In this document: one piece after another, positions 1 through 64,000 of the stretch | Layout of the letters: each line of letters starts with the position of its first letter | How positions within the stretch are numbered: the first letter of the stretch is position 1 | Assembly: GCA_016186325.1 (NCBI GenBank) | Contig: JACPLW010000010.1 | Location: 22,856-86,855, forward strand | Length of the DNA: 64,000 nt | Source of the DNA: Parcubacteria group bacterium | Lineage (GTDB): Bacteria; Patescibacteriota; Minisyncoccia; UBA10092 | Direction: 5' to 3' | Position numbers and translations under genes: made by a program | Notes under the pieces: generated by a model | Databases searched by the model: none | The model's input: the letters and a program-made list of their open reading frames with translations, nothing else | Told to the model about the DNA's origin: nothing

Positions 1-1
1 A

Positions 2-145
2 AACCGTATCAACCAGATTTTAGCCAAACACACCGGCCAGCCGCTTAAAAAAATAGAAAAAGACACCGATCGGGATTTTTACATGACGCCGGAAGAAGCC
101 AAATCCTACGGCGTAATTGATAAAATAATAAAAACGGTAAAATAA
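2..145 (+). CDS. clpP: ATP-dependent Clp protease proteolytic subunit, C-terminal fragment (5' end lies outside the window)
   Basis: Frame-2 translation [47 protein letters not shown] matches the conserved ClpP C-terminus. Inference from motif recognition only. Confidence 0.6.
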
Positions 146-295
146 AAAAACAATAAAAATACTTTCCGAAGCTTATGAAAGCGTTTTAGTACGGTTTCAC
201 CCCGCAGTTGCGGGGTGAATAAAATACTTTCATCGGACAGCGAGTCCCGCGCTGGCGGGACGAGCGCGCGAGGAAAGTATTTTTATTGTTTTTTT
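146..295. repeat. MITE-like structured element, family A copy 1. It has ~24-bp terminal inverted repeats and internal GTCCCGC-N4-GCGGGAC hairpins
   Basis: Left arm aaaaacaataaaaatactttcc is the reverse complement of right arm ggaaagtatttttattgttttt. Internal hairpins ccccgcagttgcgggg and gtcccgcgctggcgggac. The core is near-identical to the element at 43735-43872. Confidence 0.6.
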
Positions 296-351
296 ATTTA
301 ATATTTAATTGTGGATAGTTTATTTTGCGGTTTTGTCATATAATTATCAGT

Positions 352-888
352 ATGCTTGATAAGGAATTTTTAAATGTTGATAAAGTAATTAACCAGTTTG
401 ATATTGAATCGAATGCGATTATTGCCGATTTTGGCGCGGGGCACGGATTTTTTACCATTGCTTTTGGAAAGATTGCGGCGCCTTCCGGCCAGGTTTTTGC
501 CGTAGACGTTTTACCACAGGCGCTTGAGGCTGTAAAATCAAAGGCACGGCTTGAGGGGCTTTTTAATATAAAAACAATACACGCCAATTTGGAGAAGCCG
601 AACGGTTCGACATTAGAAGGTGAAAGCTGTGATTTTGTTTTTATTGCCAATGTTTTGTTTCAGGTTCCGGATAAGCCAATGCTTTTAAATGAAGCGCGTC
701 GGATTTTAAAGCCTGACGGTCGGCTGGCTGTTATTGAATGGAAGCCGTTCACTTCAGTCGGGCCAAAGAAAGAATATCGCTTAACCGAAGAAGACTTAAG
801 GCAAATAATTTTGGCGGCCGGTTTTAATGAGATTAAAACAATTGATGCCGGCAGTCATCATTATGGGTTTATATTTAAAAAGATATAA
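352..888 (+). CDS. Class I SAM-dependent methyltransferase
   Basis: The ORF carries the glycine-rich SAM-binding motif DFGAGHGFF and a later VIEWKP region. The ATG at 352 is preferred over the TTG at 325. Confidence 0.55.
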   Translation: MLDKEFLNVDKVINQFDIESNAIIADFGAGHGFFTIAFGKIAAPSGQVFAVDVLPQALEAVKSKARLEGLFNIKTIHANLEKPNGSTLEGESCDFVFIANVLFQVPDKPMLLNEARRILKPDGRLAVIEWKPFTSVGPKKEYRLTEEDLRQIILAAGFNEIKTIDAGSHHYGFIFKKI

Positions 889-896
889 GCAATTTT

Positions 897-2216
897 ATGA
901 ATATAGGTAACTACCAAATAACCAGGGGCCAAATAGTGATTTTCGGTGCGGTTTTTATTATTGTCATCCTTCTTATTTTAGGGTTTATTGTCGGCTCAAA
1001 GCCGCCGGCACAGCAGGTAGTAAATCTGGAATTTTGGGGCCTATACGATGACGGCTATTCCATTTGGCAGCCGTTTTTTGATGCCTATCGCAGAGAAGGT
1101 AGTGCCAATGTTTTTATCAATTACACCAAAATGAATCCCGATACTTACGAACGTGATTTAATTGAGGCCCTGGCTAGCGGCAAGGCGCCCGATATTATAG
1201 CGTTTCATTCTTCCTGGCTTCCCAAGCATGGGAATAAGGTTTCTCCTGTTCCAGAGACTCTAATGACGCTAAGGCAGTTCCAAGAAACGTTTCCCGATGT
1301 TGCCGTTACGAACTTTATTTCTAAAAATCAGATTTATGCCATTCCGGTCTGGACCGACGTTTTAACAATGTTTTACAATAAAGATTTATTTAATACTGCG
1401 GTAATTGGCACGCCGCCCAAAACATGGGATGAGTTTATAAAAGTAATACAAAAACTTTCTGTAAAAGATAAATTCGGCAATTTTACAAAATCCGGAGCGG
1501 CACTCGGTACCGCGGATAATGTAAATAACGCCGCCGATATTTTAAGTTTGCTGATGCTTCAAATCGGCGCCAAGATGGTAAGCGACGATGGGCAAGGAGC
1601 GACTTTTGACCAGAGCGTTACGGTTAACGGTAATTTATTTCTTCCGGGAGAATCGGCGTTAAGATTTTATACCGATTTTGCTAATCCAAAATCCAGCGCC
1701 TACTCTTGGAATGACAAAATGCCGGATTCTTTTGAAGCTTTTATCACCGGGAAAACCGCCATTATTTTTGACTACGCGGTTAATATGCCGGAAATAAAAA
1801 AGAGGGCGCCGAATTTGCGCTTGGGCATAGCAGCAATGCCTCAGCCGGCCAATGCTTCAAGGGATGTTAATTACGCCAGCTACTGGGGCTATGCCGTGCC
1901 GCTGGCCTCAAAAAATTCTCAAGCCGCTTGGCAATTTCTCCTTTATTTGACCAGGAAAGATATAAATCAGTCATTTTCAAACGCAGTTCTGCGGCCGGCT
2001 TCAAGAAGAGATGTAATAAGCGAAGAACAAACATCCGCTGATTTGGGCATTTTTGCCGAAGAAATTCTTTCGGCAGTCAGCTGGTATCAAGTTGACCCAA
2101 TGGCAATTAAAAAAATCTTTAAAGATATGATAGATGCCGTTGTATTGAGCGGCGATAAGCCAGCCGATGCCTTAAGAGACGCGGCGAGCAAGGTAACGTT
2201 TTTGATGAGGAGGTAG
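897..2216 (+). CDS. Extracellular solute-binding protein (ABC transporter, family-1 SBP-like) with an N-terminal membrane anchor
   Basis: 439 aa with an N-terminal TM helix and overall similarity to MalE/UgpB-type binding proteins. The call rests on sequence feel, not a search. Confidence 0.45.
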   Translation: MNIGNYQITRGQIVIFGAVFIIVILLILGFIVGSKPPAQQVVNLEFWGLYDDGYSIWQPFFDAYRREGSANVFINYTKMNPDTYERDLIEALASGKAPDIIAFHSSWLPKHGNKVSPVPETLMTLRQFQETFPDVAVTNFISKNQIYAIPVWTDVLTMFYNKDLFNTAVIGTPPKTWDEFIKVIQKLSVKDKFGNFTKSGAALGTADNVNNAADILSLLMLQIGAKMVSDDGQGATFDQSVTVNGNLFLPGESALRFYTDFANPKSSAYSWNDKMPDSFEAFITGKTAIIFDYAVNMPEIKKRAPNLRLGIAAMPQPANASRDVNYASYWGYAVPLASKNSQAAWQFLLYLTRKDINQSFSNAVLRPASRRDVISEEQTSADLGIFAEEILSAVSWYQVDPMAIKKIFKDMIDAVVLSGDKPADALRDAASKVTFLMRR

Positions 2217-2253
2217 TGCAAATTTCTAATTTCTAATTTCTAAACAAATCCCA

Positions 2254-2748
2254 ATGTCTAAATTGAAAAATCTAAAATTGTTTGCCGTTCTTTTTCTTTT
2301 TGCCATCGCGATAGCTGTGCCGGCGCAGGCGCAGGTTATCGGTAATCTTGATTTTCTCAAGGGTATTGTGCCTTGTGGGACTTCTTATACTGGCAATACT
2401 CCATGTACGGTTTGCCATTTTTACAAACTGCTTCAGAATATCATCAACTTCATGCTTTATGTAACGGCGTCGCTTGTCACGCTGATGGCGGTTTATATCG
2501 CTTTTCTTTTCCTTTTTTCCGGAGGGTCGCCATCAAAAATTACGGATGCTAAAAGCAAGTTATGGCTTCTCGTTTGGGGCACCGTTGTTGTTTTGGGTTC
2601 CTGGCTATTGATAAATACCGTTTTAAACTTTGTGGTTAATCCGCAGGTGTTTCCCATGCCCTGGAATCAAATTAGTTGTGAGATTAGCCAATTACCAAGT
2701 AGAGAAAACTTTGTGTCGCCATTGCCTGTTAATAACTATTACTTGTAA
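2254..2748 (+). CDS. TrbC/VirB2-like type IV secretion pilin, paralog 1
   Basis: Signal peptide ending AQAQ, then a C-terminal hydrophobic segment containing the SGG motif (FLFLFSGGSPSKITDAKSKLW). This is the typical architecture of CPR T4SS-pilin-like proteins. Confidence 0.5.
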   Translation: MSKLKNLKLFAVLFLFAIAIAVPAQAQVIGNLDFLKGIVPCGTSYTGNTPCTVCHFYKLLQNIINFMLYVTASLVTLMAVYIAFLFLFSGGSPSKITDAKSKLWLLVWGTVVVLGSWLLINTVLNFVVNPQVFPMPWNQISCEISQLPSRENFVSPLPVNNYYL

Positions 2749-2786
2749 TTATCCAGATAGTGTGCTATAATGGACCCTATAGACAT

Positions 2787-3125
2787 ATGAAGCGGATTCT
2801 TATTTCATTCTTTTTGTTTTTTTACTTTATGGTTGCTATCGTTACGGTATCGGCTCAAACAATTAGTATTCCCAATCCTCTGGTATCCGGCGACATCCCG
2901 ACTTTAATTGATAAAATCGCCTCCTGGCTTTTGGGAATAGGGACGGTCTTGGCGACTATCGTGATTTTATGGGCGGCCTTTCTCTTTATGACTTCCGGCG
3001 GGAACAAAGACAAGGTGACTCAAGCCAGACAGACATTGTGGTACGCGGTAATCGGCCTTACGGTTTTACTTTTAGCTAAAGGCGCGACACTGTTTATTCA
3101 AAATACTTTAAGCGGTAATTTCTAA
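2787..3125 (+). CDS. TrbC/VirB2-like pilin, paralog 2
   Basis: MKRILISFF...AAFLFMTSGGNKDKVTQARQTLWYAVIGL. Same architecture as the neighbouring genes. Start placed at the internal ATG. Confidence 0.5.
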   Translation: MKRILISFFLFFYFMVAIVTVSAQTISIPNPLVSGDIPTLIDKIASWLLGIGTVLATIVILWAAFLFMTSGGNKDKVTQARQTLWYAVIGLTVLLLAKGATLFIQNTLSGNF

Positions 3126-3202
3126 CCCATTCGACAAGCTCGGGGTTATACTGTAAAATCGAAGTATAAATTAAAAAATTATTAAAATTAAAGTAATATA
3201 TT

Positions 3203-3553
3203 ATGAAAGAAAAATTTTTTAAGGGAGCGATCGTTGGCGTCGGTTTGGGCATGGCTTTATTGCCGTTTCTAGCGTTAGCAGCTACAGTGCTGCCGGGACC
3301 GATTATAACCAACCCCACACAGATTTCTGTATTGATTCAAAAAATTCTTAGTTGGATAGCCGGTATTATAATGGTGATTGCCGTGATTATGCTGCTTTTT
3401 TCGGCAATTTTGTACTTAACGGCCGGTGGCAGCGAAGATAGAGTTGGAAAAGCCAAAAGCTATTTGCTTTACGCTATTGTTGGCATTGTGGTGGCGCTTC
3501 TCACTTTCTCGGTTCAGCCATTTATTACTGCTGTTTTAGAGGGAAGGTTTTAA
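3203..3553 (+). CDS. TrbC/VirB2-like pilin, paralog 3
   Basis: LLFSAILYLTAGGSEDRVGKAKSYLLYAIVGI. Third tandem paralog. Confidence 0.5.
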   Translation: MKEKFFKGAIVGVGLGMALLPFLALAATVLPGPIITNPTQISVLIQKILSWIAGIIMVIAVIMLLFSAILYLTAGGSEDRVGKAKSYLLYAIVGIVVALLTFSVQPFITAVLEGRF

Positions 3554-3572
3554 TCAAGGCAGACAAAAACCA

Positions 3573-3610
3573 ACCCCGCCCCGAGCTTTGTCGAGGGGCG
3601 GGGTTTTGTT
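3573..3610 (+). terminator. Rho-independent terminator after the pilin array
   Basis: aaccccgccccgag...ctcggggcggggtttt: a GC-rich hairpin followed by a T run. Confidence 0.6.
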
Positions 3611-3627
3611 ATCCCCATTTTGTCCCC

Positions 3628-3660
3628 AAAACTATTGATGTCGGACATCAATAGTTTTGG
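3628..3660. repeat. 31-nt perfect palindrome aaaactattgatgtc-g-gacatcaatagtttt
   Basis: Read directly. A related core (tgatgtcggacatcg) also occurs inside tsaD near 9566-9584. Confidence 0.5.
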
Positions 3661-3664
3661 TGGG

Positions 3665-3692
3665 TTTACAAAACAGCAGAAAATGGTATAAT
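3665..3692 (+). promoter_or_regulatory. Sigma70-like promoter for tRNA-Leu (TTTACA, 16-nt spacer, TGgTATAAT)
   Basis: A -35 TTTACA and an extended -10 TGGTATAAT ending about 14 nt before the tRNA 5' end. Confidence 0.5.
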
Positions 3693-3706
3693 TTTACTCT
3701 AAATAT

Positions 3707-3788
3707 GCGCCCGTGGTGAAATGGCAGACACGCTAGCTTTAGGAGCTAGTGCCGAAAGGCGTAGAGGTTCAAATCCTCTCGGGCGCAC
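3707..3788 (+). tRNA. tRNA-Leu (anticodon TAG), class II with a long variable arm
   Basis: Acceptor GCGCCCG pairs with CGGGCGC. The anticodon stem-loop is CTAGC-TTTAGGA-GCTAG, with a 13-nt variable arm and the T-arm AGAGGTTCAAATCCTCT. Confidence 0.8.
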
Positions 3789-3973
3789 TTTCATCGTCTC
3801 GTTGCCTGTATAGAGAAATGGAACTTTTTGTTGGTGAAAAATTAAATCTTCTGAAAAAGAAACAGGTTTTGAGGTGGTTGAAGAGAGGTTCTAATTAGCT
3901 ATTGCAAAACCAAATTTGTTATGGGACATTAGAATAAGTTTGGGCTCTTTTGAAAATCAAGAAAGGATAAGGG

Positions 3974-4825
3974 ATGTGGATAATAATTCTCATTCTGTTA
4001 CTTTTGGGAGGTTGTACGGTGGGTAAAACTCAGGACCTTTTTGAGGGAGAGTTTGTGATCAAATCCGATGGTATCTATACCTATGCTCATTATTACGGAC
4101 GCCCGGAAAGTAAACGAAGCGTCGTAATCGTAGGCATGAACCACGGCGGCGATAAGGAATACTTTGAGCAAATAGTAAAGCTTCTTGCAGATGTAGAGAT
4201 TGTGTTGTATGAGGGTTTACCGCCCGAACAAGAAGAAACAGCTGAGGAAATTGAAAAAGAGGAACAGGAAGATTTGCTGAATCTTGCGAGTGAAGATGTA
4301 GACGAGGCATTCTATGCTGCTATAAGGAGTTATTTCCGAAAAGCCCATAAGTTTTTACGGCTAGTTGGGGAGGGCAGTGCCTTTGATTATTCAAAGACCG
4401 GTTGGGAGTCTGGAGATGCGGAGTTTTTCGTGAGACTGAAAAATGATGAAAAATTGCAGAAATTTATGGCGGAACGCAGGAATGATCTTGCTCAGTTAAC
4501 ACCAGAGCGGAAAAGAGAAGTGGTAGAATTTGTCAGGAAAGCTTTGAAAAGCATTGAGAGTGGGCAGTTCACAAAAAAGGATTTTGGTGATGGCTTTGTT
4601 TTTTTCTGGTCTGATCAGAAACTCGCGAGCATATTCCTTGATGCGCTTGGCAAACCACGCGACGAGATTGTAATGGAACATTTTGACAGGATCATAAGCG
4701 AGAAAAATCCACACACCATTGGAATTAAGTTTGGAGCGGCACACATCGCTTATCAAAGGAAGTTGTTAGAACAGCACGGATACATCCTGAAGCGTTCGGT
4801 CGAACTAAAAAACATTGCTTTTTGA
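3974..4825 (+). CDS. Lipoprotein, possibly TraB/GumN family
   Basis: Lipobox LLLGGC at the N-terminus. VVIVGMNHGG near the N-terminus and FGAAHIAY near the C-terminus resemble the paired GxxH motifs of the TraB/GumN family. Weak call. Confidence 0.35.
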   Translation: MWIIILILLLLGGCTVGKTQDLFEGEFVIKSDGIYTYAHYYGRPESKRSVVIVGMNHGGDKEYFEQIVKLLADVEIVLYEGLPPEQEETAEEIEKEEQEDLLNLASEDVDEAFYAAIRSYFRKAHKFLRLVGEGSAFDYSKTGWESGDAEFFVRLKNDEKLQKFMAERRNDLAQLTPERKREVVEFVRKALKSIESGQFTKKDFGDGFVFFWSDQKLASIFLDALGKPRDEIVMEHFDRIISEKNPHTIGIKFGAAHIAYQRKLLEQHGYILKRSVELKNIAF

Positions 4826-4853
4826 GAACGGCACTGCCCGTTCTTTTCTTTTT
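4824..4853 (+). terminator. Rho-independent terminator
   Basis: gaacggcactgcccgttc hairpin followed by ttttcttttttt. Confidence 0.6.
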
Positions 4854-4876
4854 TATGAATGAGCTTTATGTATGTA

Positions 4877-4940
4877 GTGCGCATCCCGCCATAGCGGGAC
4901 GCCGCAAGGCATGGGAGTTCAAATCTCCCCCCGAGCACAA
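4877..4940 (+). other. tRNA-3'-half-like element E1: a GTCCCGC-type hairpin, a canonical T-arm and an acceptor 3' strand, with no D-arm
   Basis: tcccgccatagcggga hairpin, then GGGAGTTCAAATCTCCC (perfect T-arm), then CCGAGCAC-AAAA. No complementary 5' acceptor strand is present. It resembles the element at 22213-22290. Confidence 0.45.
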
Positions 4941-4946
4941 AATAAG

Positions 4947-5014
4947 AATAACCCCGCAGCTCCGACGCATACTGGTCGGAGCCCCGACTACAACGTCGGG
5001 GCTGCGGGGTTATT
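4947..5014. repeat. Family-B double-hairpin palindromic element (CTCCGAC...GTCGGAG / CCCCGAC...GTCGGGG), intergenic copy
   Basis: aataaccccgcagc[tccgacgcatactggtcgga][gccccgactacaacgtcggggc]tgcggggttatt: two hairpins nested inside an outer stem, sitting between convergent genes. Confidence 0.6.
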
Positions 5015-5468
5015 CTTCATGGTGTTTTATTTCTATCTTTTTGGTTTTGGTTCTTTCTGATTTCGGGAGTTTTATAGTGAGTACGCCGTTTTTCAGAGTA
5101 GCAATTGATTTATCGGTTTGAACGTCAACCGGCAGAATTATTGAACGGGAAAACGGTCCCCAATAACATTCCTGATAAAAATAATCATCTTTGATTACAG
5201 ACTCCTCTATTTCCCGCCGACCGCGAACGGTCACCATATCATTAGTAATAGCAATGTCTAAATTTTCCGGTTTGACTCCGGCAATGGTGGACTTTATTAC
5301 AATATCGGCGGGCGTCTGATAAACATCAATAGAGAGCTGTCCCTCTGTTTCGCCCGATTCCCAATTATTGATTTTTTCCATCTCTTCTTTTTCTTTCATA
5401 ATTTTCTTTTCGTTTTGGCCGTTATCAGAGGCATTTATCGGACCGATTAATTTTTCTAAAAAAGACAT
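5010..5468 (-). CDS. Hsp20/alpha-crystallin family small heat shock protein
   Basis: The C-terminal GVLTIKLPK and the overall alpha-crystallin domain pattern identify it. Confidence 0.75.
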   Translation of the reverse strand: MSFLEKLIGPINASDNGQNEKKIMKEKEEMEKINNWESGETEGQLSIDVYQTPADIVIKSTIAGVKPENLDIAITNDMVTVRGRREIEESVIKDDYFYQECYWGPFSRSIILPVDVQTDKSIATLKNGVLTIKLPKSERTKTKKIEIKHHEE

Positions 5469-5645
5469 AATGCTAAAAGTTTCTCTCGCTTTGCGAGATC
5501 TGGCGAAGCCAGATAAATCCTAATTCCTAATTTCTAAACTAATTATACTTTCTGTTCGGCCGCCGCGTCAACCCCGTTAGAAGTTTATTTTCAAAAACAT
5601 TAAATATTTTAATGTTTTATCAGTTTTAACTGAATCAACTCTATT

Positions 5646-6431
5646 TTAATTATCTGTTAGATTTCTAACGGGGTCAACTGTTATTTGTTGATAAGTTTTA
5701 TAGTGCTTGAGGCGATGGAAAAGATAGATAACTAAAGCCGCGGCACCGCCCAAGGTAATACCGGTTAAAAATACGCGCAAAAAATCATTCTCATTAGTTA
5801 TGAGAAAATTGTAAATGCCATGAAGAATTACAGCACTAAAGAGTCCAACAAGAATTAAGCGCGCGTCTTTTTTTACGAAATAATAGACAGCGAAAAAGTA
5901 TCCCGCAATCCCGGATGCCAAGCCGTGCAATGCTACGGCACTTATAAATCGTAAAGATACAAAATTAAGGGTTTCGCTTACGTAGCCGGGCGTGCCAAGC
6001 GGTATGTATGAAAAAATAGCAAAAACATTTTCTATTGCCGCAAAGCCTAAAGCGGCGGTAATGACGTAAATCATGCCATCAACCGGCTCGTCTAAAATCG
6101 GATTTTTGTTTAAAGCAAGATGAACCGCGCCGTATTTTGACGCCTCTTCTACTAGCGGCGCGATAAAAATCAAAAGCAGGATGCTTTCTATAGCAGGCAA
6201 CAACTCAAAGTAACCGAAAAATCTCGACAGAACCATTTCAAGAAAAATTACAAGCGGCGCCAAAGCGACGCCCATTAAAAATATTGTAAAAAGCCAATAT
6301 CGCGGCTCCGGGTGGTCGTCTTCCCTAAGATAAAAAAGTAGCCAAATCAAACTGGGAAGAACGGCTAGAATTATCGTTGGTATTAATGCGGACGGTTCTT
6401 GATTAAGCATTTTATTTCGGCCATTCTTCAA
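5646..6431 (-). CDS. PrsW-family intramembrane metalloprotease
   Basis: Multi-TM protein with the motifs EEASKY (EExxK), FAAIEN (FxxxE) and HGIYN (Hxxx[ND]). The true start may be the ATG near 6410, which would remove the overlap with valS. Confidence 0.55.
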   Translation of the reverse strand: MKNGRNKMLNQEPSALIPTIILAVLPSLIWLLFYLREDDHPEPRYWLFTIFLMGVALAPLVIFLEMVLSRFFGYFELLPAIESILLLIFIAPLVEEASKYGAVHLALNKNPILDEPVDGMIYVITAALGFAAIENVFAIFSYIPLGTPGYVSETLNFVSLRFISAVALHGLASGIAGYFFAVYYFVKKDARLILVGLFSAVILHGIYNFLITNENDFLRVFLTGITLGGAAALVIYLFHRLKHYKTYQQITVDPVRNLTDN

Positions 6432-8616
6432 TCATAATCGGTTTTCCCCGACGCTTTCGGTCGGGGCTCCGACCCCCGCTTTGCGGGGCGTCGGAGTTAT
6501 TCAATATTCCCCAAATTTCTTCGGTTAAAAAAGGAAGAAAGGGGTGGAGCAGTTTCAATAAATCTTCGTGGACTTTTATAAGGACTTCTTGAGTTTGCTG
6601 TCTTGCTTTTTCATCGGCAAGCTCCGACGCTTTGGTCGGAGCTCCGACTTCTTCAGAACGTCGGAGCTGTTTTTTTGCGGTTTCAATATAAATATCGGCG
6701 TATTCGTGCCAGAAAAAATCGTAAAGTTTATGAAGTGCCTGTCCAAACTCGTACTTTTCTATCCTGTTGCCGACTTCAACAATTGTTTTTTTGAGACCAC
6801 TTAAAATTTTCTTATCCGCTTCAGTTAAATTTTGATTTTTGCTTGCCCGCCGAAGCCTTGGCGTAGGCGGGATTTTTGAATTCACGTTTTGTTTTACAAA
6901 ACGCGTGGCGTTCCATATCTTATTACAGAATTTTTTGCCGGTTAACATCGCATCTTCATTAAACCGAATGTCCTGACTGCCGAGATTTTGGTACATCATA
7001 CCGAAGCGAGTAGCGTCAGCACCGTATTTTTCAATTAAATCAATCGGGTCAACACCGGTACCTCGAGATTTAGACATTATTTTACCTTCTTTATTAAGAA
7101 CCGTAGCGTGAATGTGTGTGGTGTTAAAAGGTGATTGGCCTGTAAATTCCAATCCTGAAAAAATCATTTTGGCAATCCAAATATCTCGAATATCTCTTGC
7201 TGAAGTAATAAAGTCGGTAGGATGGTATTTTTTAAGGTCGTTTGTTTTGTTGGGCCAGCCAAGTGTCGCAAAAGGCCAAAGCGCCGAAGAAAACCAAGTA
7301 TCCAAAACATCGGTTTCTCCCTCTAAAGGAATTTTGTGACCCCACCAAAGTTGGCGGGAAATATTCCAGTCCCTTTCATTTTTAAGGCGATTTAATAAAA
7401 CTTTCTCCCATTTTTGCGGGTGAATAATTGTTTTTTTCTTTTTTATTGCGTCAATTGCCAGTTTGGCAAGCTTTTCCATTTTCAAAAACCATTGCTCGGA
7501 CGGCAGAGGTTCAATGACCGAGTTACAGCGGTCGCAGCGGGCGATATTGTGCTCGTAATCTTCTATTTTTTCAATTAACCCGATGGCTTCAAGGTCTTTA
7601 ACTATTTGTTCGCGCGCTTCAGTCACTTTCATTCCCTTATAGCGCAAGCCGGCGTTCTCGTTCATTCGGCCGTGTTCATCAATTATAGTGATTGAAGGTA
7701 AGTTATGACGTTCCGCGATTTCAAAATCCGTTATATCGTGCGCCGGCGTAACCTTAATAATGCCGGTTCCAAATTCCGGGTCCACAGATTTATCTGCTAT
7801 TACCTTTATTTTAATTTTTTTGGTTTTAGCCGGCTGATTATTCGGCAAATCGTTGTCTATAGATTCTATCTCCAAATCTTTTCCCCAGTATTTTTTGTAA
7901 CGTTTGTCATTAGGGTGTACCGCTAAGGCAGTGTCGCCAAGTTTAGTTTCCGGTCTAGTCGTGGCGAGGGTGAGCGGTCCGTATTTGATAAAATAAAGTT
8001 TTGCGTGCTCCGGTATGTAGTCAACCTCTAGATCAGAGATTCCCGTGGCGCAGCGGACGCACCAATTAATAACGCGCTTGCCGCGATAAATCCAACCTTT
8101 TTTATAATAATGATTAAATGCTTCCACGACGGCTTTGGAGTAATCAGAATCCATAGTATATCTGGTTCGTGACCAGTCCGAGGATATGCCCAGCAATTTT
8201 AATTGGTCAAAAATAATATTGCCGTATTTTTCTTTCCACTCTTTAACTTTCTCAACAAATTTTTCCTGGCCTAGATCTTGGCGGCGCAAACCTTCTTTGC
8301 GAAGTTCTTTTTCAACAACATTTTGGGCAGAAATGCCGGCGTGGTCTATGCCCGGAAGCCAGAGCGTTTTAAAGCCCTTCATTCTTTTCATTCTCACCAA
8401 AATATCAACCTCGGTATTTTCCAAGACGTGGCCCATATGGAGCGAGCCGGTGATATTTGGCGGCGCCATCATCACCGAAAATTTCTTTTTTCTTTTTACG
8501 GCTTGCCCCGAAGAAGGCGGCGGCAGTTTATCAGGATTAAAAAAGCCCGATTCTTCCCAGAGCCGGTAAATTTTATCTTCAACTTCTTTTGGGTTATACG
8601 GAGAATCAAAGTTCAT
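6412..8616 (-). CDS. valS: Valyl-tRNA synthetase (class I). The C-terminal domain carries two in-frame palindromic-element insertions
   Basis: PPNITGSLHMGH (HIGH motif) and KIMSKS (KMSKS motif). Its coding sequence contains two family-B palindromic repeat copies (features at 6446-6496 and 6620-6667). Confidence 0.8.
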   Translation of the reverse strand: MNFDSPYNPKEVEDKIYRLWEESGFFNPDKLPPPSSGQAVKRKKKFSVMMAPPNITGSLHMGHVLENTEVDILVRMKRMKGFKTLWLPGIDHAGISAQNVVEKELRKEGLRRQDLGQEKFVEKVKEWKEKYGNIIFDQLKLLGISSDWSRTRYTMDSDYSKAVVEAFNHYYKKGWIYRGKRVINWCVRCATGISDLEVDYIPEHAKLYFIKYGPLTLATTRPETKLGDTALAVHPNDKRYKKYWGKDLEIESIDNDLPNNQPAKTKKIKIKVIADKSVDPEFGTGIIKVTPAHDITDFEIAERHNLPSITIIDEHGRMNENAGLRYKGMKVTEAREQIVKDLEAIGLIEKIEDYEHNIARCDRCNSVIEPLPSEQWFLKMEKLAKLAIDAIKKKKTIIHPQKWEKVLLNRLKNERDWNISRQLWWGHKIPLEGETDVLDTWFSSALWPFATLGWPNKTNDLKKYHPTDFITSARDIRDIWIAKMIFSGLEFTGQSPFNTTHIHATVLNKEGKIMSKSRGTGVDPIDLIEKYGADATRFGMMYQNLGSQDIRFNEDAMLTGKKFCNKIWNATRFVKQNVNSKIPPTPRLRRASKNQNLTEADKKILSGLKKTIVEVGNRIEKYEFGQALHKLYDFFWHEYADIYIETAKKQLRRSEEVGAPTKASELADEKARQQTQEVLIKVHEDLLKLLHPFLPFLTEEIWGILNNSDAPQSGGRSPDRKRRGKPIMIEEWPK
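6446..6496. repeat. Family-B palindromic element inserted in-frame within the valS 3' end
   Basis: ccccgacgctttcggtcggggctccgacccccgctttgcggggcgtcggag. It translates (minus strand) to ...APQSGGRSPDRKRRG.... Confidence 0.6.
6620..6667. repeat. Family-B palindromic element inserted in-frame within valS
   Basis: gctccgacgctttggtcggagctccgacttcttcagaacgtcggagc. It is nearly identical to the intergenic copy at 22435-22484 and translates to ...RRSEEVGAPTKASELAD.... Confidence 0.65.
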
Positions 8617-9788
8617 AGCCTAAGGTTAGCATCTGCGACTATTTTTTTCCATGAATCTTTTTGCGGTTTTTTCTTGAGATAATTAAAATAGCCGGCGGCG
8701 GCAATCATCGCGGCATTGTCGGTGGTGTAAGACAAATCGGGAACAAGCAACGGGATTTTATAGGATGCGATTTTTTTCGCCATTTCTTCGCGCAGTTTTC
8801 TATTGGCGGACACGCCGCCGGCAATCATTACTGATTTTGGATTGAAATTTTTCACCGCTTTAAGCGTTTTAGCGATTAAAACATCAACTATCGCATTCTG
8901 AACTTCAAAAGCCAAAGTCGGTCTGATTTTAGAAATCGGATATTTTTTTATCAAATCATTATACAGATACAAAACTGCGGTTTTAAGTCCTGAAAAAGAA
9001 AAGTTATGATTATCAGAATTTATCATCGGCCGAGGGAGTTTAATTTCGAATTTAGAATTTCGAATTTCGAATTTGTTTGTGATTTGTGATTTGTGATTTG
9101 TGATTTTTGATGCTTCGGTGGCGATAGCGGGACCGCCGGGGTATCCGAGGCCTAGAAGACGCGCCGTTTTATCAAAAGCCTCTCCGGCCGCGTCGTCAAG
9201 TGTTTGGCCTACAATTTTATATTGGCCGTAGTTTCTCATTAAAACCAGCTCAGTGTGCCCGCCGGAAACGATAAGAATTAACGCGGGAAATTCAATTTTT
9301 TTTGAGATTTGTCTCCCTTCGGTAGATCCCCCGTAGGGGGAAGATTTGTCTCCCTTCGGGAGATCCCCCGTAGGGGGAAGATTTGAGATTTTTCCAATTG
9401 GCGGCAGCCAATTGGAATAGATGTGTCCCTCGATATGATTGACGCCTATAATAGGTTTTTGCCACCTATAAGCTGGGGCCCTAGCGAAATTGACTCCGAT
9501 TAAAAGCGACGGCACTAGTCCCGGTCCCCGCGTTACCGCAATCAGGTCAACTTTCTCACTATTGATGTCGGACATCGATAATGCGGCGTTGATTGTGGGG
9601 CCGATTTTTTCAAGATGGGCACGACTAGCGAGATTGGGAACGACTCCCCCGAATTTCTTGTGAATCGCCACCTGGGAATAGGAAACATTTGATAAAACTG
9701 AAAAATAAGGGTTATCAAATCCTCCCTTTGCTTCTATAATCGCCGCGGCAGTGTCGTCGCATGAAGTTTCAATCCCTAGGATATGCAT
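8613..9788 (-). CDS. tsaD: tRNA N6-adenosine threonylcarbamoyltransferase TsaD (Kae1/Gcp family), with low-complexity repeat insertions
   Basis: N-terminal MHILGIETSCDDTAAAI, HIEGH and a C-terminal Gcp-like region. At 391 aa it is longer than typical because of tandem-repeat-encoded inserts. Confidence 0.75.
   Translation of the reverse strand: MHILGIETSCDDTAAAIIEAKGGFDNPYFSVLSNVSYSQVAIHKKFGGVVPNLASRAHLEKIGPTINAALSMSDINSEKVDLIAVTRGPGLVPSLLIGVNFARAPAYRWQKPIIGVNHIEGHIYSNWLPPIGKISNLPPTGDLPKGDKSSPYGGSTEGRQISKKIEFPALILIVSGGHTELVLMRNYGQYKIVGQTLDDAAGEAFDKTARLLGLGYPGGPAIATEASKITNHKSQITNKFEIRNSKFEIKLPRPMINSDNHNFSFSGLKTAVLYLYNDLIKKYPISKIRPTLAFEVQNAIVDVLIAKTLKAVKNFNPKSVMIAGGVSANRKLREEMAKKIASYKIPLLVPDLSYTTDNAAMIAAAGYFNYLKKKPQKDSWKKIVADANLRL
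9044..9112. repeat. Tandem heptanucleotide repeats (aatttcg/gaatttc x about 4, then tgatttg x 4) inside the tsaD coding region
   Basis: Read directly. They encode ...ITNHKSQITNHKSQITNKFEIRNSKFEIK.... Confidence 0.7.
9304..9377. repeat. Family-C element: two tandem 37-bp copies of gatttgtctcccttcgg(g/t)agatcccccgtagggggaa, each a double hairpin, in-frame in tsaD
   Basis: tctcccttcgggaga and tcccccgtaggggga hairpins, encoding ...GDKSSPYGGSTEGRQ.... A third copy lies in mltG at 49512-49548. Confidence 0.7.
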
Positions 9789-9795
9789 ACATTTG

Positions 9796-9870
9796 TAGCG
9801 CCAGCGGGATTTGAACCCGCGTACTCAGCTTGAAAAGCTGATGTCCTGGACCAGGCTAGACGATGGCGCC
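9796..9870 (-). tRNA. tRNA-Glu (anticodon TTC)
   Basis: Minus-strand GGCGCCATCGTCTAGCCTGGTCCAGGACATCAGCTTTTCAAGCTGAGTACGCGGGTTCAAATCCCGCTGGCGCTA. The anticodon loop is TTTTCAA. Confidence 0.75.
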
Positions 9871-9901
9871 ATTCCGTCTATTTTATCGGATTTTTTTAAT
9901 T

Positions 9902-9930
9902 TTGACAAATTGCTTTTTTAAAATTATTAT
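9902..9930 (+). promoter_or_regulatory. Near-consensus sigma70 promoter (TTGACA, 17-nt spacer, TATTAT) upstream of the mpa/arc gene
   Basis: ttgaca aattgcttttttaaaat tattat, read directly. Confidence 0.5.
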
Positions 9931-10019
9931 GTGTAAGTGCAGTTGACGCCGGTGTATTTTTATGTAATGATTTCTGGTACTTTGACGGCTCTTTTACAAC
10001 CTGAAAAGAGGGGAGCAAA

Positions 10020-11873
10020 ATGCCTGAAGAACTTGACCGATCTGATGGGCCGATTAATGTGGAGCAACTCTTATTAGAGCTTCGCGATATTAACCTAAAA
10101 ATTCCCCATGTTAAGCCGACAGAAATTCAAGAGCAGCTTCGTGAGTCGGCGAAAAAATTGCGCGCGAAGTTAGAAGAGCTTTTTAAGAGAATTGAAAACG
10201 ATCATGAAAGGCGAGTTCATCTTACGCAGGCTTTAGAGAGGGCTTCGGCTGAAATTGAAAGACTTACGGCTCCGCCCCTTCCTTATGGTTATGTGGATCG
10301 CATTCACGATGATGGCACGATTGATGTTTTTATTAACAAGGATAATAGAAGGCGCGTTAATGTCTCTCCAGAAGTTAATGTTAAAGAATTGAAAACCGGT
10401 CAGCGGGCGCTCTTAAGTAATATAAACTACACCATTTTAGAAATTGATGAGGAATGGGAAAAGATTGGAGAAGAAGGCAAGGTCTCTGCTCTTCTAGGTG
10501 AAGACATAGTGAGAGTGGTCACTCATCTTGATGAAGTTCATGATGTAATCTTAGCCGCGCCTTTGAGAGAACAAAAAATTCGCGAAGGCGATTCCCTTCT
10601 CATTTTTGGAAATTTTGCTTTTGCTAAGTTACCCAAAGCAGAAACCGATGAGCTTCTGCTTGAAAAAGTGCCCGAAATTGGTTTCGCCCAAATCGGCGGC
10701 TTGAAAAATCAGGTTGAAATACTGCTTGAGGCCATTGAATATCCGGCGCTTTATCCGGAATTGTTCGCGCTTCATAAGCTCAAGCCGACTAAGGGCGTCT
10801 TGCTTTACGGGCCTCCCGGTTGCGGCAAAACACTTTTGGCCAAAGCCGTGGCTAACTTATTGGCGCAGAAGACGCGTAAGAAAATAGGCGATGCAAATAT
10901 CTGTGCTTATTTCATCAATATTAAAGGTCCGGAACTTCTTAATAAGTGGGTTGGCGAAACAGAGAGAAAAATCCGCGAAGTATTCCAGCGTGCCAGAGAA
11001 AAGGCGGTAGAAGGCTCCCCCGTTATTATCTTTTTTGACGAATTTGATTCTCTTTTCAGAACCCGCGGTTCGGGGATTTCTTCCGATATTGAGTCAACTG
11101 TCGTGCCACAGTTTTTATCCATGTTGGATGGCGCTGAGGAGCTTAATAATGTCATTGTTATAGGCGCCTCCAATAGGCAAGACCTAATTGATCCAGCGAT
11201 ACTGCGCCCCGGCCGTTTTGATATCAAGATTAAGGTTGACCGGCCTGATGAACTTGGCGCCAAAGAAATTCTTGGAATTTATGTTACTCCCGATTTGCCT
11301 TGGGGCGAAGATTCCGAAGGCAAGTCGTATGTTGGCCAGAAATTTCATTCGGTTGTTAACCGTTTGCATGGCAATAAACCATATAGCGTTGATTTAAGTA
11401 CGCCGGAACTAGTAGTTGAACACATGATCAAGGTTATTGTTGAATATTTGTATTATGTCGGTCCGCCGATTGCTTGGACTGACAGGCGCGGCAACCAGCA
11501 TGAATACAACACCGAATGCATTGAAATTACTTGGGCCGATGGAGAAAGGAAAATGTTATATGTTAAGGATATTTTGGTTTCCGGTGCCATGATTGAAAGC
11601 ATCGTAAATCGCGTTAAGAAAATAGCCATTAAACGCGCCGTCACTGGTAAAGGAGGCATTAAAATGGTTGATTTTTATACGGCCATAAGAGACGAAATCA
11701 AAGAAAGCAGTGACTTGCCGAATACCAATAATCCTGATGATTGGGCCAAGATCATCGGCCAGCGTTCGGAGAGCGGCCAGCGGATTGTTAATGTCCGCCC
11801 CATTATTGGGACACAGAGGGTGGCTAGTTCCCGGAGTACAGAACATGTTGTTACTACCGGCCAATATTTGTAA
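10020..11873 (+). CDS. mpa: Mpa/ARC-type AAA+ ATPase (proteasome-associated ATPase homolog) ending in the GQYL motif
   Basis: N-terminal coiled coil, Walker A GPPGCGKT, Walker B IIFFDEFD, and a C-terminal ...TTGQYL*. In actinobacterial Mpa the GQYL tail is the 20S proteasome docking motif. Confidence 0.75.
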   Translation: MPEELDRSDGPINVEQLLLELRDINLKIPHVKPTEIQEQLRESAKKLRAKLEELFKRIENDHERRVHLTQALERASAEIERLTAPPLPYGYVDRIHDDGTIDVFINKDNRRRVNVSPEVNVKELKTGQRALLSNINYTILEIDEEWEKIGEEGKVSALLGEDIVRVVTHLDEVHDVILAAPLREQKIREGDSLLIFGNFAFAKLPKAETDELLLEKVPEIGFAQIGGLKNQVEILLEAIEYPALYPELFALHKLKPTKGVLLYGPPGCGKTLLAKAVANLLAQKTRKKIGDANICAYFINIKGPELLNKWVGETERKIREVFQRAREKAVEGSPVIIFFDEFDSLFRTRGSGISSDIESTVVPQFLSMLDGAEELNNVIVIGASNRQDLIDPAILRPGRFDIKIKVDRPDELGAKEILGIYVTPDLPWGEDSEGKSYVGQKFHSVVNRLHGNKPYSVDLSTPELVVEHMIKVIVEYLYYVGPPIAWTDRRGNQHEYNTECIEITWADGERKMLYVKDILVSGAMIESIVNRVKKIAIKRAVTGKGGIKMVDFYTAIRDEIKESSDLPNTNNPDDWAKIIGQRSESGQRIVNVRPIIGTQRVASSRSTEHVVTTGQYL

Positions 11874-11883
11874 TAAAGTAAAC

Positions 11884-11912
11884 ATCCGCGCAAATTGCGC
11901 GGATATTTTATT
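11884..11912 (+). terminator. Rho-independent terminator after mpa
   Basis: atccgcgcaaattgcgcggat followed by attttattt. Confidence 0.55.
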
Positions 11913-11962
11913 TCTGATACCATGTTTTAAGTGATTTGTACTTTTAAAAGAGGAGAAATCAA

Positions 11963-13729
11963 ATGCAGGTCCTTGTTTCAGATATCGACTATTATGATGG
12001 CTACGGAGATTTTTCAGACCTTTTTTATCGATGTTTGCCCAGACGCCGTTTTAACCGGATACGCTATGAGCTTCCTATGGTTTTTGGAAGCGAAACAGAA
12101 TTTGGTTTGACATACAGCAGGGTACTCGATAAAGAAAAGGCAAAATTTTTTCCGGTAGATTCTCCGGAGACAGTTTTTCTCCATATTATTAAGAAAGTTG
12201 CCGAAAAAACAAAAGCCTTTGCGCGCGATCCGGCATCGCCATGGTTAAGAAACGGACTAAATCATTTTGATCGGATCAGCATTGGTAAAATAACCGAAGC
12301 GGCGATTTCAGACGATATTTCCTGTCTTCCCGTTAAGCTTAAAAAAGCAGTTGAAAGAACAGGACTATCGGCTAAAGATTTTTATTTGGGAGAAACAGGA
12401 ATATTTTTAGAAGAAGGCAGCCGTCTTTACATCGACGGTCCGCATTTAGAATCGTCTATCAGTGAATGCCGGGAACCGGGCGAAGTAGTTTGTCATGAAA
12501 AAGCAATGGAGAATATTATTACCGGAGTTTTACCTGAACTGGAAAATGAGATCGGTCGTGAAATTGTTATTCTTAAGGATAATACCGATAGGCACGGCAA
12601 CAGTTATGGCTGTCATACAAACTATCTGCTTATGCTGGAATTTTTCAATCGGCTTTACGTAAAAAACGAATGGAGCGATGCTTGGTTAAGTTTTATTACC
12701 TCCGGCATAATTGTTACCGGCAGCGGTAAGGTCGGCTATGAATGCTATAGCGAGCCGTGCGACTACCAAATTTCTCAAAGAGCCGATCATTTTATGAGAA
12801 TTTTAGGCAGCGGTACGATGTATTTTCGTCCGCTTATCAACTTTAGAGACGAACCGTTGGCCGACAGAGCGAAATACGGCCGTTTTCATGTAATTTTAGA
12901 TGATTCCAATATGGCCGAATGGTCCATTTATCTTAAAATTGGCACTAAAGCGCTGGTTTTAAATATGCTTCAGCATCAATTTTTCGAAGGTGGAAAAACT
13001 ATCAAGTATAAAGAGCTTTTTATAGATAATCCGATTGAATCTCTAAAATTCATTTCCAGGGATTTGACGTGTAAGAAGAAAGTCCTGTTAGCGGACGGCA
13101 GTGAAAAATCAGCTCTTGAAATTCAAGAGGAATGGCTAAGTATTGTTGAAGATTTTTATTCAGGTTCTGATTCTTATCCTTTTTGGATTTCGGATGTTAT
13201 AGCAAAATGGAAATTAACTCTACGGTGGATTAGAGATGATGATGACAATCTTGATTCGGTTTTGGACTGGCGGATTAAACTTTCCCTCATCAAAGGTATA
13301 AAAGAAAAATATGCCAAAAGAGGAATAACTCTTGATTGGCGAGATGGTCGGATTAAAGATTTAGACTGCCTTTACCATAGTTTGGGTCCCAAAGGTCTTT
13401 ACAATTGCGCTTTAAAAGCGGGTCACATTGAAAGAATTGTAACAGATGAACAAATTGAAATAGCTAAAACTGAGCCACCCGAAAACACCAGAGCATGGCT
13501 GCGCGGCCGGTTTATAAGGCACTTTTTGCCACATCTTGTCGATGCCAGCTGGGAGCTCCTGTCTTTTTATATTAAAATCGGTGATTTTGAAACATTGGTG
13601 TCGCTTAAGATGGACCCGCTCTGCAGTACGCGCCATAAGGTGGGCGAGTTGTTTACAGAAACAGACAGTTATGAAAGTTTTTGCAAGAGGTTTCTTTCCA
13701 TGTATTTAAGTGGTAGGAGTCTTTTTTAA
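11963..13729 (+). CDS. Pup ligase/deamidase family protein (PafA/Dop homolog 1; longer form, possibly Dop-like)
   Basis: FGSETEFG (the GIETEYG-like N-terminal motif), GNSYGCHTNYLL, SQRADHF, RPLINFRDEPLADRAKYGRFHVILDDSNMAEWSIYLKIGTKALVL, LYHSLGPKG and PPENTRAWLRGRFI all match conserved PafA/Dop blocks. Strong SD aggag upstream. Confidence 0.75.
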   Translation: MQVLVSDIDYYDGYGDFSDLFYRCLPRRRFNRIRYELPMVFGSETEFGLTYSRVLDKEKAKFFPVDSPETVFLHIIKKVAEKTKAFARDPASPWLRNGLNHFDRISIGKITEAAISDDISCLPVKLKKAVERTGLSAKDFYLGETGIFLEEGSRLYIDGPHLESSISECREPGEVVCHEKAMENIITGVLPELENEIGREIVILKDNTDRHGNSYGCHTNYLLMLEFFNRLYVKNEWSDAWLSFITSGIIVTGSGKVGYECYSEPCDYQISQRADHFMRILGSGTMYFRPLINFRDEPLADRAKYGRFHVILDDSNMAEWSIYLKIGTKALVLNMLQHQFFEGGKTIKYKELFIDNPIESLKFISRDLTCKKKVLLADGSEKSALEIQEEWLSIVEDFYSGSDSYPFWISDVIAKWKLTLRWIRDDDDNLDSVLDWRIKLSLIKGIKEKYAKRGITLDWRDGRIKDLDCLYHSLGPKGLYNCALKAGHIERIVTDEQIEIAKTEPPENTRAWLRGRFIRHFLPHLVDASWELLSFYIKIGDFETLVSLKMDPLCSTRHKVGELFTETDSYESFCKRFLSMYLSGRSLF

Positions 13730-13735
13730 AGTTTT

Positions 13736-13761
13736 AAACCCCTTCGTTTCGAAGGGGTTTT
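13736..13761 (+). terminator. Rho-independent terminator
   Basis: aaaccccttcgtttcgaaggggtttt. Confidence 0.6.
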
Positions 13762-13863
13762 ACGTATAAAAACCAGGATATGGCAATTTTCTTAAAGCTA
13801 CGTTAAGATATAAAAAGTCATTTTTATTCTTTAACAACTTATTAAGATAGGAATGAGAGTGCT

Positions 13864-15360
13864 ATGAGAGATCGAGTCATGGGAGGCGAAATCGAATGGC
13901 TTGGTAACTTTAGGCCCAATCCTAACTGCCGATGGCAGGAAGCCGGGAACCTGTTTGAATCAATTAAAGCATTTCTTTGCAAAAAATATAGTATTAACAA
14001 TTCTGGAGAGTTATTTCTTCCAAACGGCTCTCGTTTTTACCATGAGTCAACGGGTAATCATATTGAGACCACGACCCCCGAATGTGGAAGCGCAAGAGAT
14101 GTCTTAAAATACGAAAAATGGCAAGAGCGCTTTATGTGCCGACTTTCAAAAGAACTGAAGGACAGTCTGGGAGAATTCGTGTTTCAAAAAAAGAACAGCA
14201 GTGATAATTTAGCCGATACCCGCGGCTCTCATGAGAGTTATTTGTCCGATAAAATGTTTAGTGATTTACTGAGTTCTGCTCAAGCAAGATTATATTCTAT
14301 GCCCCCCACTATGGACCCGCGGCTTAATTATCTTATTCTGTTTTTAATAACACGTCAGATTTTTACCGGTAGCGGCGGCGGCATTTTAAGCTGCCAAGAC
14401 AACAGTCGCAACGATTATGTAATTTCTCCTAGGGCTTATTTCATTGAGACGATTTTTAGCTCTTCATCAACCAGCTCGCGGCCGATTATTCACATTCGCA
14501 AAGAAGCGTTAGCCGATGACTCCAAATATTGGCGCAATCATTTTATTTTAGGCGATGCTAATATGGCCGACCTTTCAATCTTTCTTAAATTCGGAACGAC
14601 AAGCGCCGTTTTGGAGATGATCGAGGAAGGTTTTTACGATAAGACATTGAATATGTTTGATCCTCGTGAAGCTGCCAATCTATTTAAAAAAATCTCCGGC
14701 GATTTAACCCTGCGAAACGTGCCAATTCGTTTGGTGGGTGGCGGAGATGAAGGTGTTATAGGAATCCAAAAACGATTCTGCCAAGATTTCAAAAGATACC
14801 TCGGCTATTCCGGTCAAGGCGGAGAAAAATTAGAAATTGCGCAAAGATGGTGGGAGATTTTGGAATGCCTGCAAGGGGACGATGAAAAAGTTTATCGGGA
14901 GTTAGATTACAAGATTAAGTTTAGGCTTTTAAATGACTATATGACGGCAAGGGGTCTTTCTCTTTCTGATAACAAGGTTAGGATGCTCGATCTTGACTAC
15001 CACAGTTCGGATCCGAAAAAAAGCTTTTATTACTTGTTAAAGAATCGTCCGAGTTCTAAATTTGAAAGTTTGGTGAGTGAAAGTAAAATTTTGGAAAGAG
15101 GGGGCCTACCTCCAAATACCAGGGCTAAGTTAAGAGCTCAAATTCAATTGCTTCTTGAAGAATTAGACATGTCTTATAGTTTAAATTGGGATTTGGTGTC
15201 GTTCAAACCCATTGGTTCAGATGTACCTGAAAGAAAATTACACTTACCAGAACCGCGCGTTTCATCATTTGACGGTCTAAATTTTGAAAAAAACTATGAT
15301 GCCATAGATTATCTAAACTCTTTAAAGCCCGGCGCTATTAAAATTCGTAAAGCCCCCTAG
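13864..15360 (+). CDS. Pup ligase/deamidase family protein (PafA/Dop homolog 2; divergent)
   Basis: MGGEIEW, RPIIHIRKEALADDSKYWRNHFILGDANMADLSIFLKFGTTSAVLEMIEEG, LDLDYHSSDP and PPNTRAKLRAQ. Same family as the preceding gene, but the GNSYGCHENY block is replaced by RGSHESYL. Confidence 0.7.
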   Translation: MRDRVMGGEIEWLGNFRPNPNCRWQEAGNLFESIKAFLCKKYSINNSGELFLPNGSRFYHESTGNHIETTTPECGSARDVLKYEKWQERFMCRLSKELKDSLGEFVFQKKNSSDNLADTRGSHESYLSDKMFSDLLSSAQARLYSMPPTMDPRLNYLILFLITRQIFTGSGGGILSCQDNSRNDYVISPRAYFIETIFSSSSTSSRPIIHIRKEALADDSKYWRNHFILGDANMADLSIFLKFGTTSAVLEMIEEGFYDKTLNMFDPREAANLFKKISGDLTLRNVPIRLVGGGDEGVIGIQKRFCQDFKRYLGYSGQGGEKLEIAQRWWEILECLQGDDEKVYRELDYKIKFRLLNDYMTARGLSLSDNKVRMLDLDYHSSDPKKSFYYLLKNRPSSKFESLVSESKILERGGLPPNTRAKLRAQIQLLLEELDMSYSLNWDLVSFKPIGSDVPERKLHLPEPRVSSFDGLNFEKNYDAIDYLNSLKPGAIKIRKAP

Positions 15361-15436
15361 GGCTTTTATTTTTTAAACTTCCAGCCTTCATGTTTAGCGG
15401 TTTTTGTGATATAAAGAACGCATCATATAGAGGATT

Positions 15437-16993
15437 ATGGGTAAACATTATTTAAATATCGGACAGGCTTCTGAAATAACCGATTCAAAAGATCGGCGTT
15501 TTTACCGTTTTTTGGAAATTCTTCCCGGCCTACTTTCTTGGAGCACTATTTTTTTAGTCATTTTTCTTTCTTGGGCCGAGCCTTTTCTTGTCGCCATTTT
15601 CATAATTTTTTTTGACGTTTATTGGCTTTTAAAGACAATTTTCCTTTCTCTTCACATGAGAGTCGCTTTTAACAAGATGAAAGAAAACTTAAAGAGAAAT
15701 TGGCAAAATGAATTGGAAACCGTTCCGGTAGGTTCCGAGGTTCTATCGGGAACGAGTTGGCGCAATATTTATCACCTTGTGATTTTGCCGATGTATAAAG
15801 AACCGCTGGAAGTAGTGCGCGCCAGTTTTTTAAGCTTGGCAAAAATTAATTATCCGCTTAGCAAAGTTATTGTTGTTTTGGCGATTGAAGAGCGCGGCGG
15901 CGAACCGGCTTTAACGGTAGCGCGTGAAATTGAAAAAGAATTTGGAGGCGCGTTTTTTAAATTTTTGGTATCCGTTCATCCTAAAGATATTACCGGCGAA
16001 GTTGCGGGAAAAGGGTCTAACGATTTCTGGGCTATTAGGGCGGTTAAAAATAAAATTATTGACACACTTAACATTTCTTACGAAAGAATTATTGTTTCTG
16101 TTTTTGACGCCGACACTATCACTCATCCCGAATTTTTTGGCCGCCTTGCTTATGCGTATTTGTCTTGTAAAAAGCCGCTTCGCTCCTCGTTTCAGCCGAT
16201 TCCGCTTTTTATAAACAATATTTGGCAGGCGCCGGCTTTCTCAAGAATTTTTGCTTTTTCAACGACTTTTTGGCAGATGATTCAGCAATCACGGCCGGAA
16301 CGGCTTATAACTTTTTCTTCCCAGTCAATAGGTTTTAAGCCTCTTAGCGAGATCGGTTTTTGGCAAACCAACGTGGTGAGCGAGGACTCAAGAATTTTCT
16401 GGCAATGTTTGTTAAATTTTGACGGCGATTGGCAAACGGTGCCGTTGTTTTTTCCGGTTTATATGGATGCCAATATCGGAAATACTTTTTGGCAAACCAT
16501 AAAAAACCAATATAAACAAATTCAACGCTGGGCTTACGGCGTTGAAAATAAACCCTATTTTCTATTTGGTTTTTCTAAAAATAAAAAAATTGAAAGAAAG
16601 AAAAAATGGCTTCTTAGTTTTATCATGGTTGAAAGCGCCCATTCTCTTGCTACCAATTCTTTGATTATTTTCATGCTCGGATGGCTGCCGACGGTAATTG
16701 GAGGCGGTCGTTTTTCACAAACGCTTCTTTCTTATAATCTTCCTTATATCACTCGCCTTATAATGACTTTAGCAATGGTCGGTTTAGTTTTTACTGCCAT
16801 TATAGCCACAAATCTTCTTCCGCCAAAACCGCCGCATTACGGTCGGTTCAAGTGGTTTTTGATGATTGCCCAATGGTTTCTTTTTCCGATAAACATGATT
16901 GTTTTCGGTTCCATACCCGCTCTTGACGCCCAAACGCGATTAATGTTTGGAAAATATTTAGGTTTCTGGAGCACGCCAAAATCGATAAACTAG
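15437..16993 (+). CDS. Membrane glycosyltransferase family 2, processive (cellulose/chitin-synthase-like)
   Basis: Multi-TM protein with FDADT (DxD), SEDSR (ED) and QIQRW (QxxRW) motifs. Confidence 0.6.
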   Translation: MGKHYLNIGQASEITDSKDRRFYRFLEILPGLLSWSTIFLVIFLSWAEPFLVAIFIIFFDVYWLLKTIFLSLHMRVAFNKMKENLKRNWQNELETVPVGSEVLSGTSWRNIYHLVILPMYKEPLEVVRASFLSLAKINYPLSKVIVVLAIEERGGEPALTVAREIEKEFGGAFFKFLVSVHPKDITGEVAGKGSNDFWAIRAVKNKIIDTLNISYERIIVSVFDADTITHPEFFGRLAYAYLSCKKPLRSSFQPIPLFINNIWQAPAFSRIFAFSTTFWQMIQQSRPERLITFSSQSIGFKPLSEIGFWQTNVVSEDSRIFWQCLLNFDGDWQTVPLFFPVYMDANIGNTFWQTIKNQYKQIQRWAYGVENKPYFLFGFSKNKKIERKKKWLLSFIMVESAHSLATNSLIIFMLGWLPTVIGGGRFSQTLLSYNLPYITRLIMTLAMVGLVFTAIIATNLLPPKPPHYGRFKWFLMIAQWFLFPINMIVFGSIPALDAQTRLMFGKYLGFWSTPKSIN

Positions 16994-16999
16994 AATTTT

Positions 17000-19108
17000 C
17001 TACTCCAAGTGGATTCTGTTTTTAAATTCCGAAAGTCGCGACGCAAGAAGCGGATATTTTTTTAGCGCCGGGTCGTTGTTTAAAAGCGTTTTTGCCGCTT
17101 CCCGTGTTTCTTCTATAAGTTTTAAATCCGTCAATGATGACATTGCCAGATCCGGCAAACCAGATTGGCGGACGCCAGAAAAATCGCCCGGACCACGAAT
17201 TTCCAAGTCTTTTTCGGCAAGTTCAAAACCGCTTTTGGCCGATTCAAGGGCCTTTAAACGCGCGCCGGTTTTACCGGAAGTCGAGTCGGTTAGAAGAAAA
17301 CAATAGGATTGATGTTTGTCCCGGCCGACCCGGCCCCTGAATTGATAAAGAGAGGCCAGACCGAACCTGTCGGCGCCCTCAATCATCATTACGGTGGCAT
17401 TTGGAACATCAATGCCCACTTCGACAACCGAAGTGGCCACGAGAATATCTAAATCTTTATTTAAAAAATCAAGCATTATTTTTTCTTTTTCCTTAGCTTT
17501 CAATCGGCCATGAATAAGCCCGATTTTGAATTCAGAAAATATTTCTTTTTTCAATCTTTCGTATTCTTTGATCGCTGCCCTAACCTCTATTCCTTCGGGA
17601 GATCTTTTTGACAGCTTTTCCGATTCTTCTATAAGAGGACAAATTATAAATCCCTGGTGCCCTTTCTTTATTTCGGATTTGATAATTTCATAAGTTTCCG
17701 CTCGTTGTGAGGGCGTGACGATCTTAGTAATAATATTTTTTCGCCCCTTCGGCATTTCTTTTATTAAAGACAAATCCAAATCGCCCCAAATGGTAAGGCC
17801 TAAGGTTCTAGGGATTGGCGTTGCCGTCATGGAAAGCAGGTGCGGCACCGGTATTTCACGGCGCGTCAGCGCGGCGCGCTGGTTAACTCCAAAGCGATGC
17901 TGTTCATCTATAATGACTAACGCCAGATTTTTAAATTTTACATTTTTTTGGATTAACGAATGAGTACCGATTATTATGGGAATTTCGCCACCCGCCACTT
18001 TTTTTATAAATTCTTTTTTGGTAATTTCTCCGTTTGAAATTTTGGCTTCGTTTGAAGTTAAAAGACCTGATTCAATTTTAAATTGCTTTAAAAGCGGAGA
18101 TATTTTTTCAAAATGTTGGCGACTTAGAATCTCGGTCGGTGCCATAATGGCAGTTTGATAGTTGTTTAAGGCGACTAGATAGGCCGATATTGTTGCGACA
18201 ACGGTTTTGCCGCTTCCAACGTCGCCCTCCAGTAGCCGGTTCATTGGCGACGGCATTGCTATATCCTGTATTATTTGCCAAGCGGATTTTTTTTGGTCGC
18301 CGGTCAATTTATAAGGAAGAGAATCGACAAATTCTTTAGTTAATTTTTCATCAAATTTTATTTTTGGCGCAGTTTGTTTTTGCAGTTTTGACCTTTCGAG
18401 TCCCATAAAAAGCTGTAAGACGAAAAGCTCTTCAAATGCAAATCTTCTTTTTGCCAATTCGGCTTTTTCAATCGTCTGCGGAAAATGGATTTGAGAAAAG
18501 GCGTAGCTTAAATCGGGAAGGCGATAGGCTTTTTTTATTTCACCGGGAATAACATCTGGGATTTGGCCGGCAAATTTAAGAAGCGGCTTTATGCCTAGTC
18601 TTAACCAGCGGGAAGTGATGCCGTAGGTCTCGGGGTAAACAGGAACCAATCGTCCGGTATGAAGAGTTTCTTCTTTGTTGTATGAATTTTCGCCGTGGCT
18701 CGTGATTTCATAGGCCGGATTGGAAAAACAAAGATGATTTTTATTTAAAACCACTTTGCCGGAAAGATTAAGCGTGTATCCTGGTTTTAGTTGGTTTATT
18801 AAATACGGTTGATTAAACCAGACTGACTTAATGGCACCGCTTTCGTTTTCAACGACGGCTTCCGTAATGATTATGTTTCTTCGAAAAATCCTGATATTTT
18901 TAGCGCTTAAAATTACCCCGTGTATTGTCGCTTTGGTATTGGGTTTGATATTGGATATGGAAACAAAATCAGAAAAATCTTCATAGCGATAAGGGAAGTG
19001 ATATAAAAAATCGCTAGCCTTTTTTATATTAAGTTTGGCGAATTTTTTAGCCGCAGCCGGCCCGAAGTATTTAATGTTTTGAATCGGGACATCAAGAATT
19101 GATGGCAT
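17000..19108 (-). CDS. recG: ATP-dependent DNA helicase RecG
   Basis: GDVGSGKT Walker A, DEQHRFGV, a helicase C-terminal region and an N-terminal wedge domain. 702 aa. Confidence 0.8.
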   Translation of the reverse strand: MPSILDVPIQNIKYFGPAAAKKFAKLNIKKASDFLYHFPYRYEDFSDFVSISNIKPNTKATIHGVILSAKNIRIFRRNIIITEAVVENESGAIKSVWFNQPYLINQLKPGYTLNLSGKVVLNKNHLCFSNPAYEITSHGENSYNKEETLHTGRLVPVYPETYGITSRWLRLGIKPLLKFAGQIPDVIPGEIKKAYRLPDLSYAFSQIHFPQTIEKAELAKRRFAFEELFVLQLFMGLERSKLQKQTAPKIKFDEKLTKEFVDSLPYKLTGDQKKSAWQIIQDIAMPSPMNRLLEGDVGSGKTVVATISAYLVALNNYQTAIMAPTEILSRQHFEKISPLLKQFKIESGLLTSNEAKISNGEITKKEFIKKVAGGEIPIIIGTHSLIQKNVKFKNLALVIIDEQHRFGVNQRAALTRREIPVPHLLSMTATPIPRTLGLTIWGDLDLSLIKEMPKGRKNIITKIVTPSQRAETYEIIKSEIKKGHQGFIICPLIEESEKLSKRSPEGIEVRAAIKEYERLKKEIFSEFKIGLIHGRLKAKEKEKIMLDFLNKDLDILVATSVVEVGIDVPNATVMMIEGADRFGLASLYQFRGRVGRDKHQSYCFLLTDSTSGKTGARLKALESAKSGFELAEKDLEIRGPGDFSGVRQSGLPDLAMSSLTDLKLIEETREAAKTLLNNDPALKKYPLLASRLSEFKNRIHLE

Positions 19109-19110
19109 AT

Positions 19111-19184
19111 GTCCCCTCGGTAGGAATCGAACCTACATTGCAAGATCCGCAATCTTGCGTCCTGTCCATTGAACGACGAGGGGA
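19111..19184 (-). tRNA. tRNA with anticodon GCG (Arg)
   Basis: Minus-strand anticodon stem-loop CAAGA-TTGCGGA-TCTTG, T-arm GTAGGTTCGATTCCTAC and a paired acceptor stem. A GCG anticodon is unusual for bacteria. Confidence 0.55.
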
Positions 19185-19248
19185 GGATAATAAATAATAA
19201 CTGCTCAATAAGCAGCTATATTTTACCACATTTTTTAAATTTTCGCTA

Positions 19249-19827
19249 CTAAAAAAGCTTTTTTCTCAACAAGTCAATAAACGATTCATTTTCCTCGGTT
19301 TCTTCCAGATATCTGTTGAGAATTTTTCTTATGTACGTTTCATCGTTATTATAAAAGGGGATGATAAGAAGCGGCGTCAAATGTTTTTTAAAGTGAAAGG
19401 CAATTTCCCTTTCGTGAGTAGAGCTCTCTTCTTGGGAACTAAAGTCTTGTCCAGTTTGTTGCTCAAGTCTAGCAGGAAAAATCCAGAAGGATTCAAAATT
19501 TTCATATGGATAAAACTTACTGTCGATGTGAAGTCCTTGACTATCCAAACGGAAATCAATCAGCTCGCGCTTTTTATTTTTAATGGCGTATATAATAAAA
19601 GCCGCTAAAGCGATGATGATAATAAGAAGATAGTTTTTTAGGATAATCGAAAAAACAACGAGCGCCAAAGCCAGAATTCCTAAAGCCCAAAACCACTCTG
19701 AAGCTTTTGGCATATGGTCGGGTTCTTCAATCTGCCAGTTTATCCCGCCAAAGGCGGGGTCTACTTCTTCCGATGTGTTTTCATCGCGTATTTTTAGTTT
19801 TATTGTTTCATCTGGTGCGGGTATCAT
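19249..19827 (-). CDS. Hypothetical membrane protein
   Basis: 192-aa ORF with central TM helices. No recognisable family. Confidence 0.4.
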   Translation of the reverse strand: MIPAPDETIKLKIRDENTSEEVDPAFGGINWQIEEPDHMPKASEWFWALGILALALVVFSIILKNYLLIIIIALAAFIIYAIKNKKRELIDFRLDSQGLHIDSKFYPYENFESFWIFPARLEQQTGQDFSSQEESSTHEREIAFHFKKHLTPLLIIPFYNNDETYIRKILNRYLEETEENESFIDLLRKKLF

Positions 19828-19923
19828 TTTAATGAATAAATATAGTTCATAGTTGCGAAGGTCACCTTCGCAACCTACTGGCGGACTTTGTCACGCCGTA
19901 GGTTCGCTTCGGCGAACCGAAGG

Positions 19924-20010
19924 CGGAAGCGGGAGGATTCGAACCTCCGATACTCTTTCGAGTATACCGCATTTCGAGTGCGGCCCATTCAACCACTCTG
20001 GCACGCTTCC
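19924..20010 (-). tRNA. tRNA-Ser (anticodon CGA)
   Basis: Minus-strand GGAAGCGTGCCAGAGTGGTTGAATGGGCCGCACTCGAAATGCGGTATACTCGAAAGAGTATCGGAGGTTCGAATCCTCCCGCTTCCG. Long variable arm. Two hairpins lie downstream. Confidence 0.75.
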
Positions 20011-20096
20011 TTAATAATACTAATGTTATTATTTTAAACCTAATTTTGCCAAATTAAAATCCCGATAGCAATTCGGGATTTGTTCCTTGTTTCTAA

Positions 20097-20336
20097 TTAG
20101 AAGAATCTTTCGTTATAGATTTTGATGCATTCCACAGAACAACAGGGATGATAATCTCGGCGAAGTTCGTCGCTGTTAACTTGACGGTCGCAAATCTTGC
20201 AATGATAATGGGGGAGCTTGTAATCACAATCTTCTTCATCACATTTCATCGGGACTAGGCCTCTGTCAAAATCTTGACTAAGTGCCGGACCGGCATCTTC
20301 ATTAAGATTGCGACTATCACTACCACATTCATCCAT
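20097..20336 (-). CDS. Small Cys-rich (zinc-ribbon-like) hypothetical protein
   Basis: MDECGSDS...CDEEDCDYKLPHYHCKICDRQ...HPCCSVEC. Start chosen at the ATG preceded by aaggag. Confidence 0.4.
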   Translation of the reverse strand: MDECGSDSRNLNEDAGPALSQDFDRGLVPMKCDEEDCDYKLPHYHCKICDRQVNSDELRRDYHPCCSVECIKIYNERFF

Positions 20337-20473
20337 TATCCACTCCTTCGTGTGGTTGTTTTTTTTTAAAAGACCCAAAAGCACTAATTACAATTTTTTT
20401 ATCATACTATATTTTCAGATGTCAAATTTTTGCGTAGCGTCTTGGAAATAGAAAGATGTGGCGGCGCACTCTT

Positions 20474-21400
20474 TTATTCTAAAAACAAAAGATTTAACAG
20501 TGCCATGCGAATATACAATCCATTTCGAGCTTGGCGAAAATATGCGGCGCGCTTATCGTCATCGACTTCTCGGCTAATTTCGTTGACTCTCGGCAATGGA
20601 TGCATAATAACGGCTCGCTTGTTAAGTTTACTAAGCATTTTTTTATTCAAAACAAATGAATTTTTCACTCGTTCATAAAGCCTCGCCGATGAAAATCGTT
20701 CTTTCTGAATTCGCGTCATGTACAAGACATTGATTTTTGGAAGAATACTTTCCAAGTTATCAGATTCAGAAAACTTTATTTTTCGCGAATTCAAGAAAGA
20801 TTTATATTTTTGGGGTAATCTCAACTCTCGTGGCGCGACTAAGAATATTTCAACATTATTACAAATCGAAAGAAGATAAATGAGCGAGTGAATTGTTCTG
20901 CCGTAGAGCAGATCGCCAACCATGCCAATTTTAAGATTATCAATACTGCCGAGTTCTTTTTTAATGGTGTATAAATCAAGAAGTGCTTGGGTGGGATGTT
21001 CGCCATCGCCATCTCCTGCATTGATAATAGGTACAGAAGAAACTTTTGCAGCTCGCTCGGCCGCTTCGGATTCGTGGTGGCGAAGGACAATCATGTCGGA
21101 ATACCCAGCAATAATTCGCACGCTATCCTCCAGCGTTTCTCCTTTGATGGCCGAAGAAAAATGTTCCGCGCTCTCGGTAGAAATTACTTGACCGCCCAGC
21201 TTGAGCATAGCGGACTCGAAAGAAAACCGAGTGCGAGTACTCGGTTCGTAGAAAACACAAGAGAGGATTTTGTTCTGCAAGAGTTTCGGAGTTTTACCTT
21301 TGAGGTCTGCTTTTTCAAATTTATCTGCTCTTCTGAAAATATCTACGAGCACTCTTTTATTCAAAAATTGTTGCGTGCTTAAGATATGTCTAAAGCTCAT
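20474..21400 (-). CDS. pyrB: Aspartate carbamoyltransferase catalytic subunit
   Basis: STRTRFSFE, HPTQAL and MHPLPRV signature motifs. Confidence 0.8.
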   Translation of the reverse strand: MSFRHILSTQQFLNKRVLVDIFRRADKFEKADLKGKTPKLLQNKILSCVFYEPSTRTRFSFESAMLKLGGQVISTESAEHFSSAIKGETLEDSVRIIAGYSDMIVLRHHESEAAERAAKVSSVPIINAGDGDGEHPTQALLDLYTIKKELGSIDNLKIGMVGDLLYGRTIHSLIYLLSICNNVEIFLVAPRELRLPQKYKSFLNSRKIKFSESDNLESILPKINVLYMTRIQKERFSSARLYERVKNSFVLNKKMLSKLNKRAVIMHPLPRVNEISREVDDDKRAAYFRQARNGLYIRMALLNLLFLE

Positions 21401-21705
21401 ATGATTAAAAAATTTTCTTCCTCGCTATAACTATAACACAATTTCCTAAATGGTGCAGTATTCTTGAATTAGTCCGAACCCTCTTTCGCTAAAGCTACAG
21501 ATGGGCGCGGCGCATTTCGCCCGCCGAAGTTTTAACGAAAGCGGATGACAATTTTCCGCCTACGCTCTTCGAGCTACGGCGGACAAGCAAGTTTTTCTTT
21601 GGCGGCAAATTCTTTGTTCTTTGAATTATGAAAAAAAATGGCTCCGCGCGTTAGCTAGGAGCCATGTTGAGCGAGTTGTACTCGCTTGACTGCTGCGAAG
21701 TGACA

Positions 21706-21885
21706 TTAAGAAGGTTTGTTCAACCATGCTCGGAAGCGGACTACAAACCATCCGCCTAGCATAACAATGGTGAGCAGATACAGAGCAACAGATCCGGTCG
21801 GTGGATCGTTGTATGCCCCGAAATACTTTCCGTTGATTACGGCGACAATTAAGCCGCCGACCCACAAAAACGAGCTTCTTTTCAT
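21706..21885 (-). CDS. Small two-TM hypothetical protein (59 aa), absent from the ORF track
   Basis: MKRSSFLWVGGLIVAVINGKYFGAYNDPPTGSVALYLLTIVMLGGWFVVRFRAWLNKPS. It is followed on the minus strand by a terminator (ggctcc-tagctaacgcgc-ggagcc then a T run). Confidence 0.3.
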   Translation of the reverse strand: MKRSSFLWVGGLIVAVINGKYFGAYNDPPTGSVALYLLTIVMLGGWFVVRFRAWLNKPS

Positions 21886-22128
21886 TTGCCCACCCTCATT
21901 TAAAGGTACGGTTTGATTTCACTCTAGCACTACGCTGAAGGTTCAATCTAATATAGCATACCCACTATGAAAAGTCAAGGTTTGTGCGAAAATAATAAAA
22001 TAGTCCTATTTAGACCATTTTCTTAAATCCTTATGAAAAATTTTTCTTCCCCCAAAATTAAAATATGGTTCCCTCCTTCGTCCTTCGACTTGCTCAGGAC
22101 TACGGACGGGCAAGCGAGCCGATGTCTT

Positions 22129-22202
22129 GGTGCACCCGGAAGGATTCGAACCTTCGACCTTCTCCTTAAGAGGGAGCAGCTCTACCACTGAGCTACGGGT
22201 GC
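22129..22202 (-). tRNA. tRNA-Lys (anticodon CTT), with CCA encoded
   Basis: Minus-strand GCACCCGTAGCTCAGTGGTAGAGCTGCTCCCTCTTAAGGAGAAGGTCGAAGGTTCGAATCCTTCCGGGTGCACCA. Confidence 0.75.
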
Positions 22203-22212
22203 GTAATTTAAC

Positions 22213-22290
22213 TTTTGCGTTCTCGGAGGGATTCGAACCTCCAATAATCCCGCCAAGGCGGGATCGTGATACTCGCCCGCCCAAACTTTT
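22213..22290 (-). other. tRNA-3'-half-like element E2 (hairpin tcccgccttggcggga, T-arm GGAGGTTCGAATCCCTCC, acceptor 3' strand)
   Basis: No D-arm or matching 5' acceptor strand could be found. The architecture is shared with E1 at 4877-4940. Confidence 0.4.
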
Positions 22291-22291
22291 G

Positions 22292-22365
22292 CGCGCCCTG
22301 AGGGATTCGAACCCCCGACCCCTTGTTCCGAAGACAAGTGCTCTAATCCGCTGAGCTAAGGGCGC
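22292..22365 (-). tRNA. tRNA-Arg (anticodon TCG), flanked by a 19-bp perfect inverted repeat that extends the acceptor stem
   Basis: Minus-strand GCGCCCTTAGCTCAGCGGATTAGAGCACTTGTCTTCGGAACAAGGGGTCGGGGGTTCGAATCCCTCAGGGCGCG. The flanks cccgcccaaacttttgcgc and gcgcaaaagtttgggcggg are exact reverse complements. Confidence 0.75.
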
Positions 22366-22434
22366 AAAAGTTTGGGCGGGTCAATTTCACCACGAGGACA
22401 AAAACCTGTTGCCGCAGGTGACCGTTCTGTCCAA

Positions 22435-22484
22435 CTCCGACGCTTCTAGGTCGGAGCTCCGACTTTTTACTTAGAACGTCGGAG
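22435..22484. repeat. Family-B palindromic element, intergenic copy
   Basis: ctccgacgcttctaggtcggag ctccgactttttacttagaacgtcggag. It interrupts a degenerate tRNA-like 5' fragment (GCGCCCGTAGCTCAAC...). Confidence 0.6.
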
Positions 22485-22576
22485 TTGAGCTACGGGCGCA
22501 TTAAAATAGATTTATAAAATAACACAAAATTGCTTAAAAGTAAATATCCACACTCACCAATGAGTGTGGATATAAA

Positions 22577-24154
22577 TTATCTCTTCCAAAGTCTTAACAA
22601 GCTTTTTCCGGTCATTTCCGGAGGTTGTTTTAATTCCATTAACTCTAAGATCGTCGGCGTCACATCGGCCAAAATGCCATCTACCCCAATTTTTCCAAGC
22701 TCAACCTCTTCCGGTGTTTTTTCCCGGTTAAAATCATTGGCGATAAGGTAAAAAGGCACTGGGCTGTCAGTGTGTTCCGTATGCGGCTGGCCAGTTAAAA
22801 GGTCAATCATCTCGTCGGCATTGCCATGGTCGGAAGTAATTATAAGTACGGCGTTGGTTTTCAGCGATTCAGCCATCAGTTGGCCCATCTCTTTGTCTAA
22901 AATCTCAATAGCGGAAACCGCGGCCTTAAAACTTCCGGTATGGGCAATCATATCGGCATTGGCGTAATTGACAACGATAAAATCATATTTTTTTGAATTT
23001 ATGGATTCAATAATTTTTTCCGTAATTTCTTCGGCCGCCATTGCCTGGTTTTCTTCAAAATTACTGTCGCGCATTGTCGGAATAATTATTCTGTCTTCCT
23101 TTGGGAAAGGATTTTCAATCCCGCCATTAAAAAAATAAGTTATATGCGCGTATTTTTCTGTTTCCGCGATATGAATTTGGGCTTTACCGGCATCGGAAAT
23201 CATTTTTGCCAAAGAATTTTCAATTTTTAGCGGTTCAAACAAAACATGGATAGGGAGGCTTTCTTCATAGCGGGTCATTGTGGCAAAATAGAGGTTATTT
23301 ATTTTATCTCTTACAAACTTATTGAAATTTTCTTCTACAAAAGCGCGAGTTAATTGCCGGGCGCTGTCTTCTCTAAAATCTAAATAGATAACGGCATCGC
23401 CGTCTTTAATCAATCCATCATTTTCTGAAGAAGGCCCGGCGATTACTTTCGGTTCAATAAATTCATCGGTCAGGCCCTTATCGTAATCCGATTGAAGAGC
23501 GCTTTTTGTATCGCTGTAAATCTCGCCCGAGGCTTCGGTTAAGAGGCGATACGCTTTTTCGGTTTTGTCCCAGCTGTTGTCTCTATCCATCGCAAAGTGG
23601 CGGCCGATTAAATTCACGATTTTTGCAAAAGGATATTCCTGCGCTATTTTGTTTTGCACTTTTTCATAAAAATTCAGCGCTTCTTTGGGTGGCGAATCGC
23701 GGCCGTCGGTAAATGCGTGGATAAAGACTTTTTCTAAGTTTTCCTTTTTGGCGAATTCTAAAAGAGCGTAAAGATGATCGATGTAGCTATGAACATTGCC
23801 GCTGCCGATAAGGCCCATGATATGGAAAGCCGAATTGTTTTTTCTGATATGTTCAACCGCGCCAAGAAGCGCCGGATTTGCGTAAAAAGAGCCGTCGCGA
23901 ATGGCGAAAATAATGCGCGGCAGATACTGGTAGACAATTCTTCCGGAACCAAGATTCAAGTGGCCGACTTCGGAATTACCTTCTTCGCCCCACGGCTGGC
24001 CAACGGCGATTCCCGATGCCTGAAGATTAGTCACCCTAAAATTTTTTTCAATAAAATCAAAGTTTGGTTTACGGGCTTTAAAAATAGCGTTAGCCGCGTT
24101 TTCCGGCCCCCGCCCGTATCCGTCTAAAATTACTAAAATAACCGGTTTGTACAT
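22577..24154 (-). CDS. gpmI: 2,3-bisphosphoglycerate-independent phosphoglycerate mutase
   Basis: MYKPVILVILDGYGRG N-terminus and TSDHGN. 525 aa. A perfect 12-bp-stem hairpin at 22536-22571 serves as the terminator. Confidence 0.8.
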   Translation of the reverse strand: MYKPVILVILDGYGRGPENAANAIFKARKPNFDFIEKNFRVTNLQASGIAVGQPWGEEGNSEVGHLNLGSGRIVYQYLPRIIFAIRDGSFYANPALLGAVEHIRKNNSAFHIMGLIGSGNVHSYIDHLYALLEFAKKENLEKVFIHAFTDGRDSPPKEALNFYEKVQNKIAQEYPFAKIVNLIGRHFAMDRDNSWDKTEKAYRLLTEASGEIYSDTKSALQSDYDKGLTDEFIEPKVIAGPSSENDGLIKDGDAVIYLDFREDSARQLTRAFVEENFNKFVRDKINNLYFATMTRYEESLPIHVLFEPLKIENSLAKMISDAGKAQIHIAETEKYAHITYFFNGGIENPFPKEDRIIIPTMRDSNFEENQAMAAEEITEKIIESINSKKYDFIVVNYANADMIAHTGSFKAAVSAIEILDKEMGQLMAESLKTNAVLIITSDHGNADEMIDLLTGQPHTEHTDSPVPFYLIANDFNREKTPEEVELGKIGVDGILADVTPTILELMELKQPPEMTGKSLLRLWKR

Positions 24155-24238
24155 ATGAACATATAATACAATTTTTAATTAATAATTTCTAATTTTTGTA
24201 TGATTAAATTATTCTTATCTGTTATATTATCTTAATTC

Positions 24239-24278
24239 TTTATCCGCATTCATGTCCTCGAGGCATCTTGTGCGGATA
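24239..24278. promoter_or_regulatory. 40-bp nested palindrome (ttatccgcattcatgtcctcgaggcatcttgtgcggataa) upstream of the PaaX-like gene. Possible operator or terminator
   Basis: Read directly. A second, near-identical copy lies downstream at 24931-24970. Confidence 0.45.
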
Positions 24279-24326
24279 AAACTTTTAGTATATTATTTAG
24301 TATAATATTTTATTTATGATTTTAAT

Positions 24327-24896
24327 ATGATCTTAAAAGGGAAATCATTGACTAGGGAAATATTATTTGTGGTTGCCGTTAGTCCAATTTTGCTTTCTGC
24401 CCTATTTGCTCCCAACGCAGTTCAGCTTTTAAAGCCGTTGATTAAATGGCGTAAAAATTGGGATAAGATTGATTATAAACGAATCCATGAAGCAGTACGG
24501 AGACTAAACAATAAAAGATTAGTAAGATTAACGGAAAAAGGCGATAAGTTATTTATAGAAATTACCGACAGCGGTAAACGATTAGTTAAAAACTTTGATT
24601 ATGATAATTTAGAACTGCCCAAACTAAAAGAATGGGACAAAAAATGGCGGTTGGTGGTCTTTGACATTCCCAATAAAAAGAAAAAAGAAAGGCGCGCTTT
24701 TTCCAGAAAATTAAAAGATATTGGTTTTTATCCTCTGCAGGAAAGCGTATTTATTTATCCTTATGATTGCCGCGATGAAATGGATTTTATTTGCGAATTT
24801 TTATCAATCGGCCGTTATATAAATTATTGTATTGTTGAATCTTTAGATAAAAGAGAAGGAGATCTGCGCCGAATCTTTGATTTAGAGCTTTCTTAA
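24327..24896 (+). CDS. PaaX-family regulator-like protein (Cas2/VapD-fold C-terminal domain)
   Basis: WDKKWRLVVFDIPNKKKKERRAFSRKLKDIGFYPLQESVFIYP matches the PaaX C-terminal domain consensus (WxxxWxLVxFDIPE...R...L...GFG.L..SV). Confidence 0.5.
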   Translation: MILKGKSLTREILFVVAVSPILLSALFAPNAVQLLKPLIKWRKNWDKIDYKRIHEAVRRLNNKRLVRLTEKGDKLFIEITDSGKRLVKNFDYDNLELPKLKEWDKKWRLVVFDIPNKKKKERRAFSRKLKDIGFYPLQESVFIYPYDCRDEMDFICEFLSIGRYINYCIVESLDKREGDLRRIFDLELS

Positions 24897-24930
24897 AGTA
24901 CTGGGCGCAAAAAGTATTTTGAAAAGTTGT

Positions 24931-24970
24931 TTATCCGCATATGTGTCCTCGAGGTCAGATATGCGGATAA
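24931..24970. promoter_or_regulatory. Second copy of the 40-bp palindrome (ttatccgcatatgtgtcctcgaggtcagatatgcggataa)
   Basis: Read directly. 12-bp outer stem with the cctcgagg core. Confidence 0.45.
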
Positions 24971-25078
24971 CTTAAAGATGATTTAAATTTAAAAACGTTT
25001 TTTAATATATAAACTTGCTAAATTCTAATTGGCGGGATATTCTGAATTTAGAATGAACGGCAGAGAGGAGAAATTGTC

Positions 25079-25627
25079 ATGAAAAGATTACCGCGCACAC
25101 AATTTGGAAATCCCATACTAAGAAAAAGGGCCAAAACAGTTTCTCCAAAGCTGTTCGGTAGTCGTTCTTTGAAACAGCTTATTAAAGAAATGTTTTTTAC
25201 CATGCGGCACGTAGGTGGAGTTGGTCTTGCGGCTCCACAGATTGGGAAACCTCTTCAACTCGCAGTCATTGAGATCAAGAAAACACCGATACGACCAGAA
25301 GTTGTACCTTTAGCACCAACTGTGATTATCAATCCGGAGATCCTTACAGTTTCAAAAGAAAAAATCAACGACTGGGAAGGTTGTTTAAGCTTACCGAATG
25401 TCCGCGGCCTAGTACCTAGACATAAAGGAGTAACCATAAAATACTTTGATCAATCCGGCGAAAGACGCATTGTGAAACTTCATGGATTTCAAGCGAGAGT
25501 TTTCCAACACGAAATTGATCATCTTGATGGCACGGTATACGTAGACAGGATGCAAGACATGCAAAGCCTTATGACCTCCGGAGAATTCAAGAGGCGCATT
25601 CTTAGTAAGGGGCTTAAGAGCAAGTAA
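25079..25627 (+). CDS. def: Peptide deformylase
   Basis: GVGLAAPQIG, EGCLSLP and QHEIDHLDG motifs. Confidence 0.8.
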   Translation: MKRLPRTQFGNPILRKRAKTVSPKLFGSRSLKQLIKEMFFTMRHVGGVGLAAPQIGKPLQLAVIEIKKTPIRPEVVPLAPTVIINPEILTVSKEKINDWEGCLSLPNVRGLVPRHKGVTIKYFDQSGERRIVKLHGFQARVFQHEIDHLDGTVYVDRMQDMQSLMTSGEFKRRILSKGLKSK

Positions 25628-25714
25628 AATAAATTATTATAGCGTTGTTACTTTTCCTCTGTTATGGGAGAATCGACAGCGCTTTTATTTTTAAACACCT
25701 TTCTTTTTTAATCA

Positions 25715-25743
25715 TTGACAAAATGTTTGGATACGGTTAAATT
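25715..25743 (+). promoter_or_regulatory. Sigma70-like promoter of the str operon (TTGACA, 17-nt spacer, TAAATT)
   Basis: Read directly. The GGAGG SD and the rpsL ATG at 25753 follow. Confidence 0.45.
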
Positions 25744-25752
25744 ATGGAGGTT

Positions 25753-26163
25753 ATGCCGACTATTCATCAACTAATAAAAAAACCGAGGCGACCGAAGAAA
25801 AGCAAGACCAAATCTCCGGCTTTGCAGTATTATTTTAATTCCATAAAAAATCGGCCGGTATTTTCATCTTCTCCTTTTAAACGCGGCGTTTGCGTTAAGG
25901 TTTTTACTACAACTCCAAAAAAACCAAACTCGGCTTTGCGGAAAGTGGCCAGAGTCCGCCTAACCAACGGCAAAGAAGTAACGGCCTATATCGGCGGCGA
26001 GGGCCACAGTCTGCAGGAACACTCGGTGGTTGTTATTCGAGGAGGCCGCGTTAAGGATCTCCCCGGCGTTCGGTATCACATTGTGCGAGGCATTTTGGAT
26101 TTTGCCGGAGTAGAAGGAAGAAAGCAGGAGCGAAGCAAATACGGGGTGAAAAAACCAAAATGA
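25753..26163 (+). CDS. rpsL: 30S ribosomal protein S12
   Basis: PTIHQLIKK...[18 protein letters not shown]...VRYHIVRG. Confidence 0.9.
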
Positions 26164-26627
26164 GGCGAAAAACAAAAATAAAAAGATATATTATTCCCGA
26201 TGAGCGATATAATAACCCGGTTGTTTCCAAACTGGTGAATTATGTTATGCGGAACGGTAAAAAATCGGTTGCTCAAAAAGTTGTCTATACTTCGTTTGAC
26301 ATAATAAAAGAAAAAACAAAAGCCAATCCGATTGAAATTTTTGACAGAGCGATGAGAAACATTACGCCCTCAATTGAGGTAAAATCGCGCCGGGTAGGCG
26401 GCGCCAATTATCAAGTGCCCCAGCCGGTACGCAATGAAAGAAAAGTTCAACTGGCTTTTAGGTGGCTTCTTCTTGCCGCAAAATCAAAAAAGGGAAAACC
26501 TATGGCCGAAAAACTGGCCGAAGAATTAATGCTTGCTTCAAACAACGAAGGATCGGCAATAAGAAAGAAGCTGGATACCCATAGGATGGCTGAAGCAAAC
26601 AGGGCATTCGCGCATTTTTCATGGTAG
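26160..26627 (+). CDS. rpsG: 30S ribosomal protein S7
   Basis: [27 protein letters not shown]... Confidence 0.9.
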
Positions 26628-28756
26628 AAAAAAAAATATTTCCAATAGAAAAAGTCCGCAATATCGGTATTATTGCTCATATTGACGCCGGAAAAACCAC
26701 CGTTTCCGAGCGTATTTTGTTTTACACCGGCATTTCTCACAAAATCGGCGAGGTTCATGAAGGGGCGGCTGTTATGGATTGGATGGAACAGGAAAGAGAA
26801 CGGGGCATTACTATTACGGCAGCGGCCACAACGACTTTTTGGACCCCGACTCTTTTATTGAAAGAACCCACCTCCGCCGAAGCTGCGGCGGGCAAGGAAA
26901 ACGAACACCGCATTAACATTATTGATACTCCCGGGCACATTGATTTTACCGTTGAAGTTCAGCGTTCACTTAGGGTTTTGGATGGCGCCGTTGTAGTGTT
27001 TGACGGCGTTGCCGGCGTTGAACCGCAGTCAGAAACCGTTTGGCGCCAAGCCGATAAATACGGCGTGCCAAGAATTTGCCTTATAAATAAATTGGACCGG
27101 ACGGGCGCGTCTTTTGAAAAAAGTTTGGCATCAATTCACGAGCGTCTGACATTGAATGCCGTTCCGGTAAATTTGCCGAACGGACTTGAAGAAAAATTTG
27201 AGGGCGTCATTGATCTTATTGAAGAGAAGGCCGTTCGTTTTTTGGGCGAACATGGCGAAAAAGTTGAGTATTTTGATATTCCGGAGAGTCTTAAAAAACA
27301 AGCGGTTGAAGCCAGAAAAAGCTTGATAGAAAAAACCGTCGAAACCGACGACGAATTGATGGCAAAATATTTGGAAGGACAGGCGATTTCTAAAGACGAA
27401 ATTAGAAAAGCAATAAGAAAGGCGGTCATTGGGAATAAAATTATTCCGGTTTTTTGCGGCTCGGCCTTAAAAAATAAAGGCATTCAGCTTGTGCTTGACG
27501 GCGTTGTAGAGTATTTGCCCAGTCCAGCAGATCTTCCCCCCACTAAAGGCATTGAACCAAAAACCGGCGCTGAAATTTTACGCGAACCGAAAAATGATGA
27601 ACCGTTTACGGCGCTGGCTTTTAAAATTGCAAGCGATCCTTACGTCGGCTCGCTTACTTATTTTCGCGTTTACTCGGGGAAGCTTTCAAAAGGTTCTTAT
27701 GTTTTAAACTCATCCAAGGATTACAAAGAGCGAGTCAGCCGGATTTTGCTGATGCATGCTAACGATCGGGAGGAAGTTGAGGAAATAAAAGCCGGTGAAA
27801 TCGGCGCCATTGTCGGATTAAAAAACACCACCACAGGCGATACGCTTTGCGACGAAGAACATCCGATTATTTTGGAAAAAATTGTTTTCCCGGAACCGGT
27901 CATTTCCCAAAAGATAGAACCAAAAACTAAAGCCGACCAGGAAAGAATGGGTCTGGCTATGAAACGTTTGTCTGAAGAAGATCCGACTTTCAGGATTAAG
28001 TCAGATTCCGAAACCGGTGAAACCATAATTTCGGGCATGGGTGAACTTCATCTGGAAATTATTGTTGATCGGATGAAAAGAGAATTTAAAGTTGAGGCCA
28101 ACATTGGTCGGCCGCAAGTTGCTTACAAAGAGACAGTCAGAAAAGCGGCCGAAGCTGAAGGTAAATATATTCGGCAATCGGGCGGCCGCGGCCAATACGG
28201 CCATGTTTGGTTGAGAGTTGAGCCTGCCGACCGGGGGAGCGGTTTTGAATTTATTGATGAAATCAAAGGCGGCGTTATTCCGCAGGAATTCATTCCGGCG
28301 GTTGAAAAAGGCATACGCGAAGCCATGGAAAAGGGCGTTAAAGGCGGATTTCCGATGGTTGACATGAAGGCGGCTCTTTATGACGGTTCTTATCACGATG
28401 TTGACTCTTCTGAAGCAGCTTTTAAAATTGCCGCCTCAATTGCTTTTCAGGAAGCCGCAAGACGCGCTACTGTAGTATTTCTTGAGCCGATTATGAAAGT
28501 TGAAGTGGTAACTCCGGAACAGTTTTTTGGCGATGTCACCGGCGACCTAAATTCCAAGCGTGGTAAAATTGAACAAATGTCGGAAAGAGCAATGCTAAAA
28601 GTAATTGATGCCAAGGTGCCGCTTTCTGAAATGTTCGGCTACGCCACCAAGCTTCGCTCAATGAGCCAAGGTCGCGCGAGTTATACTATGGAGTTTGATC
28701 ACTATGAAGAAGTTCCAAATAATGTCGCGGAATTGATTGTTGCGGGTAAAAAGTAG
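26621..28756 (+). CDS. fusA: Elongation factor G
   Basis: [14 protein letters not shown]-domain, DTPGHIDF and overall EF-G layout. 711 aa. Confidence 0.9.
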
Positions 28757-28768
28757 TTAATAACAAAC

Positions 28769-29005
28769 ATGTACGAAACAATAAAAAAATTTTTAGAAGA
28801 AGGAGGGAAATGTCTTTTGATTGAAGACGGAAAGCCGATTGGCGTTGTTTTGACGATGGAAGAATACGAAAAACTTCAACCTTCGCCGAAAAAAGATGAG
28901 GTTGCGGCCTCGACCGAAACGGCGGTGAATATGGATGAACTTGATTTTGCGTCGCCCGATGATATTACGCTTGAAGATTTAGGGTTAGATGAAATATCGG
29001 AATAA
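28769..29005 (+). CDS. Phd/YefM-like antitoxin-domain protein with an acidic tail
   Basis: GKPIGVVLTMEEYEKL resembles the Phd/YefM N-terminal motif. Confidence 0.4.
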   Translation: MYETIKKFLEEGGKCLLIEDGKPIGVVLTMEEYEKLQPSPKKDEVAASTETAVNMDELDFASPDDITLEDLGLDEISE

Positions 29006-29066
29006 AGATTAAGTCGGGCTATTTTTTACTTTTGCAAAAATTTTTTGCTTTTGGTATATTTACAAC

Positions 29067-29270
29067 GTGTCCACTAAAACATTAGAAAGAGTAAAAGCGG
29101 AAATCAAAAGAGAGCTCATGCAAGAGTTTGTTTTACCAATTCTACGAGAGGTTAAAGATGCCGAAGGGGAATACAAAGAAGCCTTTATAAGGCAAGTGTT
29201 GAAGATGGCGAAAGAAAAGCCCAGTTATGTCTACGACCCTAAGACTTTTTTAGGCCAAATTAAGAAATAA
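29067..29270 (+). CDS. Hypothetical small protein (putative antitoxin of the downstream relE-like gene)
   Basis: 67-aa ORF with a GTG start, ending 9 bp before the toxin start. Assignment by position only. Confidence 0.3.
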   Translation: MSTKTLERVKAEIKRELMQEFVLPILREVKDAEGEYKEAFIRQVLKMAKEKPSYVYDPKTFLGQIKK

Positions 29271-29278
29271 TAATTTAG

Positions 29279-29543
29279 ATGCATCGGCTTATTTTCGGCA
29301 AGGCATTTCTTGATTCTTCCAAAAAGTTAGATGAAATCATTAAGCCCAAGCTAAAATCTAGTTTGGATTTTTTTATCACTAAACCCATTTCACTCATCTT
29401 TACACACTAAGCCGCTTACCGGAAAACTTTCCGGTTTTTATTCTTTCAGATTAAGCAGAGATTATAGGGTTATTTTTAAAATTATTTCTTCTGAAGAAAT
29501 TTACTTAATAAGAGTTGGCCATCGTAGGGATATTTATAGATAG
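29279..29543 (+). pseudogene. RelE/ParE-family toxin gene disrupted by a +1 frameshift in a T7 homopolymer (29358-29364)
   Basis: N-terminal frame MHRLIFGKAFLDSSKKLDEIIKPKLKSSLDF. After the T7 run the other frame reads LSLNPFHSSLHTKPLTGKLSGFYSFRLSRDYRVIFKIISSEEIYLIRVGHRRDIYR*. Removing one T restores an intact 87-aa RelE-like protein. Confidence 0.55.
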
Positions 29544-29681
29544 AATTTTATTTTTGTAAAATATAGTTTATAACTATGTGTGAACATTACCGCGGTCTAT
29601 TGACTAATTTTGGTTTTTAGTGCTATAATTTAGCAGGCTTAAAAACCATAAAATCACAAAGATCAAAGGAGGAGCGAAAAT

Positions 29682-30242
29682 ATGGGAAGAATCCCTGTAG
29701 AGCTCAAAGATCAACGTGATAAACTTATAACTAAAGTTTTAGCAGAAAGAAATGGTCATAATCTTTCGGAAATAGCCAGAAAGCTTTCTGGCCACCCTCT
29801 TTTTTCTGGATCAAAAAACTATAAGGTTATTTACCAATATATTCTGCGTTTAGCATATCAGAACGAGGCTACTGGCGAGGGCCAAAGGTCGTCGCTAAAG
29901 TCAACTCCCAACACGCCTAGCCAATCGCGTTTTGAACAAGTGGTCAACCGTGTTTCTTTACATCTTCCGGTTGGAACTGCAGATCAAATTGCACGACTTC
30001 TTAGAGTGCTTCGCGCTGAATTTTCCTTGTTGGAGCAAGAAGCACTTAAAGCAAAACAACTTGAATTGGAAGTGTGTAATCTTAAGAGTCATCGCTGTAT
30101 GGATGTTGACACGACGCTCCGTGAAGAAAATGAGCGTCTCAAAGAAAGAATTGCATTTCTTGAACGTCGGGTAGAGGCGCTCTCGCGTCTGACAACCCCG
30201 AAGATCGATAATGATAAACACCTAGCAATTGCGGGTAGGTAA
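29682..30242 (+). CDS. Hypothetical protein with a C-terminal coiled coil
   Basis: 186-aa ORF with aggag SD. Heptad-like LEQEALKAKQLELEV...LKERIAFLERRVEAL. No family recognised. Confidence 0.4.
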   Translation: MGRIPVELKDQRDKLITKVLAERNGHNLSEIARKLSGHPLFSGSKNYKVIYQYILRLAYQNEATGEGQRSSLKSTPNTPSQSRFEQVVNRVSLHLPVGTADQIARLLRVLRAEFSLLEQEALKAKQLELEVCNLKSHRCMDVDTTLREENERLKERIAFLERRVEALSRLTTPKIDNDKHLAIAGR

Positions 30243-30360
30243 TAATAGATCCGCAAATTAATCCAGGAGAGCCGCATAATTGCGGCTCTTTAATATACTT
30301 ATAACAATAGAGTTATCTTGATAACACGGAAAAATACAGAGCTTTTTATAAAATAAACAG

Positions 30361-30389
30361 TTGACAGATTTGGCTGTATTGACTAAAAT
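30361..30389 (+). promoter_or_regulatory. Sigma70-like promoter for tuf (TTGACA, 17-nt spacer, TAAAAT)
   Basis: Read directly. A leader of about 135 nt contains the hairpin tcctcc-ttcgcataaagctac-ggagga, which pairs the SD with an upstream anti-SD. Confidence 0.5.
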
Positions 30390-30527
30390 GGGATTTGCGT
30401 GTTAAAAATATAAAGCTAATGTATGGCGACCCCAGTTCTAATTTTACTGGAATAGCTTAAAAAATTTTATTATTAGTAATCTAAATTTATCCTCCTTCGC
30501 ATAAAGCTACGGAGGACAAGTAAAAAT

Positions 30528-31721
30528 ATGGCAGAAAAATTTGAACGAACAAAGCCCCATCTTAATGTCGGAACCATCGGCCACGTTGACCATGGCAAAA
30601 CCACTTTAACGGCGGCTATTACCAAGATTCTTCATATGAAGGGCTTGGCGAAAAAAGCGGAGTCGGTTGACGATATTGATAAAGCGCCCGAGGAAAAAGC
30701 GCGCGGCATTACGATTCAGTTGCATCACTCCGAGTATGAATCAGAAAAGCGCCACTATGCGCACATCGACGCTCCAGGCCATGCCGATTACATCAAAAAC
30801 ATGATTACCGGCGCGGCGCAGATGGATGGCGCCATTCTCGTTGTTGCCGCGACCGACGGTCCGATGCCCCAAACAAGAGAACATATTCTTTTGGCGCGCC
30901 AGGTTGGCGTTCCGTCTTTGGTGGTTTTCTTGAACAAGGTTGATATGGTTTCCGATCCGGAACTGGTAGATTTGGTTGAAGCTGAAATTCGCGAACTTTT
31001 AACTAAATACGGATTTCCCGGCGATAAAGTGCCGGTAATCCGCGGTTCGGCTCTTAAGGCGCTTGAAGCTAAATCTCCTGATGACGAAGCGGCTAAACCA
31101 ATTCTTGAGTTAGTTCAAGCGCTTGATGATTTTATTCCCGAGCCGGTTCGCGAAATCGAAAAACCGTTTCTTATGCCGATTGAAGACATCTTTTCAATTG
31201 AAGGCCGCGGTACGGTTGTGACCGGCCGGATTGAAAGGGGCATGGTTAAACTTAACGATGAAGTTGATATAATCGGCTTAAGACCGAATCAAAAAACAAT
31301 CATTACCGGTATTGAAATGTTTAATAAGTCGCTTGACGAAGGCCGCGCGGGCGATAATGCCGGCATTCTTATCCGTGGTCTTAAGAAAGAAGACGTTGAA
31401 CGCGGCCAGGTTTTAGCCAAACCAGGTTCGGTAACACCGCACACAGAGTTTGACGCGGAAGTTTATATTCTTACTAAAGAAGAGGGCGGCCGGCATACTC
31501 CATTTTTTACGAACTACAAGCCGCAGTTTTATATCAGAACTACCGATGTTACCGGCGAAGTTGTTTTGGCTCCCGGAGTAGAGATGGTTATGCCCGGCGA
31601 TACCGTAAAATTCTCCGTTAAATTAATTGCTCCCGTGGCTCTGGAAGAACAGCAACGATTCGCTATTAGAGAGGGCGGTAAAACAGTCGGCGCCGGTGTT
31701 GTGACGAAAGTCAATAAATAA
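30528..31721 (+). CDS. tuf: Elongation factor Tu
   Basis: [18 protein letters not shown] and NKVD motifs. 397 aa. Confidence 0.95.
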
Positions 31722-31767
31722 TTATTTCCGGTTAGTTCTCTGTTCTTAGTTCTTAAAAACAAATTAA

Positions 31768-32094
31768 ATGGCTAAAGAAAAAGAAGAAATAAAACAAAGA
31801 ATAAGAATCAGAATCAAGGCCTACGATAACAAAATTATTGATTCTTCGGCAAAACAAATTGTAGAAACGGCTCAGCGCCAAGGCGCTCGGGTTTTGGGGC
31901 CGATTCCCTTGCCAACAGAAACAAAAAAATATACCGTAAATTCTTCCACTTTTGTCCATAAGAACAGCCGCGATCAATACGAGATGAGGGTTCATAAAAG
32001 ACTGATAGATATTTTCAGTCCTACCGCAAAAACTATTGACGCTTTGACCAGCCTTAATCTTCCGGCCGGAGTTGATATAGAAATAAAAATGTAA
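31768..32094 (+). CDS. rpsJ: 30S ribosomal protein S10
   Basis: [42 protein letters not shown]. Confidence 0.9.
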
Positions 32095-32162
32095 GGGCTT
32101 TCTCAAAAAACTCCGAGCCCGATGAGGGTTCGGAGTTTTTTGTCAGAAAACCTTATCCCGCC

Positions 32163-32780
32163 ATGGCGGGATTAAAAAATTTTATGAAGTTTATATTAGG
32201 AAAAAAAATCGGGATGACTCAAGTTTATAAGGGAAACAACATTGTCCCCGTAACTTTAATAGAAAGCGGGTCTAATTTTGTTACTCAAGTCAGGACAAGA
32301 GATAAAGATGGTTATTCAGCTGTTCAATTGGGTTTTGGTGGAGCAAAAAAAACCAATAAACCAAGATTAGGCCATCTTAAAAATCTTCCCCAGTTAAAAC
32401 ATTTGAAAGAATTTAGAGTTGATTCCACCGAACTTAAAACAGGTGATGAAATAGATGTCTCTAATTTAAATGCCGGAGAGAAAGTAACGGTAGTAGCAAT
32501 TTCAAAAGGCAAGGGATTTCAGGGTGTTGTTAAAAGGCATGGATTTCATGGCGGGCCAAAAAGCCACGGTCAAAAAGACCGCCATCGCGCTCCCGGCTCT
32601 ATTGGCGCATCGTGGCCCCAGCATGTCATAAAGGGAATGAGAATGGCGGGCCGGACGGGCGGCGATAAAATAACCGTTAAAAATGTGGAAATTGTTGAAA
32701 TTGATAAAGAAAATAATATTATTGCTCTTAAGGGGGCGGTGCCGGGAAGGCGGGGGACTTTAGTTATGATAAAAAGTTAA
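32163..32780 (+). CDS. rplC: 50S ribosomal protein L3
   Basis: KKIGMTQVY...GFQGVVKRHGFHGG. Confidence 0.9.
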   Translation: MAGLKNFMKFILGKKIGMTQVYKGNNIVPVTLIESGSNFVTQVRTRDKDGYSAVQLGFGGAKKTNKPRLGHLKNLPQLKHLKEFRVDSTELKTGDEIDVSNLNAGEKVTVVAISKGKGFQGVVKRHGFHGGPKSHGQKDRHRAPGSIGASWPQHVIKGMRMAGRTGGDKITVKNVEIVEIDKENNIIALKGAVPGRRGTLVMIKS

Positions 32781-32897
32781 CCCGCTCTGAAAATAAATAT
32801 TAGTTCTCTAAACAAAAATTAAAAATGAACAGCCCCCGCGTTGCGCGGGGGCCGACTCCGCACGATTGCGGGGTCTTAAGAAAGAACGGTTGGTTGT

Positions 32898-33569
32898 CTA
32901 GTAGCTGGGAGGTGTGGCGATCCACCGATCGAAACAGACGGTGCCGGTGGATCGCTGTTCGCACACCTGGGCTACGTAGCCCATACTTGGTGTCGAGCGG
33001 TGGTAGCCGCCGTAACTGTAGCCGCCACCGTTTCCGCTCAACGAGATGTTGAAGTTGAGCTGGGAGAGACTGATGGCTCGCTTGGGAGCCGGCGCCGGCG
33101 CGAAGGGTGCCTGGATCTCTTCCGGCCTGGGGGCCGGCGGAGAAAACATCGGCGGCAGGGTTGCCGCCGGCGCCGCAGGCCGCGGCGCGCAGAAGTAGTC
33201 GTCGGCCTTTGAGCACATCGTTGCCGGCGGCTGAACCGGCGTCGGGACGACCGCGGAAGGAGCCGGCGCACAGCAGCAGCACGTCGCTGCCGTGGTAGGC
33301 GCAGGTGCCGTGGGGACGACTGCCGGCGCCGGCGCAGCTGGCGCAGGCGCTGTCGGCGACACCTTCTTCGGAGCGGCGGCGGGCACCTTCTTCGCGGCCG
33401 GCTTGGCCGCGGGCTGAACCGCCTTCGAAGGCGGCGGCAGAACCACTCGCACGGCCTCGTGCCGCACGATGGCCGGGCCGTAGCCCGACAAGTTGAGCGC
33501 GATTAGAAGGCCGAGCGCGCCGAGCGCCATGAACAGAAAGTTCAGAACCCATCGCTTTGTCATCGTCAT
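32898..33569 (-). CDS. GC-rich foreign gene: Pro/Ala-rich secreted or membrane-anchored protein, inserted antisense between rplC and rplD
   Basis: N-terminal TM/signal MTMTKRWVLNFLFMALGALGLLIALN, then PAAKPAAKKVPAAAPKKVSPTAPAPAAP repeats. Its base composition is strikingly GC-rich against the AT-rich flanks. Own SD ggaggg and a minus-strand terminator at 32825-32865. The likely start is the second ATG at about 33563. Confidence 0.5.
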   Translation of the reverse strand: MTMTKRWVLNFLFMALGALGLLIALNLSGYGPAIVRHEAVRVVLPPPSKAVQPAAKPAAKKVPAAAPKKVSPTAPAPAAPAPAVVPTAPAPTTAATCCCCAPAPSAVVPTPVQPPATMCSKADDYFCAPRPAAPAATLPPMFSPPAPRPEEIQAPFAPAPAPKRAISLSQLNFNISLSGNGGGYSYGGYHRSTPSMGYVAQVCEQRSTGTVCFDRWIATPPSY

Positions 33570-33712
33570 CCCTCCTTAGGGATTTCGGATGTTACGGTTT
33601 AGAACGTTTTTTATTGACCACTTCGACTCAGCTCAGGGTCAATCCTGAGCTTGTTGAACGGATTGACAAACAACTTACTTTTGTACTAACATTGTATCAT
33701 ATTTTTTAAGTT

Positions 33713-34348
33713 ATGTCAAGGGTTAAAGTCTATAATCAAGAAGGAAAAGAAATAGCCGAAATAAAGCTTAATGAAGCCATTTTTGGGTTGCATTGGAACG
33801 CCGACTTGGTTCACCAAGCGGTAAGAGTTGCAATGGCTAATAAAAGGCAGGTTGTGGCCTCAACTAAGGATAGGAGCGAAGTTAGGGGCGGCGGACGCAA
33901 GCCATGGAGGCAAAAAGGCACCGGTCGGGCTCGTCACGGTTCAACTCGTTCCCCTTTATGGAAGGGCGGTGGCATTACTTTCGGACCGACAATCGAAAGA
34001 AACTTCAAATTAAAAATTAACAAGAAAATGGCGCGTAAAGCGTTTTTAACAGCCCTTTCGGCCAAAGCAAGAGACAATGAGATTTTGATTTTTGATGATT
34101 TGAAAATTCTATCGTTAAAGACGAAAGAAATGGCAAAGATTATGGCTAATTTCCCGCAAATAAAAAAAGGACTTTTGGTCTTATTTGAGAAAAACGATAT
34201 GCTTAAAAATGCCAGCCGCAATTTATTAAAACTTGAAGTCGTTAATATAGATAATCTTAATATTTTTAATGTTTTAAAGCATCGGCATCTTATTTTTACA
34301 AAGCCCGCCATTGAGTATTTAAATAAAAAATATGACGCTCCTAAATAA
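33713..34348 (+). CDS. rplD: 50S ribosomal protein L4
   Basis: Position in the operon and the L4-like sequence. Confidence 0.85.
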   Translation: MSRVKVYNQEGKEIAEIKLNEAIFGLHWNADLVHQAVRVAMANKRQVVASTKDRSEVRGGGRKPWRQKGTGRARHGSTRSPLWKGGGITFGPTIERNFKLKINKKMARKAFLTALSAKARDNEILIFDDLKILSLKTKEMAKIMANFPQIKKGLLVLFEKNDMLKNASRNLLKLEVVNIDNLNIFNVLKHRHLIFTKPAIEYLNKKYDAPK

Positions 34349-34730
34349 ATTATTCAAAACTAAAGACAAGGTAAAACCCTCCGTCGCCTCGGCGCCTGTT
34401 TCAGCCGTTCAACTTCCTGCTAAGGTTGACCCCGCCCTTAAGCTTAAGGGCGGGGTTGATGTAAAATCTAAGATTCTATTGCCCCATACTACGGAGAAAG
34501 CTCTAAACGGACAGAAATTTAACCAATACGTTTTTAAAGTTTCAACTGCCGCCAATAAAATTATGATTGCTAATGAAGTTAAAAGAACCTATAACGCCAA
34601 TGTTGCCGGAGTGAATATTATTAATGTCTTAAGAAAAGCCAGGCGAGTAGGAAAAACAGTCGGCTTTAAAAAGGGTTACAAAAAAGCTATTGTCACTTTA
34701 GCGAAAGGACAGACAATAGAACTAAAATAA
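34332..34730 (+). CDS. rplW: 50S ribosomal protein L23 (with N-terminal extension)
   Basis: The C-terminal half is L23-like and sits between rplD and rplB. Confidence 0.8.
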   Translation: MTLLNKLFKTKDKVKPSVASAPVSAVQLPAKVDPALKLKGGVDVKSKILLPHTTEKALNGQKFNQYVFKVSTAANKIMIANEVKRTYNANVAGVNIINVLRKARRVGKTVGFKKGYKKAIVTLAKGQTIELK

Positions 34731-34731
34731 A

Positions 34732-35562
34732 ATGGGAATAAAAATTTACAAACCAACATCAGAAGGAAAGCGCGGCATGACCGGCGTTGATTTTTCCGTT
34801 TTAACGGAAACTGAACCGGAAAAAAGTTTAACTTTGGGGAAATCAAAAACTTCGGCTCGCAACAATCGCGGACGAATTACCGTGCGGCATCAGGGCGGCG
34901 GGCACAAAAAACTTTACCGTATGCTGGATTTTAAACAGGATAAGTATAATATTCCGGCTCGGGTTGCTTCAATTGAATACGACCCTTATCGTACGGCCTT
35001 TATCTCTCTTGTCATTTACAAAGACGGTGAAAAAAGGTATATTTTAGCGCCGCGGGATATTAATGTTAACGATACGATTATTACCTCGGAAAACGCTCCT
35101 CTTAAAATTGGCAATCGCTTAATGCTTAAAAATATTCCGGTCGGCATTTTTGTTCATAATGCAGAGCTTTTTCCCGGCAAAGGAGGCCAAATCGGCCGAT
35201 CAGCCGGAAATGCAATTCAGGTAATGGCGCAGGAGGGCGATTATACTCACTTGCTTTTGCCTTCTACGGAAATAAGAAGAGTTCCTAACACCGGGTATGC
35301 CTCAATCGGCGCGCTTTCAAACAGCGAGTGGAACACAATCACAATTGGCAAGGCCGGCCGTTCCCGCTGGCTTGGCGTTAGGCCGACGGTAAGAGCTTCG
35401 GCGATGAATCCTCGCGACCATAAATACGGCGGAGGCGAAGGGCGTGCTTTAAGGGGCACGAAACGGCCAAAAACGAAATGGGGCAAGATTACCGGCGGAA
35501 GGAAAACCAGAAAGAAAAACAGGCAGTCAAATAAATTTATTGTAAGTAAAAGGAAAAGATAA
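34732..35562 (+). CDS. rplB: 50S ribosomal protein L2
   Basis: [19 protein letters not shown]...GGGEGR. Confidence 0.9.
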
Positions 35563-35564
35563 AT

Positions 35565-35921
35565 ATGAGCAGATCAATTAAAAAAGGTCCCTGGATAGAT
35601 CCTAAATTGCTCAAGAAAATGAGCAAAGTAAGATCCGGTGATAAGACGGTTATTAAAACATGGTCGCGAGATTCCGTAATTTCGCCAGAAATGCTCGGTT
35701 TTACTTTCGGCGTTCATAACGGCAAAGTCCACGTGCCGGTGACTATTATAGAGGAAATGGTTGGCCATCGCTTGGGCGAGTTTTCCTTAACCAGAAAATT
35801 TGTCAGACACGGCGGAAGGGTACAGCGGGAGCTTGAACAAAAAGAAGCGGCCGGCGCCGCCACGGGCGAGCCTCGCCCTGGAGAGCGGGAAGCGGTAAAA
35901 GCGTCCGCAACAGTTAAGTAA
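35565..35921 (+). CDS. rpsS: 30S ribosomal protein S19 with a GC-rich C-terminal extension
   Basis: [18 protein letters not shown]...HNGK. The extra tail is roughly 25 aa. Confidence 0.85.
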
Positions 35922-35929
35922 CAAAATTC

Positions 35930-36484
35930 ATGCAGTATAAATTTCATCTAAATAAACTAAGAATGGCGCCAAGAAAAACTAGATTGATTGCGAATCTTAT
36001 TAAAAGAATGCCGGTAACGCAGGCGGAAGCGCAATTGCAGTTTCAAAAAAGAAGGGCGGCCCTGCCAATTTTAAAATTGCTTAAATCGGGCGTGGCTTCA
36101 GCCGTCCATAATTTTAATTTATCGCCGGAAAATTTGTATGTTTTAAACATTTTTGTTGATGAGGGGCCGATGCTTAAGAGATTTGGGCCAAGAGCATTCG
36201 GCAGAGCTGGCGCCATTCATAAGAAAACTAGTCGAATTACTCTGATTTTGGAAGAAAGAATTATGGCGGGCGCCAAAAAGAGAGCAAAGATTATTAAGGA
36301 AATCAAATCGGAAAAGGAGGCGGTAAAAGAAGTGTCGAAATCTCGACGCTTTGGAAAAGTTGGGGCTCCGACCCGCTCCGCCGAAGCTCCAGCGAGGCGA
36401 GCCGAAGCATCGGAGGAAATTAAGCCGACTCGGAAAACCGAAAGTTTTACTAGGAGAATATTTAGAAGAAAGGTAATCGGATAA
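35930..36484 (+). CDS. rplV: 50S ribosomal protein L22 with a long C-terminal extension containing a palindromic-element-like segment
   Basis: L22 core plus a tail ...SRRFGKVGAPTRSAEAPARRAEASEE, encoded by ggggctccgacccgctccgcc. Confidence 0.8.
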   Translation: MQYKFHLNKLRMAPRKTRLIANLIKRMPVTQAEAQLQFQKRRAALPILKLLKSGVASAVHNFNLSPENLYVLNIFVDEGPMLKRFGPRAFGRAGAIHKKTSRITLILEERIMAGAKKRAKIIKEIKSEKEAVKEVSKSRRFGKVGAPTRSAEAPARRAEASEEIKPTRKTESFTRRIFRRKVIG

Positions 36485-36485
36485 T

Positions 36486-37187
36486 ATGGGAAACAAAATT
36501 CATCCATTAAATTTTAGGCTCGGAATAATCCAAAACTGGCAGTCAAGATGGTTAAATAAAAAATATCTTCGTTACTTTCTTGAAGAAGATCTTAGAATTC
36601 GCGAATCTTTATCAAAACAGTATAACCGATTGGGCCTGGGGATTGTAGAAATAGAAAGATCCGGCGACAACATCTCGGTAATTTTAAATACGGCTAAACC
36701 CGGTATTATTATCGGAAGAGGCGGAACCGGCCTGACAGATTTGAAGAAGAAGCTGGAAGCAATAGTAAAAAAACTACGCGATAAAAAACACTACGGCACG
36801 GGAAAATGGGATCTAAAGCTTTTGGTCAATGAAATAAAAAAACCGGAAAGCGAAGCAAAAGTTGTCGCGCAGAATATAGCCAATGATCTTGAAAGGCGGA
36901 TGCCTTTCCGCCGGGTGATTAAAAGCGCCTTAGAAAAGATGATGGCGCAAAAAGACGTTATGGGAGCAAAAATTCTTTTAAATGGCCGGCTTGATGGAAA
37001 TGAAATGGCGCGCCGTGAATGGCTGGCTAAAGGGAAGGTTCCTCTTCAAACATTAAGGGCAAACATTGACTATGCTTTTGACGAGGCTCTTACCGTTTAC
37101 GGGAAAATCGGCGTTAAAGTCTGGGTTTACAAAGGCGAAGTGTTTTCCACCGAAAGCGGATCCGCCCGTGGCGGAGAAAGACACTAA
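36486..37187 (+). CDS. rpsC: 30S ribosomal protein S3
   Basis: GNKIHPLNFRLGIIQNWQSRW, KH domain. Confidence 0.9.
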   Translation: MGNKIHPLNFRLGIIQNWQSRWLNKKYLRYFLEEDLRIRESLSKQYNRLGLGIVEIERSGDNISVILNTAKPGIIIGRGGTGLTDLKKKLEAIVKKLRDKKHYGTGKWDLKLLVNEIKKPESEAKVVAQNIANDLERRMPFRRVIKSALEKMMAQKDVMGAKILLNGRLDGNEMARREWLAKGKVPLQTLRANIDYAFDEALTVYGKIGVKVWVYKGEVFSTESGSARGGERH

Positions 37188-37193
37188 ACGAAT

Positions 37194-37607
37194 ATGTTTA
37201 CACCAAAAAAAGTAAAACATAGAAAATGGCATAAGGGACGAAGAAGATTTTCCGGCGTTGAAACCCGGGGCACCTTGCTTGCCTTTGGCGGTTATGGCTT
37301 AAAAGCGCAGGGTCGCGCTTGGATAACTGCTCGCCAGATTGAAGCCGCGCGCCGGGCGATGACGCGCTATATTGAGAGGGGCGGCAAAATTTGGATTAGG
37401 ATTTTTCCCGACAAACCGATTACCAGAAAAGGCGCGGAAACGCCGATGGGCGGAGGCAAGGGCGGCGTTGAATATTATGTAGTGCCGATAAAACCGGGAC
37501 GAATTCTTTTTGAAATAGACGGCGTATCGAAAGACTTGGCGCGGGAAGCAATGAAACGGGCGGCTTATAAATTGCCGATTAAAACCAAATTTATCAGCAA
37601 GGAATAA
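37194..37607 (+). CDS. rplP: 50S ribosomal protein L16
   Basis: [16 protein letters not shown]... Confidence 0.9.
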
Positions 37608-37612
37608 AACAT

Positions 37613-37843
37613 ATGGCAAAAATATTTAAAGGAATAATTATTTCTGACAAAATGAACAAGACAGTAGTCGTTAAAGTTAGTGACTACAAGAAACATCCGC
37701 GATACGGTAAGTTCTACAAGTCCGATAAAAAATACAAAGCTCATGATGAGACAGGAGAGTTTCATGTCGGCGATAAGGTTGTCATTAAAGAAACTAGGCC
37801 GATTTCAAAAGATAAGCATTTTGTAGTTTTAAAAAAATTGTAA
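37613..37843 (+). CDS. rpsQ: 30S ribosomal protein S17 (follows L16 directly; no L29 gene)
   Basis: GIIISDKMNKTVVVKVSDYKKHPRYGKFYKSDKKYKAHDE...RPISKDKHFVV. Confidence 0.85.
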   Translation: MAKIFKGIIISDKMNKTVVVKVSDYKKHPRYGKFYKSDKKYKAHDETGEFHVGDKVVIKETRPISKDKHFVVLKKL

Positions 37844-37852
37844 ACGAAGCAC

Positions 37853-38218
37853 ATGATACAACCCAGAACAATTTTAAAAGTAGCAGATAACAGCGGTGCC
37901 AAAACAATCCGGGTTTTTCATGTTGTCGGCGGAACGAGAAGAAGATACGCCCAGTTAGGCGATCTTGTGGTGGCTTCGGTCCAGGTAGCTGAACCGCGAA
38001 AAATGGTGAAGAAAAAGGATGTTGTAAAGGCAGTAATTATAAGGCAGAAAAAGGCTTATAGAAGAAAAGATGGAAGTTACATCCGCTTTGATGATAACGC
38101 CGCAGTTATTGTTGACGGCTTCGAACCAAAGGGCGGACGTATTTTTGGGCCCGTTGCAAGGGAGCTCCGTGAAAGAGGTTATATAAAATTAATTTCTTTA
38201 GCGTCCGAAGTGCTATAA
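37853..38218 (+). CDS. rplN: 50S ribosomal protein L14
   Basis: [17 protein letters not shown]... Confidence 0.9.
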
Positions 38219-38225
38219 AACACGT

Positions 38226-38534
38226 ATGCGTATAAAAAAAGGCGATAATATAATAGTGATTAGCGGTAAGGATAAGGGAAAGCAGGGGAAAGTAATAAAA
38301 GTCCTATCTAAGGAAGGGAAAATTATTGTTGAGAATGTAAATATGAAGAAAAAACACCAGCGACCTAAAACCGGCGGAAAGAAAGGCGAGAAAATTGAAG
38401 TACCTCGCGCTCTTTCAACTTCTTCCGTAATGCTCTTATGCAAAAGTTGCGGCAAACCAACACGCATTGGTTATAACCTTTCTTCTGACGGAAGAAAAAC
38501 AAGAATTTGTAAAAAGTGCCGTCTTGAAACATGA
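38226..38534 (+). CDS. rplX: 50S ribosomal protein L24 with a C-terminal CxxC...CxxC zinc-ribbon extension
   Basis: KKGDNIIVISGKDKGKQGKV (KOW domain), then CKSCGKPTR...CKKCR. Confidence 0.85.
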   Translation: MRIKKGDNIIVISGKDKGKQGKVIKVLSKEGKIIVENVNMKKKHQRPKTGGKKGEKIEVPRALSTSSVMLLCKSCGKPTRIGYNLSSDGRKTRICKKCRLET

Positions 38535-39064
38535 AACAAACAGAAAATAAAAATAAAATAATTCTGTTTCTGAAAAAAGAACTGAATGCGAAAAATCCTA
38601 TGGCGCTTCCCAGAGTTGAGAAGGTTATTATTAATATTGGCCTAGGCCGAGCGCTAAAAGATGAAAAGTTCCTTGAAGTCGTTATGCGCGACCTCGCTTT
38701 GATTACCGGCCAGAAACCAAAGAGCACCTTGGCCAAAAAATCAATTGCTAACTTTAAAACCAGAAAGGGAATGGTTATCGGCGCCATGGTAACGTTAAGG
38801 GGACCGAAAATGTATGATTTTATGAGCCGCCTGGTTAATATGGCGTTACCGAGGACTCATGATTTTCGAGGCATAAACGCCAAATCTCTTGATACAAAAG
38901 GCAACTTGACAATTGGAGTAAAAGAACATATTGTTTTTCCAGAAATATCCGGAGAAGAGGTGCGCAATATTTTTGGTTTTGAAATAACCATAGCGGTCAA
39001 AGCTAAAAATAAAGAAGAAGCCCTGGCTTTATATAAGGCCATCGGATTTCCGATTAAAACGTAA
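38531..39064 (+). CDS. rplE: 50S ribosomal protein L5
   Basis: Position in the operon and the L5-like sequence. Confidence 0.85.
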
Positions 39065-39086
39065 AACATTAGGTTTCAAGAAGCGT

Positions 39087-39272
39087 ATGCCCAAGAAATC
39101 ACAAATAGCCAGAGCAATTAAAAAACCGAAATTCTCGACGCGCATTATTAGGCGATGTTTTAGGTGCGGCAGGCGGCGCGGCTATATGAGGGACTTTGGC
39201 CTTTGCCGGATTTGCTTTAGAGAAACAGCAAGGAAGGGAGAAATTCCCGGACTTAAAAAATCATCATGGTAG
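39087..39272 (+). CDS. rpsN: 30S ribosomal protein S14 type Z (zinc-binding)
   Basis: 61 aa with [20 protein letters not shown]. Confidence 0.85.
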
Positions 39273-39646
39273 ATCCAATCGCGGACATGTTAACGAGAAT
39301 AAGAAACGCTCAAAAAGCCGGACATAAAGCGGTTGTTATTCCTTTATCGGGTTTGAAATTTGAAATTGCCAAAATTTTAAAAAAGGAAAATTATGTGGAA
39401 GACTTTAAAAAATCCGGTAAAGGCAACAAGAAAGTTTTAGAAATTAATTTGAAATATCCGGCGGCTATTAGCGAGATAAAAAAAATAAGCAAACCGGGCC
39501 TTCGTATTTACGTTGGAGCAAAAGAAATAAAGAATGTTAAAAATGGTTTTGGCATTTCAATTATTTCCACTTCAAAAGGTTTAATGACAAGTAAAGAAGC
39601 CAGAAATTCTCATTTGGGCGGAGAAATTTTACTGGAAGTTTTATAA
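39266..39646 (+). CDS. rpsH: 30S ribosomal protein S8
   Basis: [18 protein letters not shown]. Confidence 0.9.
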
Positions 39647-39701
39647 TCCTTCGACACTACTCAGGATTATAGTTCGACTCTGCTCACCATAAAAAAATCA
39701 C

Positions 39702-40247
39702 ATGTCAAAAATAGGAAAAAAAATAATAGAAATTCCAACCGATGTAAGCGTGGTTGTTGAAGGAAAAGTCGTTAAGGCCAAAGGTCGCAAGGGCGAGTTG
39801 GAATTTACTTTACCGCGAGAAATCGAGGCATCTTTAAAAGATAATCAACTTACTATTGTTGTGGCTGTTGATTCCAAAAGAACGCCGGCATTATGGGGAA
39901 CGGCTAGGGCAGTAATTTCTAATATGATTTTCGGGGTTCATAACGGTTTTGAGAAAAAACTTGAGATTGAAGGCGTGGGTTATAAAGCTCAAATGCAGGG
40001 TAAGGATTTGATTTTAAGTTTAGGATTTTCCCACCCTATTGTCTTTAAGGCTCCCGAAGGCGTTACGATAAGCGTTGAGAAAAACAGTATCGTGGTCAGC
40101 GGGCCTTCAATTGAATCGGTCGGACAAACCGCTGCCAACATCCGGGCACTTAAAAAGCCCGAACCGTATAAAGGCAAGGGCATTCGTTATGTTGGCGAGA
40201 TTATAAGGCGCAAGGCCGGAAAGAAAGTTGCCGGCACGACTGCCTAA
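39702..40247 (+). CDS. rplF: 50S ribosomal protein L6
   Basis: SKIGKKIIEIP... Confidence 0.85.
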   Translation: MSKIGKKIIEIPTDVSVVVEGKVVKAKGRKGELEFTLPREIEASLKDNQLTIVVAVDSKRTPALWGTARAVISNMIFGVHNGFEKKLEIEGVGYKAQMQGKDLILSLGFSHPIVFKAPEGVTISVEKNSIVVSGPSIESVGQTAANIRALKKPEPYKGKGIRYVGEIIRRKAGKKVAGTTA

Positions 40248-40269
40248 TTTTAAATTTAGAATTAATCAG

Positions 40270-40623
40270 ATGGCAAAACAAACAAAACAATTAAAAAGAG
40301 AAATAAGGCACAGAAGAGTACGTGCTAGGATTTTCGGTACTAAAGATAGACCTCGCCTTTCCGTTTTTAAGTCTAATAACCATTTCTTTGTTCAACTTGT
40401 AGATGACGACAATGGCAGGACGATTGTTTCCACTTCCGATCATCAGGTTAAAATCAAGTCTAAAAACAAAAAAACAGTTGCTTTTGAGGTGGGTAAAATT
40501 ATTGGAAAAAAGGCCAAAGAAAAAGGAATTAGCAACATTGTTTTTGATCGCGGCGGATATAAGTTCCACGGCGCAATTTTTGAATTAGCTAAAGGCGTAA
40601 GAGAATCGGGATTAATATTTTAA
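40270..40623 (+). CDS. rplR: 50S ribosomal protein L18
   Basis: RHRRVRARIFGTKDRPRLSVFKSNNHFFVQLVDD. Start set at the internal ATG (MAKQTK). Confidence 0.85.
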   Translation: MAKQTKQLKREIRHRRVRARIFGTKDRPRLSVFKSNNHFFVQLVDDDNGRTIVSTSDHQVKIKSKNKKTVAFEVGKIIGKKAKEKGISNIVFDRGGYKFHGAIFELAKGVRESGLIF

Positions 40624-40630
40624 ATAGACT

Positions 40631-41134
40631 ATGGCAGAGAAACAAAAAAATTATAGAACTCGAGACAAAACCACCGGTCGTGCAGGTTTTAAGAGAGAAA
40701 AATCCGAATTTGAACAAAAGGTTATTGATATTAGAAGAGTTACTCGTGTTGTGGCCGGAGGCAAACGGTTTCGCTTTCGGGCAACCGTAGTTTTGGGTGA
40801 TCACAAGGGGCGGGTAGGCGTCGGTGTTGATAAAGGGACCGACACTTCCGAATCTATTGAGAAAGCGGCGAGATCGGCCAAGAAAAATTTAATTACGGTT
40901 TCAATTAAAAATGGCACCATTTCCCATGAAACAATAGGAAGGTTTTCAAGCGCCGTCGTGCTTTTAAAACCGGCCAAAGCCGGAAGAGGTATTATTGCCG
41001 GCGGGCCGGTTAGAATTATCGCGAGTCTTTCGGGGATTAGTAGTATTTCATCAAAGATTCTTGGAACGACTACCAATAAGCTGAATAATGCCAGGGCTAC
41101 AATAGAGGCGTTAAGGAAACTAAAATCAAGATAA
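40631..41134 (+). CDS. rpsE: 30S ribosomal protein S5
   Basis: RVTRVVAGGKRFRFRATVVLGD. Confidence 0.9.
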   Translation: MAEKQKNYRTRDKTTGRAGFKREKSEFEQKVIDIRRVTRVVAGGKRFRFRATVVLGDHKGRVGVGVDKGTDTSESIEKAARSAKKNLITVSIKNGTISHETIGRFSSAVVLLKPAKAGRGIIAGGPVRIIASLSGISSISSKILGTTTNKLNNARATIEALRKLKSR

Positions 41135-41226
41135 ATTTCTAATTTCTAATTTTTAATAAATTTCTAATGACTTAATTTTTAAACATTAAAACATTAAATC
41201 ATTTAATAAAAATTGAAAATTAGAAA

Positions 41227-41682
41227 TTGAAAATTATTATTATGCAACTACACAATATAAAACCAAAAAACAAATTAAAAAAACCCAGAAGAATAGCCAG
41301 AGGAGGCAAAAGAGGCGGTTATTCGGGTCGCGGCATTAAGGGCCAGAAATCCAGAGCCGGTGCCGGAATTAGGCCGGCTATTCGCGATGTAATGATGAGG
41401 TTTCCAAAACAGCGCGGCCGCGCTAAGCACTCCTTTAAGAGTATATTTCTAAAACCGGTCGTTTTAAATCTATTTGACATTGATAAAAAATTTAAAGACG
41501 GAGAAATTGTCAACCCGGTCAGTCTTGTTGGTAAAAAATTAGTTTATAAAATAAGCGGTCGGTTTCCAAAGATTAAGATTTTGGGTACAGGTGAAATTTC
41601 TAAAAGATTAAATTTTCAAGAAGTTTTATTGTCGTCATCGGCGCGTGATAAAGTTAAGAAAGCGGGAGGCACCATAAAATGA
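41227..41682 (+). CDS. rplO: 50S ribosomal protein L15 (follows S5 directly; no L30 gene)
   Basis: L15-like sequence. The S5-L15 intergenic region holds only AT-rich heptamer repeats. Confidence 0.8.
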   Translation: MKIIIMQLHNIKPKNKLKKPRRIARGGKRGGYSGRGIKGQKSRAGAGIRPAIRDVMMRFPKQRGRAKHSFKSIFLKPVVLNLFDIDKKFKDGEIVNPVSLVGKKLVYKISGRFPKIKILGTGEISKRLNFQEVLLSSSARDKVKKAGGTIK

Positions 41683-42950
41683 TAGAAAAAATCGTACAAA
41701 TTTTTAAAATAAAAGATTTAAGAAACCGCATACTTTTTGTTTTATCGCTTCTTGTTGTTTTTCGCCTTATGGCTACTATTCCCGTTCCGGGCGTTGATGT
41801 TTTGCGTTTGAGGGAATTTTTTGAAGGAAATCAGTTTTTCGGATTGCTCAACATCTTTTCCGGCGGCGCTCTATCCAACCTTTCAATTGTGATGCTCGGC
41901 GTTGGTCCCTTTATCACCGCTTCAATTATTATGCAGCTTTTGACTATGCTTATCCCGGCCTTGAAAGAACTATATAATGAAGAAGGAGAAATGGGCCGTC
42001 AAAAATTCAATCAATACACGCGATATTTATCCGTTCCTTTGGCCGTTCTTCAGGGTTATGGCCTTCTGGTTCTCTTAAAGAACCAACAAATTATCGCAAG
42101 CGGAAATTCTCTTATGTTTTTTTCGTCGGTTTTTGTAGTCACGGCCGGTTCAATATTTTTAATGTGGCTTGGCGAACTTATAACCGAAAAAAAAGTCGGA
42201 AACGGCATTTCACTTATGATTTTTGCCGGTATTGTCGCCAGTTTGCCTGTTGATTTAAAGCAGACGTTAGCAACTTTTGATCCTTCACAGGTTCCTACTT
42301 ATCTTGCTTTTATTTTAGTATCAATTGTTGTTATTGCCGGAGTAGTGGTAGTTACCGAAGGGGAAAGGCCGATTCCGGTGGCTTATGCCAAGAGAGTGCG
42401 CGGTAACAGAGTTTATGGCGGCTCTATGGCGCATTTGCCTTTGAGGGTAAATCAAGCCGGCGTTATTCCCATTATTTTTGCCCTTTCAATTTTACTTTTC
42501 CCACAGCTAATTGCCCAGATCTTATCGGGTTTTAATATTGCTTGGATAAGAGAGCTATCTCTTCTTCTTGTTGGTTTTCTTAATAACCAGGCGGTTTACG
42601 GTTCATTTTATTTTATTTTGGTAATTTTGTTCACTTATTTTTATACTGCCGTTACTTTTGATCCCGGCCAGATTTCTCAAAATCTTCAAAAACAAGGCGG
42701 ATTTATTCCTGGAATAAGGCCGGGCGGTTCTACTGCCGGATATTTAAAACATATCTTAAATCGGGTAGTTTTAATTGGCGCCATCTTTTTAGGAGTTATC
42801 GCGGTCTTGCCTATTTCGGTCCAATATTTTACCGGCATAACGACTTTAACGGTCGGCGGCACTTCGCTTTTAATTGTTGTTTCGGTGGTTCTTGAAACAA
42901 TGAAGCAGGTTAGGTCGCAGCTTGTAATGAGAGAATATGAAAGTTTTTAA
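41679..42950 (+). CDS. secY: Preprotein translocase subunit SecY
   Basis: 10-TM protein of 423 aa in the canonical position after L15. Confidence 0.9.
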   Translation: MIEKIVQIFKIKDLRNRILFVLSLLVVFRLMATIPVPGVDVLRLREFFEGNQFFGLLNIFSGGALSNLSIVMLGVGPFITASIIMQLLTMLIPALKELYNEEGEMGRQKFNQYTRYLSVPLAVLQGYGLLVLLKNQQIIASGNSLMFFSSVFVVTAGSIFLMWLGELITEKKVGNGISLMIFAGIVASLPVDLKQTLATFDPSQVPTYLAFILVSIVVIAGVVVVTEGERPIPVAYAKRVRGNRVYGGSMAHLPLRVNQAGVIPIIFALSILLFPQLIAQILSGFNIAWIRELSLLLVGFLNNQAVYGSFYFILVILFTYFYTAVTFDPGQISQNLQKQGGFIPGIRPGGSTAGYLKHILNRVVLIGAIFLGVIAVLPISVQYFTGITTLTVGGTSLLIVVSVVLETMKQVRSQLVMREYESF

Positions 42951-43097
42951 TAATGATTTTATATTTTATTCTCTTGCTTTCCTCGTCCCGCCCCAGCGAG
43001 CGGGACTCGGGGATTCGCGCTCGCTCGTCCCGCCAAGGCGGGACACCATGCCCGCTTCGCGCTCATAACCCGCTCGAGAATAAAATATAAAATCATT
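42951..43097. repeat. MITE-like structured element, family A copy 2. It exactly fills the secY-adk intergenic gap
   Basis: Terminal inverted repeats taatgattttatattttattctc and gagaataaaatataaaatcatta. Internal hairpins gtcccgccccagcgagcgggac and gtcccgccaaggcgggac. Confidence 0.6.
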
Positions 43098-43104
43098 ATC
43101 TGTA

Positions 43105-43731
43105 ATGGGTATATCTAAAAAATTAATTGCAATTATTTTACTTGGAAGGCCGGGTTCCGGCAAAGACACTCAAGCCAAACTTTTAGCAAAAAAGTTCGGC
43201 TTGGTTCATCTTATTTCAAGCAAACTCATTGAAGAATCTTTAAAATCTAAAGCAAAAATTATTAAACGCGATAGCAGGGCTTACAATGTGGAAAAAGAGC
43301 GCCGTATTCAAAAAAGCGGTTATTTAAATACCTCTGCTTTTGTGGCAGCTCTGGTAAAAGACGAAATTAAAAAAATCGCGCAGAAAGGTTTTGGATTGGT
43401 AATGAGCGGTTCTCCCAGAACTTTAAGAGAGTTTAAAGAAGAGGCGCCGATGCTTTTAAAACTTTACGGTAAAAATAATATTTATTTTTTTCATATTATA
43501 ATCAGTCCGAATGAGGTTTATATAAGGAATCTGAAACGCCACCGCAAAGATTTGCCCGAACTTGATTCAAGGAAAATAATTAAAAAACGGCTTGAAGTTT
43601 ACAGTCGCGACACCCTTCCGCTTATCAAGTATTTGAAATCTCAAAAAAGAGTCGCGGATATAAACGGCGAACAGTCAATAATGAAAATTCATTTGGATAT
43701 TTTGAAAGTTTTAATGCCGAAAGTAAAATAA
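43105..43731 (+). CDS. adk: Adenylate kinase-like protein (divergent)
   Basis: P-loop GRPGSGKDTQ and its position after secY. Confidence 0.6.
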   Translation: MGISKKLIAIILLGRPGSGKDTQAKLLAKKFGLVHLISSKLIEESLKSKAKIIKRDSRAYNVEKERRIQKSGYLNTSAFVAALVKDEIKKIAQKGFGLVMSGSPRTLREFKEEAPMLLKLYGKNNIYFFHIIISPNEVYIRNLKRHRKDLPELDSRKIIKKRLEVYSRDTLPLIKYLKSQKRVADINGEQSIMKIHLDILKVLMPKVK

Positions 43732-43734
43732 AAA

Positions 43735-43872
43735 ATAGTAAATTTATTTTCTGAAGCTTATGAAGCCATTTTAGCATGGTTACCCGCTAAGCGGGGATAA
43801 AATGAGCTTCATCGGACAGTGAGTCCCGCGCTGGCGGGACGAACGCGCGAAGAAAATAATTTTACTATTTTT
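43735..43872. repeat. MITE-like structured element, family A copy 3
   Basis: Terminal inverted repeats atagtaaatttattttct and agaaaataattttactat. The core ttcatcggacagtgagtcccgcgctggcgggacgaacgcgcga is near-identical to copy 1 (146-295). Hairpin 1 shows compensatory changes (cccgctaagcgggg against ccccgcagttgcgggg). Confidence 0.6.
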
Positions 43873-43895
43873 TATTAAATATCTAAAATAATAGG

Positions 43896-44660
43896 ATGAT
43901 AACAATCAAAACAAAAGAAGAAATAGAAGTTTTAAAAGAAGGCGGGAAAATTTTGGCCGAGGTTTTAAGAGAACTGGCGAAACTTGCTAAACCCAGTGTT
44001 AGCACGGGCTTTTTGGATAAAAAAGCCCAAGAGATGATTTTAGCTCGAGGCGGAGAACCGGCTTTTTTAAATTATCATCCGAATTTTATGGACAGGCCCT
44101 ATCCGGCCGCCCTTTGTGCTTCGCTTAATGAAGTGGTGGTTCACGGCTTGCCTAGTGAAAAAAACATTTTAAAAGAAGGCGATATTTTAAAACTAGATCT
44201 TGGCATCAAATACAAAAATCTTTTTACCGACGCGGCTATTACGGTTGGAATAGGGGAACTTATGGAAGAAAAGCAAAAACTCATTGATGTTACCAAACGA
44301 GCGCTGGGGCTGGCAATAAACGAAGTGAAACCGGGAAATCATATTGGCGATATTGGATTTGCGATTGAAAATTACGTTGAAAGCAATGGTTTTTATGTTA
44401 TAGAAATTTTGGTCGGCCATGGCGTCGGCCATGCCATTCATGAAGAGCCAAATGTTCCTAATTACGGAAAAAAAGGCCAGGGGCCAGAGCTGAGAGCAGG
44501 CATGGTTATAGCAATTGAACCGATGGTCGCATTAAAAGGTAAAGATGTTAAATTATCCAAAGACGGTTTCGGCTACGAGACGCTCGGTGGCTCTCTTTCC
44601 GCCCATTTTGAACATTCGGTGGCGGTTACAGAGGAGGGAAACATAGTTTTGACACGGTAA
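43896..44660 (+). CDS. map: Methionine aminopeptidase type I
   Basis: Pita-bread fold motifs and its position after adk. Confidence 0.8.
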   Translation: MITIKTKEEIEVLKEGGKILAEVLRELAKLAKPSVSTGFLDKKAQEMILARGGEPAFLNYHPNFMDRPYPAALCASLNEVVVHGLPSEKNILKEGDILKLDLGIKYKNLFTDAAITVGIGELMEEKQKLIDVTKRALGLAINEVKPGNHIGDIGFAIENYVESNGFYVIEILVGHGVGHAIHEEPNVPNYGKKGQGPELRAGMVIAIEPMVALKGKDVKLSKDGFGYETLGGSLSAHFEHSVAVTEEGNIVLTR

Positions 44661-44773
44661 AATGGCTTTTTGAAGCCAAATATATGTTGATGTCGCCAAT
44701 ATCTATTGCTTTGCAATACAATGTGTGTTATAATTTTATTAGTTTAGAGAAACAGGGCAAGGAGGAACTTCAC

Positions 44774-44965
44774 ATGGAGTGGTTTATCAGGTTCTGCAGT
44801 TGGTTTTATGGCTTCCCTTTTTGGAAGCCATGTCCGGTGTGCGGGAACAGAAGGCGTTATCTTGTTCTCGCAGAGTCATGCGATTCATTTGCACTTTTCT
44901 CTCGCTGCAAGAACTGTGCGCGCGTGATCATCAATGTATCGAAAAAAAAAATTGTAAAAGATTAA
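44774..44965 (+). CDS. Small zinc-ribbon hypothetical protein (63 aa)
   Basis: CPVCGN...CKNCAR, preceded by aaggagg and an extended -10 tgtgttataat. Confidence 0.35.
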   Translation: MEWFIRFCSWFYGFPFWKPCPVCGNRRRYLVLAESCDSFALFSRCKNCARVIINVSKKKIVKD

Positions 44966-45147
44966 AGATAAGTATGGGGACATGTGTGAAAGCAATTTCG
45001 CCATGTCCCAATTTTTATATAAAAGTTCATTTTCTGTATTTCAGTACTCATCAGTGTATCATAAGCTTCCTATAGGTAAGTTGTGATGCGAGATATAAGA
45101 TATAAAAATAGTAGAAAATAATATTTTGATATGATATTTATAATGTA

Positions 45148-45585
45148 ATGAAGATTTTAGCTATTGATTACGGGAAAAAATGGATTGGGCTGGCGATTTC
45201 TGACGATGGGCGCCGGCTGGCTTTTGCTTATAAAACCTTGGAAAATAATTCCAAAACTTTTTCTGTTTTAAATGAAATAATAAAAAAAGAAGAAATTTAT
45301 AAAATAGTTATTGGCTTGCCTTTGAATAAAGAGATGAAACCGACGCAACAAACAACTGAAACGGAAAACTGGGCGCAAGAACTTATTAAAAAAGTTGCAA
45401 CTCCGACGCCTTTGGGTCGGAGCCCCGACCGGAACTCCGACGGTACCGTCGGAGAAAGCGTCGGGGTTGATTTTGAAAATGAAATTTTTACAAGCAAGGC
45501 GGCGGATAAACTCGGAGTAAAAAACCAGCACGCCGCCGCCGCCGCAATTTTTCTTCAGGATTATTTGGATAGAAATAACAAATAA
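45148..45585 (+). CDS. ruvX: Holliday-junction-resolvase-like protein RuvX/YqgF, with an in-frame family-B palindromic insertion
   Basis: MKILAIDYGKKWIGLAISD N-terminal RNase-H-like motif. The internal segment ...PTPLGRSPDRNSDGTVGESVGV... is encoded by the repeat at 45401-45466. Confidence 0.7.
   Translation: MKILAIDYGKKWIGLAISDDGRRLAFAYKTLENNSKTFSVLNEIIKKEEIYKIVIGLPLNKEMKPTQQTTETENWAQELIKKVATPTPLGRSPDRNSDGTVGESVGVDFENEIFTSKAADKLGVKNQHAAAAAIFLQDYLDRNNK
45401..45466. repeat. Family-B palindromic element (nested hairpins) inserted in-frame in ruvX
   Basis: ctccgacgcctttgggtcggag ccccgacc ggaa ctccgacggtaccgtcggag aaag cgtcgggg. Confidence 0.6.
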
Positions 45586-45587
45586 AT

Positions 45588-45743
45588 TATTAAAATTTAA
45601 TATCTTTGTTCTCACGCTTTTCTCGGTTGCCCCAGCGAGGCAACCGAGAGGATTCGCCCTCGCTCTGTCCCGCAAAGCGGGACAACCGTGCCCGCTCGGG
45701 CTCATAACCCCGCTTTGAAAACAAAGATATTAAATTTTAATAA
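45588..45743. repeat. MITE-like structured element, family A copy 4
   Basis: Terminal inverted repeats ttattaaaatttaatatctttgtt and aacaaagatattaaattttaataa. Internal ggttgccccagcgaggcaacc and gtcccgcaaagcgggac. The core is similar to copy 2. Confidence 0.6.
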
Positions 45744-45747
45744 AAGA

Positions 45748-45925
45748 ATTAAGTCCGCCTGTATCATTTCGAGGAACTCTCGGAGCTCTGCGAGCTGGTA
45801 TTGCCAGAAATTTATTTCTGGCAATTTTGGTCTCGCCGCAGGCGAGTCGCAGAGCGAGAGTGAATGCGCTTCGCCGCTGGAGCGAAGCGACATGTTTCCG
45901 AGAAATGATATAGGCGGACAAAAGA
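45748..45925. repeat. Second composite palindromic element with 18-bp terminal inverted repeats
   Basis: gtccgcctgtatcatttc and gaaatgatataggcggac at the ends. Internal hairpins ttgccagaaatttatttctggcaa, tctcgccgcaggcgag.. and cgcttcgccgctggagcgaagcg. Confidence 0.5.
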
Positions 45926-45970
45926 ATAATAATGGATTTCAATATAAAAATCTGATAGAATAAACTGACA

Positions 45971-46693
45971 ATGTCCAAACATCTTTCGGTTATTATTCCC
46001 GCCTATAATGAGGAGCATCGCATAAAAACCACGCTGGAAGCGGTTTTTAATTATTTTTCACGCCAGGATTATTCTTGGGAAGTTATTATTATTTCCGATG
46101 GAAGCAAAGACAGGACGGCGGAAGTTGTCGTAGAATTTATCAGCAACAAACCGGAGTTTCGTTTAATCGCCAATACGCAAAATCATGGAAAGGGTTACGT
46201 AGTTAGGCAAGGAATGCTTGAAGCCGAAGGCGATTTTCGACTTTTTACCGACGCCGATAATTCAACGTCAATAGAGCAGATTGAAAAATTTTGGCCGTAT
46301 TTAAACGATGGCTATGATATCGTCATCGGATCAATTGAAGTTTCCGGCGCTCAAATTAATGAACAGGCCCAATGGTACCGGCGTATTATGGGTAAATATT
46401 CCAAATATCTAATCCGAATTGTAGCGGGTCTTTGGAGTATTCATGATACCCAGAGAGGCTTTAAATGCTTTACCGCGCTTGCGGCGCGTGATATATTTTC
46501 TAGGACAAAAATTGACCGTTTCGGGTTTGATATTGAAGTATTGGCGCTCGCGAAAAGACTGGGCTATGTAATTAAGGAAATACCGGTTGTTTGGGATAAC
46601 CCCGCGGATTCTAAAGTCAATTTTAAAAGTTATTTCGAGGTGTTAAAAGATTTATTTAAAATTAGATTTTATCTTTGGTTTAATGCCTACTAA
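45971..46693 (+). CDS. Glycosyltransferase family 2 (dolichyl-phosphate mannosyltransferase-like)
   Basis: LSVIIPAYNEE...IISDGSKD...TDADNS motifs. Confidence 0.65.
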   Translation: MSKHLSVIIPAYNEEHRIKTTLEAVFNYFSRQDYSWEVIIISDGSKDRTAEVVVEFISNKPEFRLIANTQNHGKGYVVRQGMLEAEGDFRLFTDADNSTSIEQIEKFWPYLNDGYDIVIGSIEVSGAQINEQAQWYRRIMGKYSKYLIRIVAGLWSIHDTQRGFKCFTALAARDIFSRTKIDRFGFDIEVLALAKRLGYVIKEIPVVWDNPADSKVNFKSYFEVLKDLFKIRFYLWFNAY

Positions 46694-47705
46694 ATCAAAA
46701 AAATATAAAAAGGAAATGCCGGAATTGCGCCAGGACATTGTTTCCGGCGATTGGATACTGGTAGCTCCGGCAAGGGCGCGCCGCCCCGAATTTGTTGTTA
46801 AAAAAACCGAAGAGCGCCAACTACCGAAAGGCGAGTGCCCATTTGACGATCCTCAAAAATTCGGCAACAAGCCGCCAGTTTTGGTTTATCAAAATAAAAC
46901 CGGCACCGACTGGTTTTTACAGGTAATACCCAATAAATATCCGGCGGTTGAATCAGGCAGTTGCGGTCCTGCCAAAAAAACCGGAGTTTACAGCGTACGC
47001 GAAGGCCGGGGCGCCCACGAAGTGATTATTCTTCGCGATCATAATAAACATATCAGCGAATATAAAAAAGAAGATTTAAAATTATTATTTAACGCTTATA
47101 AAGACAGATATAAAACACTTAGTAACGACAAATGCATTGAATATATTTCAATTTTTCACAACTACGGTAAAGAAGCCGGCGCTTCCGTTCCGCATACTCA
47201 TTCCCAGATTTTGGCATTGCCGATTGTGCCGCCGGATATTTCAAGAAGCATTCGGGGTTCGCATGATTTTTTTCATCAGCATAATAAATGCGTCCATTGT
47301 TTTATGATTGAATACGAATTAAAAGACAAAAAATGGATTGTTTTTGAAAATAAAAGCGCGGTTGTTTTGGCTCCCTTTGCTTCGCGTTCTAATTTTGAAT
47401 TGAGAATTTTTCCGAAAAAACATGAAGCGTTTTTTGAACGCGTTGACGGTGACGGCGGAGAACTCTTAGACATAGCCGAAGCGCTTCACGAGGCGCTTGT
47501 TAAAATTCATAAAAATCTTAAAAATCCATCATTTAACTTTTTTCTTCATACGGCTCCCACCATTAAAAATTTAGATTACAACCATTACCATTGGCATTTG
47601 GAAATTCTGCCCAAAACCTCGGTTTTCGGGGGCTTTGATATCGGTACCGGGGTTGATATTATTACGGTGGCGCCGGAAACAGCCGCTAAGATTTTTAGAA
47701 AATAA
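46683..47705 (+). CDS. galT: Galactose-1-phosphate uridylyltransferase (HIT-family GalT-like)
   Basis: CPFD near the N-terminus and the HxHxQ motif VPHTHSQ. Two-domain length of 340 aa. Confidence 0.65.
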   Translation: MPTKSKKYKKEMPELRQDIVSGDWILVAPARARRPEFVVKKTEERQLPKGECPFDDPQKFGNKPPVLVYQNKTGTDWFLQVIPNKYPAVESGSCGPAKKTGVYSVREGRGAHEVIILRDHNKHISEYKKEDLKLLFNAYKDRYKTLSNDKCIEYISIFHNYGKEAGASVPHTHSQILALPIVPPDISRSIRGSHDFFHQHNKCVHCFMIEYELKDKKWIVFENKSAVVLAPFASRSNFELRIFPKKHEAFFERVDGDGGELLDIAEALHEALVKIHKNLKNPSFNFFLHTAPTIKNLDYNHYHWHLEILPKTSVFGGFDIGTGVDIITVAPETAAKIFRK

Positions 47706-48353
47706 ATGGAATTATTTTTTGGTTTTGATCTTGTCACATTCATCAAGGGGGCGGGCTATCTTGGTCTTTTAGGAATTATTTTTGCCGAATCCGGGCTTCT
47801 TATCGGCTTTTTTCTTCCGGGCGATTCCTTGCTTTTTACCGCTGGATTTTTGGCGTCGCAAGGTTATTTCAATATTATCATCCTTATAATCTTATGTTTT
47901 ATAGGGGCGGTCTTAGGCGATAGTTTTGGTTACGCTTTCGGTAAAAAAACTGGGCCGAAATTATTCAAAAGGGAAGATTCGCTGATATTTAAAAAAAGCC
48001 ATCTTGAAAGAGCCAGGATATTTTATGAAACACACGGCGGAAAAACTATCATTTTAGCCCGGTTTATGCCGGTAATCAGAACATTTGCTCCGATTATTGC
48101 CGGCGTTGGAGTTATGAGATATTCTGTTTTTTTGTTTTATAATGTCATTGGGGCGGCCTTATGGGCCGTGGGATTGCCGCTAATCGGTTATTTTTTGGGT
48201 AATGCCATACCCGATGTTGATAAGTATATAATACCAATTGTTATTATGATTATTATTGCTTCTATTGCTCCGCCAATAGTACATATATTGAAAAGCGAAG
48301 AACATAGAAAAGAAATAAAAAAATATTTAAATAATGTATTAGGTAAAAAATAA
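47706..48353 (+). CDS. DedA/SNARE-associated family membrane protein
   Basis: GYLGLLGIIFAESGLLIGFFLPGDSLLFTAGF. Confidence 0.65.
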   Translation: MELFFGFDLVTFIKGAGYLGLLGIIFAESGLLIGFFLPGDSLLFTAGFLASQGYFNIIILIILCFIGAVLGDSFGYAFGKKTGPKLFKREDSLIFKKSHLERARIFYETHGGKTIILARFMPVIRTFAPIIAGVGVMRYSVFLFYNVIGAALWAVGLPLIGYFLGNAIPDVDKYIIPIVIMIIIASIAPPIVHILKSEEHRKEIKKYLNNVLGKK

Positions 48354-48363
48354 ATCTAAAAAT

Positions 48364-49116
48364 GTGAACAACAAAATAATAATTGCCAATTGGAAAATGA
48401 ACCCCTCTTCTCAAGAAGAAGCCATTCGATTGGTTAGGGGTATTTTAGCTAAAACGCTTCCGAAAGACGCTGAACTTGTAATTGCGCCGCCGTTTACATA
48501 TCTCGATGCGGTAAAAAAACTAATCGGAAAAGAAGTTAAGCTCTGCGCCCAAGATCTCGCTTGGGCGCAACGCGGCGCTTATACCGGCGAAATTTCCGGA
48601 TTAATGCTTAAGAATCTCGGATGCGAATACGTGATTATAGGGCATTCGGAAAGGCGTTATAAAATCGGAGAGACCGACGAAGTGGTTAATGCAAAATTGA
48701 AAGCCGCTTTAAGTGCCGGGTTAAAACCTGTTTTAGCTGTCGGAGAGAAGGAACAGGGTGAAGATATAATAAAGACTCTTTCCGGCCAGCTAAAAAACTC
48801 ATTAAATGGAATTGAGGCGGGAGATCTTGACCGTTTAGTCATTGCTTATGAGCCAGTCTGGGCTATAGGCACCGGAGTGCCCGATACGCCGGATCACGCG
48901 CTTTCCGCAGCGCTTTTAATAAGAAAAATAATTACCGGCATATACAGTTCCGATTGGGCAAGCGATCTTCCTATACTTTATGGCGGATCGGTTACAGCGG
49001 AAAATGCCCATGAATACATCGGGCAGACCGGCATAAATGGCGCGCTGATTGGAAGCGCTTCTTTAGAGCTTGAGAATTTTTTAAAAATCATTAAATCAGC
49101 GGAAGCCAATGGGTAG
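48364..49116 (+). CDS. tpiA: Triosephosphate isomerase
   Basis: ANWKMN, IGHSERR and AYEPVWAIGTG. Confidence 0.85.
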   Translation: MNNKIIIANWKMNPSSQEEAIRLVRGILAKTLPKDAELVIAPPFTYLDAVKKLIGKEVKLCAQDLAWAQRGAYTGEISGLMLKNLGCEYVIIGHSERRYKIGETDEVVNAKLKAALSAGLKPVLAVGEKEQGEDIIKTLSGQLKNSLNGIEAGDLDRLVIAYEPVWAIGTGVPDTPDHALSAALLIRKIITGIYSSDWASDLPILYGGSVTAENAHEYIGQTGINGALIGSASLELENFLKIIKSAEANG

Positions 49117-50128
49117 AATTATTTTTTATACCGGTTTAGTAATAGCGGCATTTTTTTTGATTTTTGTTTTTATTTTTTGGTGGCAGATAAGAACGCCTCT
49201 TGACTCTTCCGGGGAAATTTTAATTTTTAAGGTTGAAAAAGGGGATTCGGCCAAAACTGTCGCTGTAAATCTTAAAAAATCCGAGCTTATCAAAAGTTCT
49301 TTTGTCTTTCGTCTTTATGTTTTTTTATCGCTTGGCCAGTATAGTTTAAAACCCGGCGAATATGAGATTTCTCCTAAGATGCCGATTCGGGATATTGCCG
49401 ATACCATGGTTTTGGGAGGTGTTAATGAGGTTTTGCTGACAATTCCCGAAGGTTTCAGTTTAAAACAAATTGAAGATCGGCTTGTCGCGGCAAAACTTGC
49501 CAAGCCTGGCGAGATTGTCTCCCTTCGGGAGATCCCCCATAGGGGGATAAATTCCCAATTTACCGAAAACATTCCCCCAATACTTTCCGGTAAACCAAAA
49601 TATGCTTCTTTAGAAGGATATTTATTTCCCGATACTTACCGTTTTTTCAAGGACGCTTCGTTGTCGGATATTGTAAGTAAAATGGTAGCAAATTTGGATT
49701 CTAAAATTACTCCGAACTTAAAAACTGCCATGGCTGATTCCGGCCGCAACACTTACGAAATTCTTACAGTAGCTTCTCTTATTGAAAAAGAAGTAAAAAG
49801 CGATGCCGACATGGAAGTTGTTTCCGGAATTTTATGGAAGAGGCTTAGAGCCGGCATTCCGCTTCAAGTCGATGCTACCTTAATTTATATTACTGGCCGG
49901 CGCGATATATACGAATCTGACAAAAAGATTAATTCTCCGTATAATACCTACTTTTATCGGGGATTGCCTAAGGGGCCGATTGCCAGCCCCGGGTTAAGCG
50001 CGATTAAAGCCGCCGTTTTTCCAAAAACCAGCCCTTATCTGTATTATCTCTCGGCTAAAGACGGTAAAACAATTTTTTCAATAACGCTCGACGAGCATAA
50101 TCGCAACAAGGCGATTTACTTGAAATAA
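49109..50128 (+). CDS. mltG: Endolytic murein transglycosylase MltG/YceG-like, carrying an in-frame family-C element
   Basis: N-terminal TM and YceG-like domain. The segment GEIVSLREIPHRGINS is encoded by the family-C repeat at 49512-49548. Confidence 0.7.
   Translation: MGRIIFYTGLVIAAFFLIFVFIFWWQIRTPLDSSGEILIFKVEKGDSAKTVAVNLKKSELIKSSFVFRLYVFLSLGQYSLKPGEYEISPKMPIRDIADTMVLGGVNEVLLTIPEGFSLKQIEDRLVAAKLAKPGEIVSLREIPHRGINSQFTENIPPILSGKPKYASLEGYLFPDTYRFFKDASLSDIVSKMVANLDSKITPNLKTAMADSGRNTYEILTVASLIEKEVKSDADMEVVSGILWKRLRAGIPLQVDATLIYITGRRDIYESDKKINSPYNTYFYRGLPKGPIASPGLSAIKAAVFPKTSPYLYYLSAKDGKTIFSITLDEHNRNKAIYLK
49512..49548. repeat. Family-C double-hairpin element (third copy)
   Basis: gattgtctcccttcgggagatcccccatagggggata. 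Confidence 0.65.
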
Positions 50129-50272
50129 CTACTATTGATTCTGAGAATCAATAGTAGGCGCGCTTAAATGAGTCATATTTTTGTAGCTATAGCGAATATT
50201 GACATTTAAGTAATAACTTGTTACCATTTTATGGTAAAAAGAGAGACTTTCTGACAAACAGGAGAGGAAGAA

Positions 50273-50512
50273 ATGCAGGTTGTCGTGGAGGTTGATGACG
50301 AATTAATGTCTAATTTAAAGAAGCTTTCTGGTTTTCACAATGACCATTTGCTCTTTCAATTTTGCCTAAAAGTTGGCGAGCGTGTTCTTAAGACGCTTGC
50401 ACGAGGCGATACTGTATTAATTGAAGTGGCAAATGGGAAGCGGCGATGTGTTGAAATAGATTTTAAGAATCTGCTTACTCAGTATGATACTAATGATGAA
50501 AAGAGGAGATAG
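50273..50512 (+). CDS. Hypothetical protein (79 aa), cassette-like
   Basis: SD aggagaggaag upstream. Followed by the 75-bp terminator module at 50543-50615. Confidence 0.35.
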   Translation: MQVVVEVDDELMSNLKKLSGFHNDHLLFQFCLKVGERVLKTLARGDTVLIEVANGKRRCVEIDFKNLLTQYDTNDEKRR

Positions 50513-50542
50513 TTAGTAGGAATGGCGCTGACAAATTTAACA

Positions 50543-50615
50543 ACACCGAGCCTGAAAGGGCTCGGTGGTTTTTGTTTTTACCCTCCTTCACCCACACTTC
50601 GCTAAAGCTTCGGAA
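50543..50615 (+). repeat. 75-bp terminator-plus-motif module, copy 1
   Basis: caacaccgagcctgaaagggctcggtggtttttgtttttaccctccttcacccacacttcgctaaagcttcgg. Confidence 0.6.
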
Positions 50616-50703
50616 AATAATTTATTTATTTTTTTAGTTCAAGGACAAATAAATTAACTAAATATGGCTTTTGAAAGCCATATTTAGTTACTATTAAGAA
50701 CTA

Positions 50704-50732
50704 TTGCTTTTTTATTTAAATTATGGTATAAT
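50704..50732 (+). promoter_or_regulatory. Strong sigma70-like promoter (TTGCTT, 17-nt spacer, TGgTATAAT) with a leader of about 160 nt before the 50908 ORF
   Basis: Read directly. The leader has complementary segments cacaaagtgat and atcgctttgtg, and a perfect palindrome aactaaatatggcttttgaaagccatatttagtt at 50660-50693. Confidence 0.5.
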
Positions 50733-50907
50733 TAAATTAGTAAAAATAAGCTCCTTATTAATATCACAAAGTGATTGTTCTAAGTATTACTGCAAGACAA
50801 AAGACAAATTATTAGCTTGGTACCGTGTAGTATTTAGAACCATCGCTTTGTGAAACCATAAACGCCAAAACCCAAGTCGCCGCTCTAAGCGGCAAGGAGG
50901 AGAAGAA

Positions 50908-51354
50908 ATGAAGATTGATGTGACCTATGTCATCACCGTCGTTGACCTTGGCGAAGATGATGGACTAGATGGTCGCTTCGTCGTTAAGGGTTTGCCAACC
51001 AGACATATTTCAATGTTCTGGAAAAAGGTTATGAGTATTCGAGCTTGCTTTCCTAGGCCGCCAAAGAAAGGCGCGCGTGAGGATGGCCGTCTACGTATCG
51101 ATTTTCTTATTCCATATGATTACGAGGAATTCTTGATAGCCAATGAGAAGATTCTTAGAATCATCAAGCGTCTTATGCCGGACGCGAAGGTTCACTATCG
51201 TCAGCTTAGTTGTTCTGGCTTTCATATGGCTGACGAAGATTATGATCCATATTATGATCTAGATGACGAGATGCTTCTCGTTGGGGCTTTTACTGAAGAG
51301 GAGCGAGATTGCCTACCGCGCTATCAGCGAGCCGAAATTCTCGGTATCCGGTGA
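50908..51354 (+). CDS. Hypothetical acidic protein (148 aa), cassette-like
   Basis: SD ggaggag upstream. Followed by copy 2 of the terminator module. Confidence 0.4.
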   Translation: MKIDVTYVITVVDLGEDDGLDGRFVVKGLPTRHISMFWKKVMSIRACFPRPPKKGAREDGRLRIDFLIPYDYEEFLIANEKILRIIKRLMPDAKVHYRQLSCSGFHMADEDYDPYYDLDDEMLLVGAFTEEERDCLPRYQRAEILGIR

Positions 51355-51377
51355 CGGTAATACCAATCAAGCTTAAC

Positions 51378-51450
51378 AACACCGAGTTCGAAAGGGCTCG
51401 GTGGTTTTTGTTTTTACCCTCCTTCGTCCACACTTCGCTAAAGCTTCAAG
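51378..51450 (+). repeat. 75-bp terminator-plus-motif module, copy 2
   Basis: caacaccgagttcgaaagggctcggtggtttttgtttttaccctccttcgtccacacttcgctaaagcttcaag. Confidence 0.6.
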
Positions 51451-51481
51451 TGGCACAATAAGGCTTCGGACGGGCAAGTAA

Positions 51482-53524
<2,043 letters not shown>

Positions 53525-53528
53525 AGCT

Positions 53529-53828
53529 ATGGCGCTTACCAAAAAAGAAGTTGAAAAAATAGCCGAACTGGCCCGATTAGGGATAAGCGAAGAAGAAAAA
53601 GAAAAATTCGCCGAGGATTTATCTTTGGTTTTAAGTTACGTTGATAAGCTGTCGGAAGTGAATGTTGAAAAAGTTGAGCCGGTGACCGGCGGCACGAGTT
53701 TGGAAAGTATTGTCCGAAAAGATGACGAGTCAAAAGATATTGCAGGTGATGAAATGAAAGTGGATATTTTAAATGCTGCGCCGGACAAAGAAAACGGCTA
53801 TTTCAAAGTGCCTTCAATACTTAAATGA
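53529..53828 (+). CDS. gatC: Glu-tRNA(Gln) amidotransferase subunit C
   Basis: 99 aa. Overlaps the gatA start. Confidence 0.75.
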   Translation: MALTKKEVEKIAELARLGISEEEKEKFAEDLSLVLSYVDKLSEVNVEKVEPVTGGTSLESIVRKDDESKDIAGDEMKVDILNAAPDKENGYFKVPSILK

Positions 53829-55303
53829 ATTTAAAAGAACTTACCATAAAACAAACGCATGAACTTCTGCAAAATCAAGAAGCAAGTTCGGTTGAATTGA
53901 CGAAAGAATTTCTTAAAAATATTAAGGAAAAAGATGGCGATATTCATGCCTTTTTATCATTAACAGAAGAAACAGCTTTAGAAACAGCTAAGAAGGTTGA
54001 CGATAGAATTTCAAAAGGAGAACCGATTGAAATGCTCGCCGGAATTCCGGCGGCGATAAAAGATAATATTTGCATTCGAGGCGGAAAAACTACCGCCGCT
54101 TCGAAAATTCTTGAAAATTATATCGCGCCTTATGATGCGACCGTTATTAAAAAACTGAAAGAAGAAGAGGCGGTATTTATTGGTAAAACAAACTTAGATG
54201 AATTTGCCATGGGTTCTTCAACCGAAAATTCCGGATTCGGACCGACAAAAAACCCGGTTGATACAGACAGAGTTCCCGGAGGTTCTTCCGGCGGTTCGGT
54301 GGCGGCGGTTAAGGCCGGCTTTTCTGTTTACGCCTTGGGTTCTGATACCGGCGGCTCCATTCGCCAGCCGGCCAGTTTTTGCGGCGTCGTCGGTTTCAAG
54401 CCGACTTACGGCGCCGTTTCTCGGCACGGTCTTATCGCTTTGGCCTCCTCGCTTGACCAGATTGGCCCGATTACTAAAAATGTTGAAGATGCCGCGATTG
54501 TTTTTGAAACGATACGCGGCGGCGATGAACTTGATTCAACCAGTTCGCCTAATGATTGGCAGGATTTTAATAATTCAATTCCGGATATTGAAGAACTGAA
54601 AATCGGGGTGCCGCGCGAATATTTTACTCACGGTTTAGATAAAGAAATCGAGAAAAATATCAGGGGTGTTATTTCTAAATTAGAAAAAGAAGGCGCTAAA
54701 ATAGAAGAAATATCTTTGCCTTACAGCGATTTCGCGTTGGCAGCCTATTATATTATTATGCCGGCCGAAGCTTCGGCGAATCTAGCGAGATACGACGGAA
54801 TGAAATACGGACTTTCCACTATCCAAATACCAAATACTAAATACCAGATACAAAATTTGTCCGATGTTTATCTAGATACAAGAGGAAAAGGTTTTGGTGC
54901 CGAAGTAAGAAGAAGAATCATGCTTGGAACATATATTTTATCTCATGGTTATTACGACGCTTATTACAAAAGAGCTCAAAAAGTGAGGCGGCTTATTAAA
55001 AACGAATTTGACCATGTTTTTAATCCGTCGGCCGACGGAGTTGATGTTATTTTAACGCCAACCTCGCCGACAACGGCTTTTAAATTCGGGGAAAAAACTC
55101 AAGACCCATTATCTATGTATTTGGCGGATATTTATACCGTTTCGGTTAATTTGGCGGGCGTTCCGGCAATTTCGTTGCCTTCGGGCGAAGTAAACGGCCT
55201 TCCTGTAGGATTACAGCTTATCGGCAAAAATTTTGAAGATGTAAAATTGCTTAGAATCGCAAAACTTATTGAAACAATTATTAACGAAAAATCTCATGTC
55301 TGA
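53825..55303 (+). CDS. gatA: Glu-tRNA(Gln) amidotransferase subunit A
   Basis: Amidase signature GGSSGGS. 492 aa. Confidence 0.9.
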   Translation: MNLKELTIKQTHELLQNQEASSVELTKEFLKNIKEKDGDIHAFLSLTEETALETAKKVDDRISKGEPIEMLAGIPAAIKDNICIRGGKTTAASKILENYIAPYDATVIKKLKEEEAVFIGKTNLDEFAMGSSTENSGFGPTKNPVDTDRVPGGSSGGSVAAVKAGFSVYALGSDTGGSIRQPASFCGVVGFKPTYGAVSRHGLIALASSLDQIGPITKNVEDAAIVFETIRGGDELDSTSSPNDWQDFNNSIPDIEELKIGVPREYFTHGLDKEIEKNIRGVISKLEKEGAKIEEISLPYSDFALAAYYIIMPAEASANLARYDGMKYGLSTIQIPNTKYQIQNLSDVYLDTRGKGFGAEVRRRIMLGTYILSHGYYDAYYKRAQKVRRLIKNEFDHVFNPSADGVDVILTPTSPTTAFKFGEKTQDPLSMYLADIYTVSVNLAGVPAISLPSGEVNGLPVGLQLIGKNFEDVKLLRIAKLIETIINEKSHV

Positions 55304-55829
55304 TCAAGTTTTATATATAATAAACTATTTAAGCTCATATATTGTTTGGATTAGCGGTACTTCAGCTGTTTCTAATTTAAAATGGCTTGGTGGAGCGCTG
55401 TCTTTAATTTTCATCGGTCTCATAGCGCTTCTGATTATGAAGCTTCAGATTATAGACGGTTTATTTAAAACCGCGGGTAATTTTTTATTAACCAACGCTT
55501 TTCCTAAAAGGCATCTTAATAAATCCTGGCAAAAAATTCTGGCGCGGCTTAATAAAAACGACGAGGCTAATTTACGGCTGGCCTTAATTGAAGCCGATAA
55601 CATATTTGACGATTTGTTAAAACAAATGCGGCTTCCCGGCGAATCAATGGCCGACAGGTTAAAGTACATTGATTCTTCACAGGTTTCTAACATTGACGAA
55701 ATTTGGCGCGCTCATAAGCTAAGAAACGTCATTGTTCACAATGCCGAATATCCAGTTACCAGAAATGAAATGGAATTCGGAGTCGGCGCTTATCAGAGAG
55801 CATTAAAAGAATTAGAGTTTATTGATTAG
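55296..55829 (+). CDS. Hypothetical membrane protein (occupies the usual gatB position; not GatB)
   Basis: Two TM helices then a soluble domain. Its last 72 nt are duplicated at 56573-56644. Confidence 0.4.
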   Translation: MSDQVLYIINYLSSYIVWISGTSAVSNLKWLGGALSLIFIGLIALLIMKLQIIDGLFKTAGNFLLTNAFPKRHLNKSWQKILARLNKNDEANLRLALIEADNIFDDLLKQMRLPGESMADRLKYIDSSQVSNIDEIWRAHKLRNVIVHNAEYPVTRNEMEFGVGAYQRALKELEFID

Positions 55830-56082
55830 AAAACACTTCTTACAATCTACGCACTTTATGCCGATCGGAAATAACTGCGTAGATTTTTTATGACTTTTTT
55901 GAATTTTTTAAGTTTAATTAGCGGGGAGCAGTGGACAACGTTAGAATCTGTTTTTAGACTATTACTGTTAAGTTGTTTATACCAAAACTATCACTTAACA
56001 CCTTTCTTATAAAATGAAAAAGCGGGCGAGATTATCGCACCGCTTGTTATGTGTTCTTTTTTCTTATAAATCAAGAAGCCAT

Positions 56083-56391
56083 TTACCAGTATTTTGGGGA
56101 ATACTTTACTTCATCTGGAATCGGGTTTACAAATACCCGTTCAACTGCCCGATAGAAAAACCACAGAGGCCACAAAGGAACTGCCCAACGCCTAATTTGT
56201 ATAAATATTAATGTTCTGTTCAGAAAGTCGCGATGCGCTTTAATTGTCTCAACATTTTTAGCAAATGCCAGCTCATCATCGCATCGGTTTATTTCTCGTT
56301 GCGTCATCCAACGCGAATGCAGTCTTCTAACCGTCCTGGTAGCTTGAGATGCATTAAACACACAATCAAGCCAAGGATCGTACATACCCAT
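56083..56391 (-). CDS. Hypothetical protein (102 aa)
   Basis: Good SD (ggaggtcgac-ATG). Lies inside the segment bounded by the 72-bp direct repeats. Confidence 0.4.
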   Translation of the reverse strand: MGMYDPWLDCVFNASQATRTVRRLHSRWMTQREINRCDDELAFAKNVETIKAHRDFLNRTLIFIQIRRWAVPLWPLWFFYRAVERVFVNPIPDEVKYSPKYW

Positions 56392-56507
56392 GTCGACCTC
56401 CGTTTGAATTTTTAATGTACATTATCAGATTGAGCCCCAGCCATCTGCTATAATGGCAGGCGCCAATTGGATAAGTATATACCATATAATAAAAATCCTG
56501 TCAAATC

Positions 56508-56575
56508 TGCGGGCCGGACGGGATTTGAACCCGCGATCTCTGTCGTGACAGGGCAGCGCTTTGAACCGCATAACC
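56508..56575 (-). other. Truncated tRNA 3' fragment (T-arm plus acceptor 3' strand only), related to but distinct from tRNA-Asp
   Basis: GAGATCGCGGGTTCAAATCCCGTCCGGCCCGCA against tRNA-Asp GAGATCGCCGGTTCGAATCCGGTCGCCCGCGCA. The stem positions differ by compensatory changes. No 5' half is present. Confidence 0.5.
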
Positions 56576-56644
56576 AGAAATGAAATGGAATTCGGAGTCG
56601 GCGCTTATCAGAGAGCGTTAAAAGAACTGGAGTTTATTGATTGA
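56573..56644 (+). repeat. 72-bp direct repeat of the 3' end of the 55296-55829 gene (about 94% identical)
   Basis: accagaaatgaaatggaattcggagtcggcgcttatcagagagcgttaaaagaactggagtttattgattga, against the same segment at 55758-55829. Confidence 0.7.
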
Positions 56645-56713
56645 CATATTTATTTAGTGTTTGTTATTATACTTTTCACTACAATTTTTATTATGCCCTG
56701 AGGGAGTCGGGAA

Positions 56714-56929
56714 ATGGCAGCAGGCGAGATATTTGAAAATCTAAAAGAATTCTCATCTAAAGAAAATAAAGTAGTTTTTAAAAATCCATTCTTTCTGTTC
56801 AGAGGCGAATCAAAAGATGAAGCACCGGAAGAAGTTCTTATTACAACACATGCTATCGAAGGAAATTACGGCGAGGTTGTAAGTGCTAATGACGTGGCTA
56901 CTTTTATAGCCGATCTATTGAATAGATAG
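56714..56929 (+). CDS. Hypothetical small protein (71 aa)
   Basis: ORF only. It sits between the tRNA fragment and the intact tRNA-Asp. Confidence 0.3.
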   Translation: MAAGEIFENLKEFSSKENKVVFKNPFFLFRGESKDEAPEEVLITTHAIEGNYGEVVSANDVATFIADLLNR

Positions 56930-57014
56930 AGCTTGGAAAAATAAAAAAAATTAAGCGCATCCAATAAATAACTATATTTATTGGATTTTTTATTGATTGT
57001 GAGAATCTTTTGTG

Positions 57015-57089
57015 CGCGGGCGACCGGATTCGAACCGGCGATCTCCTCCTTGACAAGGAGGCGCTTTAAGCCAACTAAGCTACGCCCGC
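57015..57089 (-). tRNA. tRNA-Asp (anticodon GTC)
   Basis: Minus-strand GCGGGCGTAGCTTAGTTGGCTTAAAGCGCCTCCTTGTCAAGGAGGAGATCGCCGGTTCGAATCCGGTCGCCCGCG. Confidence 0.8.
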
Positions 57090-57092
57090 AAA

Positions 57093-57164
57093 TGCCGATG
57101 GCAGGAATCGAACCTGCGACGTTCGCTTTATGAGGGCGACGTTCTACCACTGAACTACATCGGC
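57093..57164 (-). tRNA. tRNA with anticodon CAT (elongator Met or Ile2)
   Basis: Minus-strand GCCGATGTAGTTCAGTGGTAGAACGTCGCCCTCATAAAGCGAACGTCGCAGGTTCGATTCCTGCCATCGGCA. Confidence 0.7.
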
Positions 57165-57207
57165 TTTTAATTTGACCATTCTACCAGAATTAACGTATAA
57201 TTTCAAC

Positions 57208-57279
57208 GCGGGGTAGAGCAGTCTGGTAGCTCGCGAGGCTCATAACCTTGAGGTCGTTGGTTCAAATCCAACCCCCGCA
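57208..57279 (+). tRNA. tRNA with anticodon CAT (elongator Met or Ile2), with its own TATAAT box
   Basis: GCGGGGTAGAGCAGTCTGGTAGCTCGCGAGGCTCATAACCTTGAGGTCGTTGGTTCAAATCCAACCCCCGCA. TATAAT at 57196-57201. Confidence 0.75.
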
Positions 57280-57527
57280 ACACTTCGACTCGCTTCGCTC
57301 GCTCAGTGCAGGCAAGTTGCTTTTTTCGTAAAAATTTGATAAAATAAGCGCATGCTTTTAGGCACAAGACACGCTTATTTAATAGCCCTTATTTTTTCAA
57401 GCGTTCTGGCCTGGTCTTCTTTTTTTGGCATTGTTTTTTTTACCAATCCCGCCGATGCCGGTGTTCTCGGAGTTTTGACCTTGTATGTTAGTCTTGGCAT
57501 CGGATTGGGCAGTTTCGGACTCATTAT

Positions 57528-58694
57528 ATGGCAACTGATAAATCGGAAGAAAAATTAATAGAAGATTTACAAAAACGTCACGATCCAGAGGCCGAAAGGC
57601 TAAAGCGTTTTCTTGCTATGCCAGACTTGACGCGCACTTCAGAAGGTCCGCTGGCGGATCTTGCGCGGCGTATTGTTAATTTGCCGCGTTTTAGCGAATT
57701 TAATAATTTAAACATACCGGAGATTGTTCCGTATGATATAAGTTTTGATCTCTTCAATTTTCCCCCCAACCACCCGGCTAGAAATCCTTCTGACACCTAC
57801 TTTGTTGATGAAAATCATGTTTTGCGGACTCACACTACGGTAATGTGGTATTATCATCTGAACCTTGCCGAAGTAAAGAGTAAAATTAAAAAAGGCGAAT
57901 CCGTTGGCGCATTGGCGTACGGCAAGGTTTACCGTAAAGACGAAATAGATAGGGAGCACATGAACGTATTCCATCAGATAGACGGATGGTATTTATGTCG
58001 CAAGGAAAATCATGTTATAACAATAGATGATCTTCAAGAAGTTTTAGTGGAAATAGCGCGCGCAATCTTCGGGCAGGATATTAAGTATCGTTTTAATGTC
58101 GACAATTTTCCGTATACGGATCCTTCAATTGAGATGGAGGTCCAGATTAGAGAGCGGTCCTTCGACAAGCTCAGGATCCCGAGCAAAGTCGAGGGATGGA
58201 TAGAAGTTTTAGGCGCCGGAGTTGTAAGAGAGGCTGTTCTAAAAAACCTAGGCATTGATCCGGAAGAATATAATGGCTGGGCGTTTGGGTTCGGTCTTGA
58301 ACGATTAGCCATTACCAGCATGGACTTGCCCGACATTCGCCTTTTATGGTCTCAAGACGAAAGAGTTAAAAGGCAATTGAAATTAGGGAATAAATATATA
58401 GAGGTTTCCAAATTTCCGCCTATTACCCGCGATATCTCATTTGTAGTCGACAAAAATTTCGTTCCCAACAACTATTTTGATTTGATAAGAGATCTTGGCG
58501 GCGATTTAGTGGAAGAGGTGCGGCTTTTAGACAAATACAGCAACTCCGAAAAGTTCGGACATGATAAGCTAAGCTATACATACCGTATTATCTACAGAAG
58601 CAATGACAGAACTCTTTTATCGAGCGAAGTAGATGAAGTTCAGAAAAAAATCTATAGCGAAACTGCCAAACAATTTAACGCGGAATTAAGATAA
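57528..58694 (+). CDS. pheS: Phenylalanyl-tRNA synthetase, monomeric mitochondrial-like architecture (PheS catalytic core fused to a C-terminal FDX-ACB anticodon-binding domain)
   Basis: The class II core carries FNFPPNHPARN, FPYTDPSIEMEV and GWAFGFGLERLA. The C-terminal 110 aa (SKFPPITRDISFVVD...LLDKY...DKLSYTYRIIYRSNDRTLL...AELR) match the FDX-ACB domain normally found at the end of PheT. No PheT-binding N-terminal coiled coil and no pheT nearby. Confidence 0.65.
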   Translation: MATDKSEEKLIEDLQKRHDPEAERLKRFLAMPDLTRTSEGPLADLARRIVNLPRFSEFNNLNIPEIVPYDISFDLFNFPPNHPARNPSDTYFVDENHVLRTHTTVMWYYHLNLAEVKSKIKKGESVGALAYGKVYRKDEIDREHMNVFHQIDGWYLCRKENHVITIDDLQEVLVEIARAIFGQDIKYRFNVDNFPYTDPSIEMEVQIRERSFDKLRIPSKVEGWIEVLGAGVVREAVLKNLGIDPEEYNGWAFGFGLERLAITSMDLPDIRLLWSQDERVKRQLKLGNKYIEVSKFPPITRDISFVVDKNFVPNNYFDLIRDLGGDLVEEVRLLDKYSNSEKFGHDKLSYTYRIIYRSNDRTLLSSEVDEVQKKIYSETAKQFNAELR

Positions 58695-58697
58695 ATC

Positions 58698-60628
<1,931 letters not shown>

Positions 60629-60713
60629 CCCCGCTAAGATAGATTTGACATCATTAAATCTGTTTGTTATGATAGTATCAAAGGCCCGAGGGCTTTTTAA
60701 AAATACCTAATTT

Positions 60714-60908
60714 ATGGGCTATTTAGAAAAAACAAAAACATATTTTAAAGAAGTTAGGGTTGAAATGAACAAGGTCAATTGGCCGACGAAGACTGAAACC
60801 ATTAACTATACCTTAGTGGTTATTGGCGTTTCGGTTGCAGTCGCGGCTTATCTTGGCTCTCTGGATTTTATTTTTACTTCTGTTTTGAACTTTTTCTTAT
60901 TTAAGTAA
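60714..60908 (+). CDS. secE: Preprotein translocase subunit SecE
   Basis: 64 aa with a single C-terminal TM, directly upstream of nusG. Confidence 0.7.
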   Translation: MGYLEKTKTYFKEVRVEMNKVNWPTKTETINYTLVVIGVSVAVAAYLGSLDFIFTSVLNFFLFK

Positions 60909-60929
60909 TGCGGGCATTTTTAGAAAAAT

Positions 60930-61472
60930 ATGGCAAAACAACAAGCACAAGGCAGAAACTGGTATGTTCTTCATACTTACTCCGGTTATGAAGACGCCGT
61001 GGCGCGCAATTTGAAGCAGAGAATTGAATCCCTGGACATGCAGGATAAAATTTTTAATGTTTTGGTGCCCAAGGAAAAAAAGATTAAAATCAAAAACGGC
61101 AAACGACGCGTCACTGAAGAAAAAATTTATCCGGGCTATGTGATTGTAGAAATGATTGTTACCGACGATTCCTGGTATGTAGTAAGAAACACGCCTCGGG
61201 TAACCGGGTTTATCGGATCGGGGACAACGCCAATTGCGATTTCAAAAGAAGAAATGCTGGAGCTTCAAAAGCGGATGGGATCGACTGAATCAAAATATAA
61301 AATTGAATTTTCTATCGGCGACCCGGTGAAAATCGTTGACGGGCCGTTTAAAGATTTTGACGGCAAAGTGAGCGATATTGACGAAGAGCGGGGCAAGGTT
61401 AAAGTTATGATCTCGATGTTCGGCCGCGAAACAGCGGTGGAGCTTGACTCGCTGCAGATTAAAAAATTATAA
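60930..61472 (+). CDS. nusG: Transcription termination/antitermination factor NusG
   Basis: NGN domain WYVLHTYSGYE and the KOW motif GDPVKIVDGPFKDFDGKV. Confidence 0.85.
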   Translation: MAKQQAQGRNWYVLHTYSGYEDAVARNLKQRIESLDMQDKIFNVLVPKEKKIKIKNGKRRVTEEKIYPGYVIVEMIVTDDSWYVVRNTPRVTGFIGSGTTPIAISKEEMLELQKRMGSTESKYKIEFSIGDPVKIVDGPFKDFDGKVSDIDEERGKVKVMISMFGRETAVELDSLQIKKL

Positions 61473-61523
61473 AAGGTGGGCTACCCCGCAGTTGCGGGGT
61501 GCTCATAAATTTTAGCTAAATTT

Positions 61524-61949
61524 ATGGCAAAGAAAATTAAAACAATTATAAAAATACAAATTCCGGCTGGAGCGGCAACACCGGCTCCGCCGGTAGGCAC
61601 GGCTTTGGGTCCGCAAGGCATTAATATAGGAGAATTTGTCAGTAAGTTCAACGCGGCTACTAAAGAAATGGCCGGAGATATTATTCCCGTTGAGTTAACC
61701 GTCTACGAAGATCGGACTTACGATATGAAATTTAAAACTTCGCCTGCGGCGGCACTGCTTAAAAAAGCCGCGGGTATTGAGAAGGGAAGTAGCAATCCGA
61801 AAAAAGACAAGGTTGGCAAAGTAACAATGGCGCAAATTCGCGAAATCGCCGAAAAGAAACTGGTTGATTTGAATGCCAATAATATTGAAGCCGCGGAAAA
61901 AATCATAATGGGCACCGCTCGGTCCATGGGAATTGAAGTTGTAAAATAA
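61524..61949 (+). CDS. rplK: 50S ribosomal protein L11
   Basis: [27 protein letters not shown]. Confidence 0.9.
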
Positions 61950-61961
61950 AAAATAGCATTA

Positions 61962-61982
61962 CTTGGTGACGCCGTCACCAAG
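61962..61982. repeat. REP-like perfect palindrome cttggtgacgccgtcaccaag (copy 1, 3' flank of the RAYT gene)
   Basis: 21-nt palindrome. Further copies at 62179-62199, 62446-62466 and 62666-62686. Confidence 0.7.
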
Positions 61983-62001
61983 TGGGTACATCTGACAATC
62001 A

Positions 62002-62700
62002 TTAGCTCTCCACTAAAAGATGTTCCATATCTTTTCTTTCGAGCATTATCTTTAAGGCATCTTCCGCGAAATCTTTATATTCCGCGATGGTTTTAAATTG
62101 TGAAATGATAATTTCTTTACCGCAAAGTTCTCTTCCATTTTTATCTTTTTTCTTCTTCATATACTCCTCCCAACTCGACTTGGAGACGCCGTCACCAAGT
62201 CGATGGACACGATTATTAAGATTCACATATGCGCTTACGTTCAGAAGATATTCGTTGGAGTCAACATGAACTGCTTTAAATGGACCTTGGAATAAAGAAC
62301 CGGAACGCTGACATTTTACATTGAAATATCTAGCATACCCAAGACATAATCTATGCATAAATTTTTCTATTCCTTTATCGGCGATTTGTCTCATTAAGAA
62401 GTGGTAATGATTTGGATTGAGGCAATAGCATACAAATTCCACTAACTTGGTGACGCCGTCACCAAGTTGAGATTCGCGCTTCCTAAATGAATTTTCAAAT
62501 ATACTTCCTATCGGTTCAACGGTATTGAACTCCTCCATACTTTGCAAGAATCTGGCATAATCTCGTGCGTCCATGAAAATTTGGCGTTTATCCACGCCTC
62601 GGCCGAAAATATGATAATACTCATCATTTACTAGTAATACTTTTCTCATACATCTTATTATACCACTTGGTGACGCCGTCACCAAGTATTTTTTCACCAT
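62002..62700 (-). CDS. REP-associated tyrosine transposase (RAYT; IS200-like Y1 HuH transposase) that carries three copies of its REP palindrome in-frame
   Basis: HuH motif NPNHYHFLM and a catalytic-Tyr region YVNLNNRVH (YxxxNP-like). The segments KYLVTASPSG, QLGDGVTKLV and RLGDGVSKSS are encoded by the palindrome copies. Confidence 0.6.
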   Translation of the reverse strand: MVKKYLVTASPSGIIRCMRKVLLVNDEYYHIFGRGVDKRQIFMDARDYARFLQSMEEFNTVEPIGSIFENSFRKRESQLGDGVTKLVEFVCYCLNPNHYHFLMRQIADKGIEKFMHRLCLGYARYFNVKCQRSGSLFQGPFKAVHVDSNEYLLNVSAYVNLNNRVHRLGDGVSKSSWEEYMKKKKDKNGRELCGKEIIISQFKTIAEYKDFAEDALKIMLERKDMEHLLVES

Positions 62701-62797
62701 AAATTTCTAACGGGGTCAATATTGTTTTTAAAAAATATCTAAGTTAGAGTTTAAAAACTTTATTGATCTTTTAAAATTTAAAAAAGAGGAACTCCAA

Positions 62798-63349
62798 GTG
62801 AACGCTAGACCGCCGAGATTAACTGTTGATGAATATTTTGATTTGATCGCTTTAATTTTTGCTTGCCGCGGCACTTGCGATCGTTTGCGGACCGCGACCG
62901 TTATAAGAGATAATGATAATATTTTAATTGCTGGCGGGTATAACGGCGCAATATCTGGGTTGCCTCATTGCGATGACATTGGCCATCTTATTGTTGAAAA
63001 TCACTGCATAAGAACTAATCATGGCGAAGAAAACGCGCTCTTAAATTGTATTGATTTATCTCGGATTGAAAATGGCGTGGCTACTATTATCGGTAATCCA
63101 TGTTTCCCGTGCGCGCGAAAAGTATTAAGCAAAGATATTAAAAGATTGCGATACATCGGAACATACGATAATTCTTTAGGGTTTGAACACGTTAAAGAAT
63201 TGTGCGAACAAAAAAGCGTTGTTATAGAGTTTATTGATATTAGAGATGTTTTGGAAACTCTCCAAAAGGCCATTTATTTTCTTCAGGGACCCGGCGGTCC
63301 ATTCCGTAATATGGAAAAAATTATGTTAAAATTGGAAGAGAAAGAGTAA
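62798..63349 (+). CDS. CMP/dCMP deaminase zinc-binding family protein
   Basis: HGEENAL (H[AC]E-type) and PCFPCARK (PCxxC) zinc-ligand motifs. Confidence 0.6.
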   Translation: MNARPPRLTVDEYFDLIALIFACRGTCDRLRTATVIRDNDNILIAGGYNGAISGLPHCDDIGHLIVENHCIRTNHGEENALLNCIDLSRIENGVATIIGNPCFPCARKVLSKDIKRLRYIGTYDNSLGFEHVKELCEQKSVVIEFIDIRDVLETLQKAIYFLQGPGGPFRNMEKIMLKLEEKE

Positions 63350-63927
63350 TGGCGGAACTCTATCTCGCTATAATTGGCCATACAGCTACCGGAAAAGAAA
63401 GTACCTACATCGCTGCTAAAGAAGCGCTTGCCGGTAAATTAACCGTATCCATTCATCATTTTTCCGATCCGCTTAGCGAGGCTTTGGATCTATTTTGCCT
63501 TGAAAAATCTCGGCCTAACCAGCAACTGCTTTCTACAATTCTGCGGCAAGCATTTGGTGAAAATATGCTGGGCAATATAATTTTTAAGCGGGTTTTGGCC
63601 GATCCGGCGGATATTGTATTTTTAGACGGTGTTCGCAGACCAAAAGATGTTGAGATGTTGAAAAATCTGCCAAATAGTTTTTTGGGGTATGTTTACGCGC
63701 CACCTGAAGAGGCATATAAAAGACTAGTTTTAAGAAACGACCGGCCGGGCGACGCCGAAAAAACTTGGGAACAATTTTTAGCCGAGCAGTCGGCCGAAAC
63801 CGAAAGCTTAATTGATACATTAAGACCGTTAGCGGATTTTACACTAGATAACCATATGCACGATCCAGAGTTTAAATTTCTTCGCACCCAAGTTGTGAGT
63901 TTAATATATGATGAATTCGATCTATAG
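63349..63927 (+). CDS. P-loop NTPase, putative (d)NMP kinase
   Basis: GHTATGKES Walker-A-like motif. Operon context is dCMP deaminase upstream and tmk downstream. Confidence 0.4.
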   Translation: MAELYLAIIGHTATGKESTYIAAKEALAGKLTVSIHHFSDPLSEALDLFCLEKSRPNQQLLSTILRQAFGENMLGNIIFKRVLADPADIVFLDGVRRPKDVEMLKNLPNSFLGYVYAPPEEAYKRLVLRNDRPGDAEKTWEQFLAEQSAETESLIDTLRPLADFTLDNHMHDPEFKFLRTQVVSLIYDEFDL

Positions 63928-63939
63928 AGGAGGGAACGG

Positions 63940-64000
63940 ATGTCGCATAAATATCCAGGGAAACTGATTCTTTTTGAAGGTTGTGAAGGTGCCGGTAAAT
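63940..64000 (+). CDS. tmk: Thymidylate kinase, N-terminal fragment (continues beyond the window)
   Basis: MSHKYPGKLILFEGCEGAGK. Confidence 0.5.
   Translation, partial: MSHKYPGKLILFEGCEGAGK

Follow-up and report, generated by a model that had tools for sequence, protein, structure and literature searches.

The insertion of palindromic DNA in frame in essential genes has been considered a peculiarity of Rickettsia and of a few REP-rich bacteria. Comparable elements occur in the mitochondria of fungi, where yeast GC clusters and the double-hairpin elements of Allomyces and chytrids are short GC-rich palindromes scattered in AT-rich, reduced genomes, at times lying in frame in protein genes or within RNA genes. 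These mitochondrial elements are not known to have a mobilisation mechanism. Their hosts are eukaryotic organelles and no sequence similarity to the element described here is expected. IS200/IS605 elements have hairpin-ended DNA and insert beside a short specific sequence without target duplication, and integron attC sites lie at cassette boundaries, next to an integrase.

The two closest bacterial systems are the RPEs and the REP sequences. RPEs are translated, are placed where the protein fold tolerates them and also occur in RNA genes, and they have no known transposase (Ogata et al. 2000; PMC2229807, PMC3733652). RPEs are 105–146 bp in length, form one long stem-loop with terminal inverted repeats of about 12 bp, and are restricted to Rickettsia (PMC2229807). 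REP sequences and REPINs are GC-rich imperfect palindromes of 20–40 nt that mostly occur as inverted dimers, and they show no target duplication (PMC3733652, PMC3116915). When located within genes, REP dimers encode 20–30 amino acids in known proteins, DNA repair genes included (Di Nocera et al. 2013, PMC3733652; Bertels and Rainey 2011, PMC3116915). At one end REPs carry an unpaired tag, GTAG or CGTC, and the CGTC families have a short CCA-like tail (PMC3733652). REPs and REPINs are associated with a RAYT gene, which encodes a Y1 HUH transposase.

We analysed a stretch of 64,000 nucleotides from a Parcubacteria group bacterium (hereafter the window), in which the gene ruvX carries an insert of 66 nt. 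We judge it probable, at about three chances in four, that this insert belongs to a family of short, GC-rich palindromic DNA repeats. The element behaves like REPs and RPEs, and meets the definition of neither. Like an RPE, it is a repeated palindrome found both between genes (copies E1 and E4 below) and in frame in conserved genes (E2, E3, E5 and the rplV copy). However, it is only 40–66 nt long and is composed of two or more short hairpins that share one 7-bp stem, its hosts are Parcubacteria and other Patescibacteria, and it has no sequence relationship to RPEs. Like REPs and REPINs, it consists of units of 20–22 nt arranged head to head, and it is without target duplication. In contrast to REPs, it has neither an unpaired GTAG or CGTC tag nor a CCA tail, and the CGTC that can be read in it consists of the last loop base and the first three stem bases. 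Its stems are 7 bp and lack the A-T pairs that CGTC families are described as having at positions 1–2, and its units are joined without a spacer. Nor is it predominantly extragenic. With open spans of at least 200 aa taken as intragenic and spans of less than 100 aa as intergenic, 52 of the 121 copies among the matches listed are intragenic and 42 are intergenic. Finally, the stem sequence of the element is common to a superphylum, whereas that of a REP is common to a genus.

Architecture of the repeated hairpins

The window has a G+C content of about 41%, and its genes fit a CPR bacterium (an S10-spc ribosomal operon, secY, adk, map, ruvX, valS, ligA, gatCA and type IV secretion pilins). Its RuvX is 100% identical to a protein of a 'Parcubacteria group bacterium' MAG, and the next relatives are named Candidatus Azambacteria.

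The basic unit of the element is a hairpin of 20–22 nt with the form CYCCGAC, loop, GTCGGRG. Two units stand head to head with no spacer to give a double hairpin of 40–45 nt, and in some copies the loops contain further hairpins. The arm CTCCGAC occurs 18 times in the window versus 3.25 occurrences expected, and the double-hairpin pattern CCGAC-N-GTCGGRGCYCCGAC-N-GTCGG is found at five places, on both strands, and not once in 100 shuffles. A covariance model (R1) was built from 41 copies of other genomes (alignment A5). In the window this model finds five strong copies, E1 to E5 (E ≤ 1e-7), and two weak ones, in rplV and ligA. No Rfam family matches any element in the window. A preliminary description of this DNA had proposed that the family to which the ruvX palindrome belongs is present elsewhere in the window, and there are indeed four strong copies besides E5. 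Two of these are in frame in valS, and two are intergenic:

4960..5001, no strand assigned: element E1, 42 nt, intergenic; R1 57.5 bits
22435..22484, no strand assigned: element E4, 50 nt, intergenic; R1 52.9 bits

E1 is located at the centre (CAG/CTG) of an outer inverted repeat (4945–5016), in the loop of a terminator-like hairpin, with a tRNA-like fragment on one side and the 3' end of hsp20 on the other. This hairpin stands between convergent units. E4 is flanked by GCGCCCGTAGCTCAA and TTGGACAGAAC, which when joined resemble the 5' portion of a tRNA, interrupted at the D-loop, and it lies upstream of tRNA-Arg(tcg). The possibility that E4 is an insertion in a working tRNA was rejected, as ARAGORN finds no tRNA when the element is deleted with edge offsets of up to 3 nt. 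Rfam searches around E4 give chance hairpin matches only, and the surroundings are at best a tRNA remnant.

Across copies, covariation in the stems is strictly Watson-Crick. At the variable stem position 2, 81 of 82 cells are C-G or U-A and none is G-U, a result reached by 0 of 500 shuffles. Pairing between arm 1 and arm 4 is anticorrelated and is worse than in shuffles, and the two hairpins of a copy tend to differ (CT/AG beside CC/GG), such that one long perfect palindrome is avoided. The ends of the loops are asymmetric in each unit, with G after the 5' arm and R before the 3' arm, and this asymmetry is mirrored in the partner unit, which identifies the element as a head-to-head dimer of the 20–22-nt unit. 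Loop sequences are shared among copies within one genome.

Another explanation is that the element acts as RNA, whether as an mRNA stabiliser, a terminator or an RNase III-type processing site, as proposed for REP and Correia elements, and is retained on that account. The predicted fold is strong. An 81-nt stretch of ruvX has a minimum free energy of -48.1 kcal/mol (z = -6.0), which none of 200 shuffles equals. E1 resides within a terminator-like hairpin, and the decayed rplV hairpin described below has been altered by C>T changes only, leaving its pairs G-U-compatible. However, the intact copies contain no G-U pair in the 82 variable stem cells, and it is the sequence of the stem that is conserved, not pairing alone. 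About half of the copies lie within ORFs, in which termination or cleavage would do damage, and there is no match in Rfam. We consider a function as RNA quite improbable.

Copies in ruvX, valS and rplV

The copy in ruvX has the following features:

45148..45585, plus strand: ruvX/yqgF gene, host of E5; 145 aa; Pfam RuvX PF03652, E 3e-22
45401..45466, plus strand: element E5, 66 nt, three-hairpin palindrome in frame in ruvX, recognised by inverted repeats, fold, model R1 and absence from most orthologs
45401..45422, plus strand: hairpin A of E5, CTCCGAC gcctttgg GTCGGAG
45423..45466, plus strand: hairpin B of E5, with an enlarged loop, CCCCGAC ... GTCGGGG, recognised by inverted repeats
45435..45454, plus strand: hairpin C, nested in the loop of B, CTCCGACG gtac CGTCGGAG, a perfect 20-nt palindrome

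The complete element reads CTCCGAC gcctttgg GTCGGAG, CCCCGAC cggaa CTCCGACG gtac CGTCGGAG aaagc GTCGGGG, its arms conforming to CYCCGAC/GTCGGRG, and R1 matches it at 45399–45456 (43.4 bits, E 2e-8). It encodes the peptide ...ATPTPLGRSPDRNSDGTVGESVGV... within RuvX, where residues ~85–107 are TPTPLGRSPDRNSDGTVGESVG. The preliminary description had reported a palindrome in frame at this place, and comparison with orthologs bears this out. Among the best 120 homologs, most RuvX proteins are 123–128 aa in length, lack the insert and read ...KKV-EVP-IDFENE... at this position; the orthologs without it are for the most part 123–125 aa long. Extra residues exactly at the E5 site are present only in the closest relatives (78–85% identity), in versions of 12 to 26 aa.

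Three states of the ruvX site are observed in the DNA of relatives. The site may be empty (L003, L129 and L130) or may hold a plain double hairpin, CTCCGAC gcattctg GTCGGAG CCCCGAC tggaac GTCGGGG (L001). In the third state, at or within the second loop, there is either one added hairpin, as in the window, or an entire second double hairpin (L002). Hairpin C is part of a 24-nt indel that distinguishes the window from L001. A module of E5, cggaa-CYCCGAC-ggtacc-GTCGGRG, recurs in tsaD of another CPR genome (L082), where it encodes RNPDGTVGECVG; the ruvX module encodes RNSDGTVGESVG. The tsaE gene of that same genome carries a related hairpin with a ggtacc loop.

E5 sits in a loop of RuvX that is predicted to be disordered. 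In an AlphaFold2 model with a mean pLDDT of 76, residues 83–105 are coil between a helix (67–82) and a strand (106–111), and residues 87–103 almost all have a pLDDT below 50. The alignment to a solved nuclease (PDB 7w89) breaks across query residues 77–104.

A clean empty site was not obtained at ruvX. The filled alleles are longer than the nearest empty alleles by 36 nt, not 42, and the empty alleles bear the arm-like sequences TTCCGAT/TCCCAAT at the place of the left arm, and thus a second indel or a microhomology-based origin must be assumed at this site. The two copies in valS permit a cleaner comparison:

6412..8616, minus strand: valS, host of E2 and E3; 734 aa; Pfam tRNA-synt_1 and Anticodon_1; homologs named valyl-tRNA synthetase
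6622..6666, minus strand: element E3, 45 nt, in frame in valS; encodes RRSEEVGAPTKASE; R1 54.1 bits
6446..6496, minus strand: element E2, 51 nt, in frame near the valS C-terminus; encodes NSDAPQSGGRSPDRKRRG; R1 53.6 bits

E3 is situated in the anticodon-binding domain, at a point that is variable in relatives too, and among the valS orthologs aligned it is shared by the window with its two closest relatives only. E2, in which one hairpin loop contains a further CCCCGC/GCGGGG hairpin, lies 10 residues from the C-terminus and is present among the aligned orthologs in the window only. The empty site for E3 (L127) reads AAG CAA/CTG GCT GAT, and the window reads AAA CAG[45 nt]CTT GCC GAT, so that the addition is exactly arm to arm and without duplication. 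Compared with its empty site (L128), E2 is an exact addition of 51 nt within an A-run, also without duplication. The unit extending from arm to arm is therefore inserted precisely and without target duplication. Neither empty allele has arm-like sequence at the site.

These sites are informative with respect to another explanation, namely that no pre-formed element is inserted and that template switching or slippage at arm-like sequences generates the hairpins in place, time and again. The arm-like empty alleles and the 36-nt difference at ruvX agree with such an origin, as do the perfect complementarity of the arms and the frequent nesting of same-arm hairpins in loops (about 10 of 121 copies among the matches listed). 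However, E2 and E3 are clean additions at sites devoid of arm-like sequence, whole multi-hairpin modules recur in unrelated genes, near-identical 40-mers are found at many loci of one genome, and one 7-mer with one head-to-head architecture recurs in many CPR lineages. Because E3 is complete at a site with no arm-like precursor, a local origin can hold only for the gain or loss of hairpins within existing copies, and as an account of the family we regard it as very improbable. Single hairpin modules may be gained and lost by local slippage. The extra hairpins may thus not be insertions, or the shorter forms could result from deletion.

The preliminary description had also suggested a possible copy in rplV, at 36355–36400. 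The relevant features are:

35930..36484, plus strand: rplV (L22), 184 aa; L22 domain at residues 7–108, then a variable linker, with a basic C-terminus that is conserved
~36341..36415, plus strand: decayed copy in the C-terminal extension of rplV, TCTCGAC gctttggaaaa GTTGGGG, then CTCCG[30-nt extra insert 36371–36400]GCCGAAGCA TCGGAG; encodes RRFGKVGAPTRSAEAPARRAEASE

In the window this copy is a weak match to R1 (36339–36388, 10.2 bits, E 0.8). However, the orthologous position of L003 (2211–2259) scores 46.9 bits (E 3e-9) and holds an intact copy, CCCCGAC gttttggaaag GTCGGGG CTCCG..., relative to which the first hairpin in the window has decayed to TCTCGAC/GTTGGGG by three C>T changes. At the corresponding place L005 is without a copy and has AT-rich sequence encoding KEKIEMAAPK. 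Because the L003 ortholog is intact and L005 lacks the copy, we judge that the rplV extension holds a real but decayed member of the family, with the caveat that its own match to R1 is weak. The earlier proposal was thus correct as to the copy, and its range misses part of it, since the copy spans about 36341–36415. The extra 30 nt in the second hairpin encode TRSAEAPARR. A protein alignment of Azambacteria L22 reveals a C-terminal extension whose middle is hypervariable and whose basic end is conserved, and RRFGKVGAPT-ASEE is present in a subset of L22 proteins, those of the window and L003 included. The copy is positioned in this hypervariable linker, after the L22 domain and before the conserved basic C-terminus.

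The peptides encoded by these copies are related through the DNA. The codons of GRSPD (ggt cgg agc ccc gac) are the reverse complement of those of VGAPT (gtc ggg gct ccg acc), and both read through the junction GTCGGAG/CCCCGAC. The valS inserts carry GGRSPD and VGAPT, and rplV 36359–36373, GTTGGGGCTCCGACC (VGAPT), is identical to the junction at 14 of 15 positions. The claim that one palindrome yields two peptides according to strand is upheld by these codons, and one junction read on two strands accounts for the short peptides that recur among ruvX, valS and rplV. Placement of the inserts in surface loops or tails, likewise anticipated, agrees with the predicted RuvX coil and the L22 linker. 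Alignment of orthologs, which had been proposed as a check, reveals that the inserts are lineage-specific. Conservation in distant lineages irrespective of the palindrome, named beforehand as grounds for refutation, is not observed. Because the inserts are absent from most ruvX, rplV and valS orthologs, a conserved protein motif without a DNA element was rejected. Sequence comparison shows the copies to be members of one family whose presence varies among orthologs.

The second weak match to R1, a hairpin in ligA at 51714–51734 (CGCCGACCC aga GGGTCGGCG), was rejected as a sixth copy (R1 51712–51745, E 0.4). It encodes SPTQRVG, a conserved motif of NAD-dependent ligases, and it recurs in ligA of L002 and L003.

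Insertion sites and reading frame

E4 and E5 are both flanked by CAA/TTG. In a set of 106 copies from many genomes, CAA or CAG adjoins 29% of element ends versus 3.2% in the background, and the flanks have the consensus T-C-A-R / element / Y-T-G-A, mirrored on both sides. The CAR motif occurs independently at the two ends (7 copies with both, 24 left only, 24 right only and 51 neither). Insertion is often at CAR/YTG-like sites or in the loops of existing hairpins. Base pairing from flank to flank, which would form a palindromic extension, is not above the expectation from shuffles.

We considered a one-sided tag such as those of IS200/IS605 or REP elements. A looser NAR motif seemed one-sided (odds ratio 0.24), with the gene co-oriented in 32 of 38 cases. 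We dropped this polarity, and claim none, because the purine-rich coding strand confounds it and the CAR ends are independent. The element also differs from IS200/IS605 in that its flank motif is present on both sides at equal frequency, and no TnpA/Y1 gene was found in the window ORFs scanned. A MITE, which derives from an IS and has terminal inverted repeats together with a target-site duplication, was rejected because there is no target duplication at E2 and E3, and no parent IS was seen. Integron attC sites (RYYYAAC ... GTTRRRY) were rejected as well. By inspection the arms differ from attC at two positions each, the copies are dispersed in housekeeping genes, and Pfam identifies no integrase among the scanned window ORFs.

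The lengths of the copies depend on their location. Among the matches listed, 41 of the 52 intragenic copies are divisible by three in length versus 10 of the 42 intergenic copies (Fisher p = 1e-7), and 99 of the 121 copies are free of stop codons in at least five of six frames. Intragenic copies are thus under frame-preserving selection. Long spans hold 43% of the copies (52 of 121) versus 65% of random 45-nt windows, and this somewhat lower frequency in coding sequence is as expected under purifying selection. The frame statistics imply that the arm-to-arm unit is what is inserted and that intragenic copies are read through; on this basis the inserts are probably translated.

The arms themselves are free of stop codons in all six frames, and the residues they encode are small or polar (G, R, S, P, D, A, T and V). 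For this reason, copies with lengths divisible by three would survive in tolerant loops and linkers and be translated. The element probably spreads, or has spread, as DNA. Copy-and-paste behaviour is indicated by loop sequences shared within a genome, by the near-identical copies of a Taylorbacteria genome and by the recurrence of the hairpin module in tsaD. The element is probably selfish or neutral and of no use to the host. Mobilisation may proceed via folded single-stranded hairpins, recognised by a putative enzyme at the conserved base of the 7-bp stem. Recognition of a folded hairpin at its base is suggested by the invariance of the stem base, whereas the loop and the distal part of the stem are free to vary and can take up additional hairpins. 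A Pfam scan of 34 non-ribosomal ORFs of the window identified no transposase. When E. coli RayT, a single distant query of limited reach, was compared with about 6,200 ORFs of at least 60 aa from the window and from about 900 kb around 120 copies, no match was significant, and the best had an E value of 0.28.

Distribution among Patescibacteria

The family is not peculiar to the genome of the window, and is spread over Patescibacteria. A scan for the exact pattern in one genome per species returned at least 120 stretches, and among the matches listed nearly all are from Patescibacteria of many lineages. The CPR names that appear among these matches are Saccharibacteria, Paceibacteria/Paceibacterota, Wolfebacteria, Giovannonibacteria, Nomurabacteria, Yanofskybacteria, Taylorbacteria, Kaiserbacteria, Jorgensenbacteria, Brennerbacteria, Harrisonbacteria, Tagabacteria, Portnoybacteria, Ryanbacteria, Uhrbacteria, Komeilibacteria, Doudnabacteria, Peribacteria and Minisyncoccia. 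The few other matches among those listed are high-GC chance matches, one tandem repeat, and canonical elements in bins labelled otherwise (L011, L015, L081 and L099), which are possibly mis-binned. In a viral collection of 2.9 million contigs there is only one match. In the non-subscription literature on CPR, Patescibacteria, Parcubacteria, Saccharibacteria or the motif we found no such element, and a prior description elsewhere is possible.

The identity of the 7-bp stem across a superphylum is unusual for a selfish repeat, given that REP families are specific to a species or genus. Such conservation of the stem could point to a function for the host. The hairpins might be DNA signals that serve the host as binding sites of a conserved CPR protein, for example uptake signals in naturally competent bacteria or sites for chromosome organisation, with the copies in genes a side effect of selection for a high copy number. 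The identity of the 7-bp arm in many CPR lineages could be accounted for by a conserved receptor, strictly Watson-Crick covariation without G-U fits a constraint at the level of DNA, and the single match in viral contigs is in keeping with a host signal. Known uptake sequences, however, occur at about 1 per kb and arise mainly by substitution within genes. The density of the element is low, with five copies in the 64 kb of the window (0.08 per kb) and one in 20 kb of L003 (0.05 per kb), and its copies are insertions of 40–66 nt, not substitutions, at sites that are often empty in close relatives. Because of this low density and origin by insertion, the element does not resemble an uptake sequence (USS/DUS). 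No candidate binding protein was identified, and we consider a host signal improbable.

We put forward only tentatively that the CYCCGAC double hairpin is an ancient, superphylum-wide system of Patescibacteria, kept by a conserved hairpin-specific enzyme that co-evolves with it or by use in the host, and a major source of lineage-specific insertions in CPR core proteins, among them ribosomal proteins, aminoacyl-tRNA synthetases, TsaD/TsaE and RuvX. If so, it would extend to these bacteria a tinkering of genome and proteome previously documented mainly in Rickettsia.

The element would constitute a second large case of translated selfish palindromes, in which a single short hairpin family is found across Patescibacteria. 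It would provide an explanation at the DNA level for many unusual low-complexity stretches inserted in the core proteins of CPR bacteria, and it would bear on annotation, alignment trimming and phylogenomics of a large uncultured radiation. It also presents a mechanistic puzzle, in that a repeat persists in genomes of about 1 Mb that have no visible transposase, and its 7-bp stem has not changed across very deep divergences. The R1 covariance model could be used as a marker, both for recognising CPR contigs and for following insertion polymorphisms in metagenomic time series. One Taylorbacteria genome has at least 14 near-identical copies of 40 nt, located within a larger repeat with flanks that contain ATTCGTAT.

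Second repeat family and double hairpins in other genomes

Two MITE-like elements of about 140 nt each make up a second repeat family in the window:

42950-43097, MITE-like element directly downstream of secY
45590-45735, MITE-like element directly downstream of ruvX

Each carries an AT-rich terminal inverted repeat of 21-24 bp, and the two share a homologous, GC-rich core with several hairpins, including a GTCCCGC/GCGGGAC hairpin with the loop CCAGCGA, as well as GGATTCGC and GCTCATAACC. Neither element has a match in Rfam. The CCAGCGAG motif of these elements (three occurrences vs 0.9 expected) is also present in the 30-nt extra insert of the decayed double-hairpin copy in rplV.

In Taylorbacteria MHSK01, a longer repeat is built around the 40-nt double hairpin; its flanks are conserved as well (..cattcgtatccat [element] tcgtatattcgtat..), and the ATTCGTAT motif recurs within them. 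The 40-nt element is present in this genome in at least 14 copies that are nearly identical, and MHSK01 is represented by stretches L033, L041, L043, L054, L058, L068, L069, L074, L091, and L108. In another Patescibacteria genome (L082, 4932-6838), both tsaD and tsaE carry in-frame, multi-hairpin versions of the element, and the ggtacc-looped module of the ruvX copy in the window recurs in the tsaD copy.

The short peptides KPSFAKATEGKE, WPASAKASAGKP, and PQPPLNLPLTKGKKKRGS recur in variable regions of CPR proteins, as seen in the alignments of L22 (A3) and ValS (A6) from relatives. This recurrence suggests that further families of translated repeats exist besides the CYCCGAC double hairpin. 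A hairpin matching the recurrent peptides is found in the window:

19852-19874, GTTGCGAAGG tca CCTTCGCAAC

tRNA-related sequences near the elements

Two tRNA-related features are located near the intergenic copy E4 (22435-22484):

22276-22381, tRNA-Arg(tcg) with flanking inverted repeat
22366-22500, minus strand, tRNA-like 5' fragment GCGCCCGTAGCTCAA|TTGGACAGAAC

The arms of a perfect 16-bp inverted repeat (CCCGCCCAAACTTTTG ... CAAAAGTTTGGGCGGG) lie on either side of the tRNA-Arg gene, an arrangement that would put the gene in the loop of one long hairpin. The tRNA-like fragment is split by E4 at the D-loop position, and is probably a pseudogene because no tRNA is predicted with the element either included or removed. 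Directly upstream of another intergenic copy (E1), the sequence at 4870-4940 looks like a tRNA or tmRNA 3' end (GGGAGTTCAAATCTCCCCCCGAGCACA), with no call by ARAGORN or Rfam.

Ribosomal operon and other gene content

High-GC ORFs lie antisense within the ribosomal operons of the window and of a related genome (L005):

32898-33569, minus strand, high-GC ORF between rplC and rplD
L005 7286-7840, analogous high-GC antisense ORF at the same place

Mean GC content is 59% across 33001-34000 of the window, and 62-66% in the L005 ORF. The predicted product of the window ORF is Pro/Ala-rich and membrane-anchored, and has no match in Pfam. Judged by this comparison, the ORF is not an assembly accident, since its analog occupies the same position in L005.

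Other genes of the window and its relatives include:

10020-15360, AAA ATPase of the proteasomal type that carries OB domains, and after it two genes of the Pup-ligase family
L005 15065-16447, diversity-generating-retroelement-like pair (bAvd and reverse transcriptase)

The former, a pupylation-like module, is unusual in a minimal CPR genome. The L005 pair is inserted in the ribosomal operon between rpsH and rplF, downstream of an unannotated 201-aa ORF, and in a second relative (L002) the same operon contains PD-(D/E)XK_3 ORFs.

Follow-up and report, generated by a model that had tools for sequence, protein, structure and literature searches.

[quoted passage not shown] (2002), and Meier and Wackernagel (2003) as primary sources. 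According to the same account, illegitimate joints in model organisms usually have 3-10 bp of microhomology (PMC6382021). The locus described here resembles these cases: DNA homologous on one side would enter by one homologous exchange and one illegitimate joint, and foreign sequence is gained beside a conserved anchor. It differs from them in its joint, where microhomology is limited to about 1 nt, and in that 72 nt are duplicated instead of deleted, because the illegitimate joint falls within the anchor region. The process is known from other phyla, and DNA uptake by the present host is putative.

Genomic islands and prophages that target tRNA genes are defined in Islander by an intact tRNA with a same-orientation 3' fragment downstream, a tyrosine integrase, and a length of at least 2 kb with foreign genes, and tRNA-targeting integrases cross over at the anticodon loop or at the T-loop/acceptor (PMC4383910). 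Our locus shares with them a same-orientation 3' fragment downstream of an intact tRNA, empty sites in relatives, and cargo beside the tRNA 3' end.

Free-standing homing endonuclease genes drive the inheritance of neighboring DNA; phage T4 SegB, in a tRNA gene region, is an example. Two haplotypes of one region can also come to stand in tandem as false heterotype duplications, and the locus has this appearance.

Organization of the locus

The window, by which we mean the whole 64,000-nt stretch of DNA analyzed, comes from an uncultured groundwater Parcubacteria bacterium that is Azambacteria-like. The locus (Table 1) is flanked by ligA, gatC, and gatA on one side and by pheS and gyrB on the other. 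Its order is A-X1-B'|A'-X2-B, where A is the 177-aa gene, X the cargo cassettes, and B tRNA-Asp. The left unit consists of A (ending in repeat copy 1), a terminator, the ORF102 cassette, and a second tRNA-Asp (B', or tRNA-Asp') that is cut at position ~13. The right unit consists of A' (the gene's final 72 nt alone), the ORF71 cassette, and the intact tRNA-Asp. There is one new joint, at 56572/56573, which connects position ~13 of tRNA-Asp' to position -72 of the gene; microhomology is about 1 nt (T/A), or 4 nt (ACCA) if one mismatch is allowed.

Much of this anatomy had been noticed in a sequence-only reading of the same DNA. The intact tRNA-Asp, placed there about 440 bp from the fragment in the same orientation, lies 437 nt away with both on the minus strand, and the interval contains copy 2 and ORF71. 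The terminator and small ORF reported between the repeats correspond to the first hairpin in Table 1 and to ORF102. No GC or skew anomaly was detected over 55830-57013. The tandem arrangement as a whole is known from one metagenome-assembled genome: in a homology search, three window proteins were the NCBI proteins HYW79_03360, 03365, and 03370, each represented by a single contig, and exact-sequence look-ups of the three gave no match.

Table 1. Features of the tRNA-Asp locus, with positions in the window.
Feature	Position	Strand	Evidence or remark
Complete 177-aa conserved gene	55296..55829	+	166 homologs in Azambacteria/Parcubacteria; 100% match to NCBI HYW79_03360
Repeat copy 1: working final 23 codons and stop TAG of the 177-aa gene	55758..55829	+	
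Terminator of the 177-aa gene: hairpin 55844-55885 with 10-bp stem, then T run	55844..55892	+	-14.9 kcal/mol, z = -4.8, 0/200 shuffles as stable; inverted repeat
ORF102 terminator: hairpin 56020-56045, then U run	56010..56045	-	-14.5 kcal/mol, z = -4.2
ORF102, cargo of the left-hand unit, small all-helical protein (predicted)	56083..56391	-	GGAGG ribosome-binding site 5 nt upstream; three homologs
Promoter-like site for ORF102: TTGACA, 17 nt, TATATA with TGn	56476..56504	-	Direct sequence reading
tRNA-Asp(GUC) pseudogene, positions ~13-76	56510..56572	-	Rfam tRNA 29.1 bits; alignment to 30 tRNA-Asp types
Repeat copy 2: orphan final 23 codons and stop TGA	56573..56644	+	Without start codon or upstream reading frame
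Promoter-like site for ORF71: TTGACA, 18 nt, TATTAT, with TG	56641..56670	+	Consensus scan, 11/12 matches
ORF71, cargo of the right-hand unit, small protein	56714..56929	+	86% homolog P0126
ORF71 terminator: 12-bp hairpin, then T run	56959..56992	+	Folding analysis
Intact resident tRNA-Asp(GUC)	57014..57089	-	ARAGORN; Rfam 70.7 bits; type same as closest relative L011
Two tRNA-Met(CAU): 57093-57164 (-), 57207-57281 (+)	57093..57281		Conserved right border of slot

The 177-aa gene and the 72-nt repeat

The 177-aa protein has an N-terminal membrane segment and a C-terminal Rx4H motif, and the start ATG of its gene overlaps the gatA stop. A domain search with the protein returned a weak HEPN match and nothing else, and a PDB profile search with the family returned no significant match.

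The two copies of the gene's last 72 nt are identical at 67 positions (93%, stop codons included), close to the 94% originally estimated. A 35-nt core of the repeat occurs exactly twice in the window and was absent from 100 shuffles. The five differences between the copies are all silent, three being synonymous and the others turning TAG into TGA. The chance that three changes are all synonymous is P ~0.007-0.02, and 1 in 27 double changes of TAG yields another stop. Because all of the differences are silent, the copies diverged while each was still a functional gene end in its own genome, and not after duplication in place.

A duplication in place could also have produced the same order. Unequal illegitimate exchange of sister chromosomes would have duplicated the segment from gene position -72 to tRNA-Asp position ~13, and a different allele would later have replaced one unit through homologous recombination. 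The A-X-B'|A'-X-B topology with a single new joint fits this exactly. The copies are also closer to each other than to the gene ends of 37 relatives, none of which exceeds 65/72, and the lineage-specific CAGAGA is present in both. However, the units share the 72 nt alone, since X1 bears no relation to X2, and B' and B are only 70% identical. Silent-only differences are not expected of a drifting dead relic, and two events are needed where one suffices. We regard tandem duplication as improbable.

BLAST found no second gene-end copies in relatives; among the loci seen, this genome alone has the 72-nt duplication. Copy 2 is the gene end that stands before the ORF71 cassette in its native arrangement, and its last bases (the stop codon) overlap the -35 box of the ORF71 promoter-like site. 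Block-wise identity against nine relatives gave no clear switch inside the 177-aa gene, and because no mosaic break is visible there, donor and recipient sides are indistinguishable.

The tRNA-Asp fragment

The fragment had been described as a T arm and 3' acceptor strand only, but it is larger. It retains part of the D arm, the anticodon arm, the T arm, the 3' acceptor strand, and the discriminator, and it is missing the 5' acceptor strand and half of the D stem. The Rfam tRNA model matches 56518-56576 (model positions 8-63), including the D loop and the anticodon arm with GUC; alignment to relatives sets the true tRNA homology at the limits given in Table 1. Identity to the resident tRNA-Asp is 44/63 (70%), with a longest identical run of 8 nt, and identity to the tRNA-Asp at the same locus in L059 is 96% over 55 nt; L036, L053, and L056 also match. 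Compensatory differences are present in the T stem and acceptor strand, and the suggestion that the fragment came from a distinct functional tRNA agrees well with these matches to real tRNA-Asp genes of relatives. By this comparison with other Azambacteria, the fragment is an orthologous tRNA-Asp of another lineage.

Could the fragment be part of a complete non-canonical or split tRNA that still works? Its Rfam score reaches the gathering score (29.1 against 29 bits). Against this, ARAGORN called no tRNA at the fragment, the bases upstream are the gene-end copy instead of a 5' acceptor strand, and no cloverleaf was found, with folding no better than that of shuffles (z = +0.49). In addition, one anticodon-stem pair conserved across all 30 related tRNA-Asp types is disrupted by a G-to-A substitution. 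A working tRNA is hardly credible.

The slot in related genomes

Orthologous loci are useful for deciding which arrangement is native. In L011, which has 91% amino acid identity, a single nucleotide separates the TGA stop from the tRNA-Asp 3' end, and the site is thus empty. The gap is 2-10 nt in twelve further loci, so that 13 of the 45 informative loci are empty (L011, L024-L027, L029, L039-L042, L052, L059, and L062); elsewhere it ranges from 30 nt to over 2.5 kb. The comparison with relatives lacking the segment, which had been proposed as a check, thus revealed empty sites. Cargo in the relatives includes a GIY-YIG nuclease, an AI-2E transporter, a GNAT acetyltransferase, HepT/MntA, a SocA-like antitoxin, and uncharacterized proteins. 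From these alignments, the interval between the stop of the 177-aa gene and the 3' end of tRNA-Asp is a hypervariable cassette slot.

Both cassettes of the window can be placed against this background. The ORF71 cassette (56649-57011) is 87% identical at the nucleotide level to L033, L034, and L035, where it starts 4 nt after the TGA of the intact gene and lies natively between the gene stop and tRNA-Asp. This identity exceeds that of the flanking gene (~60-92% per 60-nt block). The ORF102 cassette with its flanks (55830-56509) adjoins the conserved gene end and is absent from the other 71 loci fetched via the 177-aa gene.

Fragments of tRNA-Asp are also present in related loci. Perfect 17-18-nt copies of the tRNA-Asp 3' end flank cargo in L009 and L047, and 23-47-nt tRNA-Asp 5' fragments are found in L005, L063, and L033-L035.

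As separate observations in relatives, small GIY-YIG genes lie next to this tRNA-Asp together with displaced pieces of it, and the neighboring tRNA-Met is split by a group I intron that carries a PD-(D/E)XK enzyme.

Origin of the tandem arrangement

The origin first proposed for this locus was an element that integrated site-specifically at the 3' end of a tRNA gene and then decayed. An island would have integrated into tRNA-Asp, displaced the native 3' part, and lost its integrase and most of its genes, leaving 437 nt. A 3' end piece downstream of the intact tRNA in the same orientation fits the Islander rules, relatives have empty sites, and the perfect copies in L009 and L047 resemble att cores. 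However, no integrase is encoded in the interval or the flanking genes, and none of 20 slot cargo proteins of relatives has an integrase or resolvase domain. Across the window, a Pfam scan of 45 of the 71 ORFs, all lying outside ~34.3-43 kb, showed housekeeping families only among the 25 listed of the 70 families matched. A viral origin found no support either, since three scans of viral contigs gave no match to the 3' end of the fragment's tRNA, ORF102, or ORF71. The interval falls short of the 2 kb minimum, the fragment begins in the D arm instead of at the integrase crossover places, and the 8-nt run that it has in common with the resident tRNA leaves no shared core. The supposed element also opens with 72 nt of a neighboring chromosomal gene, and the remainder is a cassette native to the locus. 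Because the interval opens with the neighboring gene's end, the inserted DNA is another allele of the same locus and not a foreign element. Empty sites in relatives uphold the view of the locus as an integration or recombination scar, but without integrase or core, site-specific integration with element decay is a poor candidate for its origin.

Fusion of two alleles of the slot is the reading that we favor. Because empty sites exist, the ORF71 allele is native in L033-L035, and the fragment is akin to tRNA-Asp of other Azambacteria, the window reads as two slot alleles in tandem; the silent-only repeat differences and the comparison with about 70 orthologous loci indicate that two alleles of one locus were fused. 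We assign a probability of about 0.55 to an ordinary recombination scar in which two alleles of one cassette slot were fused head to tail by one illegitimate joint and one homologous exchange with DNA of a close relative. The scars in L009, L047, L005, L063, and L033-L035 favor this reading, as comparable scars recur at the locus. The variability of the slot, and the greater similarity of the two repeat copies to each other than to any relative, also speak for it. Against it, no relative was found with the left-hand allele alone, and a donor allele (gene, ORF102, and intact tRNA-Asp') sought among 74 loci was not found; the short microhomology at the joint, compared with the usual 3-10 bp, also counts against it.

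The data show the anatomy, the empty sites, the allelic origin of both units, and the lack of an integrase at the locus, whereas the enzymology, the donor side, and the means of DNA entry are inferred. The most likely origin is a single event. DNA from a close relative carrying the other slot allele would have been taken up, fixed on one side by homologous recombination, and sealed on the other by a nearly homology-free illegitimate joint. Such a process may be called homology-facilitated illegitimate recombination or, equivalently, one-ended break repair followed by end joining, and Campbell-type insertion of a circularized 815-bp allelic fragment would give the same product. The event would have left the protein of the 177-aa gene unchanged, added one self-contained small gene, and killed one tRNA-Asp copy with the other intact. 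Copy 2 would remain as a relic whose final bases serve as the -35 box of ORF71.

Assembly can also create such a structure when two co-occurring strain alleles are placed in tandem in a scaffold. The structure is exactly two alleles in tandem, and differences that are all silent are just as compatible with two live alleles. Breaks within tRNA-Asp are common among contigs of these assemblies (L001 and L051 end there), and the junction is present in one contig alone. Unlike a false heterotype duplication, however, the joint has no gap (zero N bases), and its overlap of 1-4 nt offers no shared k-mer for a de Bruijn graph to pass through. The run of 44 identical bases that precedes the first difference also does not equal k-1 for the default k values of IDBA-UD, MEGAHIT, or metaSPAdes. 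An artifact is unlikely, although somewhat less so than tandem duplication.

In itself the scar is minor: it adds one case to the recombination scars that include a dead tRNA copy. It provides a worked example that a tRNA fragment and a direct repeat beside a tRNA gene do not alone indicate an integrase.

A possible cassette-exchange site

Nearly every lineage has different small cargo in this one intergenic slot, with GIY-YIG genes, a group I intron, and several tRNA-Asp fragments nearby. This pattern could show gene exchange in Candidate Phyla Radiation bacteria without classical mobile elements. One speculative reading, to which we give little weight, is that the slot is a dedicated integrase-free cassette-exchange site, where breaks made by homing endonucleases are repaired from the alleles of other strains and small self-contained cassettes are moved between lineages of Azambacteria. 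The products of the GIY-YIG genes next to tRNA-Asp would be candidate endonucleases, as would the PD-(D/E)XK enzyme encoded in the intron of the neighboring tRNA-Met, and the tRNA-Asp fragments and gene-end copies may be by-products of repair. Relatives resemble homing endonuclease loci in having these genes and the intron near tRNA-Asp, and break repair from another allele would give such mosaics. In contrast, the window has no GIY-YIG gene or intron, and a link to its scar is conjectural. If this reading is true, intron-less homing would serve to shuffle genes in bacteria whose genomes are very small.

The cargo genes

Pfam and PHROGs searches with ORF102 and ORF71 gave no significant match and no recombinase, and a Foldseek search of the ORF102 AlphaFold model against PDB gave nothing below E = 0.9. 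The ribosome-binding site and the three homologs (56-67% identity, 34 invariant columns) indicate that ORF102 is a real small gene. The homologs (L017-L019) are in unrelated contexts with no tRNA-Asp nearby. The AlphaFold model (pLDDT 69.5) has three helices. The promoter-like site of ORF102 begins 6 nt past the 3' end of the tRNA fragment; it was missed by the consensus scan because the final base of its -10 hexamer is A.

A variable slot between the 177-aa gene and tRNA-Asp

The source genome is a Candidatus Azambacteria-like Parcubacteria metagenome-assembled genome, and each of the region's three proteins has a 100% match in NCBI (HYW79_03360, 03365, and 03370). The comparison set comprised 74 fetched loci (L numbers), in which the conserved order is ligA, gatC, gatA, the 177-aa gene, tRNA-Asp (-), tRNA-Met (-), tRNA-Met, a small membrane protein, pheS, and gyrB. 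In the closest relative (L011, 91% amino acid identity), a single base separates the stop codon TGA from the tRNA-Asp 3' end. Gaps of 2-10 nt between gene stop and tRNA-Asp were found in 13 of 45 informative loci, L011 among them; thus, relatives do have the empty site that the sequence-only reading called for. At the remaining loci, this slot spans 30 nt to over 2.5 kb and holds unrelated small cargo: GIY-YIG nuclease, AI-2E transporter, GNAT acetyltransferase, HepT/MntA, SocA-like antitoxin, VTT and PGPGW membrane proteins, and several proteins without a family match.

The 177-aa protein is a conserved neighbour of gatCAB in Azambacteria. A homology search found 166 homologues, with an almost invariant C-terminus (...ALKELEFID). 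Its N-terminal part contains a membrane segment and its C-terminal part an invariant R-x4-H motif (RNVIVH); given a weak HEPN match (PF18730, E = 0.024), it could be an HEPN-like protein anchored in the membrane.

Features of the locus (window coordinates unless a relative's locus is named)
Feature	Position	Remarks
177-aa protein gene	55296-55829	start overlaps gatA stop
Repeat copy 1 (A)	55758-55829	last 72 nt of 177-aa gene, stop included
Terminator of 177-aa gene	55844-55892	z = -4.8
ORF102 terminator	56010-45	z = -4.2
ORF102 (X1)	56083-56391	(-); self-contained gene between copy 1 and partial tRNA-Asp
ORF102 ribosome-binding site		GGAGG
ORF102 promoter-like site	56476-56504	starts 6 nt beyond 3' end of partial tRNA-Asp
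Partial tRNA-Asp (B')	56510-56572	(-)
Repeat copy 2 (A')	56573-56644	recurrence of the last 72 nt of 177-aa gene
Promoter-like site	56641-56670	between copy 2 and tRNA-Asp; -35 box overlaps copy 2 TGA
ORF71 (X2)	56714-56929	between copy 2 and tRNA-Asp
Terminator		between copy 2 and tRNA-Asp, downstream of ORF71
Resident tRNA-Asp (B)	57014-57089	(-)
GIY-YIG genes	L034 1915-2266; L033 3455-3819; L035 3183-3541; L005 3788-4122; L063 4237-4571; L002 3291-3488	
Group I intron	L002 4136-4441; L009 3510-3709; L010 6284-6512	equivalent to window 57241 in tRNA-Met 57207-57281
Conserved non-coding element, ~140 nt	L009 2663-2780; L005 3535-3652; L063 3984-4101	

Two slot alleles in tandem

The window has the layout A-X1-B'/A'-X2-B, where A is the gene end, B is tRNA-Asp, X1 and X2 are the ORF102 and ORF71 cassettes, and the slash marks a joint. 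The 72-nt direct repeat in the sequence-only reading was confirmed: copies 1 and 2 are identical at 67/72 positions, and a 35-nt core occurs exactly twice in the window (0/100 shuffles). No second copy of the gene end was found in the other fetched loci. Neither copy exceeds 65/72 identity with any of 37 relatives, and the codons CAG AGA, specific to the lineage, are present in both; this mutual identity and the common codons imply that the two alleles derive from very close relatives. All five differences are silent (GCA/GCG; TTA/CTG and TAG/TGA, two changes each). The three synonymous changes have a P of about 0.007-0.02, and another stop results from just one of the 27 double changes of TAG. 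Such silent-only divergence indicates that both copies diverged as working gene ends, each in its own genome. The same silent-only differences speak against an in-place duplication in which copy 2 then decayed.

Directly left of copy 2, an Rfam tRNA model match on the minus strand (56518-56576, 29.1 bits, model positions 8-63) includes the anticodon GUC. Alignment with 30 tRNA-Asp types from relatives showed that genuine homology begins at the 3' end (56510) and stops near position 13 (56572), past which the bases are those of the gene-end copy. This makes the fragment far longer than the T arm and acceptor 3' strand initially recognized. It is 96% identical over 55 nt to tRNA-Asp of L059 and 91-95% identical to those of L036, L053, and L056, whereas it matches the resident tRNA-Asp at 44/63 positions with no common run longer than 8 nt. 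A working tRNA is ruled out: ARAGORN called no tRNA for the fragment, the 5' acceptor strand is absent, the fold is no better than shuffles (z = +0.49; the resident tRNA-Asp is a cloverleaf), and a G-to-A change breaks an anticodon-stem pair kept in every aligned relative.

The ORF71 cassette (56649-57011) is present in L033, L034, and L035 at 87% nucleotide identity, with the TGA of the intact gene immediately on one side and tRNA-Asp on the other. This identity exceeds that of the flanking gene, which means that the cassette has passed from lineage to lineage. ORF102 has three homologues (56-67% identity) in unrelated contexts, and with its flanks it is absent from the slot in every other genome compared. 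The two units are alleles of one slot: the right one has the L033-L035 arrangement, and the left one terminates in a type of tRNA-Asp found at this place in other Azambacteria.

Origin of the joint

Only one joint in the layout is new; with microhomology of about 1 nt, it links position ~13 of the partial tRNA-Asp and position -72 of the gene. It is known from one metagenome-assembled contig only, and strain alleles placed in tandem are the expected look of a false heterotype duplication made by assembly. Such an artefact is unlikely, as the joint contains no N bases, no k-mer is common across it, and 44 identical bases precede the first difference. A stretch of this length is not known to correspond to a default k value of the common assemblers.

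A single event would be enough: DNA of a close relative with the other allele would be incorporated through a homologous exchange at one end and an illegitimate joint at the other. In one route, the recipient would have carried gene, ORF71, and tRNA-Asp, and a donor segment with part of the gene, the terminator, ORF102, and the second tRNA-Asp down to position 13 would have been anchored in the gene, with the illegitimate joint at -72. Alternatively, the recipient would have carried gene, ORF102, and the now partial tRNA-Asp, and a break in the latter would have been repaired from the donor allele, with synthesis beginning on the tRNA-Met side, crossing tRNA-Asp and ORF71, and extending 72 nt into the gene before end-joining. 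Both routes are candidates, as comparison with relatives gave no mosaic break of identity inside the 177-aa gene that would favour one of them. Campbell insertion of a circularised 815-bp fragment would yield the same product. Homology-facilitated illegitimate recombination has the same pattern, but its reported microhomology of 3-10 bp is longer than that in the window (PMC6382021). The feature is a recombination scar, and relatives have the matching empty sites.

The sequence-only reading also proposed a scar, but attributed it to site-specific integration at a tRNA 3' end and decay of the element, and this part was not supported. In orientation and position, the fragment conforms to the Islander rules. 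However, integrase is absent from the interval and the flanking genes, the interval measures only 437 nt, a crossover would have to lie in the D arm, fragment and resident tRNA-Asp have no common core, and the supposed element would start with 72 nt of a neighbouring chromosomal gene. No integrase or resolvase domain was present among 20 scanned slot cargo proteins of relatives, and viral contigs scanned for the fragment 3' end, ORF102, and ORF71 gave no match. Integrase-mediated insertion is thus very unlikely, and it keeps some probability because cargo in L009 and L047 is flanked by exact copies of 17-18 nt from the tRNA-Asp 3' end that resemble att cores. These direct copies surround a 187-nt non-coding insert in L009 (2645-2662 and 2832-2849) and a two-gene cargo of ~1 kb in L047 (4670-4686 and 5678-5694), both without integrase.

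Other rearrangements at the locus

In L005, L063, L033, and L035 (16-23 nt) and L034 (47 nt), a 5' tRNA-Asp fragment adjoins tRNA-Met and is separated from the intact tRNA-Asp by an 84-aa GIY-YIG gene. These displaced fragments are remains of an older tRNA-Asp. GIY-YIG genes of 84-85 aa (PF01541, E about 1e-16) lie right next to tRNA-Asp, and the junction carries a conserved motif, CAGCCGTAGGCTGA. A conserved non-coding element, 93% identical between loci and with an internal inverted repeat, follows a partial tRNA-Asp 3' copy; it has no Rfam match at the gathering threshold.

In three loci, the plus-strand tRNA-Met(CAU) is split behind its anticodon by a group I intron (Rfam RF00028, about 65 bits); the window tRNA-Met has none. 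In L012 (6572-7295), tRNA-Met is split at the same place by an insert in which Rfam called no intron. The insert carries a PD-(D/E)XK (PF11645) ORF, comparable to I-Ssp6803I, a homing endonuclease encoded in the tRNA-fMet intron of cyanobacteria. Beyond the 177-aa gene, several of the closest relatives (L012, L016, L020, and L021; 87-90% amino acid identity) have the tRNA-Asp/tRNA-Met/tRNA-Met cluster in the orientation opposite to that of the window, another rearrangement of this spot. Together, the tRNA-Asp fragments, introns, and inverted clusters mark the locus as a rearrangement hotspot, and endonuclease-made breaks are a plausible candidate trigger.

Further downstream, gyrB (58698-60628) is split into ORFs of 99 and 543 aa that overlap at 58995-58999 (...AAACTGTAATGACG...), just past a run of seven A. 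GyrB is a single ORF of 644-660 aa in L011 and L012, and the split is either an assembly frameshift error or a real frameshift.

Follow-up and report, generated by a model that had tools for sequence, protein, structure and literature searches.

A Predicted Single-Chain Phenylalanyl-tRNA Synthetase in Parcubacteria

INTRODUCTION

Can a bacterium charge its tRNA-Phe with a single polypeptide? Among the synthetases, phenylalanyl-tRNA synthetase (PheRS) is, to our knowledge, the textbook exception: all bacteria are taken to make it as a large (alpha-beta)2 enzyme. Single-chain PheRS has so far been treated as a mitochondrial peculiarity, and its origin is unclear. The question is raised by one gene in the 64-kb stretch of DNA analyzed here (the window), which comes from an ultra-small Parcubacteria (CPR/Patescibacteria) bacterium. 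In full-text literature searches, which leave most subscription journals outside their coverage, no paper described a single-chain PheRS from bacteria. The sequences themselves are public but unrecognized: among the best 120 relatives of the window protein, NCBI uses the label "hypothetical" and IMG the label "PheRS alpha chain."

DOMAIN ORGANIZATION

What does the gene encode? The open reading frame (ORF) has exactly the boundaries first noted for it, begins with an ATG that is conserved among homologues, and specifies 388 amino acids (aa) plus a stop (Table 1). Its product is identical to NCBI HYW79_03395, a "hypothetical protein" on a 114-kb contig of a Parcubacteria group bacterium MAG. 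A Pfam scan recognizes only two families in it at E<=1, tRNA-synt_2d (PF01409; aa 36 to 283, E 1.2e-55, 189 bits) and FDX-ACB (PF03147; aa 294 to 388, E 4.3e-23, 82 bits), the latter over the whole profile (positions 1 to 94 of 94). Both matches are far beyond chance, and they bear out the sequence-only reading of this DNA, which had described a PheS catalytic core fused to a C-terminal FDX-ACB domain.

That reading had also taken the C-terminal domain to be the one that ends PheT in most bacteria. The C-terminal 106 aa match positions 694 to 798 of the 798-position bacterial PheT model TIGR00472 (73.6 bits). Since this is the very end of the model, the fused domain is the one that normally closes the beta subunit. 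The remaining PheT domains for which we looked, B1, the B3/4 editing domain, B5, and B6/7, are not found in the fused protein by Pfam at E<=1. The same is true of the PheS N-terminal domain, PF02912, and the claim that the N-terminal coiled coil is missing therefore held. In the place where PheS has a coiled-coil domain of about 100 aa stands a segment of about 45 aa with two predicted helices (aa 5 to 16 and 20 to 30, pLDDT 80 to 90). It is conserved in the Patescibacteria-type clade, and a hidden Markov model (HMM) of it matches Patescibacteria-type representatives only.

Two connecting elements deserve mention. The linker between the core and the anticodon-binding domain is conserved in sequence (PDIRLLWSxDxR) despite a pLDDT below 50, a low value that is as expected if the linker acts as a hinge. 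The core also carries an in-frame insertion, SFDKLRIPSKVEG, that is missing from every aligned homologue, the closest ones included. Other family members have unrelated insertions of about 9 to 32 aa in the beta-hairpin loop that holds it, and in several canonical PheS proteins this loop contains Cys-rich insertions of the CxxC type. An assembly error was considered as the source of SFDKLRIPSKVEG; against this are the preserved reading frame and the variable insertions in the same loop of relatives.

Table 1. Features of the fused PheRS gene and its surroundings in the window, and of the PheT-B2-like genes in Doudnabacteria loci (locus handle before the coordinates)
Feature	Position	Strand	Basis or remark
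Complete CDS, fused single-chain PheRS	57528..58694	+	ORF, Pfam, identity to HYW79_03395
Short N-terminal segment, aa 1-45	57528..57662	+	Two predicted helices, no PF02912
Class IIc PheS catalytic core, aa 36-283, motifs 2 and 3	57633..58376	+	Pfam, alignment
Loop insertion SFDKLRIPSKVEG, 13 aa, aa 211-223	58158..58196	+	Alignment, low-confidence model
Linker (aa 267-294) joining the core to FDX-ACB	58326..58409	+	Alignment, pLDDT below 50
FDX-ACB (PheT B8-type) anticodon-binding domain, aa 294-388	58407..58691	+	Pfam, TIGR00472
Sigma-70-like site TTGACC-18-TATAAT, near-consensus	57172-57201	+	Promoter scan
tRNA-Met, after the sigma-70-like site	57207-57281	+	Upstream of the 68-aa ORF
Hydrophobic 68-aa ORF	57352..57558	+	Overlaps PheRS start by 31 nt
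gyrB, conserved syntenic partner	58698..60628	+	Directly 3' of PheRS; two ORFs
B2-like gene	L019 9508-9867		Gap to PheRS larger than in L032 and L034
B2-like gene	L022 9394-9879		Gap to PheRS larger than in L032 and L034
B2-like gene	L028 ~7083-7433		
B2-like gene	L032 10001-10432		20-27 nt upstream of PheRS
B2-like gene	L034 10001-10420		20-27 nt upstream of PheRS

ACTIVE SITE AND PREDICTED FOLD

Is the catalytic machinery intact? The residues R136, H144, F148-H149-Q150, F194-P195, G254, G256, and R259 are invariant in the family alignment. With E. coli PheS the protein shares motif 2 (GKVYRKDEID..H.NVFHQ), the FPxTxPS strand, and motif 3 (GWAFGFGLERL). T197 and A252 align with T251 and A294 of E. 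coli PheS, which we take to be the specificity residues that set the size of the phenylalanine pocket. Counting against a housekeeping PheRS, the acidic residue that follows FHQ, E in the E. coli and human enzymes, is D in the window protein and G in Doudnabacteria. Judged from these alignments, the core carries the residues needed for binding ATP and phenylalanine and for forming Phe-AMP.

An AlphaFold (AF2) model of the protein has a mean pLDDT of 79, with low values only in the 13-aa insertion and the linker. When the model was compared with solved structures by Foldseek, ranks 1 to 7 were all human mitochondrial PheRS (about 400 aligned columns, TM ~0.65, E ~2e-30), while coverage by bacterial PheS chains was limited to the core. 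The best PDB matches by sequence are likewise human mitochondrial PheRS (E ~6e-51). The model lies closer to the closed than to the tRNA-bound, open human mitochondrial enzyme (TM 0.65 versus 0.53), and this better match to the closed form would fit a hinge at the low-confidence linker.

How far, then, does the likeness to mitochondria go? The sequence-only reading had called the gene product a mitochondrial-type, monomeric PheRS, a state that sequence can only predict. As to the domains and the full-length fold match to the human enzyme, that description stands, but the protein scores 224.9 bits against the pheS_mito model TIGR00469, short of the cut-off of 258.35. Because of this shortfall, the window enzyme is best classed, as far as model scores can tell, as a sister-type bacterial form and not as a strict FARS2 orthologue. 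P0121, a family representative that is 64% identical, passes the same model at 264.3 bits. The scores against other models are also below their cut-offs: 223.3 bits against NF051887, the NCBIfam model of the "PheS-related mystery ligase SrmL" (aa 57 to 378; cut-off 300), 165.1 bits against the pheS model TIGR00468 (cut-off 237.45), and the above-mentioned match to TIGR00472, which covers only the last ~105 positions of the model (cut-off 402.65). The last two shortfalls would explain why NCBI calls the protein hypothetical.

THE LOCUS

The window is a piece of ordinary Patescibacteria chromosome, with genes for LeuRS, TsaD, RecG, EF-G, LigA, TIM, YceG, and GatA upstream of the fused gene and with gyrB, secE, and nusG downstream. 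The 68-aa ORF that overlaps the PheRS start encodes a membrane-like peptide without a Pfam match. The same arrangement recurs in an Azambacteria locus (L001), and for this reason the small ORF and the PheRS gene are probably cotranscribed. The candidate promoter listed in Table 1 may mark the start of a unit composed of tRNA-Met, the small ORF, PheRS, and gyrB, although the promoter scan overall was not enriched over shuffled sequences. No T-box or other leader RNA was found upstream of PheRS; Rfam reports tRNAs only.

Other observations concern the neighboring DNA. In the window, gyrB is split into an N-terminal ORF of 99 aa (58698-58997) and an ORF of 543 aa (58997-60628), while in related loci it is a single gene of 645 to 690 aa; a frameshift near 58997, from an assembly error or in a pseudogene, is probably the cause. 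Between the ORF that follows gatA and the tRNA cluster lies about 1.2 kb (55830-57000) with no convincing ORF or Rfam family. It includes a marginal tRNA-like fragment (56518-56576, minus strand) whose 29.1 bits are at the gathering threshold.

Farther away, at 10020-15360, this Patescibacteria genome has a pupylation-type cluster: a gene for an AAA ATPase whose OB domains are those of proteasomal ATPases (Mpa/ARC-like) and, after it, two genes of the Pup-ligase family (PafA/Dop-like). An ORF with a PaaX-middle/Cas2-like domain (24327-24896, plus strand) has no visible CRISPR context, and a weak IS200/Y1-transposase-like ORF (62002-62700, minus strand) lies near the 3' end of the window. LeuRS (6412-8616, minus strand) is only 733 aa long, and its match to the editing-domain Pfam family is weak and partial (27 bits, profile positions 77 to 147 of 185), a hint that the CP1 editing domain is reduced. 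If it is, LeuRS and an editing-free PheRS would share a pattern of reduced proofreading.

DISTRIBUTION AND INHERITANCE

Is this an isolated oddity? More than 6,000 database proteins match the fused PheRS at E<=1e-10. The best 120 of these, which are 71 to 100% identical and come from independent assemblies, all have both domains. When each GTDB species was represented by one genome, a scan yielded 29 loci, all from Patescibacteria, with the labels Azam-, Doudna-, Niyogi-, Yanofsky-, and Zambryskibacteria, Paceibacter, and Minisyncoccia. A second subclade, about 50% identical and seeded from P0124 (labeled Oligoflexia), bears the labels Wolfe-, Staskawicz-, Nealson-, and Portnoybacteria.

Both Patescibacteria subclades keep the gene order (gatCA)-x-PheRS-gyrB-secE-nusG-rplK, including on contigs of up to 1.2 Mb, and in 24 of 34 loci the fused gene is accompanied by gyrB. 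Long contigs with the fused gene include GCA_964474825.1 CAYYWQ010000001.1 (1.21 Mb), ERZ25039512 contig_17402 (0.95 Mb), one from GCA_030650355.1, and a 785-kb Staskawiczbacteria contig with P0491. Identity to the window, taken in the same loci, is 65% for PheRS versus 64% for GyrB and 68% for PheRS versus 66% for GatA. The conserved synteny, and an identity that tracks that of GyrB and GatA, show that the fused PheRS belongs to the core genes in much of the Parcubacteria/Paceibacteria and has been passed on vertically there.

Two fused relatives, P0125 and P0129, have W at positions where the family conserves G (e.g., KFWEDKKS and NWRAFGIW). This pattern suggests that they come from genomes in which UGA encodes Gly (code 25, Gracilibacteria/Absconditabacteria-like) and that they were translated with the wrong table. 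With such an origin, the single-chain form would extend beyond the Parcubacteria.

IS IT THE ONLY PheRS?

A fused gene could exist in addition to a conventional pair. The sequence-only reading had seen no pheT nearby, and within the 64-kb window this proved correct. Family HMMs and E. coli PheS and PheT, searched against the six-frame translation, match only this ORF. Because tblastn with E. coli PheT is of limited sensitivity and missed even the window's own FDX-ACB domain at E<=1e-3, Pfam ORF scans and the six-frame family HMMs were added; the former, applied to every window ORF of 490 aa or more and to 20 others, detected no PheT domains. In 34 related loci (+/-10 kb each), the fused PheRS is present in one copy per locus, and PheT B3/4, B5, and B6/7 are absent from the roughly 0.5 Mb of flanks. 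From this copy evidence in the window and related loci, together with the synteny and conservation described above and the Paceibacterales and Doudnabacteria observations below, the fused enzyme is likely to be the organism's sole PheRS.

What about Parcubacteria with the conventional enzyme? Canonical pheST is present in some of them. Among assemblies labeled "Nealsonbacteria," one has the fused type and another a canonical PheT; these are different genomes. In Table S2 of PMC10936435, a single Paceibacterales genome is listed with canonical pheT (681 aa) and pheS and with the rplK-nusG-secE-gyrB block as in fused-type loci. The rows listed there include no PheRS-like gene beside gyrB and just a single PF01409 gene. 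According to Mukai et al. (2017, PMC5370408), the B2 domain is missing from many CPR PheT proteins.

These distributions bear on a different role for the gene, namely, that it encodes an accessory, SrmL-like paralogue of PheS that sits beside a normal pheS-pheT pair and does something other than bulk charging of tRNA-Phe. The SrmL model matches nearly the whole protein, so fused PheS-like proteins with a mysterious role do exist in prokaryotes; moreover, some Parcubacteria have the canonical pair, and the PheRS search covers the window and related loci. However, the protein falls far short of the SrmL cut-off, which 0 of 10 representatives tested reached (194 to 274 bits in relatives). Both the amino acid pocket and the anticodon-binding domain are PheRS-like, the gene has the synteny of a core gene and GyrB-like conservation, and the genomes that carry it are very small. 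The one canonical-type genome, in the table rows listed, has no fused gene at the syntenic site, and in Doudnabacteria a PheT-B2 remnant is linked to the fused gene. An accessory role is therefore improbable, and a housekeeping PheRS in reduced, single-chain form is what the gene probably encodes.

A COMPANION GENE IN DOUDNABACTERIA

The remnant just mentioned is a gene for a stand-alone tRNA_bind (PF01588) protein of 135 to 145 aa, located upstream of the fused PheRS in Doudnabacteria (Table 1) and adjoining it on contigs of 1.21 Mb and 0.95 Mb as well. Among solved structures, it matches PheT B2 domains best (E 1e-13 to 1e-11). In IMG, this family of about 700 proteins is labeled "PheRS beta chain," and in KEGG-style tables such a label would conceal how unusual the architecture is. 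Neither the 64-kb window nor the Azambacteria loci contain the gene. It looks like a remnant of PheT kept beside the fused enzyme, which, to go by sequence and gene order, the protein probably assists in trans in Doudnabacteria. The small tRNA-binding OB-fold proteins of the Trbp111/YgjH/CsaA type are likewise small and contain PF01588, but YgjH or MetRS C-terminal domains match the companion less well (E ~1e-4 to 1e-5), and the companion, unlike that type, is genetically linked to the fused PheRS.

Does the fused chain need a partner, then? It could be a catalytic subunit that acts only with a second copy of itself or with a highly reduced, unrecognized beta-like protein whose gene lies elsewhere and so would not be truly monomeric. 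Class II synthetases are normally dimeric, Doudnabacteria retain the B2-like protein beside the gene, and the conserved 68-aa ORF overlaps the start codon. Nevertheless, the B2-like gene is missing from the window and Azambacteria loci, the overlapping ORF specifies a hydrophobic, membrane-like peptide that no Pfam family matches, and the whole predicted chain superimposes on the monomeric human enzyme. We give a required partner little credence.

Finally, an artifact, whether FARS2 contamination of the bin or an assembly-made chimera of pheS and pheT, might be feared since the closest characterized relative is eukaryotic, yet its probability is negligible and conserved bacterial synteny rules it out: the flanking genes are bacterial (gatA, gyrB, secE, and nusG), that order recurs on the long contigs described above, the thousands of relatives include the 120 two-domain proteins from independent assemblies, and identity to FARS2-type proteins is only about 30 to 40%.

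HOW THE ENZYME WOULD WORK

If the gene does encode a reduced, single-chain housekeeping PheRS, its action can be sketched as follows. (i) The PheS core would bind ATP and phenylalanine and form Phe-AMP. (ii) The FDX-ACB domain, by analogy with human mitochondrial PheRS, would read the GAA anticodon of tRNA-Phe. (iii) The same domain would swing on the linker between a closed state and an open, tRNA-binding state, again as in the human enzyme. (iv) Like mitochondrial PheRS, the enzyme would need no beta subunit and would not edit Tyr-tRNA-Phe in cis. The fused gene would have replaced the canonical pheS-pheT pair in much of the Parcubacteria/Paceibacteria.

ORIGIN OF THE FUSION

Where did the fusion come from? 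A phmmer search of 1.84 billion cluster representatives gave 8,601 matches. The Patescibacteria family makes up a handful of 50% clusters, and the next-best matches are themselves fused proteins; the five of these that were tested (P0136, P0144, P0145, P0148, and P0149) all pass TIGR00469. The phylogeny with FARS2 and bacterial PheS for which the sequence-only reading had called was built from the catalytic core alone by neighbor joining (126 sequences, 193 columns, 100 bootstraps). All fused proteins, Patescibacteria and FARS2 type together, are separated from canonical PheS in 100 of 100 replicates. Support is 94/100 for the Patescibacteria-type clade and 100/100 for the subclade of the window, while the FARS2-type group is poorly resolved (47/100).

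Neighbor joining is a weak method, and the canonical PheS proteins in the tree are those most similar to the query. For the Patescibacteria side, such sampling renders the test conservative, and the closest canonical relatives of FARS2 possibly fall outside the sample. The C-terminal domain can be compared separately: the window FDX-ACB scores a median of 54 to 63 bits against FARS2-type domains versus 32 bits against E. coli PheT B8. By raw BLAST of the core, the best canonical PheS scores slightly higher than the fast-evolving FARS2-type cores.

Taken as sequence comparisons, these results favor a single origin for the fusion of PheS core and FDX-ACB. A more far-reaching proposal is tentative and, in our judgment, rather unlikely to hold in full: that the fusion arose once, the Patescibacteria enzyme and FARS2 being sisters; that mitochondrial PheRS came from, or shares a donor with, a prefused bacterial enzyme; and that a large bacterial radiation thus relies on an editing-free, one-polypeptide PheRS. 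If true, mitochondrial PheRS would be no eukaryote-specific invention, and Doudnabacteria would keep a three-piece remnant of PheST, in which the core and B8 share a chain and B2 acts in trans.

One of the FARS2-type proteins has an unusual setting. The P0149 gene, for a single-chain PheRS of 354 aa, occupies positions 8001-9065 of a 160-kb contig (L036, Logan SRR32456865) among densely packed, same-strand genes, most of them without a Pfam match. Neighbors with a Pfam match include an eIF-1a-like protein, dNMP kinase, dCMP deaminase, and PcfJ. In these respects the contig resembles the genome of a large phage or giant virus.

IMPLICATIONS

Why would a single-chain PheRS in bacteria matter? 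A conserved single-chain form, if it holds, would provide a bacterial sister group against which the origin of mitochondrial PheRS could be tested. These Parcubacteria would be without cis-editing by PheRS, a matter of relevance to the fidelity of translation in minimal cells. There would be a practical consequence as well: TIGR00468 and TIGR00472 are presumably among the marker models from which the phylogeny and completeness of bacterial genomes are assessed, and fused-type genomes would seem to miss both. For biochemistry, the protein would offer a compact PheRS scaffold.

COMPARISON WITH KNOWN SYSTEMS

Three known systems invite comparison. The first is SrmL, for which our full-text literature search found no paper. 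Its model aligns over both the core and the C-terminal domain of the window protein, and because it spans both, the layout of SrmL appears to be similarly fused.

The second is canonical (alpha-beta)2 PheRS, as in E. coli and T. thermophilus (1PYS). The catalytic chemistry and motifs are the same as those of the window protein, and the core is 33 to 37% identical to E. coli PheS. In E. coli, pheS and pheT are adjacent, whereas the window gene has gyrB downstream and the 68-aa ORF upstream.

The third is the mitochondrial enzyme, represented by FARS2 (3CMQ/3TUP) and yeast MSF1. Here the likeness is one of overall plan: one polypeptide in which a flexible linker connects a class IIc PheS core to a C-terminal, B8-like FDX-ACB domain, and which has neither a coiled-coil N-terminal domain nor an editing domain. 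The differences are in origin and detail. Unlike FARS2, the window gene is bacterial and chromosomal, and its product has no targeting peptide. An insertion of about 30 aa that splits the FARS2 alignment is missing from the window protein, which reads TTVMWYY where FARS2 reads TSAHQ. The Patescibacteria type has, in turn, a conserved N-terminal two-helix segment of its own, unlike FARS2.

Follow-up and report, generated by a model that had tools for sequence, protein, structure and literature searches.

The window (the 64-kb stretch of Parcubacteria DNA that was analyzed) carries secE, nusG, and rplK along its plus strand, then a transposase gene on the opposite strand, and next a dCMP-deaminase-like gene. 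Up to the transposase gene, this is the gene order that the original prediction had described. rplK encodes ribosomal protein L11 (61524..61949, plus strand) and is the convergent neighbor of the transposase gene; it is context, outside of the element discussed here. We searched the 64 kb for rplA, rplJ, and rplL with the E. coli proteins as queries and detected none of them; rplK was found with E = 9e-30. However, the proposal that the transposase took the place of rplA does not hold. A large subgroup of Parcubacteria, OD1-L1, has been described as having lost L1, and none of 80 loci that are homologous to the transposase locus has rplK, rplA, rplJ, or rplL nearby. Because L1 loss is known in Parcubacteria and 0 of the 80 loci are near rplK, we conclude that the transposase did not replace rplA and that the missing rplA is probably a lineage trait that is unrelated to the transposase. 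For annotation, the lesson is that a missing rplA should not be attributed to an insertion.

The transposase gene (62002..62649, minus strand) encodes 215 amino acids plus a stop codon. The minus-strand frame is open across 62002-62700, and we called the start by homology at the ATG at 62649-62647 instead of at 62700: homologs begin with MRK at the position of this ATG in 25 of 25 cases, and then in 106 of 106 aligned sequences. The protein matches the Pfam model for Y1 transposases (PF01797, Y1_Tnp) with 28.6-28.8 bits, above the gathering cut-off of 23 bits, which confirms the predicted identity of the ORF; 26 of 26 aligned members of the family also score above the cut-off. The HuH motif (H81-Y-H83, at 62401-62409 on the minus strand) and the catalytic tyrosine (Tyr141, at 62227-62229 on the minus strand) are both invariant in the alignment: N80-H81-Y82-H83 and Y141 are the same in all 107 sequences, with NHYHF as the context of the former. 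The tyrosine motif is Y141-V-N-L-N145-N (YVNLNN), in which N145 is invariant and is followed by N, not P.

An AlphaFold model from the 107-sequence alignment had a pLDDT of 86 and a pTM of 0.84, and the best Foldseek match to this model was 4ER8 (E 3.8e-5, TM 0.63 relative to the target), which is a RAYT (REP-associated tyrosine transposase) from E. coli bound to a REP hairpin. The next fold matches were the TnpA structures of IS608 and ISDra2. A sequence-profile search of the PDB with the transposase returned no entry, and fold comparison alone worked. The original label of a RAYT-type transposase is thus apt in that the protein is Y1/HUH and its closest solved fold is the RAYT 4ER8, but the NCBIfam RAYT equivalog model (NF047646) gives the protein just 18.2 bits, as compared to a cut-off of 80. 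The 55-residue tail at the C terminus has no detectable match to a helix-turn-helix (HTH).

Four copies of a 23-nt palindrome, ACTTGGTGAC-GSC-GTCACCAAGT, lie within 61961-62687. On the plus strand, ACTTGGTGAC-GCC-GTCACCAAGT is found at 61961-61983, 62445-62467, and 62665-62687, and the fourth copy (62178-62200) has 1 mismatch. The unit has arms of 10-11 nt around a 3-nt or 1-nt center, and its outer half-sites, ACTTGG and CCAAGT, are conserved. Four perfect palindromes of 21 nt had been reported; the four copies are real, but the unit is 23 nt long and the copy at 62178 is imperfect. As single-stranded DNA, all four are expected to fold into a hairpin with a stem of 10-13 bp (dG of -9.6 to -11.4 kcal/mol, z of -4.4 to -6.3).

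In the direction of the gene, the first copy is the 5' hairpin, or putative left end (62665..62687), which spans the spacer and the -35 region of the predicted transposase promoter. The second, which we call site 2 (62445..62467), is in frame and encodes LGDGVTK (residues 62-68), and site 3 (62178..62200) is in frame and encodes LGDGVSK (residues 151-157). Both heptapeptides are in coil segments of the AlphaFold model, the first ahead of the HuH strand and the second directly after the helix with the catalytic tyrosine. The 3' hairpin, or putative right end (61961..61983), lies 18 nt beyond the stop codon of the transposase and 12 nt beyond that of rplK; on the minus strand, a T-rich tail comes next, so that it resembles a terminator. 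Because the true start is the ATG at 62649, there are two in-frame copies and not three. In other words, the original placement was correct for the 3' flank, but one of the copies that had been assigned to the ORF falls in the promoter, and the peptide LVTASPSG that it was said to encode comes from an upstream extension of the ORF that the predicted promoter would not transcribe.

The window holds 0 further copies of the 23-mer with up to 3 mismatches (shuffled sequences are expected to have 0) and 0 further matches to the generic pattern ACTTRG-N11-CYAAGT (0.32 expected in shuffles). A scan of metagenomes for the exact hairpin of the window gave matches at its own locus only, with no solo copy. 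The gene does carry its own flanking hairpin in frame, as was proposed, but a reading of the copies as REPs in the usual sense is not supported, as they are not dispersed in the window and do not have a GT[AG]G foot. CRISPR-like repeats and integron attC-like sites were ruled out on the spacing, the perfect symmetry, and the associated enzyme. A search of 60600-63000 against Rfam identified no family, with a chance match to SL1 that was well below the threshold.

Directly after the 5' hairpin, related loci share the consensus G-(G/A)-TAtAAT (72 loci), and it is this conservation over 72 loci that is the basis for calling a promoter. A TAnnnT hexamer is present in 62 of the 72 loci; 47 of these 62 have a TG before the hexamer, and 45 of the 62 have an ATG 6-10 nt downstream. 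In the window, the predicted extended -10 box is TGGTATAAT (62657..62665, minus strand), with the T still belonging to the hairpin as its final base; the box is followed by 7 nt and then the ATG. A -35-like sequence, TTGGTG (62685-62680, minus strand), is part of the hairpin's left arm and is 17 bp upstream of the -10 box. A simple promoter scan missed the transposase promoter because the -35 box matches at only 3 of 6 positions; the same scan did flag both terminal hairpins as terminator-like. The distance of 6-10 nt from the -10 box to the ATG, in the window and in related loci, implies a leaderless mRNA with leaderless translation, and many of the L1-lacking Parcubacteria have been noted to be without an anti-Shine-Dalgarno motif. 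The 5' hairpin is in the classical operator position of this predicted promoter, and because it is upstream of the conserved -10 box, it should not be transcribed. A second lesson for annotation is that start codon calls in this family are often misplaced upstream, so that the ORF runs through the promoter hairpin.

The transposase has 3179 relatives in the database, of about 210-220 amino acids, with 490 matches in species-representative genomes. The best 80 of the 490 are nearly all labeled as metagenome-assembled genomes of Patescibacteria or Parcubacteria, and the few other taxon labels among these 80 are probably mislabeled bins. Several genomes have 2-3 divergent copies of the gene. The family was absent from a phage collection, and a plasmid collection contained only relatives that were 23-29% identical. 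The best 80 loci contain 252 hairpins within the 89.6 kb that the genes and their flanks make up, as compared to 33 in 1022 kb elsewhere, which is an enrichment of roughly 87-fold. The hairpins peak at four positions relative to the ATG (-50 to -25, 175-200, 425-475, and 625-700). Among 84 genes, these sites are occupied in 72, 51, 57, and 66 cases, from 5' to 3', and 32 of the 84 have all four. Both heptapeptides are at the same columns of the protein alignment, and nearly every relative to a limit of about 55% identity shares these positions of the in-frame sites. Across these genomes, the four-hairpin layout thus emerges as a property of the family.

The variable residues of the heptapeptides pair up as codon complementarity would have it (D/V, N/V, H/V, S/A, R/A, and C/A, with G paired with S, T, or P), and members with a decayed hairpin keep the seven codons while their sequence drifts. 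Reading LGxxVSK as a repeated functional peptide motif, with the palindromic DNA as incidental, would account for its conservation in position and, in part, in sequence (L, G, S/T, K), but the same 23-mer occurs in the non-coding flanks and the decayed members keep seven unrelated residues, so the non-coding copies and the codon-complementary covariation refute this reading.

More distant paralogs, at 29-44% identity, lack site 3 and have a classical "...YPWSS" motif in its place. In several of them, the 5' flank, site 2, and the 3' flank are still filled, but by a different hairpin, and GTAGG-footed hairpins are among those found (L050_451, L067_6417, L033_8785, and a fragment in L076; L numbers denote loci). 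Because several of these distant paralogs carry site 2 and they are without site 3, site 2 appears to be older. The habit of embedding a cognate hairpin is, judging from these paralogs, broader than the ACTTGG subfamily.

Away from the transposase genes, relatives have 33 solo hairpins per 1.02 Mb, or about 1 per 31 kb, and a solo hairpin is usually of the same type as that of the neighboring gene. Most are outside of long ORFs, and in intergenic DNA they are found in either orientation. Some solo copies lie within very long stop-free ORFs of 2.9-8.6 kb (L039 7657, L030 4217, L034 9837, L076 2288, L050 19965, and L059 19080); all three reading frames are represented, and two Moranbacteria genomes share one of the copies at an identical site. 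Such copies may have been inserted in frame into genes of the host. We also observed two intergenic arrays of three hairpins (L029 7378-7470 and L067 3912-4027), which have the same outer type, three inner stems, and spacings of 11-35 nt; the arrays are reminiscent of BIME-like clusters in which REPs of different families are combined.

Could a genome-wide REP family have recently placed copies in a RAYT gene that had arrived where rplA would be? In-frame insertions of REPs are documented for the tnpA_REP genes of subclass 2.4, and the solo hairpins in relatives, some of them inside long ORFs, are of the same kind. However, the in-frame sites of our family keep their alignment positions in essentially all relatives that are at least about 55% identical, and site 2 is also filled in the 29-44% identical paralogs, by different hairpins. 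There is no other copy in the 64 kb, and in the metagenome scan the exact hairpin was at its own locus only. In addition, L1 loss is lineage-wide and the family is unlinked to rplK. We consider this explanation to be largely refuted and very unlikely. More generally, both in-frame sites are fixed positions across the protein family, which does not support the idea that the palindromes are a set of insertions into the window's gene.

We used site 3 to quantify covariation. The alignment was anchored on the protein codons instead of on the hairpin, and members with decayed hairpins were included. We found that 83.1% of cells were paired, as compared to 70.9% in shuffles (0 of 500 shuffles reached the observed value), and that there were 148 cells with two-sided changes, as compared to 56 in shuffles. 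When the register was slid as a control, just 23-46% of cells were paired. The copies within a gene also resemble each other: the inner stem (four base pairs) is shared by 224 of 290 within-gene pairs of hairpins (77%), but by just 7% of pairs between genes. The loops of these 224 matching pairs are identical in 124 cases, exact reverse complements in 87, and neither of these in 13. In four genes (L005, L024, L052, and L066), the copies differ from each other, and each is still self-complementary. These comparisons show that each copy is kept self-complementary through compensatory changes and that the copies within a gene are homogenized at the level of DNA, with flipping of loops. Because the copies are alike within a gene and the loops flip, homogenization acts on DNA in either orientation, with the whole 23-mer being copied or inverted. 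Furthermore, the palindrome is centered on a codon, and therefore a flip changes the middle residue only.

The palindromes might instead be RNA stem-loops in the transposase mRNA, such as RNase III sites, translation pauses, or stability elements. Two of the copies are transcribed within the ORF and the 3' copy is terminator-like, which would fit. However, the 5' copy is upstream of the -10 box and hence outside of the predicted transcript, and among imperfect copies, A.C mismatches (44) are as common as G.T (40), so there is no bias toward RNA wobble. The 87 within-gene pairs with reverse-complement loops point to inversion or copying of DNA and would not be expected if RNA were under selection, and intergenic solo copies are found in both orientations. 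We view the RNA explanation as improbable. Instead, the equal numbers of A.C and G.T mismatches, the loops that are identical or reverse-complementary, and the untranscribed 5' copy indicate that selection acts on DNA.

The palindromes might also be duplex operators that are bound by a symmetric dimer (of the C-terminal tail or of a host regulator), with no extrusion of hairpins. The perfect two-fold symmetry with conserved half-sites (ACTTGG/CCAAGT) is what such an operator would have, the 5' copy is exactly between -35 and -10, and related proteins from subclass 2.1 have HTH-like C-terminal tails. On the other hand, the copies that differ within a gene but are each self-complementary (in L005, L024, L052, and L066) fit better with pairing or with arm-to-arm templating than with the recognition of one fixed duplex sequence. 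Hairpin arms are sometimes 15-26 nt long and reach into unique flanking sequence, up to 24-26 nt, and this too fits better with pairing or templating. Also, the tail of our protein is without an HTH match, and the solved relatives bind hairpins of single-stranded DNA. Of the alternatives to a hairpin substrate, duplex operators are the one that we take most seriously, and we still think that it is unlikely.

Several other features of the hairpins are worth recording. Half-hairpin scars beside full hairpins are found in 10 of 285 cases, as compared to 4 in control windows, which is too few for an argument about the position of cleavage. Short tandem duplications of one arm lie beside some hairpins, in L046, L060, L070, L075, and L003, and again just 10 of 285 hairpins show this. 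Terminal hairpins are fused or doubled into palindromes of 36-45 nt in L045 and L060 (relative positions -54 and +647), in L008 (+643), and in L023 (+652). Mosaic exchange of segments A, B, and C was undetectable because per-segment identities are saturated (about 60-68%).

Comparisons between genomes indicate where the unit ends. L002 and L003 are 90.6% identical at the DNA level from -38 to +672, and homology also runs from hairpin to hairpin in L005/L017, L014/L021, and L026/L067. Other ranges of homology between genomes are -41 to 635, -45 to 654, and -22 to 699. For L042/L046 and L045/L060, homology begins or ends at one of the terminal hairpins. These alignments show the two terminal hairpins as the limits of a unit that is common to different genomes. 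The terminal hairpins coincide with breakpoints of synteny between genomes.

In a relative, L085, a region of 3.4 kb is collinear with the window and 77% identical to it. Precisely at 62686, the identity goes up from 65-72% to 92-98%, and past 61965 it drops to 71-75%. Relative to L085, dS is 0.43 for the transposase, as compared to 1.17 for rplK, 1.96 for nusG, and 1.66 for the deaminase, and the dN/dS of the transposase is 0.12, which indicates purifying selection. The transposase gene is syntenic in both L085 and L088. Because of the step in identity at the hairpins and the lower dS, the element looks younger than its flanks even though it is at the same site, but constraint on synonymous sites could explain part of the low dS. 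Within a genome, no paralogs exceed 80% identity in their DNA. We looked for an empty site or an excision junction by lookup of the exact rplK protein, among the nearest transposase homologs, and in the metagenome scan, and found only occupied loci.

One locus has a piece of the element on its own. In L076 (13736-13950, minus strand), an isolated N-terminal fragment consists of a hairpin, segment A, and a hairpin, and it ends exactly at site 2. Its two hairpins are copies of another, GTAG-footed type, TGTAGGACGT-nnn-ACGTCCTACA, with flipped loops. In a separate case, an rve-type (DDE) integrase gene breaks the same transposase gene of a close relative, L086 (772-1729, 90% nucleotide identity), at about 380 nt into the gene, and this break is not at a hairpin.

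We propose that the window's gene belongs to a Patescibacteria-specific family of Y1 transposases that act on single-stranded DNA, that this family is related to RAYT/TnpA_REP and to the TnpA of IS200, and that its members have four cognate hairpins at fixed sites, two of which fall in surface loops of the protein. By analogy with the solved relatives, we infer that the transposase would bind the single-stranded hairpins and would probably cut and rejoin them. The terminal copies would be the left and right ends. The 5' copy might also be an operator, by which the protein would shut off its own leaderless transcript, and the 3' copy might also be a terminator. For the two internal copies, the role that we suggest is purely conjectural: they may be tolerated because they encode heptapeptides in loops, and they may persist by being re-templated from the other copies, which would keep the enzyme and its substrate physically linked. 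We consider the proposal, including this mechanism, to be probable, with substantial room for doubt.

A stronger version of this proposal is that the hairpins are active recombination sites of the HUH enzyme, so that the element would be a self-contained replicator with its substrate in its own reading frame and would undergo exchange of cassettes from hairpin to hairpin. If so, then cutting and rejoining at any pair of hairpins would homogenize and flip the copies. An incoming element would replace the resident at the same locus without a scar, which would explain the step in identity at both terminal hairpins, and sub-segments that are bounded by hairpins, such as the L076 fragment, would be released. 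Such a mechanism of cassette exchange would be undescribed for Y1 transposases. We offer it as a speculative possibility, with the odds against it.

Among known systems, the REPtrons (such as E. coli yafM, 4ER8) share the Y1/HUH fold, are the best structural match, and have their own hairpin flanking the gene. As in the REPtrons, co-resident paralogs each have their own type of hairpin, paralogs within a genome have low identity, the gene is under purifying selection, and the window's gene is syntenic in a relative. Unlike in REPtrons, the foot of the hairpin is ACTTGG, with no GT[AG]G in the window's subfamily, and the hairpin is not dispersed in the window, with solo copies at just about 1 per 31 kb in relatives. 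The score for NF047646 is far below the cut-off, and the tyrosine motif is YVNLNN instead of the Y---NP of class 2. Also, our family has two fixed in-frame copies and a promoter that is embedded in the 5' copy.

In-frame insertion of REPs was reported for the tnpA_REP proteins of subclass 2.4 (Quentin et al. 2018, PMC6006769). As in our family, those cognate hairpins are in the ORF and leave the frame intact, they affect a peripheral part of the protein, and there are symmetric "double-foot" hairpins. In contrast, our family has two sites of seven codons, before HuH and after Y, which are outside of the interval from HuH to Y. The layout is family-wide in Patescibacteria, and the protein subclass, the phylum, and the hairpin are all different (the motifs are NHYH, FQ, and YVNLNN), so the protein falls outside of subclass 2.4. 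The overlap with the promoter, the quantified concerted evolution, and the flipping of loops further set our family apart. The motifs agree best with subclass 2.1/TIRYT (Bertels group 1): NH[YF]H, FQ, a Y[IV]HLNP-like motif, SS, and a C-terminal tail. However, subclass 2.1 was reported (Quentin et al. 2018, PMC6006769) to have a tail that is HTH-like and no associated REP-like hairpins, while our family has four hairpins and the tail of the window's protein has no detectable HTH match.

Minimal elements of the IS200/IS605 group, such as IS200 (subclass 1.1), are also about 0.7 kb, with a single Y1 gene, bounding hairpins, and end hairpins that overlap expression signals. Unlike our family, with NHYH and YVNLNN, IS200 has DH[VI]H and Y---Q. 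We found no set of near-identical copies (the closest pair within a genome is 80% identical at the DNA level), and our hairpins are perfect, symmetric, identical at both ends, and also inside the ORF.

In Rickettsia, palindromic elements persist in frame at permissive loops and are dispersed over many genes. The solo hairpins in long ORFs of relatives resemble these elements, and in-frame REPs in unrelated genes as well, but the copies that define our family occupy set positions in the gene of the enzyme itself. In the library that was searched, no relevant paper connects RAYT or IS200 with Patescibacteria or CPR. In-frame REPs in tnpA_REP genes were already known; what is new is that the layout of four hairpins is a property of the family.

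RAYT and REP are a leading example of co-evolution between an enzyme and its substrate, and how the pair is linked and matched is still debated. Here, a single gene has four candidate substrate copies at fixed sites, two of them in frame, and records compensatory change, homogenization, and inversion of loops. This makes it possible to test the question of co-evolution directly, on about 0.7 kb of DNA and a protein of 215 amino acids. And the family in question is an abundant one in Patescibacteria that has been annotated only as "transposase."

Two features elsewhere in the window also deserve mention. gyrB (58698-60628) is represented by two ORFs (99 and 543 amino acids) that overlap at CTGTAATG (58993-59000), and one missing base would restore the frame; this is either a real frameshift or an error in the assembly. 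Finally, a GC-rich stem, GGGCTACCCCGCAGTTGCGGGGTGCTC, which has no match in Rfam, lies between nusG and rplK (61476-61510).
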